The position numbers were made by a program, and so were the translations under genes. A stretch of 61,610 bases of DNA, counting the filler. It is 7 parts of 7 records of this genome, joined end to end, with 100 filler letters (N's around TTAATTAATTAA, not from the genome) between each part and the next. Parts side by side here need not be neighbours in the genome. Positions count along the whole stretch, not along the records: positions 33,496 to 42,908 come from SRR31147125_19262; 6 more parts are not named here. One strand, given 5' to 3'. Below are positions 1 to 61,610 of this stretch, piece after piece. Below the pieces are notes generated by a model. That model did no database searches. It saw only the letters and a program-made list of their open reading frames with translations, and was not told the origin of the DNA. Each line of letters begins with the position of its first letter. Position 1 is the first letter of the stretch.

Positions 1-774
1 GGGGTGGATACTATTACTTCGCCCTGCCCTCCTTTAGTCTGTATTCCTACCACCTCAGGTGCATCCGCCGATGTTTCGCAATTTGCTATAATCGGTGACA
101 CTGAAAGAAGAGTAAAGATGGCAATTGTCAGTAAGGCGCTGGTTCCCGATATATCCTTACTTGATCCATGTACCACTGTAACCATGAATAGTGAATTGAC
201 CGCAAACACCGGGATGGATGCTTTGACGCATTCTTTTGAAGCACTTGTTTCAAATGCTTCATCATCAATAACAACTCTACATGCTCTTGAGTCAATTCGA
301 TTGATTAATTTAGGACTTATAAATGCCTATAATGATGGCGATGATATCTCAGCCCGTAGTGAGATGATGCTAGGAAGTCTGCATGCTGGTCTTGCCTTCT
401 CCAATGCCAGTCTTGGTGCAGTGCATGCAATGGCTCATGCATTGGGCGGGTTTTATGATCTACCTCACGGTGAATGCAATGCGATTCTACTGCCACATGT
501 AATACGTTTTAATTATGAAGCAGCTTCTGCGGAGTATGACCGTGCATGTCACATTCTTGCACCTGAACAAACTCCGAGTAAAGATGTCTTGTTGAATGCT
601 ATTCTATTATTAATGCAGGCTATTGAAATAACTCCTAGTCTTTCTGAGTTGGGGGTCAGTAAAAAGGATTTTGTTGCTCTAGCCGACTTAGCAGTTCAGG
701 ATGCCTGTATGGCTACCAACCCGGTAGTTGCTTCTAATTCTGATATCATAGGGATCTTTGAAAATGCCTTCTGA
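1..774 (+). CDS. Iron-containing alcohol dehydrogenase family protein, ErcA-like (5'-truncated by window edge)
   Basis: Motifs IPTTSG, TGMDALTH, AFSNASLGAVHAMAH, PHGECNA; its stop overlaps the start of the downstream ErcS-like kinase. Confidence 0.9.
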   Translation, partial: GVDTITSPCPPLVCIPTTSGASADVSQFAIIGDTERRVKMAIVSKALVPDISLLDPCTTVTMNSELTANTGMDALTHSFEALVSNASSSITTLHALESIRLINLGLINAYNDGDDISARSEMMLGSLHAGLAFSNASLGAVHAMAHALGGFYDLPHGECNAILLPHVIRFNYEAASAEYDRACHILAPEQTPSKDVLLNAILLLMQAIEITPSLSELGVSKKDFVALADLAVQDACMATNPVVASNSDIIGIFENAF

Positions 775-2380
775 TTCTCATAATAAACATGAAGAGTATC
801 GTAATAAATTGCTGGGTCTTGGTGACTCTTCTCTTCGAAAGAATTATTACCCGGAACTTCGTAGACATATGAAGGAATTGGAGGAGTCACGTTTACGGTA
901 TAAAGCAATATTCAATGCAACCGCTGATGGTTTATTTATTCACGACTCCAAAACGTATAAAATAATAGACGTTAATGAGCAGGTGTGTCATATGTTTGGC
1001 TATACTGAAGAAGAGATAAAGAGTATTGAGTTTGCAGAGATGTGCAGCGAAGAAGCACCTTATACAATTGATGATGCAGCAAATCTTATCAAACAAACCC
1101 TTCGTTGCGGAATTCAGAGTTTTGAATGGAAGTGCAAGCGAAAAGACGGCAGCAATTTCTGGGCAGATATTATCCTCAATGTTGTTGATATTGATAATAA
1201 AAAATGCGTTATTGCATCTGTACGTGATATTACTGCTAAAAAACTTCTCGAAGAACAATTGCTGCATAGTCAGAAGATGGATGCAATGGGACAGCTTGCT
1301 GGTGGCGTAGCACATGATTTCAATAATATGCTGACTGGGATTATTGGTGCAGCTGAAATAATTAATTCAGCAACAGATAATGAGAAGATAAAGATAATGT
1401 CAGAAATAATATTAAAGGCTGCAGATACCGCAGGAAACCTGACAACGCAGTTGCTCTCTTTTTCTCATAAAGGCACATTTAAGCAACAGCCAATTCACAT
1501 TCATAAAGCAATTGATAATGCTACCGTAATCCTTCAGCGTAGTCTTGCTAAGAATATCGAACTTAATCTGGAACTAAACGCTAAGAACGATATTATTGAT
1601 GGAGACCTATCACTAATAGAGAATATTATTTTAAATATGTCTCTCAATGCCAGAGATGCGATGCCGGATGGTGGTAAAATAATAATTACTACAGATAACC
1701 GTTTACCTAAACAAACGCTATCCTCTGGCGTAGTACGACAAATCCCCGATCACTGTATTTGCATTACAGTCGAAGATTCAGGTCACGGAATTCCTGATGA
1801 AATTTGCCAGCATATTTTCGAGCCGTTTTATACCACAAAAGAGACAGGCAAAGGTACTGGTCTGGGTCTGGCTGCAGTATATGGGGCGGTACAGCGCCAT
1901 AACGGTATTATTGATGTTAAAAGTAATGTCGGTGACGGCACTACTTTTTATATATTTCTACCTTTGGCATTGTCTAAGGCATCACCTGCAGTAGATGATA
2001 ATTTTAAAGAAGTGCGTGGTGCTGGAAAGATTCTTCTGGTAGATGATGAAAAGATTCTACGGCATGTTGGGAAAGACATGCTGAAGGCTTTAGGGTATGA
2101 AGTCGTGACTGCCAAAGATGGGCAGGATGGAATTGAGCAGTTTATCAAGCATACCCCTGATCTGGTACTGCTTGATATGGTTATGCCAATAATGGATGGA
2201 AAAGAGTGCTTTCATGCTCTTAAAAACCTAGAACCTGATATCGCTATAATTGCAATGTCCGGTTATGCCCCGGATTCAACCATTAATGATCTTTTCTGTG
2301 ATGGTCTTGCTGGATTTATAAAAAAACCTTTCAAAATCAAAAGTATAAGTAAAGAAATTGCTAGCGTTTTATCGCGTTAA
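764..2380 (+). CDS. PAS-domain hybrid sensor histidine kinase/response regulator (ErcS-like)
   Basis: N-terminal LLGLGDSSLRKNYYPEL, PAS, H-box AHDFNN, NARDAM, GKGTGLGL, C-terminal receiver (LVDDE...LLDMVMP...KP). ATG 764 preferred to TTG 758. Confidence 0.92.
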   Translation: MPSDSHNKHEEYRNKLLGLGDSSLRKNYYPELRRHMKELEESRLRYKAIFNATADGLFIHDSKTYKIIDVNEQVCHMFGYTEEEIKSIEFAEMCSEEAPYTIDDAANLIKQTLRCGIQSFEWKCKRKDGSNFWADIILNVVDIDNKKCVIASVRDITAKKLLEEQLLHSQKMDAMGQLAGGVAHDFNNMLTGIIGAAEIINSATDNEKIKIMSEIILKAADTAGNLTTQLLSFSHKGTFKQQPIHIHKAIDNATVILQRSLAKNIELNLELNAKNDIIDGDLSLIENIILNMSLNARDAMPDGGKIIITTDNRLPKQTLSSGVVRQIPDHCICITVEDSGHGIPDEICQHIFEPFYTTKETGKGTGLGLAAVYGAVQRHNGIIDVKSNVGDGTTFYIFLPLALSKASPAVDDNFKEVRGAGKILLVDDEKILRHVGKDMLKALGYEVVTAKDGQDGIEQFIKHTPDLVLLDMVMPIMDGKECFHALKNLEPDIAIIAMSGYAPDSTINDLFCDGLAGFIKKPFKIKSISKEIASVLSR

Positions 2381-2543
2381 AATTGATCTTTAACAATATT
2401 CTCATGCCCGACATCTTTCAATAAAAGTAGTCGTTATTATATTATTATCTTAGTATTAGCGATCCTTTGCTGTATGTGGTTATCAATCAATCCTTGAAAT
2501 AAATATGATTGTAAATATAAAAAAATGCTAAAATATAATAAGC

Positions 2544-2573
2544 TAAAAATTTATAGATTAAAAATTTATAGAT
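2544..2573. repeat. Perfect 15-bp tandem duplication (TAAAAATTTATAGAT x2) immediately upstream of the chemoreceptor RBS
   Basis: Copies at 2544-2558 and 2559-2573, followed by AAGGAG and ATG 2586. Confidence 0.85.
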
Positions 2574-2585
2574 AAGGAGATCCAA

Positions 2586-4268
2586 ATGGGGTTAAGAGAG
2601 AAAATTATCGGAAGTATTGTTTTGATCTGTCTAATAACAGTCTGCCTGGTCTCATATTCTGCTTACACGCTACAGCATCAGAATAGTGATGGGAAGGTTA
2701 TAAATATTGCAGGCAGGCAGCGGATGCTCTGCCAGAAGATGAGTAAAGAATCATTTGTTATCGCAAATTATGGTTTGAATGCTGAGCTTTCTGAAAATCT
2801 GACTGCAACAGTAGATGAATTTGATACTGCGTTAACAGATCTAATTAATGGTAATACAGCTAGAGTAATACCAGCTCCGGCAGAAAGTGCAATTATAACT
2901 CAACTTGGAATAGTTCAGGAACTCTGGATGAGTTTTAAACCAAATATTTTAGCTTTGACGCAAGAAAAGTCTGACTCAGAGGAATTTCAGAATAGCCTCA
3001 AATATGTCAAAGACAATAATATTGCACTTCTCAAGAATTTAAATAAAGCTGTAGGCTTATTTGAACTCTCATCTAGAGAAAAAATTGATTACCTAATGTT
3101 TGTTTTATTTGCTGGTGGCTCAATTATTTTGATTGTCTCTATACTGGCAAGCCTAGTAATCAATTATAAAGTCATCAAGCCTTTAAAAAGTGTTTCTGAT
3201 ATGATCCTTGAGTTAGATAATGGCAACCTTGATGTTCGTTTAAACATGAAAAGCAGAAGCGATGAAATAGGTCATATGGCTAAGTCGGTAGATAGCTTTG
3301 CAGAGAATATGCAGAATGAGATTATTAAGGCCTTTGATTCACTTGGTAATGGTGATTTAACTTTTGCAGCTAAAGGCATCATAAAAGAGCCGCTCAAAAA
3401 GGTTAATGTAGAAATGAGTAAACTCCTCTGCTCTATTATCAGTTCCGCCACTAATGTGGCACAAGGTAGTGGCGAACTTGCAGGAGCAAGTGAAAGTCTT
3501 GCTCAGGGCTCCACAGAACAGGCTGCGACCTTACAGGAAATTAGTAGTTCTATCAATTCTATTGATGAAAGAACTCAGAGTGATGCTAAGAATGCTCAGA
3601 AAGTAGAGCATATTTCAGCTAACGCCTATAAATCTGCCGAAAAAGGTAATGCGAGTATGCAGGAAATGCTGAGTGCTATGGAAGATATTCATACATCCAG
3701 TGAAGAGATTGGTAGAATTATTAAGACAATTGATGATATTGCTTTCCAAACTAATCTTCTAGCTCTAAACGCTGCTGTTGAGGCTGCCAGAGCTGGTATT
3801 CATGGTAAAGGTTTTGCAGTAGTTGCTGAGGAGGTTCGTAATCTCGCAAATAGAAGTGCAAAAGCAGCAAGTGAAACAAGTCACCTTATTGAGGGAGCAG
3901 TGAACAAAATTAAAAGAGGTATGGATATTTCCAATAATACAGCCGAAGCACTCGAGCAGATAAAAGTTGAAGTAACTCAGGTTCGTGATGTTGTTAGTGA
4001 TATTGCTGATTCAACAACTGCTCAGGCAAGAGGAATAAGCGAGGTTAATGTCGGGCTTACTCAGCTTGATGAAGTGACACAAGTAAATGCAACAATATCA
4101 GAGAAGACTGCATCAGCAAGTTCATTGCTGGCTACGAAAGCAGGCCAGCAGGTTGAGAAGATAAATACATTTAAAATCATAGCTTGTGAAACCATTGACT
4201 ATGAAAAAGATATTGAGAAGTTAGATTTTTCAAAGGAAAATATTTTACTTCTAAGTCAGACCAAATAA
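2586..4268 (+). CDS. Methyl-accepting chemotaxis protein with PilJ/NarX-like periplasmic sensor and HAMP domain
   Basis: Two TM segments, INIAGRQRML box, HAMP (DEIGHMA), MCP tip IAFQTNLLALNAAVEAARAG..GKGFAVVAEEVR. Confidence 0.93.
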   Translation: MGLREKIIGSIVLICLITVCLVSYSAYTLQHQNSDGKVINIAGRQRMLCQKMSKESFVIANYGLNAELSENLTATVDEFDTALTDLINGNTARVIPAPAESAIITQLGIVQELWMSFKPNILALTQEKSDSEEFQNSLKYVKDNNIALLKNLNKAVGLFELSSREKIDYLMFVLFAGGSIILIVSILASLVINYKVIKPLKSVSDMILELDNGNLDVRLNMKSRSDEIGHMAKSVDSFAENMQNEIIKAFDSLGNGDLTFAAKGIIKEPLKKVNVEMSKLLCSIISSATNVAQGSGELAGASESLAQGSTEQAATLQEISSSINSIDERTQSDAKNAQKVEHISANAYKSAEKGNASMQEMLSAMEDIHTSSEEIGRIIKTIDDIAFQTNLLALNAAVEAARAGIHGKGFAVVAEEVRNLANRSAKAASETSHLIEGAVNKIKRGMDISNNTAEALEQIKVEVTQVRDVVSDIADSTTAQARGISEVNVGLTQLDEVTQVNATISEKTASASSLLATKAGQQVEKINTFKIIACETIDYEKDIEKLDFSKENILLLSQTK

Positions 4269-4305
4269 CCGAAGAAACAGTCTGTCTTATTCATTGCTTT
4301 ACAAT

Positions 4306-4341
4306 ATAGCAACCCTTATAATGGGGTTGCTATTGATTTAT
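4306..4341. terminator. Hairpin between convergent MCP and GntR genes
   Basis: ATAGCAACCC/GGGTTGCTAT 10-bp stem. Confidence 0.6.
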
Positions 4342-4405
4342 ACTATTATCAAAGAGTTCAAATTAAACAAGAATATGGCTTGTGCATAGTTGTATAAGCA
4401 TGAAC

Positions 4406-5121
4406 TCAATGTTTGATTTCATATTGAAATCTATCGGCACGTATCTTGTTATCATCATAAGTTAAAGGAGATTTATTGGCTGATGTGATTCGTTTGAAGG
4501 TGATAAGAGGCTCGCCGCACTTTATATGCAAGAGTTCTGCTTCAGTAAAGTCTGCAGATTTTGCTGAAATAATATCATGCGTCGAATCAATTTTCAGATC
4601 GTATTTTTTCTCTAAAAGCTCATATAGTGATTCCATGCTATCAAGTGAACGCTCTATTTCAGGCACTAATTCTGGATTTAAATAATTAACAACAATTGAT
4701 ATAGGAGTGTCATCAACCAACTGTATTCTCTGCAAACGCAATACTTCCTCCCCTTCCATAAGGTTAAGAGCACTGGCAACTTCCTTTGTTGCAGCAACTA
4801 TGTCTGAATAAACATTTCTTGGGCGTACAACCAGACCCTTTTTTTGAGTGTCTTATATATAGAGCTCAGCATCCCAACGTCTTGCTTTTCAGAGCGATTT
4901 AATACCATAGTACCTCGCCCCTGAGTAACTTCTACATATTTAGCCTGCGCAAGCATCTCTATCGCACGTCTTATAGTTGTTCTGCTAACTTGATAGTGTT
5001 TTTCAAGATCAGATTCAGGAGGCAAAAATGAATCTGGCGGAAACTTCCCACTCAAAATTTCATCTCTCAGTGAATTATGAACATTGATATATGCCGGTTG
5101 CTTAGGTTTCATTATTATCAC
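4406..5121 (-). CDS. GntR-family (HutC/UTRA) transcriptional regulator, split by a 1-nt indel
   Basis: wHTH LPPESDL...VSRTTIRRAI...GRGT (4798-5121) plus UTRA domain (4406-4759); one more base in the T7 run 4839-4845 gives KKKGLVVRPRNVYSDIVAATKEVASALNLMEG in frame. Confidence 0.85.
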
Positions 5122-5808
5122 TCCCCAAAAATAATTTCTTTCATTATCCCTATTAATTCATATTTGTCAACGTAAAGAAGAATAAATCAAACATCAGTGT
5201 TTATAATACTATCTATTCAACCTAAAACAATCAACTGTGATTGCTATTCAGGAATAAACCGTTAATACCTCGGTATGTTGATATAATATGATTTTTTGTC
5301 CATAATAATTGTGTGTCAATTCGTAATGAACAGTTATTACTATTTGCTACTATGATGATTTAGATACCAATTTATAATTGGGCGCGTAAATTCAACTTAC
5401 ACTGCACGACAATAGTCTCATAAATCCCTATAACATTAAAGGAGCGCTGCTGTGTTCGCAAATCATTAATGCTCACTAAAGGTAATATTCGCATTTTAGA
5501 AATACCAATTAATAATAAATTAGTTGCATAAGAAAAACGATGGGGTATATTGATAGTATAAGTTGAGTTTGGGATGATTATATATAAATCTTTAACCTTT
5601 GTTTTATTGTAAATAAATCATGAACATCCTAATTATCATGAAACAAGAAACAATTTTGTAACTTTTGAGCTTGTAAAATTTTTAGTATATGGTGAATCAA
5701 AACTGCATAGTTATTATTTGTAGCGTTTTTATCCATAAAACTTCTGGTGTCAATGATATCAAAAATGATAAATAATACAGTATATAAAATAGTACTTAAG
5801 GAGTAAGT

Positions 5809-7302
5809 ATGGGGAAGTCAATTTTAAGAGTTAATAATATTAGTAAGCATTTCGGTGGAGTCTGCGCACTGCAGGATATTTCCATGGAAATAACGGAGGG
5901 AAAAGTTTGTGCATTAATGGGGGAGAATGGTGCTGGAAAGAGTACACTTGGTAAGATTATTTCTGGGATAATTCCGGCTAGTTCAGGAAGTATTGAATTT
6001 AATGATGAAGAACTGCACTTTGAAACTGCGTTGGATGCACAGGAAAAAGGTATTGCCATAATAATGCAGGAGTTGGATTTATTTTTCAATCAAACTATTG
6101 CAGAGAATATTGCTCTAGCCAATGCAAACTTTCCTAAATATTCTTCAGGTTTTATAAATCATAAGAAACTCAACAAGCAATGTCTTCCATGGCTTGAAAA
6201 AGTCGGTCTCAATCTTAATCCATCCACTGTTTTGAGTCAACTTCCTATTGGGCAGGTTCAGCTAGTTGCTATAGCCGTGGCATTATCCATGGATTGCAAG
6301 TTGATTATTATGGATGAGCCTACAAGTTCACTCACTGGTGAAGGTGTGGAAACTCTTTTCAAGCTCATACGAGAGCTCAAAGAGCATGGGATTACTATAA
6401 TTTATGTATCTCATAAGATGAGTGAAATCTTTGATATCGCAGATGAAATTGTCGTAATGCGAGATGGCTGCTATGTGGATAAGAAGAATACCGAAGATAC
6501 CAGTCCTGATGAGATTATTTCATTAATGGTTGGCAGAGATATTGATTCCTCCGCAATCAATAAGAGTTACCTAAAAGATGAAACAGTACTTGAACTGCAG
6601 AATCTGACAACACGCCATGTTACAGATATCAGCCTCAAGCTGCGAAAAGGTGAAGTTCTCGGGATGGCTGGGCTTGTCGGTGCTGGCAGGAGTGAACTTG
6701 CCGAAGCTCTATTCGGACTTGATTCAGTCCAATCTGGTAAGGTCATACTCAAGGGAAATGAAATTGTTATCAGTAAACCCAAGGATGCAATGGATGCAGG
6801 TATTGGGTTCGTTCCTGAAGACCGTAAGTGGCAAGGGTTGATGATGAAGCAGAGCGTCGAGGATAATCTCTGCATGTCAACTCATGAAAAAATCAGTAAT
6901 CGTGGTTTTATAAACAAACAGAGAGTCGATAGCTCATACCTGAAAGCGACTCTTGGCACAAAGCTGAAAGCTGCTTCAAGTACAATCGGTATTGGCACAC
7001 TCAGTGGTGGCAACCAGCAGAAGGTTTTATTGTCAAGATGGTTGCTTGTAGATCCTGAAATTATCTTTTTAGATGAACCTACTCGTGGAATTGATGTCGG
7101 TGCAAAGCAGGATATATATGAAATTATTGAAGATCTGGCTTATAAGGGGAAGAGTATTATCCTGGTAAGTTCTGAATTACCGGAATTACTCCGGTGCTGT
7201 GATAGAATTGCTGTAATGAGTGCCGGCAGGCTCGCGGGAGTTGTTGAAAAAGAAAACACTGACCAGGAAGAAATAATGGAACTGGCAATGAAATATCTCT
7301 AA
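5809..7302 (+). CDS. Monosaccharide ABC transporter ATP-binding protein (RbsA/MglA type, two ABC domains)
   Basis: GENGAGKST, MDEPTSS, LSGGNQQK, LDEPTRGIDVGAK. Confidence 0.95.
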   Translation: MGKSILRVNNISKHFGGVCALQDISMEITEGKVCALMGENGAGKSTLGKIISGIIPASSGSIEFNDEELHFETALDAQEKGIAIIMQELDLFFNQTIAENIALANANFPKYSSGFINHKKLNKQCLPWLEKVGLNLNPSTVLSQLPIGQVQLVAIAVALSMDCKLIIMDEPTSSLTGEGVETLFKLIRELKEHGITIIYVSHKMSEIFDIADEIVVMRDGCYVDKKNTEDTSPDEIISLMVGRDIDSSAINKSYLKDETVLELQNLTTRHVTDISLKLRKGEVLGMAGLVGAGRSELAEALFGLDSVQSGKVILKGNEIVISKPKDAMDAGIGFVPEDRKWQGLMMKQSVEDNLCMSTHEKISNRGFINKQRVDSSYLKATLGTKLKAASSTIGIGTLSGGNQQKVLLSRWLLVDPEIIFLDEPTRGIDVGAKQDIYEIIEDLAYKGKSIILVSSELPELLRCCDRIAVMSAGRLAGVVEKENTDQEEIMELAMKYL

Positions 7303-7316
7303 GAAAGGTTTTATTT

Positions 7317-8312
7317 ATGAATGTATTTTTGGGAAAAGCAATCGGGGTATTGGGAAAGTTCAGGTATTTAACAGGCCTTATCCTCGTCTTTATATTGGCA
7401 ATACTCATGAGTCCGGCTCAACGTAAATCCGGAGATCTGATCTTCTTAACATTTGACAATCTGTCAGATATTATGAGACAGGTTTCTGAGAATGGTATTA
7501 TCGCTCTTGGCATGACTCTGGTTATTATATCTGGTGGTATCGATCTATCTGCTGGTAGTGTTCTTGCACTCTCCGCAACTCTGATAGCAAAGTTGCTGAC
7601 TCAATGGAATCCTGGAGGTCTATCTCCGCAGATACATATAGTACTTTGTGTTGTTATTACTCTTGCGGTTTGCGCAGTCTGCGGAACAATTATGGGTAGT
7701 GTTATTGCCCGTTTTAAAATACAACCCTTTATTGTCACGCTGGCCGGAATGATCGGACTGAGAGGGTTTGCCCGATACCTGACTGATAATGCAAACATTG
7801 ATATTGGTTTCAGTGAAGATACTTCCGCAATTTTTGCTGATGCAGTTTCTCCGAAGTTTATAGTTATTGGTGTCTTTATATTAATGGCTATTATATTTTA
7901 TATTGTTCTGACAAAGTCAGTATTCGGGTTGCGTATTAAGTCAATCGGAGACAATGCCAATGCTTCAAAATATGCTGGTTTACCTGTATCTAAGATTCTG
8001 ATAGCAGTCTACATGATCTCGGGTTTAATGTGTGGTCTTGCAGGTATTCTCCATGCTGCTCAGAACCATCAGGGTAGTCCTAATGATGGGGTAGCTTATG
8101 AGCTGGATGCCATTGCAGCAGTAGTGATTGGTGGGGCTAGTATGAATGGTGGTAAAGGCTCAATTATAGGAACCGTTATTGGTGCATTAATTCTCGGCAT
8201 GATCACAAATATGTTCAGACTTCGTGGTATTGATATCAATATAGAAATGATGTTTAAAGCAGTTATTATTGTTGTTGCGGTCAAAATGCAGACTACTGAA
8301 AAGTCTCATTGA
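7317..8312 (+). CDS. Monosaccharide ABC transporter permease (RbsC type)
   Basis: GGIDLSAG, PFIVTL, YELDAIAAVVIGG; multiple TM helices. Confidence 0.95.
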   Translation: MNVFLGKAIGVLGKFRYLTGLILVFILAILMSPAQRKSGDLIFLTFDNLSDIMRQVSENGIIALGMTLVIISGGIDLSAGSVLALSATLIAKLLTQWNPGGLSPQIHIVLCVVITLAVCAVCGTIMGSVIARFKIQPFIVTLAGMIGLRGFARYLTDNANIDIGFSEDTSAIFADAVSPKFIVIGVFILMAIIFYIVLTKSVFGLRIKSIGDNANASKYAGLPVSKILIAVYMISGLMCGLAGILHAAQNHQGSPNDGVAYELDAIAAVVIGGASMNGGKGSIIGTVIGALILGMITNMFRLRGIDINIEMMFKAVIIVVAVKMQTTEKSH

Positions 8313-8447
8313 GTATAGTAACTTTGATGTGGCTTTCAGTTATCAAAAAAGCAAATCTGTAGTAATTCGCATTTAATATTAAGTATAAAATAAATACTCA
8401 TTGTTGAGTATGTAGATCGTTGTTTGTTAATTTTAGGAGAATTTGAA

Positions 8448-9397
8448 ATGAGAAAGTTATTGTTGAGTGCCATGTTAGTGTTATTAACATTATGTGCTGG
8501 AAGCGTTTACGCTGCTGATATGAATAAGTTAGTCATTTTCAGTCAGTGTAATAATGCAGAACCATATCGTGCTGCACAGAATAAAAGTTTTAAAAACTTA
8601 TGGTCAAAATATGATGATGTAGATTTTGAACTCATGGATGCCCAGCAAGATAACAGCCGTCAGATTTCACAGATAGAGACAGCTATTCGCAAGCAACCTG
8701 ATCTTCTAATTGTCGCACCAAATGAACGCATTCACTCTCAGCAATTATGGGTAAAGCAAAGAAAGCTGGCATTCCTGTTATCTGCCTCGAACGTGATATT
8801 AAAGATGTAGAGAACTACACAACATGGATCATGTCAGATAACTATGTTATAGGTGCACAGGCTGGTCAGTTTATGAAGAACTTTCTAGTTGAAAAGAATG
8901 GTAAAGCAGAAGGCAAGATTGTTGATATTAGAGGACTCCTCGGTGTTGAAGGTGAAATGAAAAGATTCAATGGTGCATGGGATGTTATGAAGAATGACAA
9001 AGGTATCGTTCAGGTACAGGAAGCCGTTGCTGGTTGGTTACAGAGTAAAGCACGTGAACGTATGACAGAGATTCTTAGAGCACAGCCAGAGATTGATATT
9101 GTCTATGGGCATAATGACCCTATGGCAGTCGGCGCATACCTTGCAGCCAAAGATCTTGGTCGGGAAAAAGAAATGATCTTCGTTGGTGTTGACGGTCTTA
9201 ATGGTCCTGGTGGTGGTATCCAGAAAGTAAAAGACGGCATACTTGCAGCTAGTTTCACATACCCACTCTGCACAGATAAAGCTGTAGAAATTGGTTATGA
9301 AATTATGTCAAACCCAGATTTCACTCCAGAAAAACAATATAATGTGGATTCAATGATGGTGACCGAAGCAAATGCAGCCGAACTATATCAAGATTAA
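8448..9397 (+). CDS. Sugar ABC transporter substrate-binding protein (RbsB-like), split by a 1-nt indel near 8733
   Basis: Signal peptide MRKLLLSAML after AGGAG; SQCNNAEPYR, AGIPVICLER, YGHNDPMA, VGVDG; adding one C gives NERIPLSAIMGKAKKAG. Confidence 0.88.
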
Positions 9398-9432
9398 TCG
9401 CTTTTAAATAAGAGCTACTTTCTACAACATAA

Positions 9433-9466
9433 TATAGCAGTAGTCATAATAATGGCTACTGCTATA
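9433..9466 (+). terminator. Long stem-loop after the binding-protein gene
   Basis: TATAGCAGTAGTCAT/ATGGCTACTGCTATA 15-bp stem with one G-U pair. Confidence 0.65.
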
Positions 9467-9503
9467 CAATTTATATTATTGTACTCAGCGAAAGGTAAGT
9501 TTT

Positions 9504-9603
9504 NNNNNNNNNNNNNNNNNNNNNNNNNNNNNNNNNNNNNNNNNNNNTTAATTAATTAANNNNNNNNNNNNNNNNNNNNNNNNNNNNNNNNNNNNNNNNN
9601 NNN
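9504..9603. other. Artificial contig spacer
   Basis: 44 N + TTAATTAATTAA (stops in six frames) + 44 N. Confidence 0.99.
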
Positions 9604-9604
9604 T

Positions 9605-9715
9605 TTTGAAAAGTTACCAGATCTACATGAATTAACATATCCTAAAATTCAACCAGCTCTTTTAGCAAGAGTAATAAAAGATAGTTTAGAACGTAGAAAT
9701 AATAATATTAGTTAA
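9605..9715 (+). CDS. 3' end of a gene, probably a NUDIX hydrolase (truncated by contig edge)
   Basis: Open frame FEKLPDLHELTYPKIQPALLARV...* resembles the LTYPxIQP C-terminus of small NUDIX proteins. Confidence 0.45.
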   Translation, partial: FEKLPDLHELTYPKIQPALLARVIKDSLERRNNNIS

Positions 9716-9731
9716 AAAGAAAAGAGGTTTT

Positions 9732-10439
9732 ATGACAAAAGAAGTTTTTGAGAAGTTTAATATCCATTCTTCTTATAATGATTTTTTTGACAACGAAACT
9801 GTAAATCAGTTAGATGTAATATTCTCTCAAATAGAAAAATCATCATTTACACCATCACGTGAGAATATTTTTAAAGCATTACAAAAAGATATGTTTGAAA
9901 ATAAAGTGGTCTTATTAGGAATGGATCCATATCCTCAAGAGGGAGTTGCAACGGGATTGGCTTTTCAAGTTAACAGAGATAGCTGGAATGATAAAGCTGT
10001 AAATACATCTTTGAAAAATATATTGAAACTACTTTATAAAACTTACACAGGTAAAGTTGAGAGCATTAACAATATTAGAGCTGAAATAACAGCTGGTTCG
10101 TTTGAGATACAATCTCCAAAAGAGTTATTTACCAGATGGCAAGCAGAAGGAGTATTATTGTTAAACGCTGCGTTAACAACTGAAATTGGAAAACCAGGTG
10201 CTCACATAAAATATTGGAAAAAATTTGTTATTAAATTGATTAAATATATCGATGCTAATAATAAGGATTTAATTTGGTTGCTATGGGGAGGGAAAGCCCA
10301 GCAATTTGAAAAATATATTATTCACGGTAACCTAATACAACATAATCATCCTGCTATTTGCGGAAAGCTTGATAATCCAAATGATTTTATGAATGGAATT
10401 AGTTTTTCTGCTACAAAAGAAATAGTTGAATGGATTTAA
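9732..10439 (+). CDS. ung: Uracil-DNA glycosylase, family 1
   Basis: LGMDPYPQ...ATGLAF, SLKNI, W..EGVLLLNAALT, LWGGKA, HP motif. Confidence 0.9.
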   Translation: MTKEVFEKFNIHSSYNDFFDNETVNQLDVIFSQIEKSSFTPSRENIFKALQKDMFENKVVLLGMDPYPQEGVATGLAFQVNRDSWNDKAVNTSLKNILKLLYKTYTGKVESINNIRAEITAGSFEIQSPKELFTRWQAEGVLLLNAALTTEIGKPGAHIKYWKKFVIKLIKYIDANNKDLIWLLWGGKAQQFEKYIIHGNLIQHNHPAICGKLDNPNDFMNGISFSATKEIVEWI

Positions 10440-10501
10440 AGAATAAACTTGTATAAAGTATATAGATAAAAATTAATATAATTTTGAGAGGTGATTTAGA
10501 A

Positions 10502-11884
10502 ATGCTGAAAAAGAAGATTAAAACATCAAAATTTTCACTACTTATAATTCTGGCAATGATTTTAAGTTTTCCATCATTTTCATTATCTGATCAGGAAAAA
10601 TTTATTGACGTTGCAAGATCAGTAATGCCATCAATAGTAAATATTAGAACTAAAACAGTTGTTCAAAAAACTATAGTTAATCCATTTGATGAGTTTTTCT
10701 ATGGAGAAACTCCAAAAGAGTTAGAGCGAGAAGGTTCTTCCCTTGGTTCTGGATTCGTAATTGACAGAGATGGTTTGATTATAACAAATCATCACGTTAT
10801 AAAGGATGCTACAGAGATATTTGTTAAATTCGAAAATGGAGATGAATATTCAGCTGAGGTACTTGGGAAAGATGTTGAAACTGACATTGCTTTACTTAAA
10901 ATAGTAAATACAAGGGATAAATTCTCAGCAATTGCTATGGCTAATTCTGATAATATTGATGTAGGTCAATGGGCAATTGCAATTGGAAATCCTTTTGGGC
11001 TAAATAGTACTATGACTTTGGGAATAATCAGTGCAACAGGTAGAAGTGGTTACGGACTTGAGAGATATGAAGATTTTATTCAAACTGATGCCTCGATCAA
11101 TCCGGGAAATAGTGGCGGTCCATTAATTGATATTTATGGAAAGGTAATAGGTGTTAACACTGCAATTATATCAAATACAGGAAGTAGTGTTGGACTTGGA
11201 TTTGCTATACCGATTAATATAGTTAATAAAGTTGCTGATAGTATCAAAAAATATGGTGAAGTTCGTAGACCAATGCTTGGTGTAAGATTCCAGCCTGATT
11301 TTGATGATGCACTTGCCGAAAGTATAGGATTAGATTCACCAAGGGGGGCATTAATTGCCGAAGTATTTGATGAATCACCTGCAGAACTTGCGGGTTTAAA
11401 AAGAGGAGATGTAATATTATCGATTAATGGTAGACCAATTCAAAACTACTCACAAGCTGTGGCTATAATTGGAACTTATCAACCAGGAGAAGAAGTAACT
11501 ATTAAACTTTATAGAAAACCAGGTAAAACAACTGGTATGGAGAGAACAGTATCTGTTGTTTTAACTTCAAAAGACGATGATAGTATGAATCCTAGTTCTA
11601 CAATACTTGGAATGCAACTGAGAACATTAAATGAAACTCTTAGAATGAAATATGGTTATCCTGATGTAAAAAAAGGAATAGCTATTTTAAAAGTTGATAG
11701 AAAATCTCAAGCTGCTGGATTAGGAATAACTGAAGGATCTTTAATCCTTGAAATTAATAATATTGAAGTTTCGTCAGTTAAAGAGTTGAAAGATACATTT
11801 GAAGCTATTCCAAGTGGAAACAATGTACTTCTATATGTTGAAAAAAATGATTATGGAAGATATTTCTTACTGAAAAAAGATTAA
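10502..11884 (+). CDS. DegP/DegQ (HtrA, Do family) serine endoprotease with two PDZ domains
   Basis: SLGSGF, TNHHV, DIAL, IQTDASINPGNSGGPL; signal peptide; GAGGTG RBS before ATG 10502. Confidence 0.95.
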   Translation: MLKKKIKTSKFSLLIILAMILSFPSFSLSDQEKFIDVARSVMPSIVNIRTKTVVQKTIVNPFDEFFYGETPKELEREGSSLGSGFVIDRDGLIITNHHVIKDATEIFVKFENGDEYSAEVLGKDVETDIALLKIVNTRDKFSAIAMANSDNIDVGQWAIAIGNPFGLNSTMTLGIISATGRSGYGLERYEDFIQTDASINPGNSGGPLIDIYGKVIGVNTAIISNTGSSVGLGFAIPINIVNKVADSIKKYGEVRRPMLGVRFQPDFDDALAESIGLDSPRGALIAEVFDESPAELAGLKRGDVILSINGRPIQNYSQAVAIIGTYQPGEEVTIKLYRKPGKTTGMERTVSVVLTSKDDDSMNPSSTILGMQLRTLNETLRMKYGYPDVKKGIAILKVDRKSQAAGLGITEGSLILEINNIEVSSVKELKDTFEAIPSGNNVLLYVEKNDYGRYFLLKKD

Positions 11885-11910
11885 TCTAAAAAGATAGTAA
11901 ACATAGAGGT

Positions 11911-11952
11911 AAATAAAAAAGCAAGAGCTCAAAAACTCTTGCTTTTTTATTT
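11911..11952. terminator. Bidirectional intrinsic terminator between degP and panD
   Basis: AAATAAAAAAGCAAGAG-loop-CTCTTGCTTTTTTATTT. Confidence 0.85.
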
Positions 11953-11959
11953 GAAAAAA

Positions 11960-12352
11960 TTAATTTTTATCAGCAAGTTTACCATGTTCCTCATAGTGTG
12001 CTATACGTGATACAGTATTATCATCATCAACAAAAACAACTGTAGGTTGATAAGTTTTCATATCTTCCTCTGTCATCTGTGCATAAGCCATGATAATTAT
12101 TTTATCATTCTTTTGAACCATTCTAGCAGCAGCACCATTTAGGCATATAGTTTTACTGCCTCTTTCTCCTGCTATTACGTAAGTTTCAAATCTTGCACCG
12201 TTATTAATATCAACTATAGCTACTTGCTCATACTCAAGTATTCCTGATGCATCCAGTAGGTCTCTGTCTATGGTAATACTCCCAACATAATCAAGCTCAG
12301 CTTGTGTAACTGTAGCTCTATGAATTTTTGCCTTTAACATATTTAATAACAT
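11960..12352 (-). CDS. panD: Aspartate 1-decarboxylase
   Basis: [18 protein letters not shown] cleavage site, [14 protein letters not shown]. Confidence 0.97.
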
Positions 12353-12381
12353 TTTTCACCCTTCTATTCTAATAAACTTAA

Positions 12382-13230
12382 TTATATCTCGAAACTAAAA
12401 TTATCTATTAACCTTGTGTTACCAATATATACTGCCAATGCAACTAGTACACTTTTATCTACTTTTTTAACTTTTTCAAGTGTATATAAGTCGACGATTT
12501 CTATATAATCAACGTTTGCAAGTGATTCAGATTTAATATTTTCATTTGCAAACTTTAATAGTGATGTTACATCTTTTTCTCCACTAGATATTTTATCTTT
12601 AAGTTGATTTAAAGTTTTGGATAATATTAGTGCAGCTTCTCTTTCATCAGTGTTTAAATATTTATTCCTAGAACTCATAGCTAAGCCATCGTATTCTCTG
12701 ACGATATCACATGGAACCACCTCAATGTCAACACTAAGATCTTTAACCATTTTTTGAATAATAGCTGGTTGTTGAGCATCTTTTCTTCCGAAATAAGCTC
12801 TATCTGCTGGAACTATATTAAAGAGTTTACTAACAATTGTGCAAACACCTTGGAAATGTCCCTCTCTAGAGGTTCCACATAACTCCTGATCAAGTGAGTT
12901 TACATTAACAAATGTATATAACTTCTCTGGGTACATCTCATTTACTTCAGGATTAAATATGATATCAGCGCCAGCTTCTTCTGCTCTTAAATTATCCCTT
13001 GTTAAATCTCTAGGATAACTATCTAAATCTTCGTTTGGACCAAACTGTATTGGATTAACAAAGATACTTAGTACGACTTTATCATTTTCGGATTTAGCCT
13101 TTTCAATCAAACTTTGATGACCCTTATGTAGATAACCCATAGTTGGTACAAAGCCAACAGATAACCCCTCTTTTTTCCAAGTTTTTACTTGTTCTCTTAT
13201 ATTATTAATTTCTTTAATTACAGTTAACAT
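12382..13230 (-). CDS. panC: Pantoate--beta-alanine ligase
   Basis: VPTMGYLHKGH, FVNPIQF, GLAMSSRN, RLIDN. Confidence 0.97.
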   Translation of the reverse strand: MLTVIKEINNIREQVKTWKKEGLSVGFVPTMGYLHKGHQSLIEKAKSENDKVVLSIFVNPIQFGPNEDLDSYPRDLTRDNLRAEEAGADIIFNPEVNEMYPEKLYTFVNVNSLDQELCGTSREGHFQGVCTIVSKLFNIVPADRAYFGRKDAQQPAIIQKMVKDLSVDIEVVPCDIVREYDGLAMSSRNKYLNTDEREAALILSKTLNQLKDKISSGEKDVTSLLKFANENIKSESLANVDYIEIVDLYTLEKVKKVDKSVLVALAVYIGNTRLIDNFSFEI

Positions 13231-13245
13231 ATTAATCTCCTGATA

Positions 13246-14073
13246 CTAGTATAGTTTCTTTAGAATATCGTCATTGATTTTAAAAGTGTGCTCTTCTGAT
13301 GGAAATTTAGATGATTTAACTTCTACATCATATTTGTCTAATCCATCTTGAATATATTTTCCAACATCAGCAAAGGTTTTAACAAATTTTGGCTTAAAGC
13401 CAGAGAACATGTTAAGCATATCCTGATAAACTAAAACTTGTCCGTCACATTCTTTTCCAGCGCCAATCCCAATTGTAGGAATATCTAATTTGTCAGTTAT
13501 TATACTTGCTAATTTGCTAGGAACACATTCGAGTACTATTGCAAATGCTCCAGCTTCCTGAACAGCTATAGCATCTTTGATTAATTTTTCTGCTGCTTCA
13601 GCTGATTTCCCTTGAACTTTGAAACCACCTATGGCATTAACTGATTGCGGAGTCAACCCAATATGTCCAACTACAGGAATTTGGGCTCTTGTGATAGCTT
13701 TTATAGTATCAGTCATCTCAACACCGCCCTCTAGCTTAATAGCAGTTGCACCAGTTTCTTTTATTAACCTACCTGCATTTCTTACAGATTCCTCTACAGA
13801 AACATGATAAGATATGAAAGGCATATCTATAATAGTTAAGGTGTTTTTTGCCCCTCTGACAACAGCCTTCCCATGATGGATCATATCATTCATTGTTACT
13901 GCTAAAGTATTGTCATAACCAAGACAAACCATTCCAAGTGAGTCTCCAACTAATATTGAATCAATATCAGTGTCATCAATAAATCTAGCCATGGAAAAAT
14001 CATATGCAGTAAGCATAGATAATTTTTTACCTTTTACTTTTGCCTCTATAAAACCAGGCACAGTAGTTTTCAT
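13246..14073 (-). CDS. panB: 3-methyl-2-oxobutanoate hydroxymethyltransferase
   Basis: [40 protein letters not shown]. Confidence 0.97.
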
Positions 14074-14077
14074 TTAA

Positions 14078-14281
14078 TTAATCACTCCTAAGCATTTTTA
14101 ATAATTTAGAATAATTTTTTTCGATGTTTGTTATGTTTGAGTTTATCAGCGGCATTAAAGCTTACTTTGCATCATTTTGATCTATACCGCACTCTTCAAG
14201 ACAATGAACGCCTTTATTTAATAATGAAAGAACAAGATTAAAAATCATCAGATTTGCAAGGCGATATTTAGCCATATTCTT
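14078..14281 (-). pseudogene. Eroded remnant of a Rossmann-like/DUF2520 (PanG-type ketopantoate reductase) gene
   Basis: Translates as KNMAKYRLANLMIFNLVLSLLNKGVHCLEECGIDQNDAK*ALMPLINSNITNIEKNYSKLLKMLRSD*; internal TAA at 14162-14164; lies directly upstream of panB. Confidence 0.7.
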
Positions 14282-14591
14282 ATGAAAGGTCAATAAAATC
14301 AAGCGTTAAACATTTCTTCGAATTTGATACTAACTAGTAATATACTGATTAGTACTATTTACCCAGATATTATACTCTTAAACGGAAATTATTACAAGAG
14401 GATAATCACTAATTAAAAATTATTTGACTTTTACTTCGAATATGAAATAGAATATAAAATAATATTAGTTGTCAGTTTCGATTAAAAATGATAATATGTC
14501 TTTGTAGATTGTTGATAATGACATTCAATGTATAAATTTTAAGTGAGAATTAGACATTTTGTTGGGAAGAAAAGTTTAAGGAGGCATTTAA

Positions 14592-14957
14592 ATGAACAAA
14601 TTTCTGGTAGTTGATGATTTTATAGGAATGAGAAATATGCTTAAACTTATATTGAAAAATGCAGGATATGAAGTAGTAGGTGAAGCTGAAGATGGAGTAG
14701 AAGCTATTACAAAATACAAGCAACTATCTCCAGACTTTGTTACACTTGATATAACAATGCCTAGAAAAGATGGAGTAGAAACCTTAAAAGAACTAATGGA
14801 AATAGATAGAGATGTAAACGTAATTATTGTCAGTGCAATTAGTGAGAAAAACTTGGTACTTGAAGCAATTGAACTTGGAGCAAAACATTATATTCTAAAA
14901 CCACTAAAACCGGAAAAAGTTATGGCGGTTATCGAGGAAGTAATAGCATTTAGTTAG
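14592..14957 (+). CDS. Stand-alone CheY-like response regulator
   Basis: LVVDD, TLDITMP..DG, IVSA, YILKP. Confidence 0.9.
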   Translation: MNKFLVVDDFIGMRNMLKLILKNAGYEVVGEAEDGVEAITKYKQLSPDFVTLDITMPRKDGVETLKELMEIDRDVNVIIVSAISEKNLVLEAIELGAKHYILKPLKPEKVMAVIEEVIAFS

Positions 14958-15120
14958 TTCTGTGTAAAATATCCAAAGATTATTCTTACTTATCCGATAA
15001 TAGGATTATAATAAGAAAATTTTTCAGCTTGATTTTTTAGTTGTTTTCTATTATAATCATAAACTGTAAATTTTATTTCGATTATTAAGAGGCTTAATGA
15101 TCGAAAGTGAGGTGTTTGAA

Positions 15121-15528
15121 ATGAAAAAAGAGGATAAGTTTATGGACGTATTAACTGAAGTAGTAAACAGTATTATGAATCCATTTAACGGAAATATTGA
15201 AAAACTTGAAAAATATATTGTGGAGAAACTTGTAAAAAAGGGATATGAACTTCATGAAATCGATGACCTTTTAGAAGAGATATTTAAAACAATAAATAAT
15301 AAGGAATCTGAGAAAAAATTTAGAGTTTTTAGTCCAGTTGAAACTAGTAATATGAGTGATGAAGCTAGAGAATATTTAATGCAGTTAAAGGCAGATATGA
15401 TTATATCTGATGAAGAGTTTGAAGAGATTCTTGATGAAGTTTCTATGAGTTTCTTTATGCTTGAAGTTGAGCATATAAAAGAAATTCTTAATTTTAAAGG
15501 AATATCAGAAGATTTTCAAATAAACTAA
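15121..15528 (+). CDS. Smg/DUF494-like protein
   Basis: L..KGY...EID, FRVFSPVE....S.EAREYL; usual position upstream of topA. Confidence 0.65.
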   Translation: MKKEDKFMDVLTEVVNSIMNPFNGNIEKLEKYIVEKLVKKGYELHEIDDLLEEIFKTINNKESEKKFRVFSPVETSNMSDEAREYLMQLKADMIISDEEFEEILDEVSMSFFMLEVEHIKEILNFKGISEDFQIN

Positions 15529-15607
15529 ATAAATCTAGAGTGATGAAACTAATCTAGCAAAACTCCTAGATTATTAAAATATGTAAAAAATTTTGAGTAA
15601 AATTTCT

Positions 15608-15638
15608 GCCTCTGTTTTTTTAACAGAGGCTATTTATT
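15608..15638 (+). terminator. Intrinsic terminator-like hairpin
   Basis: GCCTCTGTT/AACAGAGGC stem then TATTTATT. Confidence 0.55.
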
Positions 15639-15785
15639 AAATAAACGTAAATTAATTTGTTCTTTATCTCCTATTGAGTAAATTAGATTTACAGCACTTA
15701 GATTGATGTATTTAAAGAAGAATATTCAATCGCGATAAATTACTCCGATTTGCATAGTTCAACTCGGAAAACAGGAGGAATATTT

Positions 15786-16283
15786 GTGGGAAAGAAATTG
15801 GTAATAGTGGAGTCCCCGGCAAAAGCAGAAACAATTAAAAAGATTCTTGGTCGGAATTATGAAGTAACAGCTTCATATGGACATATTAGAGATCTTCCTA
15901 AGTCAAAAATAGGGGTTGATATTGAAGATAACTTTAAACCCTCATACAGTACAATTAGAGGTAAGGGTGAGATAACTAAAAAGTTAAGAGCTCTTGCGAA
16001 GAAATCTGAAAAGGTATATCTAGCATCCGATATGGATAGAGAGGGAGAAGCTATTGCATGGCATGTGGCGAATATCCTAAAACTTGACCTTGATGCTGAT
16101 ATGAGAATTGAGTTTAACGAAATAACTAAAACAGCAATAAAAGAAGCAATAAAACATCCTAAAAAACTTAATATGGATAAAGTTGACGCACAACAAGCGA
16201 GAAGAATACTAGATAGATTAGTAGGATACAAAATAAGTCCTCTTCTGTGGCAAATCATTGATTCAAATACAAGTGCAGGTAGA
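15786..16283 (+). CDS. topA: DNA topoisomerase I (3'-truncated)
   Basis: [56 protein letters not shown] start after AGGAGG. Confidence 0.96.
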
Positions 16284-16383
16284 NNNNNNNNNNNNNNNNN
16301 NNNNNNNNNNNNNNNNNNNNNNNNNNNTTAATTAATTAANNNNNNNNNNNNNNNNNNNNNNNNNNNNNNNNNNNNNNNNNNNN
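16284..16383. other. Artificial contig spacer
   Basis: N44-TTAATTAATTAA-N44. Confidence 0.99.
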
Positions 16384-16384
16384 T

Positions 16385-19300
16385 TTTTCTCCCCCAGACA
16401 TAGGTCCTGATGACACCATTGATAGCGATGCTCAATATGGTACTGGAAATACCTCTGTTTTTATACTCTCTGCAGGTGATAATAATTTGGATATGGATGC
16501 TGGTATCTACAGGCAGGATGAACCGGATAATTACGATTTTGGCGATGCTCCTGATAGTCCGGAAGGTCCTGGCTACCCGACATTGCTAGCTAACAATGGT
16601 GCCCGCCATCTCATTCAATCGGACGGCCCATGGCTGGGTGGTCCGAATGATTATCCTGATGTGGAAACCAACGGCCAGCAAAGCGCAAATGCAGACGGTG
16701 ATGATAATGATGGGAACGATGATGAAAATGGATTTAACGTCGTTCCGGTTATGCCGATGGTACCGGGTTCGCAATATGAAGTGATCGTAAGGTACACAAC
16801 TGCTGATACTGCATATCTCAATATGTGGGTAGATTTCAACGGCAACGGTAATTGGGCAGATGCAAACGAGCATGCCTTGATTGATGTTTCTGTATATGGG
16901 CCTTTTACGATGCTTAACTCTTTCATCAATATACCTGCTTCTGCAAAGCCTGGGAAAACCTTTGCCCGTTTTCGTATCAGCTCACAAAACGGTCTGAGTT
17001 CCACTGGAATGGCCGCTGACGGGGAGGTTGAAGATTACCAGGTCGTTATTCAACCTGATGGACCGGATCCGGGTGCGAAAGTAGACACATTTGGTGTGTG
17101 TCTAAAAATGAAAGTAGATATCAACGGCATCGGCTTGACTAACGTACAGATATCAGGTCCGGTTATCCAAAAGACATATTATGAGGTTGGTACACCAGGC
17201 ACAGCCAATGATGATGATTTGAACGGTCTCGACGATGTTGTCACCAGGCTTGTGGACATGCGTCTGACTGCAACAGATCCGATCGTTGGTCAAGTTATAC
17301 TGCGATTGCATCCAACCATCCCATCGTTTGGTCAGGTCGAGGAAACCGTAAATAATACACCCGGTATATTGGATATTAAACCATTTACACCCACTGGATT
17401 GGCAAACAGCTTCTTTGATACATTCCTGGCCATTGAACTGCCAGATCTGGGTATATGCCTCTATCCAAATAAACCTATTCGGCTTGCAGGTCAAATCGAC
17501 CAAATACCACCGTCAAGTATGAATACATATGCAGCAGCCATATCATCTCCTGCACCATTGTACAAAATGCCGTGTGGGAGTAATCCCGGAACGGTACCGG
17601 TTCCACCGCCTGCTCCGGATGCTTCGATTATAAGCATACTCTCGTGTGATCAAGGCACTGACGATGAGCTTGATTTTGGTGATGCGCCTGATCCGACATA
17701 TCCCACATTACTGGCGAGCAATGGCGCACGCCATGTTATTAATCAAAGTTTTTACCTTGGCTCAGGTATTGATGCTGAACCGGATGGCCAACCGACTGCG
17801 CTCTCCGATGGTGATAATAACACCAATACAAATGACGAAGATGGTGTAACAATGTCGCCGTTTATTGCGCCAGGACAGAGTGTACCGATTACAATTGTCG
17901 CATCTGATGCAGGTGTCATCAATGCCTGGATTGATTTTAATATTGACGGAGATTGGGCGGATGCAGGTGAGCATTTCATTGCCGCACAACCGGTTATTTC
18001 GGGTGCTAATTCTTTGACATTCAACGTTCCGATGGGAGCGGTCAGTGGACTTTCCTATGCTCGTTTTCGGTTCAGTTCAATTCGTAACCTCAGTTATGAT
18101 GGATTAGCCCCGGATGGTGAAGTGGAGGATTATGTTGTTGAAATTACAGAACCACAAGATGAAACCATTATTGTTATCAAAGATGCAACGCCAAAAGACA
18201 ACACACAGTTTTTAATCTGTCAGCAGTTAAGCGGTTCATTTTTTAGCATGCTATGCGGATTTTTACAAGATCCGTTAAACAATAAAATGACGATACTAAA
18301 TCCCGGCGATGTAATCAGTATAAGCGAAGCTGTCATTCCTGGTTGGTTGTTACAGGATATTACAATCACTGGCGATATAGATAACGGCTCAACAGTCAAC
18401 GTGGCAAGCGGACGTGTGGATTTGGATCATGATCCTGGTGAGAATATTGTCATCACATTCAAAAATATAAAGAGTGGCGATGACGAATTGTTCGATCTCG
18501 GCGATGCTCCGGATGGTACAAATCATTCCGGCTTATCGATGAACGCCTATCCCGGCATACCAGCGAATTTCCCAACGGTCTTTGATCCGGCAACAGGTAT
18601 ACCTCAAGGACCTCGACATGCAAACACGAAAGCCGATGCCCGGTTGGGAACAAATTCATCTGGAGAATTCGAAGCAGACTTGATTCCTGATAATGATGGA
18701 CTAACCAATCTCGATCCACCTAATGATGCGGCAGATCGCGATAACTTTGACGATGGTGTGAAAATCCCCTTTCCGTTACCTTCCTGTCAGCAATCTTATT
18801 TTACCTACACAGTAAGCGTACCACCTGGTAGTGTCGGCAAGGATAGATATGTAAACGTGTGGTTTGACTGGAATCGTGATGGCGATTGGGCTGACACATT
18901 TACGTGCAAGTCGCCATCTGACGCACCAGAATGGGCAGTGCAAAACCAGCTAATTCCGGGTGGGTTTCCTCCCTGGAGAGTACCTTTTTGCCACGCCATT
19001 ATTTACAGTTCACCATCCGACCGGTTTTGAGACGAATCCGATTTGGATGCGGATTTCTATCGCTGAATCAATTGCCCCATCCGAAGGAGATGGCCGTGGT
19101 CCTGCAAATGGCTATCAATATGGCGAAACCGAAGATTATTATTTTGCACCAAAAGATACTACCGAAGGAGGGCAATTCGATTTCGGTGATGCACCCGATC
19201 CTACGTATCCCACATTGCTGGCCTCCAACGGCGCACGGCATGTTATCACACCAAATTTATATCTTGGTACTGGCATCGATCCCGAGAGTGAAGGACAGCC

Positions 19301-21959
19301 TACCGGAATGGCTGATGGTGATGATAAAAATATTGTTTTTCCGGGAACACCGTATCCATCGGGCGATGAGGATGGTGTTCAAATACCAACTATTTTTACA
19401 CCCGGAACGTCCATCCCTATTAATGTTTTTGCCTCTGCACCGGGTGTGCTTAATGCCTGGCTCGATTTTAATATAAACGGTAGTTGGGCAGACGCAGGGG
19501 AACACATTGTCGCTGCACAGCCGCTGGTAGCAGGGATCAATAATTTTACCATTAACGTTCCTGCCAGTGCACAAACAGGTCAATCGTATGCCCGGTTCCG
19601 ATTAAGTTCGGTGCGCAATATCAGCTACAACGGTCCAGCACCGGACGGAGAAGTTGAGGATTACGCCGTAGTTATTCAGAAAGGAGACGGTGGTGATCTT
19701 ACCATAATTAAAGATGCGACACCCAAGGACAATACTCCATTCTGGATATCCGTTGTTTATGGCATTATGGGTGGCGCTGCACCTTATCGTGACCCTATGA
19801 GCAATATGTCAAGCATCACAAATGCTCCGGCAGGGACATATCATGTCGGTGAAAGTGTACCCATCGGCTGGGCGCTGACGGATATTGTCGTTACCGGGGA
19901 TACGGACAATGGATCGGGTATTGATGTAGGTAATGGTATAGTGGATGTAGACCTGGATGCCGGTGAAAGTATCACCGTGGTATTTAAAAACAACAAAACA
20001 GGCGAAGATGATTTGTACGATTTTGGCGATGCACCCACTAATTATTTTCAATCCTTATTTGCAACTTTAAATCCGAACGTCAAAATGGGTCAGGAAATTG
20101 ACGCAGAGCCAGCAGCACAGCCCGACGCTCACGCTCTCGGTGACGACAATAATGGCATCGACGATGAAGATGGTGTTGCATTTTTAACGCCCATGCAACC
20201 TGGACAAACAGCTTCAGTTGAAATTGATTTGACAGGAACAGTTTCAAATTATTCACCCAGGCTTTGGGCGTATATCGATTTTAACAATAATGGCAATTGG
20301 TCGGATTTTGGCGAACAAGTCATAAACCAGAATGTAACAGCCGGTGTGAAACAGACATTTTCAATTTCAGTGCCTCCATCAGCAAAATTGGGGACGACAT
20401 TTGCCAGGTTCCATCTGGTAGATACGGGTCCCGTGCCTCCAAACGGTACTCCTTATGGCGAAGTGGAAGATTATGAAGTGTTTATTGGTGAAGGTGGCGA
20501 AGAATCACCGATTAAATGGATGCAAATCCCTCTATTGAATGAAGATCCGGACATGCCATATACTCCCTACTTTTTTGGTTGGGATGTAAAATCTGTATAT
20601 GACGGCACATTTGTGGCTGATGATTGGTTTTGCAAATCGCCACGGCCGGTCACTGAGATTCACTGGTGGGGCTCCTATACCGAATGGGACAGTATTGTTG
20701 CCCCACCAATAGCTCCACATGCTTTTCATATTGGAATTTGGACTGATGTACCGGCGGGCATTGATAAGGATTGGAGCCATCCGGGCACAATGGAAAAAGA
20801 ATGGATTGTTCCAAGGGAAATATTAGGCGAACATGTCGTCGGTGATGATTTTCACCCGGAATATATGACAAAACCGGATACTTGTTTTCAGTACCATTTT
20901 ATTATTCCTCAGGATGAATGGTTCTATCAGGAAGGAGACTCGACTGTTTATTGGTTAAGTATTGCTGCGTTATATGAAGAGGAACCCGATCAATTCGTCT
21001 GGGGTTGGAAAACTCGGGAACACTTTTTCCAGGATGATGCTGTTTATGTTTACGAACCAAACCAACCCACAATAGGGGACGTTGCTATTGAGTCAGAACC
21101 AATCGATCATGGGTGGGATATGGCGTTTACGCTGATGACCGATGAATACTTTTTTGAGTCTGATTTTGGCGATGCGCCTGCTGAACGTTATCCCACATTT
21201 TTCGGACAAAACGGTCCCTTGCACTATATTAATCCCCTGGTCCATCTTGGCGAGCGCCTGGACGCTGAATTTGACGCACAGCCGGATCACACCGCTACTG
21301 GTGATGATAATGATGGCAGTGACGATGATGATGGAATCGAATTCATTGCCCCTACTGGCGACAATCCTGAGGCATTCATTAAAGTTGCCGCTTCGCTTCC
21401 TGGTTATCTCAATGCCTGGATGGATTTTAATAATAATGGTAGCTGGGCCGATTCCGATGAACATATTTTTAGAGATATATTTTTACCAGGAGGTCTATCG
21501 ACCTTACCATTCACAATTCCCGATGATGCAGTTAACCATGAAATATTCAGCCGTTTCCGTTTTTGTACTCAACCAGGCTTGACATATGTTGGCATCGCTA
21601 TAGATGGCGAGGTAGAAGATTATTATGTTAATCTTACTGAAACTGATGTAAAGGATATAACCCCGGAAGAGACTGTACCGGAATCGTTTGGTTTACACCA
21701 AAATTATCCAAATCCATTTAATCCCCAAACTACTATAGAATTCGATTTGCCTAAAAATGCTGACATATCGATCAAAGTATACAACTATAATGGGCAGTTA
21801 GTAAGGACATTGGTTTCAGGTCCATTTCATGCTGGTGTTCATAATATCACCTGGGATGCTATGGATAATAATGGGCATAAGGTCACAAGCGGGCTTTATT
21901 TTGTAATATTAAAAGCCGGTTCCGATGTGTCAAGAATAAAGCTGTTACTAACAAAATAA
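16385..21959 (+). CDS. Giant secreted multidomain protein (SdrD-B-like end, six DFGDAP...GEVED modules, C-terminal FlgD-Ig/T9SS-type sorting domain); 5'-truncated, split by a +1 indel near 18972
   Basis: Frame open from contig start (FSPPDIGPDDTIDSDA...DMDAGIY); six D(F/L)GDAP and six GE(V/T)EDY motifs; ends QNYPNPFNP...WD..D..G.KV.SGLY; removing one C at 18971-18973 joins ORFs 16487-19030 and 18960-21959 as GGFPPGEYLF. Confidence 0.85.
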
Positions 21960-22356
21960 ACTGAACAACAGACAATGGAAGATTTGATTTATCTGTACTA
22001 TGCTGTGTAAAACTTCGTCCCCAATGCTGTTTAGGGTCGGACTTTTCACAATTTCTTTTTTATTGCACCCGAATTTAGTTTTACCGGATAAACCAACAAG
22101 ATTTTCTGATTACAACACACTGGATGGAGTGGAAAAATAACAGCCGTCATTATAAGCGACTTAGATAGAGGAATCCCAATATCACCACTGGAGTATAAAA
22201 ACGTGCTATAATAAACAGCAAGAAATATCTGAAAAATTGACACAAAAGTTAACTTGTTATATTGTATCCCCTCAGAACAAAAAAGACAATTTCGTGGTTG
22301 AAAATAGAGTAATTTTTTTCTTTGGTAGACGGTCGTGAAACATTTGCTCCCATTTA

Positions 22357-22458
22357 CTGGGGGCAAGTGTTCGTCACGACGTCATACCGGGATCGCCCCG
22401 ACGAATATTAACAATGGGTTAGATTGGTTTTCAAGTTGATCCTTTGTCGTTATAGGGG
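22357..22458 (+). repeat. Degenerate tRNA-Pro 3'-half/terminator unit, copy 1
   Basis: CTGGGGGCAAGTGTTCGTC-15nt-GATCGCCCCGACGA; aligns with copy 2 through the downstream AAGTTG...TTTGT.GTTAT. Confidence 0.65.
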
Positions 22459-22498
22459 AAACAGTGTGTGTGATTTTATTAATTATGGTAAACGGGAT

Positions 22499-22590
22499 CA
22501 AGTGGTCGTCCCTGCGCTATGCCAGGATCGCCCCGACGAACATTAAACAAAGGTCAACTATTAAAGTTGGCCTTTTGTTGTTATTGGAGG
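22499..22590 (+). repeat. Degenerate tRNA-Pro 3'-half/terminator unit, copy 2
   Basis: CAAGTGGTCGTC-15nt-GATCGCCCCGACGA, then hairpin AAAGGTCAACT/AGTTGGCCTTT (22549-22575) and T-rich tail. Confidence 0.65.
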
Positions 22591-22610
22591 TTTTGTAGTT
22601 GGTATTACCA

Positions 22611-22664
22611 TGTCAATTAAAATGTGAATTTCCCCCTAAAAGGGAATTCAAATTGCACTTGACA
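22611..22664. mobile_element. 54-bp palindromic mini-element resembling abutted IS21-family ends
   Basis: TGTCAATTAAAATGTGAATTTCCC ... GGGAATTCAAATTGCACTTGACA; TG...CA termini; no target-site duplication seen. Confidence 0.45.
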
Positions 22665-22714
22665 ATTCATGACGGCCGGAAGCGTGTAATATTTGCTGGT
22701 TCTGTGAGATCAGG

Positions 22715-22814
22715 NNNNNNNNNNNNNNNNNNNNNNNNNNNNNNNNNNNNNNNNNNNNTTAATTAATTAANNNNNNNNNNNNNNNNNNNNNNNNNNNNNN
22801 NNNNNNNNNNNNNN
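22715..22814. other. Artificial contig spacer
   Basis: N44-TTAATTAATTAA-N44. Confidence 0.99.
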
Positions 22815-23228
22815 AATTTCCATTTCCACCATAAACTGTTTTCTTAAAGTTGATGTTGCAACTTTTTCAAATAACAGGGGAGTAGTTTTTATTCCATCAA
22901 CAAGTAGCTTGGTTTTTATTTCATCTTTGATGCACCAAAAATCCTGAATTTTTCTCGCTTTTGGCTGATAGCTGTAAACCTCCCTTCGCAGAATGATTAA
23001 ATAGTCAAATGGGAGACTCGTGTTTTTTGCAAATCGCTCAACCATGGGTTTTGTTTTTAATGATTGATGTAGATCGTACATGGTTTTCATGCCCAGCTCT
23101 TTTAAAAAATCAAATCTTCCATCAATATCGTCAAGCAATAATTTCTGGCTAGGAATTAATTGTTGCGTGGTTAGTTTTAGCTTGTAGTCATCAAGGGTTT
23201 TTGTTTTGAGATCAAGGTAATACTGCAT
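22815..23228 (-). CDS. DUF4332-like helix-hairpin-helix protein (3'-truncated)
   Basis: MQYYLDL...LIPSQ..L...YLIILRREV.SY.PK...GIKT; probable start at 23228 overlaps the radical SAM stop. Confidence 0.6.
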
Positions 23229-24309
23229 TTTGTGGTTTTTTATGTATGGGTTCAATATCCAGAAAGTTGCATTTATCGCAGAATTGAGGGGGCTCATTGT
23301 TATACCATCGTTGTCTAAAATTTTGGTATTCATCACTGTTTAATACATCCATTACTTTGTAATCAAACACATTACCAAAATTCAATTCTTTTGGGAAGGG
23401 CTTAGCGCAGCATGGTGTTACAAAACCATCCCAGCAGATATAAAAATGAGTCCATGGGAATGGGCATTTTTGAAAGCTGTTATCTGTTTTAAAGTTGCGG
23501 TTGGTTACAATTACATTCGGTGTCTCCTTAATTGTTTTTTCTAATTCATCAATAACATTTAAAAACTCTCTGGAATTATAGAATTCATAATAAGAGCGGT
23601 CAATATCAGTTACTGAAGCAAGGTTAAATAACGTGAAATCCATGTATTGAATACCAACATTGCCGGCATATTTAACCAGGTATGGCATTTGGAAATAATT
23701 CTCTTTAGTAACCACCATATTCAGCATTAAGTCTGTATTGGTGTTTTTACATTTTTCCGATAGGATTTTTAGGTTCTCATCAAGTTTTTTGAAATCTGAT
23801 TTTAAACGTATGGAATTATAAACACTGTCTAAACCATCAATTGAAATCTGGATGGTATCTATTTTATTAATTACTCTTGAGGCAGTCTCAATAAAATTCG
23901 GTAATACAGCATTGGTCGATACGGAAATTATTATCCCTTTATTTTTTGATTTAATATAATCCGTAATCTCTTCAATCTCTTTGTACATAAAAGTTTAACC
24001 CATGCCTGTTAAGCCAATTGAATCCAGGTAAGGCCAAAGCTCGTCGATTATGTTTTTTGCCTGGGCAACATTCATCGAACCTTTGTCCATTTCTTTTCCA
24101 TAGGCATATTCTCTCGGACAAGTGGTACATGCCAAATTGCAATGATTTGTAAGCTCAAGCATAATGGTTGATGGGTATGCAACCTGGGTTGATTTTGAAA
24201 ATTTTAAGTAGAAATGCTTTACCTTATTGGCCAGATATAAAAACAAGTACTTGTTTTTTTGCAGTTTAGCTATCCTTTTAAAAGCTTTTCTTAGTTTGCG
24301 TTTGTTCAT
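23212..24309 (-). pseudogene. Radical SAM/SPASM-domain protein interrupted by an in-frame TAA
   Basis: CNLACTTC motif, ISIDG, SPASM CPFPW...DG.V.PCC...GN...CDKC; GLTGMG*TFMY (TAA 23995-23997) where GLTGMGE is expected. Confidence 0.8.
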
Positions 24310-24311
24310 TC

Positions 24312-24366
24312 TTTACTTGCCTGTTTTTTCTATTTGTACGAATCTAGAAAAAAACAGGTAAGTAAA
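24312..24366. other. Long inverted repeat between nirD and the radical SAM start codon
   Basis: TTTACTTGCCTGTTTTTTCTA (24312-24332) / TAGAAAAAAACAGGTAAGTAAA (24345-24366). Confidence 0.75.
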
Positions 24367-24399
24367 AATCGAAAACAAATAGGATTCTAAATAATAATT

Positions 24400-24774
24400 T
24401 TAGATAGAGTCAGGTATACCAATATATACCCTGTCGTTTTCTAATTTAACAGGGAATGTATCAATTTTATAGTCATCGCCAGTTAAGCAATTCCCAGTTT
24501 TAAGCGAAAACGATTTTTTGTGAAAGGGGCAAGATACTTTTGGCTCCCCTTTATAATCGCCAATTAACCCTCTTGATAGTGCCATCTCGAATTTGTGTGG
24601 ACACATGTTCTGTGTGGCATACCATTCGTTTTTATCAGCCAGGTAAAAAATTGCAATTTGAATATTTTGATATTTAATAGCTACTCCTTCGTTCTCATAA
24701 AAATCTGAAATGCTACCTGCTTGAAACCATTCTTTAATTGAATGTTCTGTATCGTTAAATATTTGACTTTCCAT
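24400..24774 (-). CDS. nirD: NADH nitrite reductase small (Rieske-type) subunit
   Basis: QNMCPHK...LSRGLIGD...VSCPFHK; follows nirB. Confidence 0.93.
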   Translation of the reverse strand: MESQIFNDTEHSIKEWFQAGSISDFYENEGVAIKYQNIQIAIFYLADKNEWYATQNMCPHKFEMALSRGLIGDYKGEPKVSCPFHKKSFSLKTGNCLTGDDYKIDTFPVKLENDRVYIGIPDSI

Positions 24775-24805
24775 TTTTAGTTCTTTTGCTTGTTCTACGC
24801 TTGTA

Positions 24806-27319
24806 TTACTTCGTCCATTCAACTGGGTTTTTCTGGCCACGAACTTCTTTAAATTTAATGTTATCATCACTATCTGATGAGTTTATGAAATGCTTAAACC
24901 GATTTCTGAGTTTCGGATTATTTACGACTTCGTTCCATTCACATTTGTAAGTTTCAACCATAAATTCCATTTCATTTTCGAGTTGTTCGCATATTCCCAG
25001 TGAATTATCAATAATAACTTCTTTTAGATATTCTATTCCCCCGTCCAACGAATCGAGCCATTTCGCTGTTCGTGTTAATGGTGCCGCTGTTTTTATGTAG
25101 TACATGAGAAACCTGTCAAGATATTTGATACAAGTTTCTTTATCAACATCAGAGGCTAGTAATATGGCATGTTTCGGGTTTGCACCGCCGTTGCCACATA
25201 CATATAAATTCCATCCTTTTTCAGTGGCAATGATACCAAAGTCTTTTGACCGTGCTTCAGCGCATTCACGAATACAGCCAGACACGCCACCTTTAAGTTT
25301 GTGTGGTGCACGAATGCCTCTATACCTTTCTTCGGCTTCAATGGCAAATGTTACAGAGTCTTGCTGTCCGTACCTGCACCAGGAAGATCCAACACAACTT
25401 TTTACTGTTCGCAGTGCTTTCCCGTAGGCATGCCCACTTTCAAATCCTGCATTTATCAGTTCTTCCCAAATGTCAGGTAACTGATCGACACGGGCGCCAA
25501 ACATGTCTATTCGCTGTCCGCCGGTAATTTTTACGTATAGATTATACTTTTTAGCAACTTCGCCAATAACTATTAATTTATCAGGAGTAATTTCACCTCC
25601 GGGAATTCGAGGCACAACAGAATATGTTCCGCCACGTTGGATATTGGCTAAATACTTGTCGTTTGTATCTTGTATATTCGCTTGTTTGGTAATTAAATCA
25701 TTCCATATACTTGCAAGTAACGAAGCAACTGCCGGTTTACATATTTCACAGCCAATCCCTTGGCCGTGTTTTGTAATTAGCTCTTTGTACGATTTTATTT
25801 CTTCAACTTTAATAATATCATATAATTCCTGGCGGGTATAATCAAAATGTTCGCAGATTGTCTTTTTAACAATTTTACCTTGAGATTTTAATGTCTCTGT
25901 GAGTATGTCATCTAGCATGGGTACACAACCACCACAGCCAGTTCCGGCTTTTGTGTTTATTTTAAGTTCGCCAATTTGTGTTATATCCAATTCATTAATT
26001 GTATTGCAGATTAAACCTTTTGAGACATTCTCACAGGAGCAAATAGTGGCATTGTCTGGCAGATCTAGAACGTTTAATTTTAAACCACCTCCGCCATTTC
26101 TATTTCCAAGGATGATATCTTCAGGAGAAGGAGGCAATTTAATTTTGCTGTTCGTTACTTGTAACAACATATTATAGTCCTCTGCATCTCCAACTAAAAT
26201 TCCGCCTAACAGATACTTTCCATCCTTAGTTACATTTATTCTTTTGTAGATACCAGTAGATTTATTGTCATATGTTATTTGACGGCATTCTGGGGTCTCG
26301 CCCATGGCATCTCCAAAGCTTGCTACGTCGGTTCCAATGAGCTTAAGTTTGGTAGACATATCTGCGCCTTTGAAGCTGCTCTCTTCGCCCATAAGTTGTT
26401 TTATTGCCACATCGGCCATGTCGTAGCAAGGGGCAACAAGCCCCCAAATTGTGTTTTGAGCAAGTGCGCATTCGCCAATTGCATATATGTTAGAAATGTT
26501 GGTTTCCATTTTTTCGTTTACAACAATACCACCACGAGGCCCAACATCAATACCCGATTTTCTGGCTAGTTCATCGCGGGGTTTTATTCCTGCTGAAATT
26601 ACAACCATATCAACGGATAGGTTTGTAGAATCAACAAATTCAAGTCCCGTAACTGTTCCGTTGCCTGTAAAACACTTGGTGTTTTTACTTAGCAGAATAT
26701 TAAGGTTTAAGCTCTCCAGCTTTGCTTTTAGAACATTGGAACCGCTTTCATCGAGTTGGCGGGGCATGAGTCTTGGTGCAAACTCAACAACCGAAGTGTC
26801 AAGGCCTTCGTCATGAACAGCTTTGGCAGCTTCAAGTCCTAATAAACCACCCCCAATTACTGCGGCAGATTTCGAGTTTTTTGCATATTTTTTAATTAAA
26901 TCAAGATCTTCAATTGTCCTGTACACAAAAATTCCGTTTTTATCAACGCCTTCAATAGGTGGTACAAAAGCTGATGAACCTGTTGCAAGAACTAAATAAT
27001 CATATTTTTCAACCCTGCCTTTGTTCGATTCAATAGATTGATTTGCAGAATCTATATTAATAATCAGTTCTCCGGTTATTAACTCAATATTGTTGTCGCT
27101 ATACCAGTTTTTTGGAGCAAGCAGAAGCTCGTCTATTGTTGAACCTGTATAATAGTCTGTTAAATGCACTCTATCATATGCAGCCCATGGTTCTTCTCCA
27201 AAAACGATTAACTCAAATGAATCTTGTAAATTATTTTCTACAAATTTTTCGCAGAATTTGTATCCAGTCATCCCATTACCGATGAGGGCAACCTTCTTTT
27301 TTGATGTGCTCTTTCCCAT
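24806..27319 (-). CDS. nirB: NADH nitrite reductase large subunit
   Basis: IGNGM, YDRVHL, GGGLLGLEAA, BFD-like CSC and GTGCGGC, VKSCVGSSWCRYG, GVSGCIRECAE siroheme/4Fe-4S motifs. Confidence 0.97.
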   Translation of the reverse strand: MGKSTSKKKVALIGNGMTGYKFCEKFVENNLQDSFELIVFGEEPWAAYDRVHLTDYYTGSTIDELLLAPKNWYSDNNIELITGELIINIDSANQSIESNKGRVEKYDYLVLATGSSAFVPPIEGVDKNGIFVYRTIEDLDLIKKYAKNSKSAAVIGGGLLGLEAAKAVHDEGLDTSVVEFAPRLMPRQLDESGSNVLKAKLESLNLNILLSKNTKCFTGNGTVTGLEFVDSTNLSVDMVVISAGIKPRDELARKSGIDVGPRGGIVVNEKMETNISNIYAIGECALAQNTIWGLVAPCYDMADVAIKQLMGEESSFKGADMSTKLKLIGTDVASFGDAMGETPECRQITYDNKSTGIYKRINVTKDGKYLLGGILVGDAEDYNMLLQVTNSKIKLPPSPEDIILGNRNGGGGLKLNVLDLPDNATICSCENVSKGLICNTINELDITQIGELKINTKAGTGCGGCVPMLDDILTETLKSQGKIVKKTICEHFDYTRQELYDIIKVEEIKSYKELITKHGQGIGCEICKPAVASLLASIWNDLITKQANIQDTNDKYLANIQRGGTYSVVPRIPGGEITPDKLIVIGEVAKKYNLYVKITGGQRIDMFGARVDQLPDIWEELINAGFESGHAYGKALRTVKSCVGSSWCRYGQQDSVTFAIEAEERYRGIRAPHKLKGGVSGCIRECAEARSKDFGIIATEKGWNLYVCGNGGANPKHAILLASDVDKETCIKYLDRFLMYYIKTAAPLTRTAKWLDSLDGGIEYLKEVIIDNSLGICEQLENEMEFMVETYKCEWNEVVNNPKLRNRFKHFINSSDSDDNIKFKEVRGQKNPVEWTK

Positions 27320-27693
27320 AAGATTTAAGAATAAAAGAGATTAAACTATTTTAATACAAAAATAGAAATTTTTTAATACACACTTATCAATTTTAAGTTA
27401 AATGCTAAAAAAAGTAATAATTTTTAATTTAACCCCTATAAAAACAAGGGGCGTTGTTATATAAATGTTATTTTTAATAATAGTTCGAAAATCGATGCTT
27501 CTGATTAATGAAATTCCAGAATAATGGGTGTTTAAAGGATGTTATTGCGGGAATTGGAAACGAAAAATCATTTAGAATAATTAGAAAATTATTGTGCAAT
27601 AAGGGATTTGCTAAGAATGGTTAGAACTTATTTCAAATAAATTTGTCATTTTATAATCTTCTAAATAATACGATTTAGTACTAATATATTTTA

Positions 27694-28407
27694 ATGACTG
27701 TTTTACAGACTGATTGCAATAAATGTCCGAACAATGATTGTTTAATTAAGAAACATTGCTCAGAAGCAAGCCTTGATTGTTTCTTGGTTAAGAAGAATAC
27801 ACATATGTGCAAAAAGGGACAAAATATTTTTATTGAAGGTTCTCCGGTTCATGGATTATACTTTGTATACAAGGGTAAAGTTAAGGTGTATAATACAGGT
27901 ATATACGGTAGAGAACAGATCTTGCGTTTTGCCAAAGACGGGGAAATGATTGGGCAAAGAGGGTTTAGCAGTCAACAACACTATCCAATTGGTTCTATCG
28001 CGATTGAAGATACTATCATGTGTCATTTTCCTTTAGAAATAATGCAGAAAATGCTAAAAGCAGAGCATTTACTCACATATGATTTTATGCTATTTTATGC
28101 TGAAGAATTGCATAGAAGTGAGACCAAGGTTAGAATGTTTGCCCAAATGACAGTTCGCGAAAAAGTTATTGATGCACTTTTATATATTAATAGAAAATTC
28201 GGGCAAACCAATGGTTATCTTAATATTGGTTTGAGTCGAAGAGAAATTGCTGATTTTGCAGGCACAACAGAAGAACAGGTAATTCGAATTATTTCAGCCT
28301 TGAAAAAAGAAGATTTTATAACCAGTAGGGGAAAGTTGCTGGGCATTAAAAATGTTGAAAGGTTGAAGCTAGAAATAGATGACCACCACTACTTTATTCA
28401 GAGTTAG
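27694..28407 (+). CDS. Crp/Fnr-family regulator with N-terminal Cys cluster
   Basis: CNKCPNNDC...C, cNMP-type barrel, HTH LSRREIADFAGTTEEQVIR; divergent from nirB. Confidence 0.9.
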   Translation: MTVLQTDCNKCPNNDCLIKKHCSEASLDCFLVKKNTHMCKKGQNIFIEGSPVHGLYFVYKGKVKVYNTGIYGREQILRFAKDGEMIGQRGFSSQQHYPIGSIAIEDTIMCHFPLEIMQKMLKAEHLLTYDFMLFYAEELHRSETKVRMFAQMTVREKVIDALLYINRKFGQTNGYLNIGLSRREIADFAGTTEEQVIRIISALKKEDFITSRGKLLGIKNVERLKLEIDDHHYFIQS

Positions 28408-28464
28408 AATCCAATAGACTATCACCACATAGGGTGTAACATTCTGTAAGTTAAAATATTATTT

Positions 28465-28493
28465 AAAAAAGCTGCGTTTTCGCAGCTTTTTTT
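28465..28493 (+). terminator. Intrinsic terminator
   Basis: AAAAAAGCTGCG-TTTT-CGCAGCTTTTTTT. Confidence 0.85.
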
Positions 28494-28581
28494 ATGATTA
28501 AAAGATTGTTTTAACCTTCCATATTACATAAAATAAGAAGTTGCCTGACCTTAATTTTACATCCGAATAAAACTTATAAAT

Positions 28582-29928
28582 ATGAGAAAAATAGCCTTAT
28601 CATTCGTGTTAGGATTAATTGTACTTGGGGCTAAGGCCCAATTTACAATGGATGGCCAATACAGGGCCAGGGTTGAAGTAAGAAACGGGTTTAAGAGACC
28701 TATATTGGAAGGACAAAGTCCTGCTGCATTCATTGAGCATAGGGCAAGGTTAATTGCCGGCTATAAAAAAGAAAAACTTGGATTTAAGTTATCTGTGCAG
28801 GATGTACGGATTTGGGGTGAAACAGGGCAGATTAATAAATCTGATTATCTTTTTAGCGTGCATGAAGCATATGGAGAATATTTACCCAATGAATTTTCAA
28901 CATTTAGGATAGGTAGGCAGGCTATTGTTTATGATGGTCAACGTTTTTTTGGCGGTCTGGATTGGGCTATGCAAGGCAGGGCACTTGATGCTGCCCGTTA
29001 CATATATAAGAAAGAAGCACATCAATTAGAGTTGTTTGTTGCCTGGAATCAAGCAGGATTCGGTGATGGAGTTCCTGAACCGGCAAAACTAACAGGCCAT
29101 AATTATTCTATTGCAGCAGGTGGTGGAACAACCCGTATTTTTAATCTTCCATTGCCCAAAAACCAACTCGGAGGATATTATAAAAATAAATTTGGAAAAG
29201 GTAGCATAAGCTTTCTGGTATTGAATGATTTATACAATTCAAATGATTCCTCGAATTTAACGCATAGCAATTTTACGTTTGGAGTTACCCCCAATTTTGT
29301 ATTTGGCAAAGTTAAAGTGGGTGGTGAATTTTATTTCACCGGAGGAGCCGCAGGAAATACACATAACGGAAGTGAGTATGTTCAAAAAGATCTGTCAGGA
29401 TATATGTTTGGGGTGTCTGTTCAGCATACCGGAATCTTTTCTTCTCCAATGATTGGAATCGATTATATATCAGGTGATGATGAATCAACTTCTGATAAGG
29501 TTGAAGGGTGGGCACCAAAGTATGGGACAAACCATAAATTTTATGGATTTATGGATTATTTCTACGTTGGAAATGGCCATGGAGGCGGCAATGCTGCAAG
29601 TGCAGGTTTGCTCAATGCGTATTTGAAAACAACATTTAAGTTTAATGATAAAACAAGTTTATTGGGACATTTACATTATTTTGCTTCAACTGCCGAAAGA
29701 ACTAATGCCGGAAATGGTGAAAAATACGATGGAGCTTTAGGTACTGAATTAGATTTGGTTTTTGTTCGGGTACTTGCACCTGGAGTTGCGCTCAGAGTTG
29801 GCTATTCACAGATGTTTGGAATTACAGAGACAATGAAACAATTGAAATTTGGTAATCCTGATCAAGAAATTAAAGGTGCGCAAAACTGGACATGGGTTAT
29901 GATTGCTTTCAGTCCTAAATTTTTATAA
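28582..29928 (+). CDS. Alginate-export-family outer-membrane beta-barrel (putative nitrate/nitrite porin)
   Basis: Signal peptide, QDVRIWG, RIGRQ..YD..RFFG.LDW, YGTNHKFYGFMDYFY; first gene of the nrt operon. Confidence 0.85.
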   Translation: MRKIALSFVLGLIVLGAKAQFTMDGQYRARVEVRNGFKRPILEGQSPAAFIEHRARLIAGYKKEKLGFKLSVQDVRIWGETGQINKSDYLFSVHEAYGEYLPNEFSTFRIGRQAIVYDGQRFFGGLDWAMQGRALDAARYIYKKEAHQLELFVAWNQAGFGDGVPEPAKLTGHNYSIAAGGGTTRIFNLPLPKNQLGGYYKNKFGKGSISFLVLNDLYNSNDSSNLTHSNFTFGVTPNFVFGKVKVGGEFYFTGGAAGNTHNGSEYVQKDLSGYMFGVSVQHTGIFSSPMIGIDYISGDDESTSDKVEGWAPKYGTNHKFYGFMDYFYVGNGHGGGNAASAGLLNAYLKTTFKFNDKTSLLGHLHYFASTAERTNAGNGEKYDGALGTELDLVFVRVLAPGVALRVGYSQMFGITETMKQLKFGNPDQEIKGAQNWTWVMIAFSPKFL

Positions 29929-29964
29929 TCAAATAAAAGATAAAAACATATTAAAATCTATTTT

Positions 29965-31344
29965 ATGAAAAGAATTGAATTTTTGAAAAGTACAATTGCC
30001 ATCATTGTTTTGGCAATATTGGCAGCTTGTTCAGGAGGTTCTTCAAAAACAGACTCTTCTACTTCAACAGAGTCCGCAACAGCGAGTGTTATGATTGAAA
30101 AGCCACAGCTAACGTTCGGGTTTATTAAACTTACCGATATGGCTCCTCTGGCAATTGCCAAAGAACTGGGTTATTTCGAAGAAGAGGGATTGTTTGTAAC
30201 AATCGAAGCACAATCGAATTGGAAAAACGTTCTGGATAGAGTTATTGATGGTGAACTCGATGGATCGCACATGTTGGCAGGTCAACCTATTGCTGCATCG
30301 GCCGGATTTGGACGCCAGGCAAATCTTGTAACGCCATTCTCTATGGATCTAAATGGAAACGGGATTACTGTTTCTAATGCAATATGGTCTAAAATGAAAG
30401 ATTATATACCTAAAGATGGTGAAGGCAAACCCATTCACCCAATTTCAGCTGATGCTATAAAACCGGTAATTGATGAGTATAAACAAAATGGTAACCCGTT
30501 TAAAATGGGTATGGTATTTCCGGTTTCAACTCATAATTATGAGATTCGCTATTGGTTGGCTGCTGCAGGTATACATCCCGGAATGTATACTGCAGATAAT
30601 ATTCAAGGACAGGTTGGAGCAGATGTATTGTTGTCGGTTACACCACCTCCACAAATGCCTGCAACACTCGAAGCGGGTACTATTTATGGGTACTGTGTTG
30701 GAGAACCCTGGAATCAACAGGCAGTGTTTAAGCAGATTGGGGTTCCGGTAGTTACCAACTATGAGATTTGGAAAAATAATCCGGAAAAAGTTTTTGTTAT
30801 GACTCAGAAATTTATTGATGAGAATCCCAATACAGCCATAGCTGTTACGAAGGCTTTAATACGTGCCGGAAAATGGCTCGATGATCCGGCAAACAGACCA
30901 ACTGCGGTAGGTATTTTATCTAAACCAGATTATGTAGGTGCAGATTCTGTTGTTATTGCAAACTCAATGACAGGTACTTTCGAGTTCGAAAAAGGAGACA
31001 AGCGCTCATTACCAGATTTCAATGTTTTTTATAAGTACCATGCAACTTATCCGTTTTACTCTGATGCTATTTGGTTTTTAACACAAATGCGTCGTTGGGG
31101 ACAAATCTCAGAACCTAAAGAAGATGATTGGTATTTCGAAACAGCAAAAAAAGTATACAAGCCGGAAATCTGGTTAAAGGCTGCGAATATGCTTGTGGAA
31201 GAAGGTAAGATCCCGGCAACCGATATTCCATCTACAGATGGATTTAAGCCTGCTACAAGCGATTTTATTGATAAAACAGAATCTGATGCCAAGAAACCAA
31301 ACGATTACCTCACCAAATTCGAAATAGGAAATAAAGATATTTAA
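29965..31344 (+). CDS. NrtA/CmpA-family ABC substrate-binding lipoprotein (nitrate/nitrite)
   Basis: LAAC lipobox, [40 protein letters not shown]. Confidence 0.93.
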
Positions 31345-31360
31345 TTGGCCATTTTTAGAT

Positions 31361-31394
31361 AATCGGTAGCTATAAAGGTATAGCTATCGATTTT
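31361..31394 (+). other. Intercistronic stem-loop after the binding-protein gene
   Basis: AATCGGTAGCTATA/TATAGCTATCGATT followed by TT. Confidence 0.6.
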
Positions 31395-31420
31395 ATGGTA
31401 TTAAAATAGGAGCAATAAGT

Positions 31421-32512
31421 ATGGAAACAAAATTTATAAAATCTTTAAAATGGATGGGACTGGGTTTTCTAGAACCTTTAGTAAATCTTTTAAAAGGCAA
31501 GGAACCTAAAAAGAATGGAAAATTAGTGTTCAGCAAAATTTTGGTTCCAATTATTTCTGTATTTCTCTTTTTAGGCGTTTGTAATTTTGTTGCAGGTTAT
31601 TTATTCCGAATGGAAAAAAACCGAAAAATAGAGAAAGCATTGGAAGATCAGGGAGAAGCAGCAGCTAAGGCTATGGAAGAATGTATTGATTCCGGTGATG
31701 TGAGCTGCAAACCAAACTCTCTGCCTTCTCCGGCAGATGTAAAAGATGGAGCCATTGCACTATGGGAAGATCATAAGATGATTGCTGACGAAAAGAAAAA
31801 GTTTAAAGAAAAAACGGCAAGTATCAATGCTCAGAGAAAGCAGGCTGGAGAAAAACCAATAAAATATACGGGTAGGCCTTCTTTTGTCGATCAAATTGGG
31901 ACGAGTTTAAAAACAGTATTTGCCGGATTTTTACTTGCAGCATTATTGGCAATTCCATTTGGTATTTTGCTTGGTTTAAGTGAAACACTACGTACTGCCC
32001 TAAACTGGATTATACAGATATTTAAACCGGTATCGCCTGTTGTGTGGTTATTATTGGTGTCGATGGTTATTAAGACAGTACTGGCTTCTTCCGATGCTGA
32101 TAAATCTTTTATTATCTCTTTTATAAGTGTTGGTTTTTGTAGTATGTGGGCAACATTGGTAAATACGGCTGTTGGTGTTTCATCTGTCGACAAAGATTAT
32201 TTAAATGTCTCCAAGGTGTTAAAGTTGGGCGTGTTTAGCAATATCTTTAAGGTAATACTTCCGGCATCGGTACCCATGATTTTTACGGGATTAAGAATTA
32301 CGTTGTCTGTAGCATGGATGGTGCTAATTGCCATCGAACTACTGGCTCAAAGTCCGGGTTTAGGTTCATTTGTTTGGGAAGAATTCCAAAATGGGGCCAA
32401 CGACTCAAATGCCAAAATTATAGTAGCCATGTTTGTTATTGGAATTATTGGATTCCTTCTTGACAGGTTCATGGCAACGATACAAAAGCTAGTAAGTTTT
32501 GAAACCAGATAA
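31421..32512 (+). CDS. Nitrate ABC transporter permease (NrtB type)
   Basis: KPVSPVVW, NTAVGV, IFTGLRI, AWMVLIAIE, GLGSFVW. Confidence 0.92.
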   Translation: METKFIKSLKWMGLGFLEPLVNLLKGKEPKKNGKLVFSKILVPIISVFLFLGVCNFVAGYLFRMEKNRKIEKALEDQGEAAAKAMEECIDSGDVSCKPNSLPSPADVKDGAIALWEDHKMIADEKKKFKEKTASINAQRKQAGEKPIKYTGRPSFVDQIGTSLKTVFAGFLLAALLAIPFGILLGLSETLRTALNWIIQIFKPVSPVVWLLLVSMVIKTVLASSDADKSFIISFISVGFCSMWATLVNTAVGVSSVDKDYLNVSKVLKLGVFSNIFKVILPASVPMIFTGLRITLSVAWMVLIAIELLAQSPGLGSFVWEEFQNGANDSNAKIIVAMFVIGIIGFLLDRFMATIQKLVSFETR

Positions 32513-32522
32513 GTAAATAGTG

Positions 32523-33383
32523 ATGGCTGCATTTTTAGAATTAAGAAATGTTTCAAAAACATATATCAACGGTTCTGATAGAGTTGAAGTATTGAAAAAC
32601 ATCAACTTAACAATCGAAGAAGGTGAATTTATTGCAATTGTTGGTTTTACCGGTTCAGGAAAAACCACATTAATAAATTTAATTGCAGGGTTGTTAGAAC
32701 CAGATGAAGGTGAGATTTTATTGAAAGGAAAGAGGGTAGAAGGTCCCGGGCCGGAACGAGGTGTAATATTCCAAAATTATTCATTACTACCCTGGTTATC
32801 TGTTTATGGGAATGTTGAACTCGCAGTAAAACAGGTGTTCCCAAATATGAATAGCAACGATCGGGATAAACATGTCAGGAAATTTATCAACATGGTAAAT
32901 CTTACACCTGCAATAAAGAAAAAACCATTGGAATTATCGGGTGGAATGCGGCAAAGGGTTTCTGTAGCCAGGGCATTGGCCATGGATCCGGAAATATTAT
33001 TAATGGATGAACCCCTCAGTGCGCTCGATGCACTAACACGCGGGAGCCTTCAAATTGAAATTGAGAAAATCTGGCGAGAATCAAAGAAAACAGTCATGTT
33101 GATTACGAATGATGTGGACGAAGGGATTTTGCTTGCTGATAGGGTTATACCATTAACGCCCGGGCCGAATGCAACTTTGGGGACTGAGTTTAAAATCAAT
33201 TTTTTAAGGCCAAGAGATAAAGTTGAATTGAGTTCCAATACTGATTTTAAAAAGGAAAGAAATAATATTATAAATTATCTCGATAAAGTAGGAAAACACC
33301 GATCGTCTCATGATTCTGAAGAGTTTATTCTCCCAGATTTAAAACCCATGTTGTTAGGTAAAAAGAACCTTGCACATGCGTAA
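32523..33383 (+). CDS. Nitrate ABC transporter ATP-binding protein (NrtC/D type)
   Basis: [33 protein letters not shown]. Confidence 0.93.
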
Positions 33384-33395
33384 TAACCTAAAATT

Positions 33396-33495
33396 NNNNN
33401 NNNNNNNNNNNNNNNNNNNNNNNNNNNNNNNNNNNNNNNTTAATTAATTAANNNNNNNNNNNNNNNNNNNNNNNNNNNNNNNNNNNNNNNNNNNN
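33396..33495. other. Artificial contig spacer
   Basis: N44-TTAATTAATTAA-N44. Confidence 0.99.
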
Positions 33496-33496
33496 T

Positions 33497-33541
33497 TGGT
33501 CGGAGCGGCTGGATTTGAACCAGCGGCCACTTGTCCCCCAG
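33497..33541 (-). tRNA. 3' half of tRNA-Pro(GGG), att core (not an intact tRNA)
   Basis: Minus strand CTGGGGG ACAAG TGGCC GCTGG TTCAAAT CCAGC CGCTCCG ACCA; no 5' anticodon-stem strand, D arm or 5' acceptor strand upstream. Confidence 0.88.
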
Positions 33542-33607
33542 GCCAGACATATACATGTGAAAGCCTTGAAATACCGTCTTCTCCAGTTTTTCTATTGCAT
33601 GTAAATA

Positions 33608-33654
33608 CACACAATTCACGAGAGAGCACACAACCCACACAAAGAACCACACAA
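33608..33654. repeat. Four CACACAA direct repeats, putative integrase arm-type sites
   Basis: 33608-33614, 33627-33633, 33636-33642, 33648-33654, between att core and integrase stop. Confidence 0.65.
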
Positions 33655-33658
33655 CGTT

Positions 33659-34669
33659 TTAGGTGCCGAATTTTCCGCTCAGTAGTTGCATGGCTTCTTT
33701 TTCCGAACTCTCAATTGAATGAAGGTAAATCTCCGTGGTTTTGAGTTCCTTATGCCCCAATAAAGCACCAATGGTTTTTTTAGATACCTTTCCGGAATCT
33801 GCCAATAGAGATGCAACAAAATGACGGAGAGCATGGAATCCGAAATCAGGATCGATGCCTGCACGTTTGCAAAGACCCTTCATCAATTTGGGCCTTCTGG
33901 TGTATCTGTCTTCCGTTTTTGTGTTGTAGAAGACCCACATTTGATTGTCCCGTATGACCCACCTTCGTTTCATTATTGAATAAAGCTCCTCGTTCATGGA
34001 GACCTCCACAGGCTCATAAGATCCACCGGCTCTTTTCCGTGTCCACTTTTTGAGGGTCCGCTTCTTAAAGTTGACATCTTCCCATTTCAGTCTCAGCACC
34101 TCGTCGATCCGTGCCATGGAGTAGATGATCGTCAAAATTAAATCTCTCTCATCCGTGTTGGGATCTGCTGCCGCTATCAGCTTCAGGACATCCGTTTCCG
34201 GTGGAATATATTTGGGCTCGGGGTTGTGGGGCATCTTCTTGAGTTTCTTGCATGGGTTCCTGGTGATGACTTCCAGAACATCCTTGGCATAAGAGAAAAC
34301 AGCGCACAAATCCCTTCTATGAGCATTGTAATTGTTATTTGTCGGTCTGGTGTTGAGGTATTGGAAGAGGTGGTGGGCTGTTATCTGCTGAATGGGAAGA
34401 TTCCCGCTGTGTTGTAAAAAGGCCCGACAAACATGGGCCTTTTGCCGATAAGTATTTTTTATGAAGGTTCGTTTAGCAAAGTCCAGGTAGATATTGGCAA
34501 CTTCTTTAAAGGCCATGCCTGCCGGAGTTTTGCCTTGACCGGCTTCTTTTCGGTGTTCTTCCCTGGCGGCCTGTGCTTCGGTTTTGGTCCGATATCCGCT
34601 CCCACTGTATCTCTTCCCGTTCTTTTGAAACTCGTACCTCCACCCCTGGGGTGTTTTGTATAATGCCAT
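33659..34669 (-). CDS. Tyrosine integrase
   Basis: N-terminal arm-binding-like WRYEF...G.RY...Y.TK.EA; catalytic ARIDE (R), FHALRH (H,R), LGH, IY; points toward att. Confidence 0.93.
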   Translation of the reverse strand: MALYKTPQGWRYEFQKNGKRYSGSGYRTKTEAQAAREEHRKEAGQGKTPAGMAFKEVANIYLDFAKRTFIKNTYRQKAHVCRAFLQHSGNLPIQQITAHHLFQYLNTRPTNNNYNAHRRDLCAVFSYAKDVLEVITRNPCKKLKKMPHNPEPKYIPPETDVLKLIAAADPNTDERDLILTIIYSMARIDEVLRLKWEDVNFKKRTLKKWTRKRAGGSYEPVEVSMNEELYSIMKRRWVIRDNQMWVFYNTKTEDRYTRRPKLMKGLCKRAGIDPDFGFHALRHFVASLLADSGKVSKKTIGALLGHKELKTTEIYLHSIESSEKEAMQLLSGKFGT

Positions 34670-34817
34670 CGATAATGTCCTCTCTGAACCTCAAAACCTT
34701 GATTCCCGCCGGATAAAATCCGCACAAAGCCCGTTTGTGCTTATAGACAGCTTCAACAGAGATATTCAAGATTTCAGCCACATTTTGGGGAGTCAATAGT
34801 TTCATAATCATTTCCAT
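34506..34817 (-). CDS. Excisionase-like helix-turn-helix protein overlapping the integrase start
   Basis: LLTPQNVAEILNISVEAVY...LRF HTH directly upstream of int. Confidence 0.75.
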   Translation of the reverse strand: MEMIMKLLTPQNVAEILNISVEAVYKHKRALCGFYPAGIKVLRFREDIIDGIIQNTPGVEVRVSKEREEIQWERISDQNRSTGRQGRTPKRSRSRQNSGRHGL

Positions 34818-34851
34818 TCATTTATTGGTTTTCAGCTATTTGAAACTGCCA

Positions 34852-36150
34852 TCAATTCAAAGGATTGTGCATGCCAGCATGGTCTTCGTAAGACTGGACG
34901 CTATGCAGGTAAATCAATGTGGTGCTTACATCTTCATGGCCGGCAAGGTGCTTGAGATCCATCAACTTGACCCCGGCCTGGGCCAGCATGGTAAGCGCTG
35001 TATGCCTCAGAGCATGGGCGCTGATAACCTTGTCACCATGATCGAGCTTGGCTGCTGCAACGTATTTTTCGATCATCTCGGCCATGGCCCTGGTGGTGAG
35101 TGGCCGCTTCTTCCGAACCTGACTCCACCGGATGTCCAGCCCTCCGGAGGCGACATGGTACCGGAAGCCGACAAAAAGGGGAGAGTCCGGATCGAACTTG
35201 ATGCGGCAGTGCTCCATCCAGTCGTCAAAAGCTTCCAGAGCCTTGCCGTTGAGGATAATGGGCGTATCCTTCCGGTTGCCGACCCTCCCTTTCCGGTCAC
35301 GGATCCATAGTTTCTGCTGGCCTTTGACCCGCTCGGTTTCCAGATCCTGGTAGGTGAGCTTACAAATTTCATTGATCCGAAGGCCATAGGTGAGCATCAA
35401 CCGAAGTATGGCATAGTCGCGCCGTCCGATGAGAGAGCGCCGATCCGGTTGCCGCATCAGCTTCTGTGCCTCTTTTTTGCTCAGTACCGAGTAATATCCT
35501 TTGTCTTTCTTCGGTGGGGCCAGCCCCAGGCGTTTGAAGTCCAATGGGTTCTTGCCAAACTTCCGATTTGAAGCGGACAGGAATTTCAAAAAGCTGTTGA
35601 TGGAAATGAACTTGTTCCAGATGGTGGCATTCTTCTGCCGTTTCTCAACCTGGAGATGATCGCGGTATGCGATGAAATCATCCATGGTCAGATCTTTGGG
35701 ATCCTTGCCCACATGGGAGAGGAAGAGCCGGACCGCTCCGCCATACGTCCGCTTGGTACTGTCGCAGATGAGGGAATCCAACCAATGTTCACGCAGATTG
35801 GCAAAGCTTTCTGACTCCACATAGGTACCGCCCCGGAAGATCTGCATATCACCGTAATTCTGACCAATGGGGGAGGTAAAGCCTTTGATCTTGCCCTCCA
35901 GGTATTTGAAGAACCGATTCAATATAGAAAACTTCCGCTTGATGGTTTTGGCCTTGACGGTCTGTCCCAGGTGCTCCCGGTATTTCATGAACACCTTTTG
36001 CGTCAGGCTGTCTATGGGGCCGGTGTAGTAGCTGAAGAATTGCCGGATCTCCGAGCGGTACACTTTCCGGCTGGACTCACTTTTGACGGTCTTCAGGTAT
36101 CGATCGAACAGCTTTTTACCCTGGTCATATTCTATGTATGACATTGGCAT
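34852..36150 (-). CDS. Second tyrosine recombinase with two tandem core-binding (SAM-like) segments
   Basis: S.K.Y...IR.F...KTIKRKFSILNRFF and STKRTY..AVRLF...ATIWNKFISINSFL; RDYAIL, GLRINE, KG, SAHALRHT, AGH, IY. Confidence 0.9.
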   Translation of the reverse strand: MPMSYIEYDQGKKLFDRYLKTVKSESSRKVYRSEIRQFFSYYTGPIDSLTQKVFMKYREHLGQTVKAKTIKRKFSILNRFFKYLEGKIKGFTSPIGQNYGDMQIFRGGTYVESESFANLREHWLDSLICDSTKRTYGGAVRLFLSHVGKDPKDLTMDDFIAYRDHLQVEKRQKNATIWNKFISINSFLKFLSASNRKFGKNPLDFKRLGLAPPKKDKGYYSVLSKKEAQKLMRQPDRRSLIGRRDYAILRLMLTYGLRINEICKLTYQDLETERVKGQQKLWIRDRKGRVGNRKDTPIILNGKALEAFDDWMEHCRIKFDPDSPLFVGFRYHVASGGLDIRWSQVRKKRPLTTRAMAEMIEKYVAAAKLDHGDKVISAHALRHTALTMLAQAGVKLMDLKHLAGHEDVSTTLIYLHSVQSYEDHAGMHNPLN

Positions 36151-36166
36151 CGTATACGCCTCATAT

Positions 36167-36445
36167 TCACGGATAGAACGGATGGTTGACCCAACCGGAA
36201 ATCATTGCCCTGTCGGCAGGTGCCAAAGAGTGAATTGCATTGACCAGGTCAAATCCGTAGGTGTTTTCATTGAGCCATACCGCTGCAAAGAACTTGGCAA
36301 GATGCCTCTCTCCATCACTCATGACCTTGAGTTCTCGCTTGAAGCGTTTGATATCCATTTGCCTTGTTTTTCTATTCCACAGCCCCGAAATACGGGGGTA
36401 TCTTTCCAGCAGTGTGAAGAAACGATCGTAGTTTTCCATTTTCAT
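36167..36445 (-). CDS. Small hypothetical protein
   Basis: 92 aa, AAGGA RBS, MSDGERHLAKFFAAVW...FDLV.A...W...PFYP, co-oriented with neighbours. Confidence 0.7.
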   Translation of the reverse strand: MKMENYDRFFTLLERYPRISGLWNRKTRQMDIKRFKRELKVMSDGERHLAKFFAAVWLNENTYGFDLVNAIHSLAPADRAMISGWVNHPFYP

Positions 36446-36917
36446 ATTTCCTTTGCCGTAGTGCCGGGTCTTCTCTCATTCGTAGTTTCAGAAGGCCGAC
36501 AATGGCATTCTTGGCGGTTTTTCGATCCAACTCTTTAATGCTGTCCACCTTGAAGAGCTTCTTCAACCAGTGGTTGAAATACTCAATGCTCCAGTGCAGG
36601 GAGATGATGGACTCCCGAATGAAATTGATCTGATGCGCAGTGGGCAGTTTGGCCGCTTTGGTTCCGATTGCCTCTTCGGTTCTTGGGGGCCATGGTCGGG
36701 TCTGCTTCGGATCCGATCGGCCAGTCAGCTCATTAATGATGAATGACGCTTCCTGTTTTGATAGGAACTCCATGGAAGGGATACCGGTTAAAGAAAGAAT
36801 CAGATCATCCAGGCTTTCCTGATCATGGGAGACCGACGTATTCAGAGATGCCTCGATCTTCCATTCCTGCCTGTCGGTGATGCATTCAAAGCATCGTTTG
36901 GGGTATGGCTTGCTCAT
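36372..36917 (-). CDS. Phage Mu GemA/gp16-like protein
   Basis: S...LS..EA..II..L...T..QI..I......L.W.......WL...FKVD....L....A...I.GL pattern. Confidence 0.55.
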   Translation of the reverse strand: MSKPYPKRCFECITDRQEWKIEASLNTSVSHDQESLDDLILSLTGIPSMEFLSKQEASFIINELTGRSDPKQTRPWPPRTEEAIGTKAAKLPTAHQINFIRESIISLHWSIEYFNHWLKKLFKVDSIKELDRKTAKNAIVGLLKLRMREDPALRQRKYENGKLRSFLHTAGKIPPYFGAVE

Positions 36918-36919
36918 TG

Positions 36920-38845
36920 CTACACCTCATCATCGGTGAAGCTTTTACTAAGCAGGTGGTAGTTGGTGCCCCTGATGGCTTTGTGACAACGCTCTACTTC
37001 CCACCCGGCAGTTTTCAGAATACTTTCGGAGTCGGAGAGCCTTGATGCCAATACCTTGGATTTATTACCGAATGGATTAGTGATCCCTTTTGTTTTGGCG
37101 AGCATATTGAAGGCGGTACAGAGCTCACTGGTTGACGCAAGGAATTTGACCTCTACCAATTCCCCTTCCGGTTTTTTTAAAATTGTTGTTCGTTTAATGC
37201 CGTATTCATCAATGAAATACTTTTGTTCAACAAATCGCTCACATTCTGCGGCCAGGACATCAAGACGGTAAAGAATATCATTGGTTCCTTTTTGCATGGA
37301 ATCGGCAATCTCGTTCTGCTCGCTGATCCAGTCATCCAATATTGCCAGCGCTGCTTTTTCACCGGTGTGCTCCGGATGTGGGATATATTTCACGATCTGG
37401 TTGCAGTAGAGGTAGAGACAGGCAAGCATATCGTCCAGTCGCTCTTTGGCATGCCCGGCTCTTTCCTTTTGCAGGAATCGATATATTTCAGCCCTGTGTT
37501 GTTCAAAATCCGGCAGGATATCATGGGCCACAATTTTCAATATGGCGCTCAGGATCAAATCTCGGTGCTTCTCTATTTGGGCCTTCAACACTGTCTCACC
37601 GGGAAAATTGCCGCTCTGGAACTCTTTTTTGAAAAAGATATCCACCACTCTCGTTATCAGTTCAGATTTTACAAACGGCTCTATGGATGTGATGAAAACG
37701 TGAGTCTTGTTATCTTCGTAAATGTTGTCAGATTTGGTGTTGCCATCTCGTTTTTGGTTGCCGATGCCGGTTGCCGCGACAGTCAAAAACGCCAACATCT
37801 CTTTGTTTATATCTGCCTGCTCCAGATTGTCCATGAACAGCGCCATGCTTTTGATTGCCTCGGATCGATAAGACGCCACCGAACCTTGGGTAAGACCGTC
37901 TCTACCGAACACCAGATAGGATATGAGTCTGGCAGCGCATGACTTCGCCACTCCCGCATCTCCGGAAAACTTGGTGATTCCCCTGGCGTTGACCACTTCA
38001 ATGAGAATCATGGAAAAGATCCGGGCCGCAATGTAATACTTGTTGGAAGCGCTGCACGCCAAATTGTCGAGGATGAGCTCATACAACTTATCCATTCCGG
38101 CCTGGACATCGGCATCGGATCGGAAGTTAACGGGCAGTATTCTCGGGGTCGCTTGCAATAACACCTGATCGTCGTTGGCGCCGTTTTGAATCAGCTCTAT
38201 TCTACCGGCTTGGAGCTTGAGGATGATATTGTCTGCACAGTTCAGGTCAATGAAATGGGCATTGTTTTGAAGATCGGTATGTGTCCAGCCCATGACCTCG
38301 GTGTGTTTGCCGTTGAGGTATGCCCTTGCCTTCAACACCTCCAAGATGACCTTGGTGTTGTTTTCCGCATAGTTGAGTCCCGCAACATCATAGAGTAGCG
38401 CTTTGAAAGCGGCACCGCTGCCAATGTCATAAATTTTCCCCTGATAGAAGAGTCGGCAGTCTTCGCCATGGACGAAGAAACCACCAAGGGCTTTGAAGTA
38501 TTCGAACACCACCTCTCCGATGTCGTTGACGTAGTGCTTGATATCGCAGAGTTTGAACCAGGCACGCACGGCCGGTATGATTTGGGTCAATGGCTTCAGA
38601 TATCGCTTTGTATTTCCATAGAGCCGTTTGAATTCTATCGCCGGATTCGGAACGGATCTGAGGTAATCATCGATATCATTGGCGTTGCGATCGAACACAA
38701 TGGAATCGAGGATGAGTTGAGTCAACTTCGGGATTTCATTGGCGACGGGCTCATCATCCTGGGCTTCCTTCTGCTTTTTCAGATTGCTTTTTCGAAGCCT
38801 TTCACAGATGGCAACCTGTCGGTCTGAATAGCAATATTTCGACAA
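36920..38845 (-). CDS. C-terminal part of primase-helicase (end of Toprim plus P-loop NTPase and helical C-terminus)
   Basis: NDIDDYL (DnaG-type Toprim end), Walker A-like GDAGVAKS, Walker B-like LFMDNLE; -1 frame relative to upstream primase ORF. Confidence 0.7.
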   Translation of the reverse strand: MSKYCYSDRQVAICERLRKSNLKKQKEAQDDEPVANEIPKLTQLILDSIVFDRNANDIDDYLRSVPNPAIEFKRLYGNTKRYLKPLTQIIPAVRAWFKLCDIKHYVNDIGEVVFEYFKALGGFFVHGEDCRLFYQGKIYDIGSGAAFKALLYDVAGLNYAENNTKVILEVLKARAYLNGKHTEVMGWTHTDLQNNAHFIDLNCADNIILKLQAGRIELIQNGANDDQVLLQATPRILPVNFRSDADVQAGMDKLYELILDNLACSASNKYYIAARIFSMILIEVVNARGITKFSGDAGVAKSCAARLISYLVFGRDGLTQGSVASYRSEAIKSMALFMDNLEQADINKEMLAFLTVAATGIGNQKRDGNTKSDNIYEDNKTHVFITSIEPFVKSELITRVVDIFFKKEFQSGNFPGETVLKAQIEKHRDLILSAILKIVAHDILPDFEQHRAEIYRFLQKERAGHAKERLDDMLACLYLYCNQIVKYIPHPEHTGEKAALAILDDWISEQNEIADSMQKGTNDILYRLDVLAAECERFVEQKYFIDEYGIKRTTILKKPEGELVEVKFLASTSELCTAFNMLAKTKGITNPFGNKSKVLASRLSDSESILKTAGWEVERCHKAIRGTNYHLLSKSFTDDEV

Positions 38846-39780
38846 TTTTTTTCGATTCTTTCCCGATAGGCGATACCGGCCTTATCGTTATCGAAACAGG
38901 TGGTGATTCGTGTGATTTCACCGGATTCCACTTTCTTTTCCAAATACTTTAAATGCACTTCTGTTAATTGTCCGGTCGTGGCAATCACATTGGTGTAACC
39001 AGCATCCAGAAGAGTCAAAAGGTCGTTTTCGCCTTCCACGAGAATGACTTCTCTCTTTTTGAGCGCGGGCATGTTGAGGAAGTGGCCGCCGTTGCCCCGA
39101 AATTCTTTTTTGAGGCGGATATTAAATTTCTTGCGCGAATCTTTGGTGGTGAAATCATAGATTTGACCGTGCTCATCCAGATGGGGATAGATGAAGAGCC
39201 CCGGAGGGAAAAAGTCTCTATATCCGCCTTTTCCGTCTTCCTTGACCACACCGGAGCGGGTGATCTCTTCCATGGGGTACTTCTGCTGTTGAAGCATCCG
39301 GAGGCAGTTGCCGTCAGTGAAGCCCACCCCCATGGCCTTTAAAGTTTCGGGTGAATGGCCACGGTCGTTCTGTTGGTATTGAAGTGCCTTGTGTGTGTTG
39401 TGGAGCACTTGGGCGCAATGTTTGGCCACAGCATCAAATATGGATGCTTTCGGAGTCATGGGCGGTGGTGGTGTGTTGGAACGCTTCGGCGTGTCGATTG
39501 AGTGGTTGTAGACTTCTGCCAGATCCGTCAGCGCTTCATGGTTGGTGCACTTCTCGTATTCCATGACAAAGTCAATGACACTGCCGCCAGCTTCGCATTG
39601 AAAGCAGTTCCATGTTCCTTTTCCCGGAGTGATTTTAACGCAGTCATGGCCACCGCAGTTAGGGCACCCTCCCGGATAGTCGTATCCAGATCCCTGCTTT
39701 TTCAATGTCTGGCCGGTTCGTCGTTCAATTTCTTTTTGGATGTCAACCAGATCCTTTATTGCTTGAAAGTCGTCCTTCAT
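38779..39780 (-). CDS. DnaG-like primase (Zn finger plus Toprim), N-terminal part of primase-helicase
   Basis: CPNCGGHDC...WNCFQC..GG.VIDF, LVEGENDLL, CFDNDKAG; GGAGG RBS. Confidence 0.9.
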   Translation of the reverse strand: MKDDFQAIKDLVDIQKEIERRTGQTLKKQGSGYDYPGGCPNCGGHDCVKITPGKGTWNCFQCEAGGSVIDFVMEYEKCTNHEALTDLAEVYNHSIDTPKRSNTPPPPMTPKASIFDAVAKHCAQVLHNTHKALQYQQNDRGHSPETLKAMGVGFTDGNCLRMLQQQKYPMEEITRSGVVKEDGKGGYRDFFPPGLFIYPHLDEHGQIYDFTTKDSRKKFNIRLKKEFRGNGGHFLNMPALKKREVILVEGENDLLTLLDAGYTNVIATTGQLTEVHLKYLEKKVESGEITRITTCFDNDKAGIAYRERIEKNCRNIAIQTDRLPSVKGFEKAI

Positions 39781-39964
39781 TATTCCTCCATAGATTCATG
39801 TTCAGTTTCCAATCGTGTCAAAACCAATTAAAATAAAAGCAAAAGCAACATTGCATCATCACGATGACTACACCTCTGTACGATTGGTTCTTCTTCCTGG
39901 CTCGGGTTCCGGCTTCCATCCTTTGAGACTTCCATGACGGGTCTATCCGTCGTATTTGAGGCCC

Positions 39965-39993
39965 TTGACAAGCAGGGCCATATATCCTATCGT
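39965..39993 (+). promoter_or_regulatory. Sigma70-type promoter firing antisense to the replication operon
   Basis: TTGACA (39965-39970), 17-nt spacer, TATCGT (39988-39993). Confidence 0.55.
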
Positions 39994-39999
39994 CAATAC

Positions 40000-40097
40000 G
40001 TCGTCCGGGGCCTCGTCTGCCCTCCATAGATTTTTCACGGCCGCTGTTGGCTCCAGCGGCCGTGAGATTCAAGGACTTTTCCTATTGTTTGTCCTTG
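40000..40097 (+). ncRNA. Predicted counter-transcribed small RNA with anti-RBS segment
   Basis: Contains CCTCCATAGATT (40021-40032), identical to 39785-39796 over the primase RBS; perfect 12-bp stem 40035-40065; second stem CAAGGAC/GTCCTTG 40070-40097. Confidence 0.4.
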
Positions 40098-40098
40098 G

Positions 40099-40671
40099 TT
40101 ATCCGGCTTCTCTCACCCTCTGATTTTCACCATGAGTCGGTTGAGAGAGGCTATCTCTTAGATGCACCAACATATCTCGTACAATCCCCGCTTTTGGATA
40201 TTCATTACCGAAGTTCACTATGACTGCATTGAGTTTTTTAATGGCAAGATTGATCCGGTTAATTGTTTCCTGGTCCCTATAAACACCACATTTCAAATTC
40301 TCATATTGATTTGAGGCATCCCTGATGATGGCTTCCGGGCTTCTGCGATATCTCATCTCTACTTGGGTCAATTTCCTTTCTTGGCTCTCAATGTACATTT
40401 CGACAATCTTGTTCAACCCTACTTTGTATTTTGGGGCATCTCCAAAGCTACCGAAATATTCTTCGAAGTCTGCCGTTTCCAAAAGCGCACCAAAAGCCCT
40501 GAGCGCCCAGTTGTCGTATCGAATCCGTTCTTGTCCATCCATGAGATCAATGGTGGTGAAGGGCTCTGGTTTGATGTCGTCTTCAATGTTTTCCATATTA
40601 TTACCTCCCTTGTTTTTCCGGTGATTCCGGAAATTAATGATGTTTGTTGTTCCATTGCTTTTGGCATTCAT
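40099..40671 (-). CDS. Hypothetical protein (alternative start at 40596 after GGAGG)
   Basis: Long ORF co-oriented with ant and primase; no family recognised. Confidence 0.7.
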   Translation of the reverse strand: MNAKSNGTTNIINFRNHRKNKGGNNMENIEDDIKPEPFTTIDLMDGQERIRYDNWALRAFGALLETADFEEYFGSFGDAPKYKVGLNKIVEMYIESQERKLTQVEMRYRRSPEAIIRDASNQYENLKCGVYRDQETINRINLAIKKLNAVIVNFGNEYPKAGIVRDMLVHLRDSLSQPTHGENQRVREAG

Positions 40672-40684
40672 AAATTGCTCTCTT

Positions 40685-41278
40685 TCACTCGACCGAGTCT
40701 TCCATGATTTTCATCTCAGCCATAGTCAAAGCACGCAATTGAGGGTAAGGCTTCAATTCATCAATATTACCTTCACCATTCAAAATGCGCCTTGCCTCTT
40801 CCTTTGCCTGCCTTGCCATATCCCGTTTTGTTTTCAGCGCGGTAAGTTCGGCCCTTATGGAGGCTGTTTTACGCTTTTTTCGATCGATTTGTGATTTTGA
40901 TGGCGGGAAGAAATGAATAAAGAGAGTTTGATAACACTCTTCTTGATAACGAATGATCTTTTCCCGTGCATCACCTTCATATCTGACCGGATTGATTTTG
41001 AAGAGCCAGCCATTGAGATATTCAAGGGGGAGACAAGTCATTTCTCTTTGCTTGTGATCCTTGGCAACTATCATCGTGGCGATGATCTTTGAGGATAGAA
41101 CGATATCTTCTTGCAAGTTACGATGTTGATTTTTCCACTCCAATCCAAGCCGTTCACAAATTGGTTTTACCGGAACTAAACAGTGATCGTCTTTTTCAAC
41201 GATGCCGATTTCATCACCATCAAAGTTGACAAGGCTCAGTTTCTCGAACAGATTTGTTTTTGAAGAATTGGTTGTCAT
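40685..41278 (-). CDS. Phage antirepressor with P22 Ant N-terminal domain, copy 1
   Basis: V.F.GD.I...VPVKPICE.LGL.W..Q...D.KQREM.CLPLEYLNGWLF.IN...EKII.YQ.ECY..L..HF; AAGGAG RBS before ATG 41278. Confidence 0.88.
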   Translation of the reverse strand: MTTNSSKTNLFEKLSLVNFDGDEIGIVEKDDHCLVPVKPICERLGLEWKNQHRNLQEDIVLSSKIIATMIVAKDHKQREMTCLPLEYLNGWLFKINPVRYEGDAREKIIRYQEECYQTLFIHFFPPSKSQIDRKKRKTASIRAELTALKTKRDMARQAKEEARRILNGEGNIDELKPYPQLRALTMAEMKIMEDSVE

Positions 41279-41292
41279 GTGATCTCCTTTTA

Positions 41293-41511
41293 TTATGCGT
41301 GGTTGGTAGCCTGAACTGTTGTTTCCTCGGGCCATAGATAATCGAAATCTTTTTGAAGTATCAACGCAATGATCTTCTTGACTTTGGGCGAATCGTAACG
41401 CCCATTGATCACCCTGCTGATGTGACTTCTCGAATATCCTGTTGCTTCCATAAGGTCGGGGATTCCGACACCTTGATTGAACATTTCTTTTCTGATATTT
41501 TTACTATTCAT
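41293..41511 (-). CDS. Cro/Ner-like HTH regulator
   Basis: DL...TGYSRSHISRVING...IA..L......LWP; GAGGTG RBS; divergent from cI-like gene. Confidence 0.82.
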   Translation of the reverse strand: MNSKNIRKEMFNQGVGIPDLMEATGYSRSHISRVINGRYDSPKVKKIIALILQKDFDYLWPEETTVQATNHA

Positions 41512-41540
41512 AAGCACCTCTTGCGCACTATGGTTTATAT

Positions 41541-41574
41541 GGCGCATTGTGCGTCACGTAAATTTGCTTGTCAA
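41541..41574 (-). promoter_or_regulatory. Leftward promoter overlapped by a palindromic operator candidate
   Basis: Minus strand TTGACA (41574-41569), 17 nt, CACAAT (41551-41546); imperfect palindrome GGCGCATTGTGCGTC 41541-41555. Confidence 0.55.
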
Positions 41575-41618
41575 GTGATTTTTCAACAACCTGCGCTATT
41601 TTCTTAAAAAGGCACATT

Positions 41619-42158
41619 ATGTCGAACATCGGTGAACGGATAAAAAAAGTAAGATTTGAGGAAAATCTTTCTCAAATGGATTTTTCTGAAATCATTGGGA
41701 TTCATAGGGGGCACCTCTCAAAAATTGAAAATGGGAAAATGAATCCTACGCCAAAGACTCTTGAACGCATTTACACCTATTTCAATGTCAATAAAGAATG
41801 GTTGCAAGAGGGAAAAGGCATCATGAAAACTGCGGTAGAATCCGAATATCTCAGTAAGGAAGAAGTCGCAGATTTCCGCAGAAAGCTTGATAGGATCAAT
41901 TACCATCTTTTTTCCGAAAGGCTCCAACTACTATCTGACACCATTTCCTACCATGCCAAAATTTTTGACACCCAATCACTGGATTTTCTACGTAATCGCT
42001 TTTATGTAAATCCTGATGACGATGAAGCCAAACAGCTCAAAGAATCGTTTGACCAATTGGTTGAAGAAATGGATTTTTTAAAAGCTGTCATCGGAAAAAC
42101 TTTAAACGGCCCACAAACGCCATCCAGTAAAAACAAAAATTCCGACGATACGAAGTAA
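41619..42158 (+). CDS. XRE/CI-like repressor (HTH_3, no peptidase domain evident)
   Basis: IGERIKKVR....LSQ.DF...IGI....LSKIENG..NP...FNVNKEWL..GKG.M. Confidence 0.88.
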   Translation: MSNIGERIKKVRFEENLSQMDFSEIIGIHRGHLSKIENGKMNPTPKTLERIYTYFNVNKEWLQEGKGIMKTAVESEYLSKEEVADFRRKLDRINYHLFSERLQLLSDTISYHAKIFDTQSLDFLRNRFYVNPDDDEAKQLKESFDQLVEEMDFLKAVIGKTLNGPQTPSSKNKNSDDTK

Positions 42159-42199
42159 GCGGAAACGGATCATGTCGGTTTCGGTTCAGTATCGTCCAA

Positions 42200-42829
42200 T
42201 CATGCGGTTGCCTCTGGAGCGTTGAACAAATCTTCCCGACACAGTTTTTCGAGCTCCATTATGATTAACTCATGGAGCATCGGGCGATCTTCAAAGCTTT
42301 CCAATCTGCCGTTGCCCTTGTGGATACGTACGGCCATTTTATTGGCTAATTCTTCCATTTCTATGTCAGCTTTGGTGTGAGCTATCTCAAGCTTTTTGGT
42401 ATTGAGATTTGTCTTCTGCACAGCGTTTTTCTTTTTCACGCTTCCGATATCGATCTGTGTCTGTTGAGGAAAAAAGTGATTGTAAAGTGCACGATAACAT
42501 TCCTTCTGATAGCGAATGATCTTCTCCCGGCGCTCTCCCTCATACCTGAGTGGGTTAATTTTGAAGAGCCATCCGTTGAGGTACTCAAGGGGGAGACAAA
42601 GCATCTCACGTTGTTTATTATCCTTGGCAACCACCGTCACAATGACCCCCTTTGAATTGAGAACCAAGTCCGATTGAATGTTGCGACGTTGGTCTTTCCA
42701 ATCCAAGTCCAAGGGCTCACAAATTGGTTTTAGTGGAACAAAATACTCCCCATTCTTTTCAATTACGGTTAGCTCATCACCATCGAAAGTCACCATGTTT
42801 ACGTTGACCGGTAGGTTTAATGCTGTCAT
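42200..42829 (-). CDS. Phage antirepressor with P22 Ant N-terminal domain, copy 2
   Basis: Same motif set as copy 1 (CLPLEYLNGWLFKINP.RYEG..REKIIRYQ.ECY), divergent C-terminus. Confidence 0.88.
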   Translation of the reverse strand: MTALNLPVNVNMVTFDGDELTVIEKNGEYFVPLKPICEPLDLDWKDQRRNIQSDLVLNSKGVIVTVVAKDNKQREMLCLPLEYLNGWLFKINPLRYEGERREKIIRYQKECYRALYNHFFPQQTQIDIGSVKKKNAVQKTNLNTKKLEIAHTKADIEMEELANKMAVRIHKGNGRLESFEDRPMLHELIIMELEKLCREDLFNAPEATA

Positions 42830-42847
42830 AGTGTTCTCCCTTTGCTG

Positions 42848-42907
42848 TTATGCTGCGGTTTCAGCAGCGTTCTTGTTGCCTTCCGACCACAGGTAGTCGT
42901 AGTCTTT
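42848..42907 (-). CDS. 3' end of a second Cro/Ner-like gene (truncated by contig edge)
   Basis: KDYDYLWSEGNKNAAETAA* matches KDFDYLWPEETTVQATNHA* of 41293-41511 and occupies the same position before an ant gene. Confidence 0.7.
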   Translation of the reverse strand, partial: KDYDYLWSEGNKNAAETAA

Positions 42908-42908
42908 T

Positions 42909-43008
42909 NNNNNNNNNNNNNNNNNNNNNNNNNNNNNNNNNNNNNNNNNNNNTTAATTAATTAANNNNNNNNNNNNNNNNNNNNNNNNNNNNNNNNNNNN
43001 NNNNNNNN
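42909..43008. other. Artificial contig spacer
   Basis: N44-TTAATTAATTAA-N44. Confidence 0.99.
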
Positions 43009-44201
43009 GGAGTCTTTTCCATCAGATACATAATCGCTGAACATTGTTCCATTCGAAAGGATGATAAATGGCCCTTTGCAGTCGAGCAATTGTTCTTCGA
43101 GCCACTGCATTTGTTCGTCGCCCAGAAAATTCCCCTTTTCGCGAAAGTACCGGTTGTCGAGCATAATTACATCGGCAGGGCCAATGCGGGAGCGAAAATA
43201 AACGCCTGCGCCATCCTCGTCCGAACCGTAAGGCGGATTGTTCCATGAATTACGGAAAACATCGCTAACTGCCTTTTTGTCTTTTGTTGTAAAACCTTTT
43301 GGAGTGCCCCACAGATCATTGTTGAAATAGTCGTGGTCGTCCCAGGTGGCGTAAAACGGTATGTTGGCCACCAGGTTTTTCCATGCTGTTTGGAAATCGC
43401 GCAGAAGATAATCAGCGCGGTGCATGGCAATATTATTGAGGCGATCTTGTGCTGCTATGTCGCCATTAGCCAGCATTGCCAGTGGTTTGTGGTTCTTTAT
43501 TTCATTAATCAAACGCTGGTTGCACAATCCCCAACGGTGAAAGCACGAACCAAAAACGATGCTTGTTTTTGCCGGGTTATCGGGGGCGTTACAAAAAAAG
43601 TTTCGGCTTGCAGGTTTATTTGTTCGCCATTAACCAATACATTATAATTGTATTTTGTGCCTGGTTTAAGTCCGGTAACTTTAACAACAGCGGTTAAATC
43701 TGTTTCAGAAGTACTTTTTACAGGGCCATAAGTTTTGTTTTCGCCTTCAACATTGATTTCAACTTTGGCAGGGAACAAAGTCCTTACCCAAACATTCACT
43801 CCGGTAGACGAAACATTTCCTAACATAGGACCTCCTGTCAGGATAATGCTGTTTCTTTCGCAAAGCCTTGTGAAATCTTCTTCTTCAGAAAGGTCGGCAA
43901 ATGTGAAATTAGAATTGGCATCAAATTTTTTAAAAGCCTCGGTATAAATATTATTAATATGTTCTGGCTTTTCTTCGCAGAGGTTTAAAAGATGTAAATT
44001 TCCCTGTAAATCGAAAGTATGAGCCTTTTTACTGTGAATGTCTTTCAAATATGTTTGGGCAGATGCCGGTACTACGAATAGTATACTCAGGCAAATCAGG
44101 CCCGGAATTAATATTTTTTTGAGTTTTCGTTCATTTTTTTTTATGGTTGAACATCCGGAAAAATGGGGAAGTATGGGCGAAGACAGAATGAAATTTTTCA
44201 T
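43009..44201 (-). CDS. PhoD-like alkaline phosphatase family protein, paralog 1 (3'-truncated, 1-nt indel at G run 43582-43586)
   Basis: GGPMLG..., GLKPGTKYNY, restored FGSCFH, GDIA, TWDDHDY, LDNRY. Confidence 0.85.
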
Positions 44202-44219
44202 TGGAATTCATTTTAATGA

Positions 44220-45065
44220 TTAAAACAGATTTTTCAACCAAGTTTCCGCCAATTTAGGCCAGGTTTCGGCGGCAACAATTCCGGGACGCATTCCGTATCC
44301 GTGCCCTCCCTCGGGTAATAAATGCAGTTCAACCGGCACCTTAGCATCGCGTAAAGCCTGGGCGTAAACCAATGCACTGTTAGCCAACCGGTCGTCGGCA
44401 GTTTGAAAAATAAATGTTGGAGGTGTATTTTCATTTACCTCCAGTTCCGGCGTTAGGCTGCGATTTTCGCCCTTATTAAGGTAGGCCGGATAAATAAGCA
44501 TTACAAAATCAGGTCTACAGGAAACATCATCAATTTTATCCACTTTAGGATAAGTATTGTTTTCATACATTGTACTCGCACGTGCACTTAAACTTCCTCC
44601 GGCAGAGAATCCCATAATACCAATTTTCTCATTATTTAAATTCCATTCTTGTGCCCGCGAACGAACTATTCGCATTGCACGTTGAGCATCCTGCAACGCA
44701 CCTTCTTGTTTTTTAGGAACACGATATTGCAGTACAAATGCTGAAAATCCAAGCGTATTTAACCATTCAGCAATTTCATATCCTTCTTTGTCGATAGCCA
44801 GAATATTGTAGCCACCGCCGGGGCAGATAATTATTCCTGCGCCATTGTTATTATATACAGGCGCCGGATAAACAACCATTGCCGGATCGGTAATATCTGT
44901 AATTCTGGTTACAAATCCTTTTTTATTATCCGTAACAACAGGCTTATGTTTGGCTTCTGTTTCTTTTGGAACCTTGCCGGGCCACAAATGGATTATTTCT
45001 TTATCCTGAGAAAATAAATTGAGCGAAAACAAGAGCGAAAAAAGAAGTACTATAAAAGTTTTCAT
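44220..45065 (-). CDS. Secreted alpha/beta hydrolase (esterase-like)
   Basis: ICPGGGY, GFSAGG nucleophile elbow, GGHGYG; signal peptide MKTFIVLL. Confidence 0.88.
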   Translation of the reverse strand: MKTFIVLLFSLLFSLNLFSQDKEIIHLWPGKVPKETEAKHKPVVTDNKKGFVTRITDITDPAMVVYPAPVYNNNGAGIIICPGGGYNILAIDKEGYEIAEWLNTLGFSAFVLQYRVPKKQEGALQDAQRAMRIVRSRAQEWNLNNEKIGIMGFSAGGSLSARASTMYENNTYPKVDKIDDVSCRPDFVMLIYPAYLNKGENRSLTPELEVNENTPPTFIFQTADDRLANSALVYAQALRDAKVPVELHLLPEGGHGYGMRPGIVAAETWPKLAETWLKNLF

Positions 45066-45079
45066 GTTACTATGATGTT

Positions 45080-46591
45080 TTATTCTTTTCGTGGTATTAA
45101 TTTTTCGTAAAGCAATGGGTGTTCCTCCATAATATTTCCAAACTGGTCGATTAACCTGAATGTAACTTTTGGATTTTCCCCTTGGGTATCGAAAGTAAAT
45201 TCGCCAAAAGCAATGGCGGTAGTTCCGTGGTATCCATACAATTGGCAAGTGGAGTCTTTGGCCATTGCGTCGGGACCGGGTACACCTCCCAGTGTTGCCG
45301 TTTCAAATTCGTAAAAAGAAAAACCAGCTGCCCGTGGAATTGTAAAAGCACGCGCACCGTGTCGGTCGCCGCTAACCAGTAGCACTCCCGAAATATTTTC
45401 CTTTTCAATAAAACTAAAAATTTCTTCGCGGGCTTGTGTATCCCAGGTTCCCCACGAGTCTTTCCCATTACTTACATAGTCGCTCCACATGGTTCCGCTG
45501 GAAAGGATTTTAAAAGGAGCATTGGAATTTTTTAAGGTTTCTTTTAACCATGCCAACTGTTCTTCGCCCAAATAGGAACCATACTCATGCCTTTTTTCAA
45601 CTGTCCGGCACGAACGGGTATCGAGCATAATAATTTCAACCGGGCCAATTTGCGTATTAAAATAAATGCCTTCTTTTTCGTTCTCAGGATTGTTCCAGTT
45701 TTGCTGCCACACTGCCCGGGCTGCTTCAATATCGTTCTTGTTGAAACCTTTTGGCATGCCGCTAAGGTCGTTGTTAAAATAGTCGTGATCGTCCCACGTG
45801 GCGTAAAGTGGCACATTGGCCGCAAGCTGGCTCCAGGCTTTTGAAACATCGCGCAGTAAATAATCAGAACGGTGCATGTTTATTTGGTTCTCGCGATCGT
45901 CAACTGCAATGTCGCCCAAAAGCATCATTGCGTTTGGTTTTCTTTTTAATATTTGGTTGATAAGGTTTGGATTGTGCAGGCCAATTTTATGAAAGCACGA
46001 GCCAAAGGTAACTCTAAAAATAGTGTTTTTATTTGCCGGTGGTGCAGTGGTTAAATTTCCCTCAGCAAGCTTTTCTTTTTTTGAGAGAATGGTATAGTTG
46101 TATTGAGTTTCAGGAGTTAGTCCATCTATTACAATTCGTTGCTCCACCCCCGGATTAACTGATTTTTTCTTAAGTATTTTTTCTTTCCCACTAATGGTTT
46201 CAACCACTTTTATTGTGAAAGACGATTTTGTTGATGGACGCACCCAGATAATAACTCCATCGTCGCTCAGATTCCCAAGTAATGGCCCGCCTATTAATGA
46301 CAATCCATTTTTTTTCGCCTCCTCCAGAATTTTTTTATCGGTAAAATCGGCATTTGGGTTTTCGGCAAAAACAGTACGCGAGTTCAAGTAAAATTCTCTT
46401 TTGTTTTCAGGCAAAAGCATATAGCTGTCGAGCAATTTTGTATCGATTTCGAGGTTGCCAATGTGTGCCTGTGGTAGTGTTACTTTATGGCGGGGTGGAA
46501 TGGTGTCGGTGCGATTACCAAAACAAAGGTTGCAAACATGCAGAGCTACGCTTAAAACAAAAAAATGTAATAGGAATTGATATTTGTTCAT
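45080..46591 (-). CDS. PhoD-like alkaline phosphatase family protein, paralog 2
   Basis: FGSCFH, LLGDIA, TWDDHDY, LDTR, SGDRH. Confidence 0.88.
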   Translation of the reverse strand: MNKYQFLLHFFVLSVALHVCNLCFGNRTDTIPPRHKVTLPQAHIGNLEIDTKLLDSYMLLPENKREFYLNSRTVFAENPNADFTDKKILEEAKKNGLSLIGGPLLGNLSDDGVIIWVRPSTKSSFTIKVVETISGKEKILKKKSVNPGVEQRIVIDGLTPETQYNYTILSKKEKLAEGNLTTAPPANKNTIFRVTFGSCFHKIGLHNPNLINQILKRKPNAMMLLGDIAVDDRENQINMHRSDYLLRDVSKAWSQLAANVPLYATWDDHDYFNNDLSGMPKGFNKNDIEAARAVWQQNWNNPENEKEGIYFNTQIGPVEIIMLDTRSCRTVEKRHEYGSYLGEEQLAWLKETLKNSNAPFKILSSGTMWSDYVSNGKDSWGTWDTQAREEIFSFIEKENISGVLLVSGDRHGARAFTIPRAAGFSFYEFETATLGGVPGPDAMAKDSTCQLYGYHGTTAIAFGEFTFDTQGENPKVTFRLIDQFGNIMEEHPLLYEKLIPRKE

Positions 46592-46611
46592 GGTTGAATT
46601 ATTATATGAGT

Positions 46612-48159
46612 TTAGTTGAATGTTGGCAATGAGTTTTTCCAATCATTGAACAGGTGTTCCATTTCTTTTACCTTCTCAGGATTTTTCGAGGCAAGGTTAT
46701 TTGTTTCAGTCGGATCATTTTCAATATTGTAAAGTTCGAACGGTTTGTCCAAACCCTCTTTTACAATTTTATATCCATTGGAATACACTGCCTTACCACG
46801 TCGCCATTCCCAAAATATTGGTTTTTCGCGTTGGGCTTCTTCACCTTTAAATGTAGCAAGAAGGCTTTCGCCCTGCAACGGTGTAATTTGCTGATTGTTG
46901 AATTCTGTTGGATAATCGGCTCCTGTAATATCAACCAAGGTTGCCATCATATCGATAAAATGCCCTGGAAATTCGGAAAACGAATTGGCTTTAATTTTGT
47001 TGGGCCAGTAAGCGATAAACGGAGTATTAATTCCTCCTTCGTAACTGAAATTTTTATAATAGCGATAAGGCGTGTTACTAACGTTTGCCCAGTTGCCACC
47101 AAGCGAACTCCAGCGGGTCATTGTTCCCACTTCGCCGTAATCGTCGGAAATTCGAACCATTTCAGCGGAAGCCCCGTTATCGGCCACAAACATAATTAGC
47201 GTGTTTTCGTCTTTCCCAATTTCTTTGAGTTTTTGTAATACTCTCCCAATATTCTGATCCATTCGGTCAATCATGGCAGCATAAACTTCCATTTTCTGAA
47301 TTTCGTTGGTTCGCATCGAATCGCTTAATTGCTCCCAATTTTCGTAAGTTTCTTCCGAGAGCCTGTATTTATCGTTAATTAAACCCATTTCCTGTTGTTT
47401 CTTGTAACGTGCCAAACGTATTTTTTCATAACCGTCGTTGTATTTTCCTTTGTATTTGGCAATATCTTCGGGCCAGGCCATTAATGGGTCGTGGGGAGCC
47501 GTAAATGCAAGGTAAAGAAAGAATGGATTTTCTTCGTTTTTATATTCTTCCAGCCAGTCGACAGCGTAATTTGCAAAGTAGTCGGTGGTGTAAAAGTCTT
47601 TTGCTTCAGGAGTGTAAGGTTTGTACATTTTATCGTCGATACACCAGGCTCGATTATTTTTTTTGCCGGGTTTTCCTTTGCGAGCCGGAACTCCTTCACC
47701 GGGGCGTTGTTCTCCGGGATTAAAATAATTGCAGCAACCGTCTTTTAATCCGTAATAGCGGTCGAAACCACGGGTGTAAGGATTTTCCAGGCCATGGTGT
47801 TTTCCCGACCAAAGTGTACGGTATCCTGATGTTTTTAACACTTCGCCCAAAGTTACCGCATTGGTAATTGGGTTTGTGTGCGTTTTATGGTAATTATTTT
47901 GTTGCGCATAAACTCCGGTAACTAAACACGCCCTCGATGGAAAGCATTTCGAGGTATTGTGGAAATTTGTAAAACGCATTCCGCCTTCACCAAGTTTATC
48001 AAGGTTTGGTGTTTTTACTTCGCTGCCGTAACAGCCTATATCGCTCCAGCCCAAATCGTCGGCACTAATGAGTATAATATTTGGTTTCGAAGTTTCTTTT
48101 GTACAGGATTGAAACAAAAAGAAACAAAGAATAATAGGTAAAAGCCAGGTTTTCTTCAT
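46612..48159 (-). CDS. Arylsulfatase (S1, Cys-type) lipoprotein
   Basis: PNIILISADDLG, CFPSRA (CxPxR), GKHH, APHDP, DNG, YEGG; FQSC lipobox. Confidence 0.93.
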   Translation of the reverse strand: MKKTWLLPIILCFFLFQSCTKETSKPNIILISADDLGWSDIGCYGSEVKTPNLDKLGEGGMRFTNFHNTSKCFPSRACLVTGVYAQQNNYHKTHTNPITNAVTLGEVLKTSGYRTLWSGKHHGLENPYTRGFDRYYGLKDGCCNYFNPGEQRPGEGVPARKGKPGKKNNRAWCIDDKMYKPYTPEAKDFYTTDYFANYAVDWLEEYKNEENPFFLYLAFTAPHDPLMAWPEDIAKYKGKYNDGYEKIRLARYKKQQEMGLINDKYRLSEETYENWEQLSDSMRTNEIQKMEVYAAMIDRMDQNIGRVLQKLKEIGKDENTLIMFVADNGASAEMVRISDDYGEVGTMTRWSSLGGNWANVSNTPYRYYKNFSYEGGINTPFIAYWPNKIKANSFSEFPGHFIDMMATLVDITGADYPTEFNNQQITPLQGESLLATFKGEEAQREKPIFWEWRRGKAVYSNGYKIVKEGLDKPFELYNIENDPTETNNLASKNPEKVKEMEHLFNDWKNSLPTFN

Positions 48160-48325
48160 CGGTTTTTGATTATGTTTTAAAATTCCGTTATCGTTAACGG
48201 AAGTGTAAAAGTAGCAATTTGACTTAATAATTTAAATGAATACATCGAATTTATCCTTTGGCAGTATATTTCATTTACACTTAAGATTTTTGTAAATTTA
48301 AATCGAATCAACTAAAACTATATCT

Positions 48326-49405
48326 ATGACTTTCAGAATTTTTGTTTCGCTGCTTCTGATTGTTTCATTGACGTCTGTATCTCCTCAAAAAAAGAATGAA
48401 GCTTTTATTGATAAACTTTTGCCATCGGTTAAAAATGGTGGTTTCGAAATGGAAGATTACTGGGTTTGGGGAGCTTCGGTAATTAAAGGCGAAGATGGAA
48501 AATACCACATGTTTGCTTCGCGTTGGCCGAAAAAATATCCCTTTTTTAATGGCTACATTTTTTATTCCGAAATAGTTCGTGCTGTATCGGACAAGCCCGA
48601 AGGACCATTCGAATTTCGGGAAGTGGTAATGAAACCAAGAGGAGCCGGTTTTTGGGACGGAAGAATGACACATAATCCAACCATTCATAAATGTGGCGAT
48701 ACATATTTACTTTTTTATATCGGAACAACTTACGAGGGAGAAGGTGCTTCTCCGGAATTATTACAAGAGCCAATTTCTGATGAAGTAAAAAACTGGAAGC
48801 AGAAAATTTACAGCAAAATCAGAATTGGAATGGCAAGTTCGAAATCGGTTTTAGGGCCATGGAAAAGATTGGACGAACCTGTTTTGTTACCAAGACCAGG
48901 CAAGTGGGACGATAATGTTACCACAAATCCAGCACCGTGTGTTGCCGACGATGGAAGCATTTTATTGGTTTACCGCTCCAATGTTCCGGAAAAAGGAACT
49001 CGTTTGGGCGTAGCAAAATCAGAAGGTTTAGGCAAACCATTTGAGCGGATTCGCGATAATTACATGGATTTTCATGTGGAAGACCCGTACATTTGGTGGG
49101 TGAACGATCATTACGAAATGATTGCCAAAGACCAGTCGGGCACCTTAACCGAAGAATACCATGCCGGAGTGCATGCTACCTCGAAAGATGGAATTAACTG
49201 GGAAATTAGTAATCCTGCAAAAGCGTACTCGCGGGTAATAGCCTGGAACGATGGAACTTCTGTTAACCAGGGAAGCTTTGAACGCCCGCAGTTGCTTATC
49301 GAAAATGACAAACCTGTTTGTTTGTATTGTGCAACCGGCGATGGTCCGGGTGGCTTTAATAACGCTTTAAAAACCTGGAATGTAGCAACTCCGTTTAAAA
49401 AGTAA
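48326..49405 (+). CDS. Five-bladed beta-propeller glycoside hydrolase (GH43/32/68/117/130-like)
   Basis: WVWG.S...GKYHMFASRW, HNPTI, NPAP, EDPYIW, S.DG..W, ERPQL. Confidence 0.75.
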   Translation: MTFRIFVSLLLIVSLTSVSPQKKNEAFIDKLLPSVKNGGFEMEDYWVWGASVIKGEDGKYHMFASRWPKKYPFFNGYIFYSEIVRAVSDKPEGPFEFREVVMKPRGAGFWDGRMTHNPTIHKCGDTYLLFYIGTTYEGEGASPELLQEPISDEVKNWKQKIYSKIRIGMASSKSVLGPWKRLDEPVLLPRPGKWDDNVTTNPAPCVADDGSILLVYRSNVPEKGTRLGVAKSEGLGKPFERIRDNYMDFHVEDPYIWWVNDHYEMIAKDQSGTLTEEYHAGVHATSKDGINWEISNPAKAYSRVIAWNDGTSVNQGSFERPQLLIENDKPVCLYCATGDGPGGFNNALKTWNVATPFKK

Positions 49406-49475
49406 ATTATTGTTGAATTGTGTAACAATAAAATAAAACAATAGACTTTTAATATATAGCTCAAAATTGAAAACC

Positions 49476-51218
49476 ATGAAAAATCTATTACTGGCATTGG
49501 CAACAATTGCTGTGCTTATTTCGTGCTCACCGCAATCCAAAGAATCGAAACAAAAAAACGAAGTAGTTACCAAACAAGATAAAAAAATGGAATGGTGGCG
49601 CGATGCCCGTTTCGGGATGTTTATTCACTGGGGAATTTATTCGGTACCTGCCGGATTCTACAAAGGAAAACCACAAAAAAATTCAGCCGAATGGATTATG
49701 AACCGCGGAAATATTCCTGTGGCAGAATACGCCAAATTTGCTGAATTATTCAATCCTACTCTTTTCAACCCAAAAACTTTTGTTGGGCTGGCAAAAGAAG
49801 CCGGAATGAAATACATGGTAATCACCGCGAAACACCACGATGGCTTTGCTATGTTCGACTCGGAATGTAACCCTTTTAATATTGTTGATGCTACTCCCTA
49901 CGGAAAAGATGTGCTGAAGCAATTGGCCGACGAATGTGCCAAACAAGGCATAAAATTCGGATTTTATTATTCGCAGGCGCAAGACTGGAGTCACCCCGGA
50001 GGAATGGGAAACAACTGGGACAAAACCATGCAACGTGTTAGCAGCGATGCTTATGTTTTGGAAAAAGCACTTCCTGAAGTAAATCAGCTTTTAACCGATT
50101 ACGGTGATATTGCGATTTTTTGGTGGGATACCCCAAGAGCAATGAGCAAAGAAGTGGTGGATAGTTTGTATAATGTGACAACTGCATTACAACCCGCTAT
50201 CATCACTAACGACCGTTTGGGTGACGATTATCCTGGAGACCACAAAACCTACGAGCGCCACATGCCAAAGAAAAAGCCCGAAGATAAATACTGGGAACTT
50301 TGTCAACCTGTTAGCGGAAGCTGGGGCTACCGTAGCGATGACCAGAATTTTAAATCGCTTGAAACCTTAATTGGAAACCTTGCCAACGCAGCAAGCATGG
50401 GAGGAAATTACCTGTTAAATGTGAGCCCTACCTGTTTGGGAACTTTGTCGCCAAAGGCGGTAGAACGTATGAAAGGAATTGGTGCCTGGATGGATAAAAA
50501 CAGCGAAGCTATCTACGAAACTGAAGCCAGCCCTTGCAGCAAAGTTAACTGGGGATATATTACCATGAAAAAGGCTGGCAGCAAAACAAAATTGTATTTG
50601 CATGTTTTCGATTGGGAAGCCGGAAATATTACAGTGCCTATCAGAAATAAATCTGCAAAAGCATATTTGCTTACAAACAAGAAAAAAACATTCAAAACGA
50701 AATCAAGTAAAGAAGGCTTAACTTTACAACTTTCAGGAAACGCTCCCGACGAAATTAACTCGGTTGTCGTTCTTGAATTAACGGATGCCCCCGATGCCAT
50801 TCCTCCAAAGGCTTTTGGTCAAAATGAGGATGGTGTTGTGGCATTTATTACAGAAAGTGCTGAGTTCGAAAACCTTCAGGGATTTGGTATAAAATACAAC
50901 AGTTCGAAAGATTGCGTAGGTAGCTGGAAACATGAGCAGGAAAGAGTGTACTGGACTTTCGCTATCGATAAACCGGGAACATTTAATGTAAGCGCTTCAA
51001 TAGCAGGCCCCGACAATTCGGAATTAACTGTTGAAGTAAACGGACAAAGCAAAACCGTAAACATTCCGGCAACCGGCGATTACGATGTTTTCAAACCACT
51101 TGAAATAGGACAATTCGAGATAAAAGAACCGGGTGACTATAAAATCACATTTAAACCTGTAATTGGTAAGTGGCAGGCAGTTAATTTGAAGGATGTGGTT
51201 ATGATGCCTAAAAAATAA
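49476..51218 (+). CDS. Alpha-L-fucosidase GH29 lipoprotein with C-terminal beta-sandwich/CBM-like domain
   Basis: WWRDARFGMFIHWG, AKHHDGF, FWWD, NDR, SWGY, NYLLNV; LISC lipobox. Confidence 0.92.
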   Translation: MKNLLLALATIAVLISCSPQSKESKQKNEVVTKQDKKMEWWRDARFGMFIHWGIYSVPAGFYKGKPQKNSAEWIMNRGNIPVAEYAKFAELFNPTLFNPKTFVGLAKEAGMKYMVITAKHHDGFAMFDSECNPFNIVDATPYGKDVLKQLADECAKQGIKFGFYYSQAQDWSHPGGMGNNWDKTMQRVSSDAYVLEKALPEVNQLLTDYGDIAIFWWDTPRAMSKEVVDSLYNVTTALQPAIITNDRLGDDYPGDHKTYERHMPKKKPEDKYWELCQPVSGSWGYRSDDQNFKSLETLIGNLANAASMGGNYLLNVSPTCLGTLSPKAVERMKGIGAWMDKNSEAIYETEASPCSKVNWGYITMKKAGSKTKLYLHVFDWEAGNITVPIRNKSAKAYLLTNKKKTFKTKSSKEGLTLQLSGNAPDEINSVVVLELTDAPDAIPPKAFGQNEDGVVAFITESAEFENLQGFGIKYNSSKDCVGSWKHEQERVYWTFAIDKPGTFNVSASIAGPDNSELTVEVNGQSKTVNIPATGDYDVFKPLEIGQFEIKEPGDYKITFKPVIGKWQAVNLKDVVMMPKK

Positions 51219-51232
51219 AACAGTCCGCTTTT

Positions 51233-51271
51233 TCTCCCCGTCATCCTGAGCGTAGTCGAAGGAAGGGGAGA
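51233..51271. repeat. REP-like extragenic palindrome
   Basis: GTCATCCTGAGCGTAGTCGAAGGA core flanked by TCTCCCC/GGGGAGA. Confidence 0.6.
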
Positions 51272-51392
51272 TGCTTGGGTAAGGCAAGTGGGCGGCTGGA
51301 AGGGGTGATGTGAAATTTCAAAAAATAAAATCAATTGGAATGATAAAATAGGAATCTTCACTACCCCTTTGGCCCCGACGTAAAGTACGGGA

Positions 51393-51492
51393 NNNNNNNN
51401 NNNNNNNNNNNNNNNNNNNNNNNNNNNNNNNNNNNNTTAATTAATTAANNNNNNNNNNNNNNNNNNNNNNNNNNNNNNNNNNNNNNNNNNNN
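51393..51492. other. Artificial contig spacer
   Basis: N44-TTAATTAATTAA-N44. Confidence 0.99.
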
Positions 51493-51727
51493 TTTTGTTT
51501 CAATATTTCTAATTAAAAAAAGTAAGGTAAAGTTAATTGATGAGCAGTAGATAACAAATCCTTCTCACTCAGGAAGCCATCATCAATTTACCGACTGAAC
51601 TTATATGCAACACGACTATTCCCAATTCAAGAACACAAGTTCTTTTTACTCATTCTAAATGAGCTGATTTTATTGATATTTATACCAAATAATTATATTT
51701 TTCAAAAAAATAAACAACTTCTTAAAG

Positions 51728-52801
51728 ATGAAAAAAAACCTGATCGCATTTGCACTAGCTTTTCTTTTTGCGATAACATCATTTGCACAAATTAATATTC
51801 AAAATATTCTTTCAACAACAAACCTCTTTCCTGTAAAAAAAGATGGTAAATGGGGATACATAAATAGTTCGGGAGAACTTTCGGTTAATACGAAATATGA
51901 CATTTGCCACCCATTCTATGAAGGATTGGCACTTGTGCAAAAAGGAGATGATATTTGGTTTATTAATGAATCTGAAGAAAAAGCATTCGACTCACCGTTT
52001 ACAATGAGTAGAATTGTAAGTGAAGGAATGATTCGTGTTCTTCTGGATGAGAAAGTTGGATATATAAATCGTTCGGGAGAACTTATCATCGAACCTATTT
52101 TCAAACAAGGTGGCGATTTTTCCGAAAGCTTAGCCTGGATTAGATCAGTAGAAACTGACAAAGTAGGCTACATCAATAAAAATGGAAAAATCACCATTCC
52201 TCCGGTATTTGAATATGCAGGAGACTTTAATGATGGATTTGCCCCTGTGAGACTAGGTGGAAAATGGGGATACATTGATAAAAATGGAAAACTTTTCAAG
52301 AACTTAATCTATACTCTTGCGAATAACTTTTCGGAAGGAATTGCCCCAATCTGGAAATATGGTCCCGACTTAATTTACATTAACAAAAAGGGTGAAGAGC
52401 TATTCCGACATCGTATTTACCAACCATCAAACCTCCCCAAAGGAAGTTGGAAAGTTCCCGTTTGGGGCCTGCACGATTCCAGGATAAAAGCTCAAAACAC
52501 AAACGGGTTAATTGGCTACCTGAATGACAAAGGTGAAATGGAGATTAACTTTCAATATTCAGAAGGTGGTGATTTCATTGGAGGTATTGCTCGAATAAAA
52601 TCGGGAAGCAAATGGGGCTATATCAATAAAAAAGGGAAAGTTAAAATAGCTGCACATTTTGACTATGCCGGTGACTTTATAAATAATGTTGCCCCAGTAT
52701 ATCAGGGAGGGACAAAAGAGGAGTTTGAGAATGGCAATGAAAATGTCAAGCTGGGTTACATCAATCAAAAAGGTGAACTAATCTGGCAATATTCTAACTA
52801 A
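51728..52801 (+). CDS. Secreted WG-repeat protein
   Basis: Signal peptide; repeated K(W/V)GYI(N/D)..G....I...F..A.DF.(E/D)G.A. Confidence 0.92.
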   Translation: MKKNLIAFALAFLFAITSFAQINIQNILSTTNLFPVKKDGKWGYINSSGELSVNTKYDICHPFYEGLALVQKGDDIWFINESEEKAFDSPFTMSRIVSEGMIRVLLDEKVGYINRSGELIIEPIFKQGGDFSESLAWIRSVETDKVGYINKNGKITIPPVFEYAGDFNDGFAPVRLGGKWGYIDKNGKLFKNLIYTLANNFSEGIAPIWKYGPDLIYINKKGEELFRHRIYQPSNLPKGSWKVPVWGLHDSRIKAQNTNGLIGYLNDKGEMEINFQYSEGGDFIGGIARIKSGSKWGYINKKGKVKIAAHFDYAGDFINNVAPVYQGGTKEEFENGNENVKLGYINQKGELIWQYSN

Positions 52802-52840
52802 ACCAATCAAAATCGTATTCTAACAAAAATAATTTCAGCA

Positions 52841-55063
52841 ATGAAAATCACAAGATACATTCTTCTACTATTACTTATCCCATATACTCTTTTCGCACAA
52901 GACCCTATGGAATACAATGGTGACTGGCAATTCAACAAAAGAAACGGTCAAGGCAAAATGATTTATTATGATGGATCTGTATATAACGGACTATGGCAAA
53001 ATAACATCCGCCAGGGACAAGGGAGTATGACATTTCAAAATGGTGAAAGCTATGTTGGAAGCTGGGTAAATGGTAAAATAGAAGGAAACGGTGCTTACTC
53101 GTTTAAAAACGGAGAAAAATTTGAAGGTCAATTTGCCAATGGGCTTCCACACGGAAAGGGCACTTACACTTTAAAATCTGGAGATATTTATTCAGGAGAA
53201 ATTAGTCAGGGAATTATAAGCGGACAAGGACAAATGACTTTTGCATCTGGTGATCAATACAACGGAGGTTTTTCGGATGGAAAAATGATGGGTTCTGGAA
53301 ATATGAATTACACTACCGGAGATATTTACAAAGGTGAATGGTCGAACAACAAAAGAGAAGGATATGGCGTACAAAATTTCGCCAACGGCGATGTTTATGA
53401 TGGCTCCTGGAAAAATGACAAAATGTTTGGAATTGGAGTATTGAATAAAGCCAATGGAGAAAAATATGTTGGTGAATTCAATAAAGAATATAGCGGAATG
53501 GGCAGACTTACAACTGCTAATGGTGATTATATTGAAGGAGATTTTAAGAATGGGATTGTTGATGGAAATGCAACAATTTGGTATGACAATGGAGAACAAT
53601 ACAAAGGAGAAGTTAAAAAAGGATTTCCAGATGGAAATGGCACCTACTTTTACAACGATGACAGCTATTATACCGGAGAATTAAAACGAGGAAAACCTGA
53701 CGGAATGGGCAAGCTATGCGATGCATCAGGAGAAATGATGAAAGGTGGAAAATGGAGCAAAGGAGGCTTGAAGAAAACATATGAACAAATAGATGCCGGA
53801 AGAAAAGCCTTTGCAGAAGGGATGCAGGCTTTAGCACAAGGGATGGCAGTTGCAGGTCAGCAAATGCAGACTCAAAATGCACAGATGAAAGCTAATGCTG
53901 CAGCTAACAAAGCAAAGTGGGATAATTACATGCGTGAATCAAAACAATCACAAGACACCTACAACAATCTTTATCAGGAAGAGCTGAATAAAATGAACAG
54001 CAATCCGTACAGCAAAAATAACCCCATGAAAGAGATGGAAGCGAAGGTGCTTGCCAGCCAACGGATGAAGCAAATGAAACAGACTCAAAGCAACTCTGGC
54101 ACATCTAATATAAATGGCAATCGTGGAGCAAGCCAAAGCCAGACAAGCTATAACATCGGAGGCAGCGGATATGGAGGTTCTTCAAATTATTCAAAAAGTA
54201 ATACCCAACCACAGCAACAAGCTCAAACACGAGTCAAAACCATTTCAGAAACAACTTTAATTAAAAAATATTACAAAGACAATCCGCATCAACTGTCCCG
54301 CCAATACTGGGCCAAAAATGATGAACAAGGTGAAGTTATTACTCCACACATCGAACATGGTTTTTACCAATCCTGGCACAAAAACGGAAAAAAACAGATC
54401 GAGTGTTATTTTACCAATGGGGAATATGATGGGGAATATAAGTTTTGGAACAAAAATGGTCAAATTGAGGAGTTTTGCACTCACAAAAGTTCATCAAACA
54501 ACAAAGCTAGTATTGATATAAACTGGGCATGGAAAAACAACGCACTTGAATCAGTCTATTTAGAAAATCTTCGTGCAGGAGATGAAAATGGAGATGGACG
54601 AAGCATATATGACCTAAGCTATGATTTAAAAAATCAGAGCTACAACTACCATGATGAAATCAGGCACATGGAATATAAGCCGAAGTCTGGACGAATAAAA
54701 ACATACAAAGATGACGAGATTTCATTTTTTGATGACATCCATGCTCAAGGCATTAAAAGTAAAAGCTATTATTATAAGAACAAATGTGTGTGGTATATCC
54801 AACACAATAATCAAGGTAGTATCGACTTTATTTCCTCCTATTACATTCATGCTAATTACCTACCCGAACCTGAATATGACTGGGGAAGCATTATCTATGA
54901 TAAAGAAGGAAAAGAACACAAACACATAAATAACCAATCGAAATACGATAATTCCTTGCGCTTAAAGAAGATGATTTCAACTGTTAGTCGAAAGAATGCT
55001 GATGATATTATTGCACTGATTAATCAATTGCGTCCTATGATGGATTCAAACAGATATAAATAA
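52841..55063 (+). CDS. Secreted MORN-repeat protein with Q/N/S-rich linker and MORN-variant (YwqK-like) repeats
   Basis: Signal peptide; about a dozen Y.G.W....G.G repeats; later W.KNG...E.....G...G.Y..W..NG. Confidence 0.88.
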   Translation: MKITRYILLLLLIPYTLFAQDPMEYNGDWQFNKRNGQGKMIYYDGSVYNGLWQNNIRQGQGSMTFQNGESYVGSWVNGKIEGNGAYSFKNGEKFEGQFANGLPHGKGTYTLKSGDIYSGEISQGIISGQGQMTFASGDQYNGGFSDGKMMGSGNMNYTTGDIYKGEWSNNKREGYGVQNFANGDVYDGSWKNDKMFGIGVLNKANGEKYVGEFNKEYSGMGRLTTANGDYIEGDFKNGIVDGNATIWYDNGEQYKGEVKKGFPDGNGTYFYNDDSYYTGELKRGKPDGMGKLCDASGEMMKGGKWSKGGLKKTYEQIDAGRKAFAEGMQALAQGMAVAGQQMQTQNAQMKANAAANKAKWDNYMRESKQSQDTYNNLYQEELNKMNSNPYSKNNPMKEMEAKVLASQRMKQMKQTQSNSGTSNINGNRGASQSQTSYNIGGSGYGGSSNYSKSNTQPQQQAQTRVKTISETTLIKKYYKDNPHQLSRQYWAKNDEQGEVITPHIEHGFYQSWHKNGKKQIECYFTNGEYDGEYKFWNKNGQIEEFCTHKSSSNNKASIDINWAWKNNALESVYLENLRAGDENGDGRSIYDLSYDLKNQSYNYHDEIRHMEYKPKSGRIKTYKDDEISFFDDIHAQGIKSKSYYYKNKCVWYIQHNNQGSIDFISSYYIHANYLPEPEYDWGSIIYDKEGKEHKHINNQSKYDNSLRLKKMISTVSRKNADDIIALINQLRPMMDSNRYK

Positions 55064-55077
55064 TTAATAATACGACG

Positions 55078-56196
55078 ATGAAAACAATATATACATTTCT
55101 AATTTTCATTTTTGCTTGTAGTATCTCATACGCACAACAAACCAATTCCGGTGATTGCCAAAATGGAACAGGAACCTACCAATACGGAGAAGGAACAGTC
55201 TACGAAGGACAGTGGAAAAATGGGCAACGTCATGGAACAGGAAAAATGACGTACGCAAAAAAAATAAATGAGTCGAATTTACCTGAAGGACCATCAGTTG
55301 AAGAAGAAGAGAATACAATTCCGTCAAATATTCTGGCTCTGCGTCAACGTGTTTTGGATAATGCGAATTATTATGGGATTGATTATATGTTTTTTCACGG
55401 AACCGAAGGCATGATTAGTTTATTGGCAGATGCTGAAAAGGTTGGTAATGCAATCGGACATAACAAAGTTGAACTTCAAGACAACAATTCAGGCAGAAAC
55501 AAGACTATTATTCGTGAGTATTTTGAACATGCAAAGAAAACAATCCGCACTGCAGAGACAGGCGAAAAGCTCACCATGGAAGCCAAACAATATTATTACA
55601 ATTTAATTCACCTCAATTATATCCGGAATCTTTGCAATATGGATATAGCTGCAGGAATGCAAAATATGCGCGATTATGCTAACACAATCCGGAATTTTCA
55701 TGCAGCTGAAAAACTACAAGTTGAAGCTGACAATATAATGCTGAAAGCCTACCAAAAATTAGCAGACGATATTGCTGGAACTATTCCACTCGTAAGCACA
55801 GCACTGGACGTTATTAAAATTGCTACAGGTGAAGATTTAAATGGGGATCAGATTTCAGCTTCGAAACGTGCCTTTATGGCATTTAGTCTTATTGTCCCCG
55901 AAGTTCTCGAAAGAGTTCTTGTAAATGATAAGCTTTTAAAAGAATCAGTTGATGAACTAGCAGAGAACCTGGCCAACATGCAGCCTGAAAAAGTAAAGCA
56001 ATTTGTTGAAGCAGTAGACATTCGGGAGCATTACAAAAAATCATGTGATATGTTAGCTCAAGTATACCCAGATAAAGCAGGTAAATTCAAATGGTTATCT
56101 GAAAATTACGCTAAAGCAGTTGATGCACAAACAAAAGATAAAGTTATGGATGCTATGTTCAATTTTACAGATACTCTTTTATTGAAGAAAAATTAA
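55078..56196 (+). CDS. Secreted protein with short MORN segment and pre-toxin TG-like motif
   Basis: Signal peptide, SGDCQNGTG...YEGQWKNG.RHG.G, later IPLVSTALD....ATGEDL.G..IS...R. Confidence 0.7.
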   Translation: MKTIYTFLIFIFACSISYAQQTNSGDCQNGTGTYQYGEGTVYEGQWKNGQRHGTGKMTYAKKINESNLPEGPSVEEEENTIPSNILALRQRVLDNANYYGIDYMFFHGTEGMISLLADAEKVGNAIGHNKVELQDNNSGRNKTIIREYFEHAKKTIRTAETGEKLTMEAKQYYYNLIHLNYIRNLCNMDIAAGMQNMRDYANTIRNFHAAEKLQVEADNIMLKAYQKLADDIAGTIPLVSTALDVIKIATGEDLNGDQISASKRAFMAFSLIVPEVLERVLVNDKLLKESVDELAENLANMQPEKVKQFVEAVDIREHYKKSCDMLAQVYPDKAGKFKWLSENYAKAVDAQTKDKVMDAMFNFTDTLLLKKN

Positions 56197-56288
56197 TCGT
56201 AAATATTATTTGAGCAATTTGCAACCATTGTCTTTTTTCCTTGTCTGTAAAGTTGAATTTCGAAAATAGGAGAACTAACTTTTCACAC

Positions 56289-57506
56289 ATGAAGACAAAA
56301 ATACTGACCATCCTTATAGCACTTATTGCATCTTTTACAACTCAACTTTCAGCACAAGAGTATGGAACACTTCAAAAAAGGCCTGTTGCCATTGGTCTTT
56401 TTCCTCCAGTAAATACCAATGGAGCAAATGCAGGCAACTGCATCAATCAGCTTTCACTCAATCTTATTTCGGGTTACTCAGGAGCTTTAGCTGGTTTTGA
56501 ATTTGCAGGATTCTCAAATACCGAACGAGATTTTGTTCACGGAGCACAATTTGCCGGATTTGGGAATTACGTTGGTGGTGAATTTACGGGTTATCAATTT
56601 GCGGGTTTTGGCAACTTCAATAAAGGAATTTCCAGAGGGTTTCAATTTGCCGGTTTTGCTAACTACAATTACGACAAAGCACATGGCGTTCTAGCAGCAG
56701 GATTCGCGAACTTCACCAGAGGAGAATCAATTGCACTCCAGTTTGCCGGTTTTCTCAATTACTGTGAAGATGTAAATGGGGTTCAGGCTGCTGGCTTTTC
56801 AAACATAGCCAAAGGAAATGGAAGAGTTACCCAATTGGCAGGATTCTCAAATACGGTTCGAGGAGAAGTGAAAGGTATCCAAATTGCTGGCTTTACCAAT
56901 ATCTCAAAAGGAAATTTAGACGGAGCACAAATTGCCGGTTTCTTAAACATATCGAAAAAGGTTAATGGTCTTCAACTTGGATTTATAAATATTGCCGATA
57001 CGATTAAAAGTGGTATCCCTATCGGTTTTTTAAGTATTGTAAAGAAAGGATTTCGTGAGTTAGAGATTTCTACAAGTGAAAGCCTAAATGCCCAGGCAGC
57101 ATTTAAAATTGGAACTGAAAAATTCTACAATATTTTCGCAATCGGCTCGCAATTTATAGGTTCAGAATTTATGTGGGGTGTTGGTTACGGTATTGGGACT
57201 CACATCTCAAACAATGAAAATTACAAAATGCAATTGGAATTGATGAGCTACCAAATTAATGAAGGTGAAGCATGGACAAATAGCTACAACTCACTTCAAC
57301 AAATAAAATTTACTTATACGAAGAAAGTAAATGACGGATTTAGTATTTTCTTTGGGCCAACAATTAACTTGATGATTTCAGATAATTTCAATAATGAAAA
57401 GCCATTTGAAAGCAAGTTTGCGCCGTACAAAGTTTATTCACGAAAAGGAGTCCATACGAACTTAAAAGGATGGATTGGAATTACTGCCGGTATTCGAATT
57501 AACTAG
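56289..57506 (+). CDS. Surface protein with GxQxAGxxN beta-helix-type repeats and C-terminal beta-strand domain
   Basis: Signal peptide; tandem G.Q(F/I/L)AGF.N repeats. Confidence 0.8.
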   Translation: MKTKILTILIALIASFTTQLSAQEYGTLQKRPVAIGLFPPVNTNGANAGNCINQLSLNLISGYSGALAGFEFAGFSNTERDFVHGAQFAGFGNYVGGEFTGYQFAGFGNFNKGISRGFQFAGFANYNYDKAHGVLAAGFANFTRGESIALQFAGFLNYCEDVNGVQAAGFSNIAKGNGRVTQLAGFSNTVRGEVKGIQIAGFTNISKGNLDGAQIAGFLNISKKVNGLQLGFINIADTIKSGIPIGFLSIVKKGFRELEISTSESLNAQAAFKIGTEKFYNIFAIGSQFIGSEFMWGVGYGIGTHISNNENYKMQLELMSYQINEGEAWTNSYNSLQQIKFTYTKKVNDGFSIFFGPTINLMISDNFNNEKPFESKFAPYKVYSRKGVHTNLKGWIGITAGIRIN

Positions 57507-57612
57507 AAAAATTATACCAAAATCTTTAGGACGATAGTTGGAGAAATTACTTTCCCTAATTTTCTTATATTCCAAATACGCAAAGCAAACAGTCAAAAGC
57601 AAGGAGCAATTC

Positions 57613-57854
57613 CTATTCCCTTTCAATCTTTTCAATAATTTGCTCTACACTGCTCGGCGAATTCGGCATAATGTATTCAGGAATTGCAATACTGGTTTTC
57701 ATTGAAACCAAAAATCTTTTACACTCCTTATATCGCTCTGAATTCAAACAATATAGATTTTTATATGTTTGTCCAGTCCGTTCTGAAAAAGAACTCCCTT
57801 TTGAAATATTGGACATTTTTCCATTCTCAAACACACATCTTCCCTATAATCCAT
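57613..57854 (-). CDS. Small four-Cys hypothetical protein (1-nt indel at A run 57786-57790)
   Basis: Restored frame MDYREDVCLRMEKCPIFQKGVLFSERTGQTYKNLYCLNSERYKECKRF...PEYIMPNS. Confidence 0.55.
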
Positions 57855-58015
57855 AATCTCATTTTTAAATTTGACAGACAAAAATAAGAAAATATATAAC
57901 ATCTGTTCAAACTATTCAAGCAACAGATAAACCAAACTACCTAAATATCAGGGAATTTTAATCGGATAAATAGAGAACTAAGAAAATTGAATATTAAAGG
58001 TATAGATTAATATGC

Positions 58016-58318
58016 CTAAAAGAACCCCAATTCCAGGCGTGCTTCTTCGCTCATCATCGATTTATCCCAAGGCGGTTCAAAAGTAAGTTCAACATGGGCA
58101 TCATCAACACCGTCAACTGCTAAAGCTGCCTGACGTGCATCTTCAACCAACATGTCAGCAACCGGGCATCCGGGAGCAGTAAGCGTCATAATAACATTGG
58201 CCTTACTTTCGTCAACATCCACATTGTAAATCAATCCGAGGTCGTATATATTAACCGGAATTTCCGGGTCGTAAACGTCTTTCAGTTTTTCAATGATCTG
58301 ATCTATTCTTTCATCCAT
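58016..58318 (-). CDS. DUF59/SufT-like Fe-S assembly protein
   Basis: VYDPEIPVNIYDLGLIY, MTLTAPGCP, FEPPW...MMSEEA. Confidence 0.93.
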   Translation of the reverse strand: MDERIDQIIEKLKDVYDPEIPVNIYDLGLIYNVDVDESKANVIMTLTAPGCPVADMLVEDARQAALAVDGVDDAHVELTFEPPWDKSMMSEEARLELGFF

Positions 58319-58320
58319 AG

Positions 58321-58752
58321 CTATTCTCTTTTTCCTGAAATTCTGTTATATGCAACAGCGTACAATTTAATTTGTTTGATCATAGCAACCAAACCGTTTG
58401 AACGGGTTGGTGACAAATGTTGTTTTAATCCAATATCGTCAACAAAGTGCAAATCGCTAGCCATAATTTCCTCAGGAGTGCGACCTGATACAACTTTTAA
58501 TAAAAGAGCAACCAAACCTTTTACAATTACAGCATCACTTTCTCCTTCAAAATAAATCTTCCCATCTTTAAATTCAGGAACAAGCCAAACACGCGACTGA
58601 CAACCTTTAATTAAATGCTGATCGTTTTTCTTGCTTGGTTTTAAATCTTCTAAATCATTACCAAGCTCAATCAGGTAACTATACTTATCCATCCAGTCTT
58701 CATAGATTGAAAACTCTTCAATAATATCCTGTTGTATTTGTTCAATCGTCAT
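58321..58752 (-). CDS. sufE: Cysteine desulfuration protein SufE
   Basis: W.DKY.YLIELG, IKGCQSRVW, SDA.IVKGL, LSPTRSNG. Confidence 0.95.
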   Translation of the reverse strand: MTIEQIQQDIIEEFSIYEDWMDKYSYLIELGNDLEDLKPSKKNDQHLIKGCQSRVWLVPEFKDGKIYFEGESDAVIVKGLVALLLKVVSGRTPEEIMASDLHFVDDIGLKQHLSPTRSNGLVAMIKQIKLYAVAYNRISGKRE

Positions 58753-58955
58753 AAAATCTTCTATTAAAAGATGCAAAGGTCGTAATTTTTCACATTTCAA
58801 CAACGATAAAAATTTCTCTTGCCTTTTTTTATATATTTCTTAATCTGAATTTGACATCTGCCTTTACTAAAAATGAATCTAAACTAGAAAAATTGCTTTA
58901 TCGCCGCATGAATAATTCTTATTTTCACTAACGAAAAACTAAAAATCAATATTAA

Positions 58956-59531
58956 ATGAGTTCAATAAAAGGAACACAAACAGAACAAAACCTGCTAAAA
59001 GCTTTTGCAGGTGAATCTCAAGCCAAAAACCGATATGAGTTTTTTGCCAAACAAGCACGCAAAGAAGGCTTGCACCAAATTGCTGCGCTATTTGAAGAAA
59101 CAGCTTTAAATGAACAAGCACATGCCAAGCGTTTTTTCAGGTTTTTAGAAGGAGGTATGGTTGAAATTACAGCAAGCTACCCGGCAGGTGTTATTGGCAC
59201 TACTGCTGAAAACCTTACTGCTGCTGCCGATGGAGAAAATGAAGAATGGACTGAATTATATCCTGAATTTGCTCGCATTGCTGAAGAAGAAGGTTTTAAG
59301 CAAATTGCAGTTGTATTTAAAAGCATTGCAAAAATTGAAAAGCACCACGAAGAGCGTTATCGTCAGCTTTGTAAAAACCTGGAAGAAGGGAAAGTATTTG
59401 AGCGTGAAGGAAAAGTAACCTGGAAATGCAGGGTTTGCGGATTCATACACGAATCGGCTAAGCCACCGGTAAAATGTCCATCATGTGAACACTCAAGAGA
59501 TTATTTCGAAATTGAGGCCGCAAATTATTAA
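58956..59531 (+). CDS. rbr: Rubrerythrin
   Basis: [22 protein letters not shown]-terminal WKCRVCG...CPSCEH rubredoxin domain. Confidence 0.95.
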
Positions 59532-59551
59532 GCTTCAAATCCATGACATAC

Positions 59552-59584
59552 AAAATCCTGATCAATATTGGTCGGGATTTTTTT
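59552..59584. terminator. Bidirectional terminator between rbr and sufS
   Basis: AAAATCCTGATCAA/TTGGTCGGGATTTT. Confidence 0.75.
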
Positions 59585-60803
59585 ATCCCAACATCGCAAT
59601 TAACTTCTTTAAAGCTTCAATAAAAGTATCAATCTCTTCAGTGGTATTGTAAACAGCAAATGAAATTCGGATAGTTCCGGAAACTCCATAATGATCCATC
59701 ACCGGATCGGCACAAAGTCGGCCAGTACGAACAGCAATTCCCATTTTATCGAGCATGGTGCCCAAATCAAACGAATGAATTCCTTCAATATTAAAAGTAA
59801 TAACCCCGGTTTTGCAATGGTGCGTTCCATAAATAATCATTCCGGGAATTTCCAGTAACTTTTGGGTGGCATAATCCAATAGTTTATTCTCGTACACACC
59901 CACTTGTTTAATTCCTAAATCCTCCAAATAACGAATGGCTTCACCAAAAGCAATTACACTGGTAATATTAGGCGTTCCGGCCTCAAATTTATAGGGTAAC
60001 TCATTGAAGGTGGTTTTTTCAAAAGTCACTTCGGAAATCATTTCTCCACCACCCTGATACGGTGGCATTTGATCGAGAATTTCCTTTTTACCATAAAGAA
60101 CCCCAACTCCGTTCGGACCATACAATTTATGTGCAGAGAACACATAAAAGTCAGCATTTAAATCAAGCACATCAACAGTCATGTGTTTAATCGCTTGCGC
60201 ACCATCAATAAGCACCTTAATGCCAGACTCATGGGCTTGCTTAATAATTTTCTTGATTGGATTGACCGTGCCTAAAACATTTGAGACATGAGCAACAGCT
60301 ATCAGTTTGGTTTTTTCAGTTATGAGTTCACCCAATTTTTCAATTTGAAGTTCCCCAGAATCTGAAAAAGGAAGCACTTTAATTGTAGCCCCTCTCCGCT
60401 CAGCCATTAACTGCCAGGGTACAATGTTGGCATGATGTTCCATTTCTGAAACAATAATTTCATCACCTTCATTAATAAACGCTTCGCCAAACGAAAAAGC
60501 AACCAGATTAATGCTCTCTGTTGTTCCTTTGGTAAAAATAATTTCTTCGCGTGAGCCAGCATTAATAAATTCTTTAAGCTGATCACGAACGCCCTCAAAT
60601 TCAACTGTTGCCTTATCTGCTAAAAAATGTGCCCCACGATGAATATTTCCATAGTATTCCAAATGCAACTGTTCTTCCTTCTTTAAAACGGATAAAACTT
60701 TTTGGGTAGAAGCTGCACTATCCAGATAAACTAAAGGTTTGTTATATACTTCCTGATTTAGAATAGGAAAATCATTACGGATTTTGGAAATATCGAGGGT
60801 CAT
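59583..60803 (-). CDS. sufS: Cysteine desulfurase SufS
   Basis: YLDSAAS, EHHAN, DGAQ, SAHKLYGP, EAGTP, VRTGRLCA. Confidence 0.95.
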   Translation of the reverse strand: MTLDISKIRNDFPILNQEVYNKPLVYLDSAASTQKVLSVLKKEEQLHLEYYGNIHRGAHFLADKATVEFEGVRDQLKEFINAGSREEIIFTKGTTESINLVAFSFGEAFINEGDEIIVSEMEHHANIVPWQLMAERRGATIKVLPFSDSGELQIEKLGELITEKTKLIAVAHVSNVLGTVNPIKKIIKQAHESGIKVLIDGAQAIKHMTVDVLDLNADFYVFSAHKLYGPNGVGVLYGKKEILDQMPPYQGGGEMISEVTFEKTTFNELPYKFEAGTPNITSVIAFGEAIRYLEDLGIKQVGVYENKLLDYATQKLLEIPGMIIYGTHHCKTGVITFNIEGIHSFDLGTMLDKMGIAVRTGRLCADPVMDHYGVSGTIRISFAVYNTTEEIDTFIEALKKLIAMLG

Positions 60804-60824
60804 ATTTAATTACTTTAAAAAAGA

Positions 60825-60845
60825 AACGGGAGCAAAACTCCCGTT
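60825..60845 (-). terminator. Terminator-like hairpin between sufD and sufS
   Basis: AACGGGAG/CTCCCGTT stem followed on the minus strand by TCTTTTTT. Confidence 0.55.
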
Positions 60846-60871
60846 AACAAATATATTCAATTCTTTTAAAA

Positions 60872-61610
60872 CTAATTTACATCACACGAATGACAGCGAG
60901 CCAGCTCTCCACGGAGTCGCTTGTCAACTAATTCGTCTATTCGGTTGCGCAAAGGCTCAACACGAATTTCCTTGATTACTTCGTGAGCAAAGGCATTCAT
61001 CAGCATTAAGCGTGCATCTGCTTCATTTATCCCGCGAGCTCTCAGGTAAAATAAAGCTTCTTCATCAATCTGCCCAATTGTTGCTCCGTGTGAACATTTC
61101 ACATCATCAGCATCAATAATTAACTGAGGTTTGGTATTCATTTTTGCTGAATCGGTCAACAATACATTATTGTTACGCTGGAATGCAGCAGTTTTTTGTG
61201 CATCACGAACTACATGAATTCGACCTGTAAATGCACCAACAGAATCTTCATCCAATACATTCTTATAAACCTGGTTACTTGTGCAGTTTGCACTTGCATG
61301 CTCAATATTGGTGTAATTATCAACATGCTGTTTCTTATCTGTAAATGACATGCCATATACGTTTGCATCAGCGTGTTCACCATCCAGACTAACTTTCAGG
61401 TTATTGCGAATTAATCCACCGTGCAAGGTTGCAGTGCTGGTTAATAAGTTTGAATTTTCTTCTTGCTTAAAGAAGGACGCATTTACTGAATTAGCCAGGT
61501 TATTCTGATTTTGAATGGTATACAAATCAACAACAGAATCACGACCAACATAAACTTCGGTTACATTGTTACTCAAAAAACTACTTTGACTAAGTGTATG
61601 GTCGCAAAAA
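60872..61610 (-). CDS. sufD: Fe-S cluster assembly protein SufD (5'-truncated)
   Basis: F.GRI.V...AQKT.A.Q, KPQL.I.ADDVKCSHGAT, FYLRARGI. Confidence 0.95.
   Translation of the reverse strand, partial: FCDHTLSQSSFLSNNVTEVYVGRDSVVDLYTIQNQNNLANSVNASFFKQEENSNLLTSTATLHGGLIRNNLKVSLDGEHADANVYGMSFTDKKQHVDNYTNIEHASANCTSNQVYKNVLDEDSVGAFTGRIHVVRDAQKTAAFQRNNNVLLTDSAKMNTKPQLIIDADDVKCSHGATIGQIDEEALFYLRARGINEADARLMLMNAFAHEVIKEIRVEPLRNRIDELVDKRLRGELARCHSCDVN

Follow-up and report, generated by a model that had tools for sequence, protein, structure and literature searches.

The DNA analysed here (the window, 61,610 nt) is a chain of separate contigs joined at linkers (33396-33495 and 42910-43008), and not the single stretch of genome that the original prediction had taken it for. 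Each linker is made up of N's and a spacer with stops in all six frames. The element of interest occupies its own 9.4-kb contig, which carries integrases, a repressor/cro-like gene pair, antirepressor-like genes, a GemA-like gene and a primase. The only run listed as containing this DNA is a DNA run, which is possibly the window's own source; no RNA run is listed. In an independent assembly of that run this contig runs on by 4.9 kb and 2 kb, and the letters at the gap upstream of the primase are identical. The primase gene lies on the minus strand (36920..39780) and matches phrog_47 over positions 28-302 and 512-933. It appears split in the window, and this split is a homopolymer assembly error at 38846-38852, where the other assembly has one extra T after 38845. 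The primase is one frame of ~975 codons with a zinc ribbon, Toprim and a C-terminal part; open frames of the primase in ten relatives span 718-1023 aa and reach at least 925 aa in nine of them. Both points, the contig chain and the single long primase gene, correct the annotation.

The gap upstream of the primase is 318 nt long (39781-40098). It is bounded on the other side by a conserved 190-aa gene of unassigned function on the minus strand (40099..40671), which stops 34 nt before the hairpin described below (hairpin A) and whose protein has homologues with 28-45% identity at nine distinct loci. The gap is non-coding. A 69-codon frame starting inside an upstream GGAGG gave no coding signal (score -0.084, under all 204 real-gene windows of the same length), and its sole database match, a stretch of a 2228-aa repeat protein, is no homologue. 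No start codon follows this GGAGG, and we rejected the case, named in the original prediction as one that would refute it, that the upstream GGAGG is merely the ribosome-binding site of a small ORF. A type I toxin-antitoxin system was also considered and discarded, since the predicted antisense RNA overlaps no genuine small coding gene. A promoter scan of the gap found no sense-strand promoter for the primase, and no terminator-like sites in the gap were reported by scanning. Hairpin A was likewise rejected as an intrinsic terminator of the sense operon, given the AAAA after its stem on the sense strand. Immediately 5' of the ribosome-binding site is a 13-nt block, ACTGAACATGAAT (39794..39806, minus strand), which is common to the window and the related element L058.

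All of the features named in the original prediction were found where it had placed them. A predicted small-RNA promoter, TTGACA-17 nt-TATCGT (39965..39993, plus strand), has 10/12 matches, and the same motif is found at the same place and on the same strand in eight relatives. Judging from this promoter, a small RNA would start near 40000 and would begin with a predicted single-stranded 5' part (40000..40034, plus strand) ending in a U-run at 40031-40035. Within this part lies the seed, CCTCCATAGATT (40021..40032, plus strand), an exact complement of the ribosome-binding region of the primase. The 12-mer is present twice, at 39785-39796 and 40021-40032, and the first copy belongs to the putative target, the translation start of the primase, which reads AATCTATGGAGG-AATA-ATG on the minus strand (39778..39796; GGAGG at 39785-39789, start codon at 39778-39780). 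Hairpin A follows at 40035..40065 (plus strand), 39 nt separating the presumed start of the RNA from the hairpin core in the window's copy. It has 12 perfect pairs with the base GGCCGCT/AGCGGCC, arms at 40035-40046 and 40054-40065 and a 7-nt loop, and on the plus strand the stem can be lengthened to 14 bp, one pair being U.G. There is no T-run after the hairpin on either strand in the window's copy (3 T in the next 12 nt). A second, weaker stem of 7-8 pairs with a 14-nt loop is predicted by folding at 40069..40098 (plus strand); it has no counterpart in the relatives and may stand in for the absent terminator tail. The element does use promoters of this kind, as a TTGACA-17 promoter precedes the cro-like gene (41574-41546).

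Taken alone, the window offers moderate evidence against chance, and the decisive support comes from the relatives. The promoter scan of 39300-40700 returned 2 sites against 1.7 expected from shuffles, and the 9.4-kb contig holds three sites at 10/12 matches. Non-trivial exact direct repeats of at least 12 nt within 300 nt number 12 in the window compared to 1.3 expected under a Markov model, so local 12-mers are common in real DNA. A repeat of at least 12 nt anchored on the ribosome-binding site arose in 8 of 20000 Markov simulations and in none of the upstream regions of 83 relatives, where the maximum was 9. The seed is complementary at 12/12 bases to positions -16 to -5 relative to the primase start codon. 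The predicted energy of the 12-bp seed duplex is -17.5 kcal/mol, against a total opening cost of 8.3 kcal/mol; opening costs 5.8 kcal/mol in the small RNA, in which the seed bases are mostly unpaired, and 2.5 kcal/mol for the target in the sense leader. When the seed region was compared with ten translation starts of the contig, the primase scored -31.5 kcal/mol and the runner-up -22.7 kcal/mol, and none of 1000 shuffled seeds bettered the value for the primase.

To place these features in a family, we compared nine elements: the window's own, L058, L002, L004/L005, L062 (from the cultured strain recorded as Delta proteobacterium NaphS2), L008, L137, L135 and L059. The eight relatives, which come from metagenomic contigs, draft genomes or MAGs, are primase-carrying integrative elements of sulfate-reducing and related anaerobes, with a primase identity to that of the window of ~38-47%. 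The same arrangement is kept in 9/9 on the strand opposite the primase, namely the promoter, a single-stranded 5' part of 30-56 nt, a U-rich stretch (TTTTT in the window) immediately 5' of the hairpin, and the hairpin. In the window as in the relatives, this unit has the conserved module of the 190-aa gene on one side and the primase on the other. Conservation of the promoter, proposed as a check in the original prediction, was confirmed: TTGAC is present in all nine elements, the spacer is 17 nt in eight and 16 nt in one, and position 2 of the -10 box is A in all nine, while the spacer sequences vary. Six elements had been chosen by the hairpin motif alone, and all of them have TTGAC(A/T), exactly 17 nt and a -10 box on the antisense strand at a promoter-to-hairpin distance of 30-56 nt. 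Conversely, in each of the three elements chosen by the promoter motif, a hairpin with a T-tail lies as far from the promoter as expected. A generic promoter-plus-hairpin scan was dropped, being too fragile and missing known members.

The relatives' 12-bp hairpin has the same GGCCGCT/AGCGGCC base as that of the window, whose seven basal pairs are the family consensus; three basal pairs are invariant in 9/9. The covariation in the stem that the original prediction had asked about was found, with three pairs changed on both sides (RNAalifold, six sequences) and further changes from Watson-Crick to Watson-Crick at additional positions in a structure-anchored table of all nine sequences. MAFFT alignments that included the window and L058 put the 5' arm out of register, so the fold of each individual sequence served as the anchor for the pair tables. 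The signs of RNA structure are also strand-specific. The hairpins contain 11 G.U pairs on the small-RNA strand compared to 2 on the mRNA strand, and the fold is stabler on the small-RNA strand in six of the nine elements. In the 12 nt after the hairpin, the small-RNA strand of the eight relatives has 7, 8, 10, 6, 6, 9, 7 and 9 T, and the mRNA strand has 0-5.

A covariance model of the antisense small-RNA family (R2) was built from six relatives. On sequences outside the model it gave 22.2 bits for L058 and 15.4 bits for L059. In the window it matched 40008-40075 (plus strand) with 9.0 bits (E 0.11 in 9.4 kb, the third-ranked match in the contig), and with a score of only this size the window's membership of the family rests on the stem base, the promoter and the position. 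R2 had no matches over 50 viral loci. Over 151 genomes of the order of L058 it recovered two known members plus six matches of 26.5-28.1 bits, which we took to be ordinary terminators, as no element gene lies within 1.5 kb of any of them. The weak score in the window raises the possibility that its copy is a relic. A deletion would have taken the terminator tail, a small ORF, an AlpA-like gene and the sense-strand hairpin described below (hairpin B), leaving a non-functional RNA gene and a 12-mer that is left over or there by chance. The missing T-tail fits such a history, as does the gap itself, which at 318 nt compares with corresponding gaps of 588-2670 nt with extra genes in seven relatives; local exact 12-mers at about ten times the Markov expectation in the window would also allow a chance match. 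At two further loci, L003 and L060, the next gene is at most 12 nt away, unlike the 318-nt gap of the window. We nevertheless regard a relic as improbable, since what a decaying gene should lose is intact: the -35 box matches the consensus, the spacer measures 17 nt, the 12-bp stem is free of mismatches, and the perfect seed match is longer than in any other member of the family. Moreover, the sequences flanking the two 12-mer copies are unrelated, which excludes a recent segmental duplication.

We then compared each element's seed region with its own primase start (-35 to +6), scoring the longest exact run. The cognate runs were 12 nt in the window, 5 in L058, 10 in L002, 6 in L005, 10 in L062, 6 in L008, 4 in L137, 9 in L135 and 6 in L059. 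Exact 9-12 nt complements of the element's own primase ribosome-binding region are thus present in four of the nine elements, in regions that vary between lineages. In L002 and L062 both copies differ such that 10 nt stay matched. Over the 214-615 nt that separate the RNA gene from the primase, the ribosome-binding site gives the longest match in these two and the window. Allowing wobble, L005 and L058 have cognate helices of 9 bp and 10 bp with one wobble each, their single mismatches both yielding G.U in an RNA duplex; the 10-bp helix of L058, with an exact run of only 5, has a shuffle p of 0.013. Among 66 cross-lineage non-cognate pairs the mean run was 5.15; four pairs reached 7 and one pair 9. 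Of 1854 derangements, 0 reached the observed cognate sum (one representative per lineage, seven lineages). With G.U allowed, some non-cognate pairs attain 11-12. The expectation that the two 12-mers vary together across relatives therefore held in part: exactly in the window, L002, L062 and L135 and with wobble in L005 and L058, and not in L008, L137 and L059. These three of the seven lineages thus lack a persuasive match to their primase start, so that not every member of the family would pair with its primase mRNA. A first scan for exact matches, over 450 nt upstream in 83 relatives, found no repeat of at least 10 nt (maximum 9). It had looked too near the primase, and the matches emerged once the hairpin led further upstream (in the L002-group relatives, hairpin A is 682-709 nt from the primase start), so the search path is partly post hoc. 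Tracing the conserved hairpin further upstream in distant relatives was the only way in which a prediction from a single sequence could be checked.

The lineages without a primase match raise the question of whether a real small RNA might act in cis only, pairing with the leader it overlaps and leading to cleavage, attenuation or transcriptional interference, with the matches at the primase ribosome-binding site being functionless. In those three lineages the RNA gene is present without a match to the primase start. In addition, the relatives carry a terminator-like hairpin B, which is read on the sense strand after the overlapped leader and before the replication genes. It comprises a series of AGCCRG motifs with a hairpin and a T-run, and would suit attenuation of the pT181/pIP501 type. 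A model of hairpin B (R1) scores 41.7-77 bits in the relatives (nine loci, eight distinct sequences). In the window, however, its counterpart is decayed (39823..39911, minus strand; 9.1 bits, with AGCCRG at -134 and -122 compared to -139 to -104 in L058), and yet the seed match there is the longest of the family. The cognate-specific matches of 9-12 nt in four elements and the wobble-preserving differences in two more also speak against an action in cis only, which we consider unlikely.

Another reading of the repeated 12-mers, and of the 10-mers in relatives, is that they bind one protein, the primase or another regulator, on DNA or on the sense RNA, as an operator or as origin iterons, with the hairpin serving as a terminator or single-strand initiation signal. 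In primase-driven replicons, repeats and hairpins are frequent close to the gene. On the sense strand the repeats found here are direct, which a protein-binding motif fits equally well, and the L002-group relatives have two similar 10-mers in tandem where the primase begins. Against this, the window has two copies only, with no more in the gap at up to 2 mismatches, and the only other match in the contig (39138-39149, 2 mismatches) is inside the primase gene; with further copies absent, iterons were rejected as the main reading. The motif is also wholly different between lineages, whereas the antisense-strand promoter, hairpin and tail are conserved, and each of the two internal mismatches would form a G.U pair in an RNA duplex. 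A protein-binding site thus seems a poor prospect, about on a par with the relic.

We favour the interpretation that the gap encodes a small non-coding RNA, read in the direction opposite to the primase operon, which probably represses the primase via a seed directed against its ribosome-binding site. The comparisons among relatives proposed in the original prediction mostly came out in favour of its counter-transcript reading. The production of the RNA, its two ends and the repression of translation are what we infer from the sequence. The sigma-70-type promoter at 39965-39993 would drive an RNA from near 40000 consisting, in order, of a mostly unpaired 5' part with the 12-nt seed (40021-40032), a U-run and a very stable hairpin (40035-40065). 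The seed would pair with AAUCUAUGGAGG on the primase mRNA and mask the Shine-Dalgarno sequence, which precedes the start codon by 4 nt; 30S binding would then be blocked and the element's replication protein kept low. The RNA would also be fully complementary to the leader that it overlaps, so that read-through transcripts from the upstream regulatory genes would hold two pairing sites. After induction, heavy rightward-to-leftward transcription might titrate the RNA, collide with its promoter and release the primase.

A more specific proposal, to which we give slightly less than an even chance, is that the RNA is an "addressed" replication brake. The seed would be a copy, moved to a new place, of the region in which ribosomes bind the element's own primase mRNA, and seed and target would co-evolve, each lineage silencing only its own primase. 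If so, the RNA would be an element-specific immunity or incompatibility determinant, a hybrid of the plasmid counter-transcripts, made from an antisense promoter of their own, and the immunity RNAs of P4 and P1, with short repeated targets in the same operon. Unrelated seeds doing the same job across lineages would then amount to a natural experiment on specificity, cross-immunity and seed-target co-evolution.

If the RNA is made, it would represent an undescribed RNA family with no Rfam match and a clear target. The original prediction had not recognised a named family, and a scan with all 4227 models of Rfam 15, whose families include C4/CI, CopA, sar and IsrK, agreed with this. In the window (38500-41500, E up to 1) the only match was unrelated, at 14.7 bits and outside the gap; the eight relatives had none at the gathering threshold, and L062 (3150-3750, E up to 1) had one, also unrelated. 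No close relatives of the primase, the 190-aa protein or a 641-aa protein were found in viral or genome contigs. The best protein relative is P0001 (58% identity) and the best DNA locus is L058 (46-47%), with nothing nearer than L058 in 401 genomes of its order. A nucleotide search of phage and plasmid collections with the gap, and a search of viral contigs for the exact hairpin pattern, returned nothing.

Antisense control of replication genes is classical in plasmids and a few coliphages; to our knowledge it is hardly documented in integrative elements of anaerobic environmental bacteria. The C4 RNA of P1/P7 is processed from a sense transcript. Likewise, the P4 CI RNA is described as being cut from the sense transcript and as causing premature termination, which prevents replication-gene expression (PMC4825925). 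The RNA predicted here resembles CI and C4 as a short RNA from the leader of an operon with replication or antirepressor genes, with short complementarity to repeated targets elsewhere on the same transcript. Unlike them, it would have its own opposite-strand promoter and would target the ribosome-binding site of a primase. P22 sar covers the ant ribosome-binding site, overlapping its target directly, whereas here the overlapped leader and the targeted ribosome-binding site lie apart. The two are alike as small antisense RNAs within a regulatory operon, forming a second layer of control; in the account of sar in PMC5415839, that RNA "inhibits anti-repression". CopA of plasmid R1 is described in the same source as a small counter-transcript of the replication initiator leader that inhibits translation, acting at the overlap via a leader peptide and translational coupling (PMC5415839). 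As with CopA/CopT, the predicted RNA would be directed against a replication-gene leader. Its seed target, however, is 236 nt off and belongs to a duplicated sequence that varies in step with the seed, and unlike plasmid R1 the element integrates into the chromosome. For pT181 and pIP501, an antisense RNA to the rep leader is described together with a sense terminator between leader and rep (PMC5415839). The relatives share such a sense-strand terminator, hairpin B, and differ in having one or two genes between the overlapped leader and the terminator, which in the window is decayed. At the sequence level, the complementarity over the target Shine-Dalgarno that characterises the translation-blocking class is present in the window's element.

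The gap upstream of the primase was found to be 318 nt long and non-coding (39781-40098), as against the ~320 nt of the original prediction, and it contains the features from which an antisense RNA had been proposed. The 12-mer CCTCCATAGATT occurs at 39785-39796 and again at 40021-40032, with no further copies in the gap, and the primase mRNA, on the minus strand, reads AATCTATGGAGG, AATA, ATG. The second copy is followed by a perfect 12-bp stem with a 7-nt loop (hairpin A, 40035-40065) and a second, weaker stem is present at ~40069-40098. TTGACA, 17 nt and TATCGT lie on the plus strand at 39965-39993. In isolation these features are suggestive, not compelling. A promoter scan near the gap gave 2 sites compared to 1.7 in shuffles. 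Over the element contig it gave three 10-of-12 sites and, since one of these precedes the cro-like gene, promoters of this type are used by the element. Direct repeats of at least 12 nt, exact and within 300 nt, numbered 12 in the window compared to 1.3 expected under a Markov model, and when the ribosome-binding site was taken as the anchor, 8 of 20000 simulations produced a repeat of at least 12 nt. Structure was somewhat stronger in the sense leader (z -2.98) than on the antisense strand (z -1.74), a difference that does not separate the models. Coding readings of the gap were also considered. The upstream GGAGG might have been simply the ribosome-binding site of a small minus-strand ORF, a reading that fails because no start codon follows it. 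A 69-codon frame from an ATG inside the upstream 12-mer was rejected as a gene, having no real homologue and a codon score under all 204 equal-length windows of real genes, and no protein-level similarity of the gap to 126 related loci was detected.

No close relative of the element was found in the collections searched. L058, the nearest locus, shares 46-47% identity in the primase, and nucleotide similarity to the gap was limited to ~30-45 nt directly before the ribosome-binding site. A 13-nt block, ACTGAACATGAAT (39794-39806, minus strand), is the same in L058 and lies just 5' of otherwise unrelated ribosome-binding regions. Exact matching within 83 distinct upstream regions of 450 nt found the ribosome-binding region repeated over 9 nt at most. 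A second comparison, of the stretch between a conserved 190-aa gene and the primase in related primase-carrying elements, revealed two conserved non-coding elements, hairpins A and B. The base of hairpin A, GGCCGCT/AGCGGCC, is common to the 12-bp stem of the window and to L058, L002, L004/L005, L062 and L008, at the same place. In all six elements found via hairpin A, the strand antisense to the primase carries TTGAC(A/T) and a -10 box with a spacer of exactly 17 nt between them, and the inferred start lies 30-56 nt from the hairpin. A promoter search in three additional relatives with hairpin B (L137, L135 and L059) located in each a hairpin of the same family with a T-tail at the expected distance. 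The promoter is thus conserved as anticipated, with TTGAC invariant in 9/9, the A of the -10 box also invariant, and unrelated spacer sequences. Covariation of the stem was likewise borne out: RNAalifold on six sequences gave 12 consensus pairs, 3 with changes on both sides, and in a structure-anchored table of all nine the three basal pairs never vary, whilst several other pairs change from one Watson-Crick type to another.

The signs of structure were specific to one strand. Hairpin A contains 11 G.U pairs on the small-RNA strand compared to 2 on the mRNA strand, and in six of nine elements the small-RNA strand folds more stably. In eight relatives, the 12 nt after the stem hold 6-10 T on the small-RNA strand compared to 0-5 on the other, and a U-rich stretch lies 5' of the hairpin in all nine. 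A covariance model of the small-RNA gene, R2, built from six relatives, also recovered L058 (22.2 bits) and L059 (15.4 bits). It had no match in 50 viral loci and, in 151 further genomes, matched only the two known members and, weakly, six sites without element genes nearby. Its top match in the element contig (15.2 bits) is a terminator-like hairpin with a T-rich tail inside the primase gene (39020-39050, plus strand, opposite the primase), which may have arisen by chance or may terminate a further antisense transcript.

Complementarity between the RNA and the primase start proved lineage-specific. When the whole interval from the RNA gene to the primase (214-615 nt) was compared, the complement of the RNA had its longest exact repeat on the primase ribosome-binding region in the window (12 nt), L002 (10 nt) and L062 (10 nt); both copies in L062 differ from those in L002, with 10 nt still matched. 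In L135, immediately 5' of its own Shine-Dalgarno sequence, 9 nt match exactly and a one-base bulge separates them from 7 more. One mismatch becomes G.U in L005 (9 bp) and U.G in L058 (10 bp), and L008, L137 and L059 have no convincing match to their own primase start region. The proposed co-variation of the two 12-mers therefore holds in part, exactly in four elements and by wobble in two, and fails in three. Cognate exact runs in the nine elements were 12, 5, 10, 6, 10, 6, 4, 9 and 6, compared to a mean of 5.15 for 66 cross-lineage pairs, four of which reached 7 and one 9. When each of seven lineages was represented by a single element, the observed cognate sum was not reached by any of 1854 derangements. 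Shuffling each element gave p values of <0.001 (window), 0.003 (L002 and L062, on exact runs), 0.013 (L058, with G.U allowed), 0.16 (L005) and 0.6 (L008). Some non-cognate pairs reach 11-12 when G.U is allowed, and the wobble-based cases are therefore weaker evidence. Pairing is energetically feasible, the 12-bp seed duplex being predicted at -17.5 kcal/mol and the opening costs at 5.8 kcal/mol (RNA) and 2.5 kcal/mol (mRNA), and the primase start is the best seed target among ten translation starts in the contig.

Hairpin B lies on the sense strand, upstream of an AlpA-like gene or the primase, and consists of 3-6 AGCCRG motifs, a hairpin with base AGCCRG/CYGGCT and a T-run; candidate readings of it are a regulated terminator and an array of protein-binding sites. 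The covariance model of hairpin B, R1, scored 41.7-77 bits in 9 loci representing 8 distinct sequences (L058 3880-3955, L002 3559-3626, L062 3631-3695, L005 3623-3690, L059 2690-2765, L008 3172-3239, L137 1097-1168 and L135 2759-2829), and had no match in 50 viral loci. Between hairpins A and B, relatives carry a small ORF (58-75 aa) preceded by a strong Shine-Dalgarno sequence (for example L062 3421-3600, L005 3407-3591, L008 2953-3129 and L058 3623-3850), and an AlpA-like HTH gene of 73-78 aa lies just before the primase in L002, L005, L062 and L059. The window's element lacks the small ORF, the AlpA-like gene and an intact hairpin B; a remnant of the latter (39823-39911) scores only 9.1 bits, and its spacing from the primase matches that in L058. 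The window's copy of the RNA gene has the promoter, the U-run, the stem base and the longest seed in the family. It lacks the T-tail, scores only 9.0 bits with R2, and its hairpin A was ruled out as a terminator on both strands. From these features we read it as a reduced member of the RNA family, whose T-tail was probably lost through an upstream-side deletion; the second stem (40069-40098) is a possible but uncertain substitute for the tail.

Collectively, the conserved promoter, the stem covariation and the cognate seed matches support the antisense-RNA interpretation at the sequence level. In the model that we infer, the small RNA would be expressed, with the ends predicted for it, and would cover the primase Shine-Dalgarno sequence, so that synthesis of the replication protein would be limited. 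The overlapped leader would offer a second, fully complementary site, and after induction repression might be released by titration or promoter collision. We regard this full model as fairly probable for the window's copy, which has no canonical terminator, and the existence of the RNA family in the relatives as rather more probable. According to a review (PMC5415839), counter-transcripts inhibit translation on R1-type plasmids (CopA/CopT) and act by attenuation in pT181/pIP501, and lambda OOP and P22 sar are also listed; like the plasmid counter-transcripts, the predicted RNA would be read from a separate antisense promoter located within a replication-gene leader. The P4 CI RNA, as described in another article (PMC4825925), is processed from a leader and pairs with two repeated sequences, stopping replication-gene expression, and the likeness here is action via a short sequence repeated on the same operon. 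The predicted RNA belongs to none of these systems, and Rfam scans of the window, where no named family had been recognised, and of the relatives gave no family match. Among the papers listed by full-text literature searches, none concerned such an RNA in primase-carrying integrative elements.

The primase appears split into 333 aa and a 641-aa frame behind it. Both parts are covered by PHROG 47, open frames in primase relatives span 718-1023 aa (9/10 at least 925 aa), and an independent assembly of the one run with this DNA has an extra T after 38845, which joins the two frames. They are one gene with a single frame of ~975 codons, and the split, at a T7 homopolymer (38846-38852, plus strand), is probably a homopolymer error, though a programmed -1 slip at the same A-run of the primase strand could, judged from contigs alone, also lie behind it.

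The window is a chain of separate contigs joined at 33396-33495 and 42910-43008 by N runs around a six-frame stop spacer, TTAATTAATTAA, and genes across these joins are therefore not genome neighbours. The element is alone on a 9.4-kb contig (33496-42909) with a G+C content of 40-53% (46-53% over 33500-40500) compared to 33-42% in adjoining contigs, and its primase relatives are mostly in Desulfobacterota, Nitrospirota and similar MAGs. Because of both observations the contig may be binned with the wrong organism, and the host is not readable from its low-GC neighbours. The genes, which use Shine-Dalgarno sequences, run on the minus strand from a cro-like HTH gene, facing a plus-strand repressor-like gene, through an antirepressor-like gene, the conserved 190-aa gene, the gap, the primase and a GemA-like gene to two integrases and an excisionase-like gene. 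In the divergent repressor-like/cro-like region, TTGACA-17-CACAAT (41546-41574, minus strand) is probably the early promoter. At the contig start, next to the integrase, lies a 3' tRNA portion that ends in CCA (33497-33545, minus strand) and resembles a copy of an attachment site; the element contig yielded no whole tRNA. A 44-nt contig of higher depth in the same run has the same tRNA piece with a different continuation. Antirepressor-like paralogues with a P22_AR_N domain (40905-41075 and 42468-42638) share 75% identity over 171 nt, and the cro-like gene probably starts at an internal ATG behind AGAGGTG.
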